Assembly: GCF_006345805.1 (NCBI RefSeq)
Contig: NW_021829106.1
Span: forward strand, 1 to 7,039
Reading direction: 5' to 3'
Length of the DNA: 7,039 nt
DNA from: Octopus sinensis
Taxonomy: Eukaryota
The notes under the pieces are model-generated. The model had not been told where the DNA came from, did not search any database, and was given only the letters and a program-made list of their open reading frames with translations. This document shows positions 1 to 7,039 of the stretch, piece after piece (position 1 is the first letter of the stretch; every line of letters begins with the position of its first letter). The translations under genes and the position numbers were made by a program.

Positions 1-16
1 TTGGATATGACCGCAA

Positions 17-140
17 CCACTGCAAACCACCACCGCCACCACTACCACCACCACCGCCAATGCCAGCACCATCGCCATCAGCGGCACTGCGCCATTACGA
101 CTGCCACACAAATAAAAACAACAAGAACAACAACGACTAC
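17..140. repeat. Degenerate trinucleotide low-complexity tract, (CCA/CCG)n grading into (CAA)n
   Basis: ACCACCACCGCCACCACTACCACCACCACCGCC followed by ACAACAAGAACAACAACGAC. Confidence 0.8.
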
Positions 141-323
141 ATAACACAGAAAAACGGCAACAATTATCTGACGTAGACAAATGTTTTCCTAACGGTAGCA
201 TTGTCATGAAAAGATTGTCAACCAACCAATAATTTCCTACTTTCATTAGTGTGGAATTAATTAACAATTAAATTAATTAATCAATGACGGCCACAAGTAA
301 AGGAAGGCTTGACTAATTGATGA

Positions 324-325
<2 letters not shown>

Positions 326-355
<30 letters not shown>
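326..355. repeat. (ATT)10 microsatellite
   Basis: Perfect ATT run read directly. Confidence 0.95.
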
Positions 356-616
356 GTTTTTGTTGCTGCTCTTAATCATGCTTCTGTTGATTTAATTTTT
401 GTAAATGTTGCGTGTTTAAAGGCAATATGGCGATAACTAAACAGCTTCTCAACAGAGATACAATATTTTAAATGATTCTACATTTAAAATTAAAGCTTAC
501 ATACAATACAAACACGAACACAGAAATGAAACGCATACGAATACATGCAGACACACACTCATAAACTATTGAACAATAAAACATATAAACCATACGTATA
601 CAGACGGAAGGAACAG

Positions 617-712
617 ATACATACATATATACATACATATATATACATACATACATTTATACATGTGTGTGTATGTGTACACATACATATATATATATAC
701 ATGGATATATGT

Positions 713-747
<35 letters not shown>

Positions 748-982
748 CCTGGATATATATAAATGCATGTGTATGTATGCATGTATACATGTATGTACGT
801 AGATATATATACACACACACACACAAACATGTTACTATAGTTGTATATAATATATATTATGATATATATACGTATATATGCATACATACATATAGAATAT
901 ATACTGGCATATATACATGTATGTATGCATGTATATCGATATGTTTGTGTATATATGTCTGTCTATGTGTGTATGAGTGTGT
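617..982. repeat. Compound degenerate (TACA)/(TA)/(CA)/(TG) microsatellite field
   Basis: Near-continuous alternating purine-pyrimidine repeats; source of the Y/I/H/T/C/V/M-rich spurious ORFs. Confidence 0.92.
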
Positions 983-989
983 CTTTACA

Positions 990-1052
990 CAGAGAGAAAG
1001 AGAGAGAGAGAGCGTGAGAGAGAGAGAGAGGAGCCAAAGAGAGAAAGAAAAG
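990..1052. repeat. Imperfect (AG)n polypurine tract
   Basis: AGAGAGAAAGAGAGAGAGAGAGCGTGAGAGAGAGAGAGAGG then AAAGAGAGAAAGAAAAGG. Confidence 0.9.
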
Positions 1053-1254
1053 GTGGAGGGACAGAGACGAGAGTGCCATCAGCAGGCAATGACATGACAA
1101 TAGCAACAATGAGAAGAACATGAAAGAAATAGGAATGAGACAAACAAACGCTTTAAGATAAAAGAAAAAACAAAGAAAAAACAAAACATGGCGGAAATGT
1201 TAAAATGTTCAGGTTTTTTAGAAATTTCGATAACATTAAAAGGCTACGTGTGTA

Positions 1255-1333
1255 TACACACACACACACACACATAAATATATACATATACATATATATG
1301 GTGGTGGTGGTTATGATGATTATGATGATTATG

Positions 1334-1393
<60 letters not shown>
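1255..1393. repeat. Compound microsatellite (AC)n-(TA)n-(GGT)4-(ATG/ATT)n-(ATT)20
   Basis: Successive tracts read directly; perfect (ATT)20 at 1334-1393. Confidence 0.95.
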
Positions 1394-1395
<2 letters not shown>

Positions 1396-1427
1396 GCTTC
1401 CCTACTTTCAACCCAAAGAGAAAGCTG

Positions 1428-1478
1428 AGAGAGACACACACACACACACAAACACACGCACACACGCGCCCACACACA
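1428..1478. repeat. (GA)/(CA) imperfect microsatellite
   Basis: GAGAGACACACACACACACACAAACACACGCACACACGCGCCCACACAC. Confidence 0.85.
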
Positions 1479-1864
1479 ATACCCGAGTGACAACTTTAAT
1501 AAGGTATCTAAGGCATCATGGATACCTGTGTATATTTTCTACACAGAGACATACACGACGAGCTCAGACACCCACCCACCCACACACACACACACAGATG
1601 TACATGCATATTTGTACTCTAAGTTGTTGTACATAAACAATTGAACTATAAAAACACAACAACAAAATTAAAATCAAAATTGATGCTTACTCTTATTTCA
1701 ATGTGCTTGCAAATATTTTTGCTTGTATATTGTCACGCTACTTCTATTCTTTATTCGTTTGGAAAATTCGTGTTAAGATTCAGAATGCATTGGCTTCTCA
1801 TAAATTTTATTCATTCTGTTTTATGTATTGCGTACATTTTCCCATTTCGAAACACAAACCTTCA

Positions 1865-1920
1865 ATACATACACACATATATGTATATATATATATACAT
1901 ATATATGTTTGTATATATAT
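1865..1920. repeat. Degenerate (TA)/(TACA) microsatellite
   Basis: ATACATACACACATATATGTATATATATATATACATATATATG. Confidence 0.85.
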
Positions 1921-2080
1921 CTACGTACTTGTGTATCAATCTAAGTACTTTTGTATACAAAACTTTAAAAAAATATATGAATGCTCTCTAGAAGATAATT
2001 CGATTCAGATATATTTAGTAACAATAAATCTGGAAGAATTATCGAGCTGAGCGAAAATAAATTTGCACGCGCACACAAAT

Positions 2081-2106
2081 ACACACACACACACACACAC
2101 ACACAC
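2081..2106. repeat. (AC)13 microsatellite
   Basis: Perfect AC run. Confidence 0.95.
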
Positions 2107-2354
2107 ATAAACAAGCAAACACACTTCAGCCAAGGTATCTGCACATATTAGCACACATTAAGTACTATAAATTCTGACGCATAGAATGAACTGCGCCAAG
2201 ACGAACAGACAGACAGATGCATATACACCCGCGTCCGCGCGCACATGTATGCCAACGTGCTTGTACGTGTATGTATATGCATATATATCTCTGTGTGTAT
2301 AATGAGCGGAAAGAGGTGGTGGGAGAGGGTGAAGAGATAATTGCAATATCTCTC

Positions 2355-2641
2355 TGTATATACGTATGTATGTATGTATGTGTGTGTGTGTATGCATGTA
2401 TGTGTGTGCATGTATGTATATATGTATATGTATGCATGTATGCATGCATGTATGTATGTGTGTATGTATGTATATATATATATATGCATGTATGTATGTG
2501 CATGTATATATGTATGCATGTGTGTATGCATATATGTGTGTGTATATATATATGTTGATATGTATGTACGTATGTATGCATGTATGTATGTGTATGTATG
2601 TGTGAGCCGGTATTTATGCATGTATGTATGTACGTATGTAT
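2355..2641. repeat. Degenerate (TATG)n/(CATG)n/(TG)n microsatellite field
   Basis: About 290 bp of TATG, TGCA, TG and TA units. Confidence 0.93.
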
Positions 2642-3143
2642 TTATGAATACATTGACGTATTCGTACAATCTGGTGCTTAAATACACTTGAATGTAACCA
2701 AGTTCCTGAAACCTATTTTTGCGCTGTGTAACCCAGTGTGGAAGGATTTATACGCTTATTTCTACGCGAGAAAGTATCTGTTGGTGCTTTCTCTTGAACG
2801 ATTGCATGAGAGGTTTTGCGTTTGTGTGTGAGGTGAACGTCTGGGTTGACGTACAAACGTGTGTACGACTGAGTTCTAAACATGTGACTCATGTTAACAC
2901 ATTTAACCTTTAAATTACAAAACTGAGAATGAACGATATGTTAGAAAGTTCAAGCAGTTTCCAGATTAAAATCTTTACGTACAGATATTTGACATTTAAT
3001 AACCATTTTGTTTCTTTTCCTTTTTTTCATTTAATTTATTTATTGATTTGAAAATCTTATATGAATTCAAATGTTCTGTTGATTTCTAAATCCCAGCGCA
3101 ACAACACAAATGTTTCAAAAAATAAGATGCATCCGTTTCAATA

Positions 3144-3250
3144 TTGACCCCTGCCTTCATTATTTGTACTTGACCGGTACTTAATTTCATCGACCTCCGA
3201 TGGAATAGGAGCAAATTAGCCTCGGTACAATTTGAAATCAGAATATTAAG
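3144..3250 (-). mobile_element. Degraded partial copy of the tRNA-derived SINE at 5798-6018, opposite orientation
   Basis: TTGACCCC...GGTACTTAATTTCATCGACCTCCGATGGAATAGGAGCAAATTAGCCTCGGTACAATTTGAAATCAGAA aligns by eye to the reverse complement of the 5798-6018 copy (TTGACCCC...GGTACTTAATTTATCGACCTCGAAAGAATGAAAGGCAAAGTCGACCTCGGAGGAATTTGAACTCAGAA). Confidence 0.85.
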
Positions 3251-3325
3251 ATGTTTCGGTGCCTAGCTTCGGTATCAGGTCACTTTTCGATTGGCAGCCG
3301 GAACTCTTGATTCCAGCAATTGACT

Positions 3326-3471
3326 TTGACCCTTTAGCATTTAAACTGACCATATCCAAACCAAAATATTCTACTTATTTTGTGTTCAAACTGACCATAT
3401 TTGGCCTCTAAATATCTGCAATGTCATTCTAAAGATAAACTATTACATCTTCGAGGCCCCGAAGCTACGAG
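3326..3471 (+). mobile_element. Probable left end of a non-autonomous piggyBac-like MITE, truncated
   Basis: Starts TTGA-CCCTTTAGCATTT (a TTAA-like target plus a CCCTTT terminus typical of piggyBac TIRs) and has a 13-bp internal direct repeat AAACTGACCATAT at 3343-3355 and 3388-3400. Resembles, from memory, a common Octopus repeat TTAACCCTTTAGCATT...AATGCTAAAGGGTTAA. The right TIR is not found in the window. Confidence 0.6.
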
Positions 3472-4087
3472 TCTCCATCGATTAAGTTTATTGGCCTTAT
3501 CTCCCACCCATTTTATTCTTTTAGAATCTAAAATACTTCAAGAGTATTTTTTTTGTTTTGTAATTCCTTAGATTTAACCATTTAATCGAACTTTTGCAAC
3601 TTCTTCTGTTATATATTAATTCACGCAGAACTAGGCCCCAAAAGGTATTGTGACTGAATCCAGCATTTAGTATGAATGCGAAAAGTAATGTAGCTACAAA
3701 ATATTTAAATTTAATATTTAATCATATTCTCAGGCATAAGTATTAAGGAATATTACACTGAAACTTAGCTATTCTTCTGCTAAAATCCTATTGTAAGGCT
3801 ATTTAGAAGACAGCAGACACCTCCGAGGTATTTTCTTTCAACCATGTTATATATATCTGTTATCAGTGTCTCTATATTTCCAAGCACCTAACAAAGCGTT
3901 TCCAGAATGGATTAACACAGATACATACAATTAAAAACCACATCGAGTGTTTGGATCAGTACTTGTCATTAGAGTGAGCACAACCGGCCCTGGGGGAGAT
4001 GGAATATTTTCTATAGGTCCTGCAAACGAAGGAAGCTGTAGGAGATGGCGATATATCACTTTAAATTATTATTAATGATCTAAATGA

Positions 4088-4319
4088 AACGACAAGCTGG
4101 CTGAGTTCTTAGCACTTCGGACAAGATGCATAGCGACATTTCATTCGTCTTTATGTTCCGAGTTCGAATTCCGTCGATGTCAACTTTGCCTTTCATCCTT
4201 CCGGGGGTCAATAAAATAAATATCATTTGAGCACTGGGGAGGAGGGGGTCTAATGTAATCGCCTCGATCCTACCTTCAACCGCCAAAATTGCAGGCCTAG
4301 TGGTTAAAGTAGAAACAAC
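4088..4319 (+). mobile_element. Full-length, older copy of the tRNA-derived SINE
   Basis: Collinear with 5798-6018: head AACGACAAGCTGGC..TTAGCAC, B-box GTTCGAATTCC at 4162-4172, central GTCAACTTTGCCTTTCATCCTTCCGGGGGTCAATAAAATAA, 3' CCAAAATTGCAGGCCTAGTG..GTAGAAA. Confidence 0.9.
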
Positions 4320-4553
4320 GTTAATGGTAAAAAAATGCTTTTGACATTCCGTATATTGATAAAATGACTTTTGTGCAAGTAATCTTTTAATAGCGATCGA
4401 CCCGGCCAGGCGGAGCAATTTTCTGTGGGGGAATTTAATTTTGCTGAAGCGTAGCAAAGGGGAGAGAGAGGCTAGCGTCGAAAAAGTATTAGTAAAATAA
4501 AAGGCGCGATAACTAAAAACAACTTTGCAATGTATTGATTTAGAAAAGAGATA

Positions 4554-4554
<1 letters not shown>

Positions 4555-4586
<32 letters not shown>

Positions 4587-4601
4587 GCGTGCGTGTATAC
4601 A

Positions 4602-4681
<80 letters not shown>

Positions 4682-4722
4682 TATGTAATATTATATTATA
4701 TTATATATTATACATATATAAT
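4555..4722. repeat. (TG)14 plus perfect (TA)31 microsatellite with AT-rich tail
   Basis: (TG)14 at 4559-4586; uninterrupted TA at 4612-4673. Confidence 0.95.
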
Positions 4723-4978
4723 AGGTAGACACGTAACAACGGAAGGTGATTGTTGAAGATGTCCAAAGTGAAAGATCAAATGCTATTTGCAATCGACAGA
4801 CAACTGGCAGAATGTGGCATTGGAAGCTTTACAACAGCAATCGCTTCGCAAATGATGTGTGACAGGTGCTGGCAAGATGGCGCCAGTCAAAGGGAGCGGC
4901 GGACGGACATTGGAGACAGAAAAACCGAAGACGGGTTTATGGATTAAAAGTCAGCGAAATAAACGTTGCACTGATAGG

Positions 4979-5326
4979 TGTGCGTGTGTGTGTGGATGGA
5001 CGTATATCTGTGTATGTGTGTTTATATATATACGCATACATACAAATGTGCATAGCCATAGATATATATGTGTGTATGTGCGTACGTGAGTACGTGTGTG
5101 CGCGTGTGTGTAATACATATTATATATGTGTGTGTGGGTGTGTGTGTGTGTGCGTTTGGTTGCATTTATATATGTTTACATTTGTGGATATACGCATCTA
5201 TATATGTGTAAATGTATACAAGGATATGTGTATGTGTGTATGCATGCATGTGTGCCTATGAGTTTGTATACCTGTCTATGTATTACGAGTGTATATGTTT
5301 GTATGCATGCATGTACAGTGATGTAC
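4979..5326. repeat. Degenerate (TG)/(TA)/(TATG) microsatellite field
   Basis: Eroded alternating purine-pyrimidine repeats. Confidence 0.88.
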
Positions 5327-5494
5327 AGATAGTCGATACTCGCGACTGCAGTAGAGCTGGTTGTCTGCTAGTATACTTGCAACTCTGCTTTCATGTTAGG
5401 TGCCTGTGGAGTCCCGAGCATCCATTGACACAACTTCAACCTACCCGCTAACACTGACGTAGTGGGACTTCCACTTTGTGACAGCTGGATGGAT

Positions 5495-5498
<4 letters not shown>

Positions 5499-5526
<28 letters not shown>
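5499..5526. repeat. (AGAC)7 microsatellite
   Basis: Perfect AGAC run. Confidence 0.95.
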
Positions 5527-5527
<1 letters not shown>

Positions 5528-5551
5528 CAGAGCGGTGTTGGTAACCGTTGT

Positions 5552-5678
5552 CAACTATGTAGACGGAGATGACATTAAATGAAGCGCCTTACTCAAGGAG
5601 AAGGCGTGTTGCTTTACCCAAGAACTGAACGCAAGATCTTATGATAGTAAGACAAGCGTCTCTAGGCCACATGCCTTC
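5552..5678 (-). mobile_element. Degraded 5' part of a second tRNA-derived SINE family with a CORE-like motif
   Basis: Minus strand reads GAAGGCATGTGGCCTAGAG (A-box-like), GCGTTCAGTTCTTGGG (eroded B-box) and CCTTGAGTAAGGCGCTTCA, which resembles the CORE/MIR-type CCTTGGGCAAGTCACTT motif. Family assignment is from memory. Confidence 0.55.
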
Positions 5679-5797
5679 TGTATGCCTGAAATTATATAAT
5701 ACATAATATCACTGTACCACTCAGTGAACCAGATTATTAAATGTTATTATACAACGCTGGTCACAATGCACTTCCAAACGATGTTGTCGCTTTCAAA

Positions 5798-6018
5798 GGC
5801 GGCGAGCTGGCAGGAACGTTAGCACGCCGGGCGAAATGCTTAGCGGTATTTCGTCTGTTGCTACGTTCTGAGTTCAAATTCCTCCGAGGTCGACTTTGCC
5901 TTTCATTCTTTCGAGGTCGATAAATTAAGTACCAGTTGGGTACTGGGGTCAAACTAATCGACTGTCTCCCCAACCTTCCCCAAAATTTCGTGCCTTGTGC
6001 CTTGAGTAGAAAAGGATA
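5798..6018 (+). mobile_element. Intact tRNA-derived SINE (Octopus-type) with target-site duplication
   Basis: Head GGCGGCGAGCTGGCAGGAACGTTAGCACG, B-box GTTCAAATTCC at 5872-5882, central GCCTTTCATTCTTTCGAGGTCGATAAATTAAGTACCAG (recalls conserved Nin/Deu-type SINE body motifs). Flanked by TTGTCGCTTTCAAA (5784-5797) and TTGTTGCTTTCAAA (6019-6032). Two further copies in the window. Confidence 0.93.
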
Positions 6019-6088
6019 TTGTTGCTTTCAAATGATTCCACCTTGCTGGTTAGGCAGGCAATAATAGTGTGTGTATGTGTGTATACAG

Positions 6089-6263
6089 ACATACATACAT
6101 ACATACATACATACATACATAAATATATACATACATACATAAATACATACATACATACATACGTACATAAATACATACATACATACATAAATACATACAT
6201 ACATAAATACATACATACATAAATACATACATTCATACATACATACATACATACATACATACA

Positions 6264-6297
<34 letters not shown>

Positions 6298-6304
6298 AAT
6301 ACAT
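6089..6304. repeat. (ACAT)n tetranucleotide microsatellite with AAAT interruptions
   Basis: About 215 bp of ACAT units read directly. Confidence 0.95.
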
Positions 6305-6311
6305 ATAGAAG

Positions 6312-6460
6312 TACTCACTTTTATGTACTCTATTGCTAGACACTACCATTGCCTGTTATGTACTTCATCACTGGACTATTCGCTATTTTGTACTCTATTA
6401 TTTGACAAGACTACTCACTGTTATGTACGCCATTTCTAGACAAGATGACACGCTGTTATG
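6312..6460. repeat. Degenerate ~32-35 bp minisatellite, about 4.5 units
   Basis: Units start near 6312, 6344, 6377, 6412 and 6447; rough consensus TACTCRCTGTTATGTACTCTATTNCTAGAC(AAGAC); the GTAC core recurs at 6325, 6360, 6390 and 6425. Confidence 0.8.
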
Positions 6461-6690
6461 TTTTTTTCATGTGTCAGGTCGCTATCGATTCCCTACCCCC
6501 GGTGGAGAACACCTTTGTGCCACACAGGCGACAACCCTCAAACGCATGGGTCTGTTTCGGGGTAATCGCTGCTGGTGAGGGTTTTACAAGGTCGGCGAGT
6601 AAATCCTACCTCAGAACTTTTCCAATCGCCTTTTATGACATGCAGAGGAAACGTTGGGTCTCTTCTTTAACACGCCGACCTCCACACAAC
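6461..6690 (-). mobile_element. RTE-clade LINE 5'-UTR-like segment (possible SINE body), non-coding
   Basis: Minus strand: GTGTGGAGG...TTTCCTCTGCATGTCATAAAAGGCGATTGGAAA (cf. recalled RTE-type CCCTGCGTGTCGTAARAGGCGAC) and, at 6507-6461, CTCCACCGGGGGTAGGGAATCGATAGCGACCTGACACATGAAAAAAA (cf. recalled CTCCAGGTTGGGGGTTGGGC..GGCTAACAACCTCACCCCGTAAAAA). Both motifs are in the expected order. Similarity judged from memory, not by alignment. Confidence 0.55.
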
Positions 6691-6697
6691 ACAGAAT

Positions 6698-6855
6698 ACC
6701 TCTCGACCGGACGTGGCACTGAAACCCTGGGACCCCGGGGTGGCAATGTGCGTTCAAGGTGTCGATGTTCACTAAGTCTTGCAATTCAAATCAGTTCTCG
6801 TAGAAAATCATGCTTTTCATCGACGGACGATCCGAGTGAACACAGGGAAATGTAC
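6698..6855 (-). pseudogene. Dispersed, diverged, near full-length 5.8S rRNA-derived sequence
   Basis: Minus strand carries 5.8S motifs in order and with plausible spacing: TCACTCGGATCGTCCGTCGATGAA (6839-6816), GAATTGCAAGAC (6787-6776), TGAACATCGACACCTTGAACGCACATTGC (6771-6743), GC-rich hairpin region CCCCGGGGTCCCAGGG and 3' end GCCACGTCCGGTCGAGAGGT (cf. GCCACGCCTGTCTGAGGGTC). The conserved GAAGAACGCAGC is eroded to GAAAAGCATGAT. No 18S/28S nearby. The 5' boundary is approximate. Confidence 0.9.
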
Positions 6856-6954
6856 CGGAGGAAAGTGACGTCATCACAGTCTATTGGAAATGATCAAAGT
6901 CATTGTTGAACTCCAGCCAGCTGATATTAAGAAAACCTTAAGATAAAAGAATAA

Positions 6955-7039
6955 AGACCCTCCCTGCTTTGGTCACGAATGACCACGGGATTGCACCTAG
7001 AAGGTTCCCCCTCCGAGGTACAATTTCGTGCAAGGCAGT
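6955..7039 (-). mobile_element. Probable 3' end of another SINE/LINE-tail repeat, cut by the window edge
   Basis: AGACCC..TTTGGTCACGAATGACCACGGGATTGCACCTAGAAGGTTCCCCTCCGAGGTACAA resembles, from memory, an abundant Octopus interspersed repeat; contains the stem-loop GGTCA-CGAA-TGACC at 6971-6984. Confidence 0.55.

What the first reader, a model, noticed from the sequence alone, without database searches (positions are those of the whole stretch)
6312..6855. Candidate 5.8S rRNA-headed SINE or 5.8S-RTE chimeric retroelement
Seen: on the minus strand a near full-length 5.8S-like sequence (about 6855-6698) stops at the mature 5.8S 3' end. Within about 10 nt it is followed by a segment with two ordered motifs resembling an RTE-clade 5' UTR (6687-6461), then an A-run, a ~33-bp minisatellite and (TATG)n. 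Established: SINE heads usually derive from tRNA, 7SL or 5S and rarely from snRNA or 28S; RTE 5' parts contribute SINE middle bodies, including in cephalopod Ceph-SINEs; small RNA-LINE chimeras such as U6-L1 arise by reverse-transcriptase template switching. Inference: this is a one-off 5.8S-RTE template-switch insertion or a member of an amplified SINE family with a 5.8S head. The latter would be unusual because 5.8S is a Pol I product with no internal promoter. I cannot confirm that it is undescribed, and no clear TSD or RTE 3' tail was seen.
Basis: partly seen in the sequence, partly recalled or inferred. Interest (0 to 1): 0.85.

Follow-up and report, generated by a model that had tools for sequence, protein, structure and literature searches.

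The report
One-off 5.8S rRNA–SINE chimeric retrocopy
A decayed copy of the 5.8S ribosomal RNA is fused end-to-start to the body of a common short mobile element, likely because a reverse transcriptase jumped from one RNA to the other; this fusion occurs once, but about thirty separately joined 5.8S–mobile-element fusions lie elsewhere in the same genome.

Summary
On the minus strand a 5.8S pseudogene (6839-6699, 81.6% to the host 5.8S, no ITS) is joined through a 6-nt filler to the headless body of an abundant tRNA-headed SINE (6692-6487). Three searches found this junction only here; sequencing runs of two organisms bridge it. The wider pattern is the real result. Of 68 5.8S-core matches in the genome, 38 lack ITS, and 30 of these are followed within 50 nt by a same-strand SINE or retroelement tail (background 36 of 952; ITS-bearing fragments 0 of 11). 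No two junctions match (0 of 465 pairs), and TSDs enclose 13 of 18 testable composites (control 9 of 306). U6 and 18S 3' ends are captured likewise, and one U6+5.8S+SINE triple exists. Best reading: repeated independent template jumps by a LINE reverse transcriptase onto RNA 3' ends, as known for U6-LINE/SINE chimeras. The window copy has no TSD and lacks the SINE's 3' end, so its origin is inferred by analogy. RTE origin of the body is unproven. My searches found no 5.8S chimera in print; this scan earlier noted 18S-SINE and 5S-SINE fusions in other genomes.

The parts
6699..6839 (-). 5.8S rRNA pseudogene, positions 17-157 of the 159-nt Rfam span, no ITS1 or ITS2; ends at the commonest end point of this genome's ITS-less 5.8S copies
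   Evidence: RF00002 58.3 bits; 81.6% to host rDNA L033; end at 157 in 10 of 38 ITS-less copies, window included; ITS tests negative
6693..6698 (-). 6-nt T-rich junction filler (TATTCT on the minus strand), assigned to neither partner
   Evidence: bridged by contigs in runs X2, X4 and X11
6487..6692 (-). Headless body of an approximately 390-bp tRNA-headed SINE family (here SINE-D); profile positions 136-345 of 404; the family's last ~55 nt and (CTA)n tail are absent
   Evidence: 793 candidates; 86% to the family majority, members 83-92%; nhmmer E 7e-59
6461..6467 (-). A7 run; too short to be a poly(A) tail and not a feature of the family
   Evidence: family ends
6306..6460 (-). Degenerate 35-bp minisatellite (about 4.6 units), single-copy; probably flank or a later local change rather than part of the element
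   Evidence: TRF period 35; units; one match in the genome
6083..6305 (-). (TATG)n microsatellite; common in this window and not shown to be the element's tail

Best explanation
This is a single, old, decayed fusion of a 5.8S rRNA copy to a SINE body, likely made in one insertion when a LINE reverse transcriptase copying the SINE RNA jumped onto the 3' end of a mature 5.8S rRNA. Shown: the anatomy, the lack of ITS, the single junction, and about 30 further 5.8S fusions with different partners and junctions, many enclosed by TSDs. Inferred steps: (1) target-primed reverse transcription began on a SINE-D RNA; (2) the enzyme reached the RNA's 5' end at the body boundary, where many family copies begin; (3) a few untemplated bases were added, or a short 3' tail of the 5.8S RNA was copied, giving the T-rich filler; (4) the enzyme continued on 5.8S from position 157 and stopped near its 5' end; (5) the copy never amplified, as it has neither the SINE's tRNA head nor a known promoter, and it later lost its 3' end and TSD. 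The responsible LINE was not identified.
For: Of 68 5.8S-core matches (reversed-pattern control 0), 38 lack ITS. 30 of 38 (29 of 37 without the window) are followed within 50 nt by a same-strand SINE or tail hit, against 36 of 952 background points and 0 of 11 short ITS-bearing fragments. TSD score >=8 around the whole composite in 13 of 18 SINE-A composites, against 9 of 306 swapped pairs. The window's 5.8S ends at the modal position 157 (10 of 38) and has a T-rich filler like the others (T 72 of 155 bases in the first five positions, background 31%). Both halves are equally aged: non-CpG differences 16/100 and 28/190; across 15 SINE-A composites the divergences of the two halves correlate (rho 0.57, p 0.025). 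0 of 465 composite pairs share a junction. The same capture is seen for U6 (14 of 24 loci examined) and 18S 3' ends (5 of 20 by eye); L107 is U6+5.8S+SINE with a TSD. The junction is bridged in three runs from two organisms and three studies. Precedent: U6 chimeras with L1, L2, RTE-like LINEs and SINEs (PMC4476161); R2 jumps to U12 and tRNA (PMC3414825).
Against: The window copy has no TSD (402 of 500 shuffles score as high; no shared 8-mer) and lacks the SINE's 3' end (685 of 1000 shuffles as high), so single-event insertion is not directly shown here. It is the only one of the 30 composites with a SINE-D partner. 3 of the 18 TSD tests scored 4 or less and 2 scored 6. 8 of 38 ITS-less copies scored negative (L043 is positive by eye). 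DNA alone cannot separate template jumping from RNA ligation.
Confidence: 0.78

Rival explanations
1. Same chimera, but joined as RNA first: an RtcB-type ligase linked a trimmed 5.8S 3' end to a SINE RNA with a free 5' end, and the ligated RNA was then retrotransposed.
For: Shown for U6/L1 (PMC6789731, passages). The window's partner starts in a zone where 14 of 36 other family copies start (profile 122-155), as a cleaved RNA end would. A T-rich filler could be a copied U-rich tail.
Against: Nearly every junction carries a different filler of a few to about 45 nt, whereas the ligated U6/L1 junctions in PMC6789731 are U6's T-tract joined directly to L1. Many partners are full-length Pol III-type SINEs, whose 5' triphosphate is not the 5'-OH that RtcB needs (established knowledge). 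Three unrelated RNAs (5.8S, 18S, U6) are captured.
Confidence: 0.1
2. Chance adjacency: a 5.8S pseudogene and a headless SINE-D copy arrived separately, or a later deletion brought them together.
For: No TSD and no 3' end at this locus. SINE-D is abundant (793 candidates). The 3' side has clearly been altered, so deletions occurred.
Against: Background adjacency is 3.8% against 79% for ITS-less 5.8S copies. Same strand, 6-nt gap, 5.8S end at the modal position, body start at the family's start cluster, and matching ages.
Confidence: 0.09
3. The locus is a member of an amplified SINE family with a 5.8S head.
For: Head-body arrangement; families with 28S- or snRNA-derived heads exist (PMC5786205 introduction). 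The genome searches score only the best candidates, so very decayed sisters could be missed.
Against: No second copy of the junction; 0 of 29 module loci with 5.8S upstream; the 3' part is single-copy; 0 of 465 pairs of 5.8S composites share a junction; differences among the 5.8S copies are mostly private CpG decay (alignment).
Confidence: 0.03

Closest known systems
U6 snRNA chimeric retropseudogenes with LINEs and SINEs (U6-L1, U6-L2, U6-RTEX, U6-Mon-1, U6-AnolisSINE2; Doucet et al. 2015, PMC4476161; passages and section 10 read)
   Same: Small RNA at the 5' side, retroelement at the 3' side, same strand, TSD around both, each event independent; explained by template switching, also with SINE partners.
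   Different: The 5' partner here is 5.8S rRNA, a Pol I product (the paper has 0 occurrences of 'rRNA'). Junctions carry variable T-rich fillers. The window copy itself has lost its TSD and 3' end.
28S rRNA/LINE-1 and other small-RNA/L1 chimeras (PMC11838501; passages read)
   Same: rRNA sequence fused 5' of a retroelement, mostly in sense; attributed to ligation or template switching.
   Different: There, internal 28S fragments on mammalian L1 (n = 18) and 0 mentions of 5.8S. Here, near-complete 5.8S ending at or near its 3' end, mostly on SINEs, forming most of the ITS-less 5.8S copies found.
R2 in vivo template jumps to U12 snRNA and tRNA (Eickbush and Eickbush 2012, PMC3414825; passages read)
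   Same: [quoted passage not shown]
   Different: Site-specific R2 in rDNA; no 5.8S; here no amplification is seen.
SINEs with unusual heads (SINE28, SINEU) and tRNA + RTE-5'UTR SINEs including Ceph-SINEs (Kojima 2018, PMC5786205; parts 1-4 of 5 read, supplement searched twice)
   Same: Head-plus-body layout; the paper's model of SINE birth (a template switch adds a small-RNA head to a headless unit) predicts intermediates like this one.
   Different: Those are high-copy units with near-identical structure; this is single-copy. The Ceph-domain motifs are absent and RTE homology of the body was not shown.

Membership tests
Small RNA-retroelement chimeric retrocopy (U6-L1 type) | 5' part copied from a mature cellular RNA, without its genomic flanks | tested here: met
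   5.8S positions 17-157, no ITS1 or ITS2
Small RNA-retroelement chimeric retrocopy (U6-L1 type) | Retroelement directly 3', same orientation | tested here: met
   SINE-D body 6 nt downstream, same strand
Small RNA-retroelement chimeric retrocopy (U6-L1 type) | One TSD enclosing both parts, with the element's 3' tail | tested here: inconclusive
   None found in the window, but the SINE's 3' end, where the downstream TSD would lie, is missing. Met for 13 of 18 sister composites.
Small RNA-retroelement chimeric retrocopy (U6-L1 type) | Independent origin of each copy (unique junction) | tested here: met
   0 of 465 pairs
SINE family with a 5.8S head | Many dispersed copies sharing head, junction and ends | tested here: not met
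SINE family with a 5.8S head | Family 3' tail recognised by a partner LINE | tested here: not met
   SINE-D 3' end and (CTA)n absent; 6306-6520 single-copy
SINE family with a 5.8S head | Transcribed as a unit | not testable with these tools
   no RNA holder listed; no RNA run laid
Ceph-SINE | Ceph domain (CORE-like part plus the RTE-derived part printed in PMC5786205) | tested here: not met
   The motifs quoted are absent from the window and from the family majority; four module motifs occur 0 times in the supplement
SINE with an RTE 5'-UTR-derived body | Body homologous to the 5' UTR of an autonomous RTE | tested here: inconclusive
   3 matches to the undecayed core motif are all SINE-D copies; no hit at E<0.01 in 20 of 150 RT loci, most 5'-truncated; Repbase and Dfam not available
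tRNA-headed SINE (partner family SINE-D) | tRNA-like head with A/B-box-like motifs, body and simple-repeat tail in full-length copies | tested here: met
   Family level: 16 of 36 copies start at the head; relaxed ARAGORN calls in 10 of 13 heads, anticodons inconsistent; (CTA)n tails. The window copy holds only the body.

The most novel reading that the evidence does not exclude
This genome's LINE machinery routinely captures the 3' ends of mature ribosomal RNAs (5.8S, 18S) as well as U6, even twice in one insertion (U6+5.8S+SINE). The T-rich fillers after the modal 5.8S end are copied oligo(U)-rich tails of 5.8S trimming or decay intermediates. The chimeras would then be a dated fossil record of rRNA 3'-end metabolism and of the step that gives SINEs new heads.
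Probability: 0.2. Interest if true: 0.65.

Novelty: new variant of a known kind. Interest (0 to 1): 0.42.

Why it matters
The locus itself is a dead one-off. The set it belongs to extends small RNA-retroelement chimeras to 5.8S rRNA and to an invertebrate-type SINE system, at a scale (30 of 38 ITS-less 5.8S copies) that allows statistics on junctions, fillers and ages. It shows the intermediate that the template-switch model of SINE birth predicts, and suggests why such heads usually fail: about 30 captures and no sign of amplification, consistent with 5.8S bringing no promoter. In practice, dispersed '5.8S genes' in such assemblies are mostly retrocopies and should not be counted as rDNA loci.

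Tried and rejected
ITS2 or ITS1 origin of the flanks: rejected. Assembly artefact: rejected, junction bridged in X2, X4 and X11; X6 listed no bridging piece, which proves nothing. Amplified family: rejected. TSD in the window: none; the unconstrained TSD scan was too noisy and was replaced by the anchored test. A decayed remnant of the SINE's 3' end in 6486-6400: not above shuffles (685 of 1000). Autonomous RTE carrying the body as 5' UTR: not found; the top RT hits were on unplaced contigs and I took 20 chromosome-placed loci of 150. Motif search of papers for the body core: 0 papers. Expression: no RNA holder listed, no evidence either way. miRNA and snoRNA hits are below their cut-offs and almost all lie on TA/TG microsatellites; no ORF of note. 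In one search two of eight reference slices were cut in the wrong orientation and gave no first hits, and one partner family head was not in the set, so L043 scored negative. Not examined: 24 of 48 U6 matches (21 in one tandem array, 1 tandem duplicate, 2 more unfetched) and 16 of 36 18S-end matches (rDNA units and unplaced contigs). Earlier-findings look-ups by words and by genome returned nothing.

Full report
Setting. The window is a whole 7,039-bp unplaced contig (G000:C5577) of a 2.72-Gb assembly. I take it for an octopod genome from recall (size, about 30 chromosome-scale contigs); no call establishes this. Positions 'rel' count along the host 5.8S of rDNA locus L033, where the Rfam model spans 1-159.

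The observation. Rfam finds 5.8S on the minus strand at 6854-6714, 58.3 bits against a cut-off of 42. Against the host's own rDNA the homology is 6839-6699, rel 17-157, 81.6%. Neither flank matches ITS1 or ITS2 (best hits 8-10 bp), so the copy has the bounds of the mature RNA. A 6-nt filler follows, then a module at 6692-6487, an A7 run, a 35-bp minisatellite and (TATG)n. Contigs bridge the junction in runs X2 and X4 (organism B) and X11 (organism D; one contig over 6306-6782 with 21 substitutions and 7 gaps); X6 listed no bridging piece. The locus is real and older than the split between those organisms.

What the module is. It has 793 first-look candidates, 40 scored. The 29 fetched copies define a family of about 390 bp with a tRNA-like head, a body and a (CTA)n tail, here called SINE-D. 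The window matches profile positions 136-345 of 404 (E 7e-59) and is 86% identical to the family majority, within the members' 83-92%. Of 36 other copies, 16 start at the head, 6 at positions 46-107 and 14 at 122-155, so the window's partner begins in a start cluster; the copies were found with body queries, so later starts could not appear. The family's last ~55 nt are missing in the window, and 6306-6520 occurs once in the genome. RTE origin was not shown. Four module motifs occur 0 times in the supplement of PMC5786205, and the Ceph-domain motifs quoted there are absent from the window. The three matches to the undecayed core are SINE-D copies without an RT-like ORF. None of 20 RT loci, taken from 150, matches the module; most are 5'-truncated, so this is inconclusive.

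Is it a family? No other locus spans the junction in the 400-bp search, the 141-bp junction search (40 of 136 scored) or the gapped exact pattern (1 match, the window). None of 29 module loci has 5.8S upstream. These searches give lower bounds, but all three agree.

The wider pattern. A CpG-tolerant 5.8S core pattern gives 68 matches, reversed control 0; all 68 were examined. 30 extend into ITS and 38 do not. 30 of the 38, window included, are followed within 50 nt by a same-strand hit to a SINE or a retroelement 3' tail. The background is 36 of 952 flank points (57 if points already inside an element count), and 0 of 11 short ITS-bearing fragments. Partners differ: mostly one family (SINE-A, full-length or only its 3' end), also SINE-B, SINE-C, bare 3' tails and, once, SINE-D. 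In the 18 composites with a recognisable SINE-A 3' end, the bases after that end recur just upstream of the 5.8S with score >=8 in 13, against 9 of 306 swapped pairs; 2 scored 6 and 3 scored 4 or less. So TSDs enclose 5.8S and SINE together. Among 31 composites no two share 5.8S end and filler (0 of 465 pairs). The commonest 5.8S end is rel 157 (10 of 38, window included; 4 more at 156). The first five bases after the 5.8S are 46% T against 31% in flanks. Divergence of the two halves correlates across 15 SINE-A composites (rho 0.57, p 0.025), and in the window it is 16/100 and 28/190 outside CpG. At one position most composites keep a C where today's rDNA has T, while four little-diverged ones (L043, L045, L059, L062) carry the T; this fits copying from the rDNA of the day, not from one master copy (inference).

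Other RNAs. 14 of 24 U6 loci examined (of 48 matches; tandem copies collapsed) are followed by such elements. Of 20 18S 3'-end loci fetched (of 36), 5 stop within 3 nt of the end motif and run into a SINE or tail-like sequence, two with clear 15-18-bp duplications; this was judged by eye, and three others stop there but continue in ITS1-like sequence. L107 carries full-length U6 (100.1 bits), then 5.8S (80.7 bits), then SINE-A, inside one TSD-like duplication.

Mechanism. The simplest account is target-primed reverse transcription of a SINE RNA, run-off at its 5' end, a few extra bases, and a jump to the 3' end of an abundant RNA. R2 RT adds untemplated bases at run-off (PMC2718515, passages) and jumps to U12 and tRNA in vivo (PMC3414825, passages). 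RNA ligation, shown for U6/L1 (PMC6789731, passages), is the main rival; variable fillers and full-length SINE partners argue against it as the rule, but DNA cannot exclude it. For the window the single-event origin is inferred from strand, 6-nt gap, modal end, filler, start cluster and matching age. Against it: no TSD (402 of 500 shuffles as good; no shared 8-mer), no 3' end, and no other SINE-D composite. I give 0.78 to the jump, 0.10 to ligation, 0.09 to chance adjacency and 0.03 to an amplified family.

What is in print. U6 chimeras with L1, L2, RTE-like LINEs and SINEs are described (PMC4476161; passages and section 10), as are 28S/L1 chimeras (PMC11838501; passages; 0 mentions of 5.8S). 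The table rows on rDNA-derived elements seen in PMC10946416 list 5S- and 28S-derived SINEs and none from 5.8S (passages). PMC5322556 screened with 5.8S as a query, and the passages seen report only 18S and 28S tailless copies among nucleolar rRNAs. An octopus repeat annotation does not use the words rRNA or chimer (PMC13282606; passages). PMC4758252 (passages) gives general support for module exchange by template switching; PMC8136502 uses 5.8S only as a control (passages). Searches (listings) showed no paper on 5.8S-retroelement chimeras. The library lacks most subscription papers; Repbase, Dfam and the Buzdin, Akasaki, Longo and Ohshima originals were not seen, nor were the supplements of PMC11838501. 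Two unchecked notes of this scan report 18S-SINE and 5S-SINE fusions in other genomes.

Verdict. A real, single, decayed 5.8S-SINE chimeric retrocopy, one of about 30 independent ones in this genome. It is a known kind of product with an apparently unreported 5' partner, and not a new SINE family. Interest 0.42.

Noticed in passing
L107 (G000:C7:7426770-7429198), minus strand, 1415-1151 and downstream: Tripartite chimera: full-length U6 (100.1 bits) directly followed by 5.8S (80.7 bits) and a full SINE-A, with a 16-bp TSD-like duplication around all three; would need two successive jumps.
   Followed up: yes
L132-L135, L138, L159, L162-L164, L170-L174: Many dispersed U6 copies are fused to SINEs or to short retroelement 3' tails (14 of 24 examined; L137, L161, L168 and L169 also by eye). 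L159 holds two tandem U6+SINE-B units.
   Followed up: partly
L179, L183, L184, L185, L195: 18S fragments that stop at the mature 18S 3' end and are fused to a SINE or a tail-like sequence; L179 and L184 show 15-18-bp flanking duplications.
   Followed up: partly
L041, L047 (G000:C8597, C8223) and other unplaced contigs: A second, AT-rich rDNA type with short spacers and a 5.8S that does not align to the host's by blastn; many top RT hits also lie on unplaced contigs, including C8597 and C8223. Possibly a co-assembled parasite or contaminant.
   Followed up: no
L048-L050, L053, L054, L056, L057, L063, L069 (mostly G000:C18, 3.8-4.7 Mb): An amplified set of rDNA fragments that all begin at 5.8S position 6 and run about 930 nt into ITS2, behind a shared GC-rich non-ITS1 upstream sequence; a duplicated rearranged unit.
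   Followed up: no
L139-L158 (G000:C1, 141.83-141.95 Mb): Tandem array of more than 20 variant U6 copies spaced about 1.1-1.4 kb apart.
   Followed up: no
SINE-D copies L002-L030, L087, L176: 14 of 36 copies lack the tRNA head and start within about 30 nt of the head/body boundary, suggesting a body-only unit, a cleavage site or an RT stop there.
   Followed up: partly
L044, L100, L116, L120: Short duplications of target or 5.8S-start sequence just upstream of the 5.8S 5' junction, as if second-strand priming was attempted more than once.
   Followed up: no
window 5796-6017 (+) and 6967-7039 (-): An ordinary SINE-A copy and the 3' end of a SINE-C copy; SINE-A-like decayed pieces also appear near 3130-3260 and 4090-4310 (by eye).
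   Followed up: partly
L066 (G000:C5:33978984-33982142): 5.8S (12-159) followed by about 150 nt of unassigned sequence, with a 24-bp duplication on either side and extra bases before the 5.8S; the partner was not identified.
   Followed up: no
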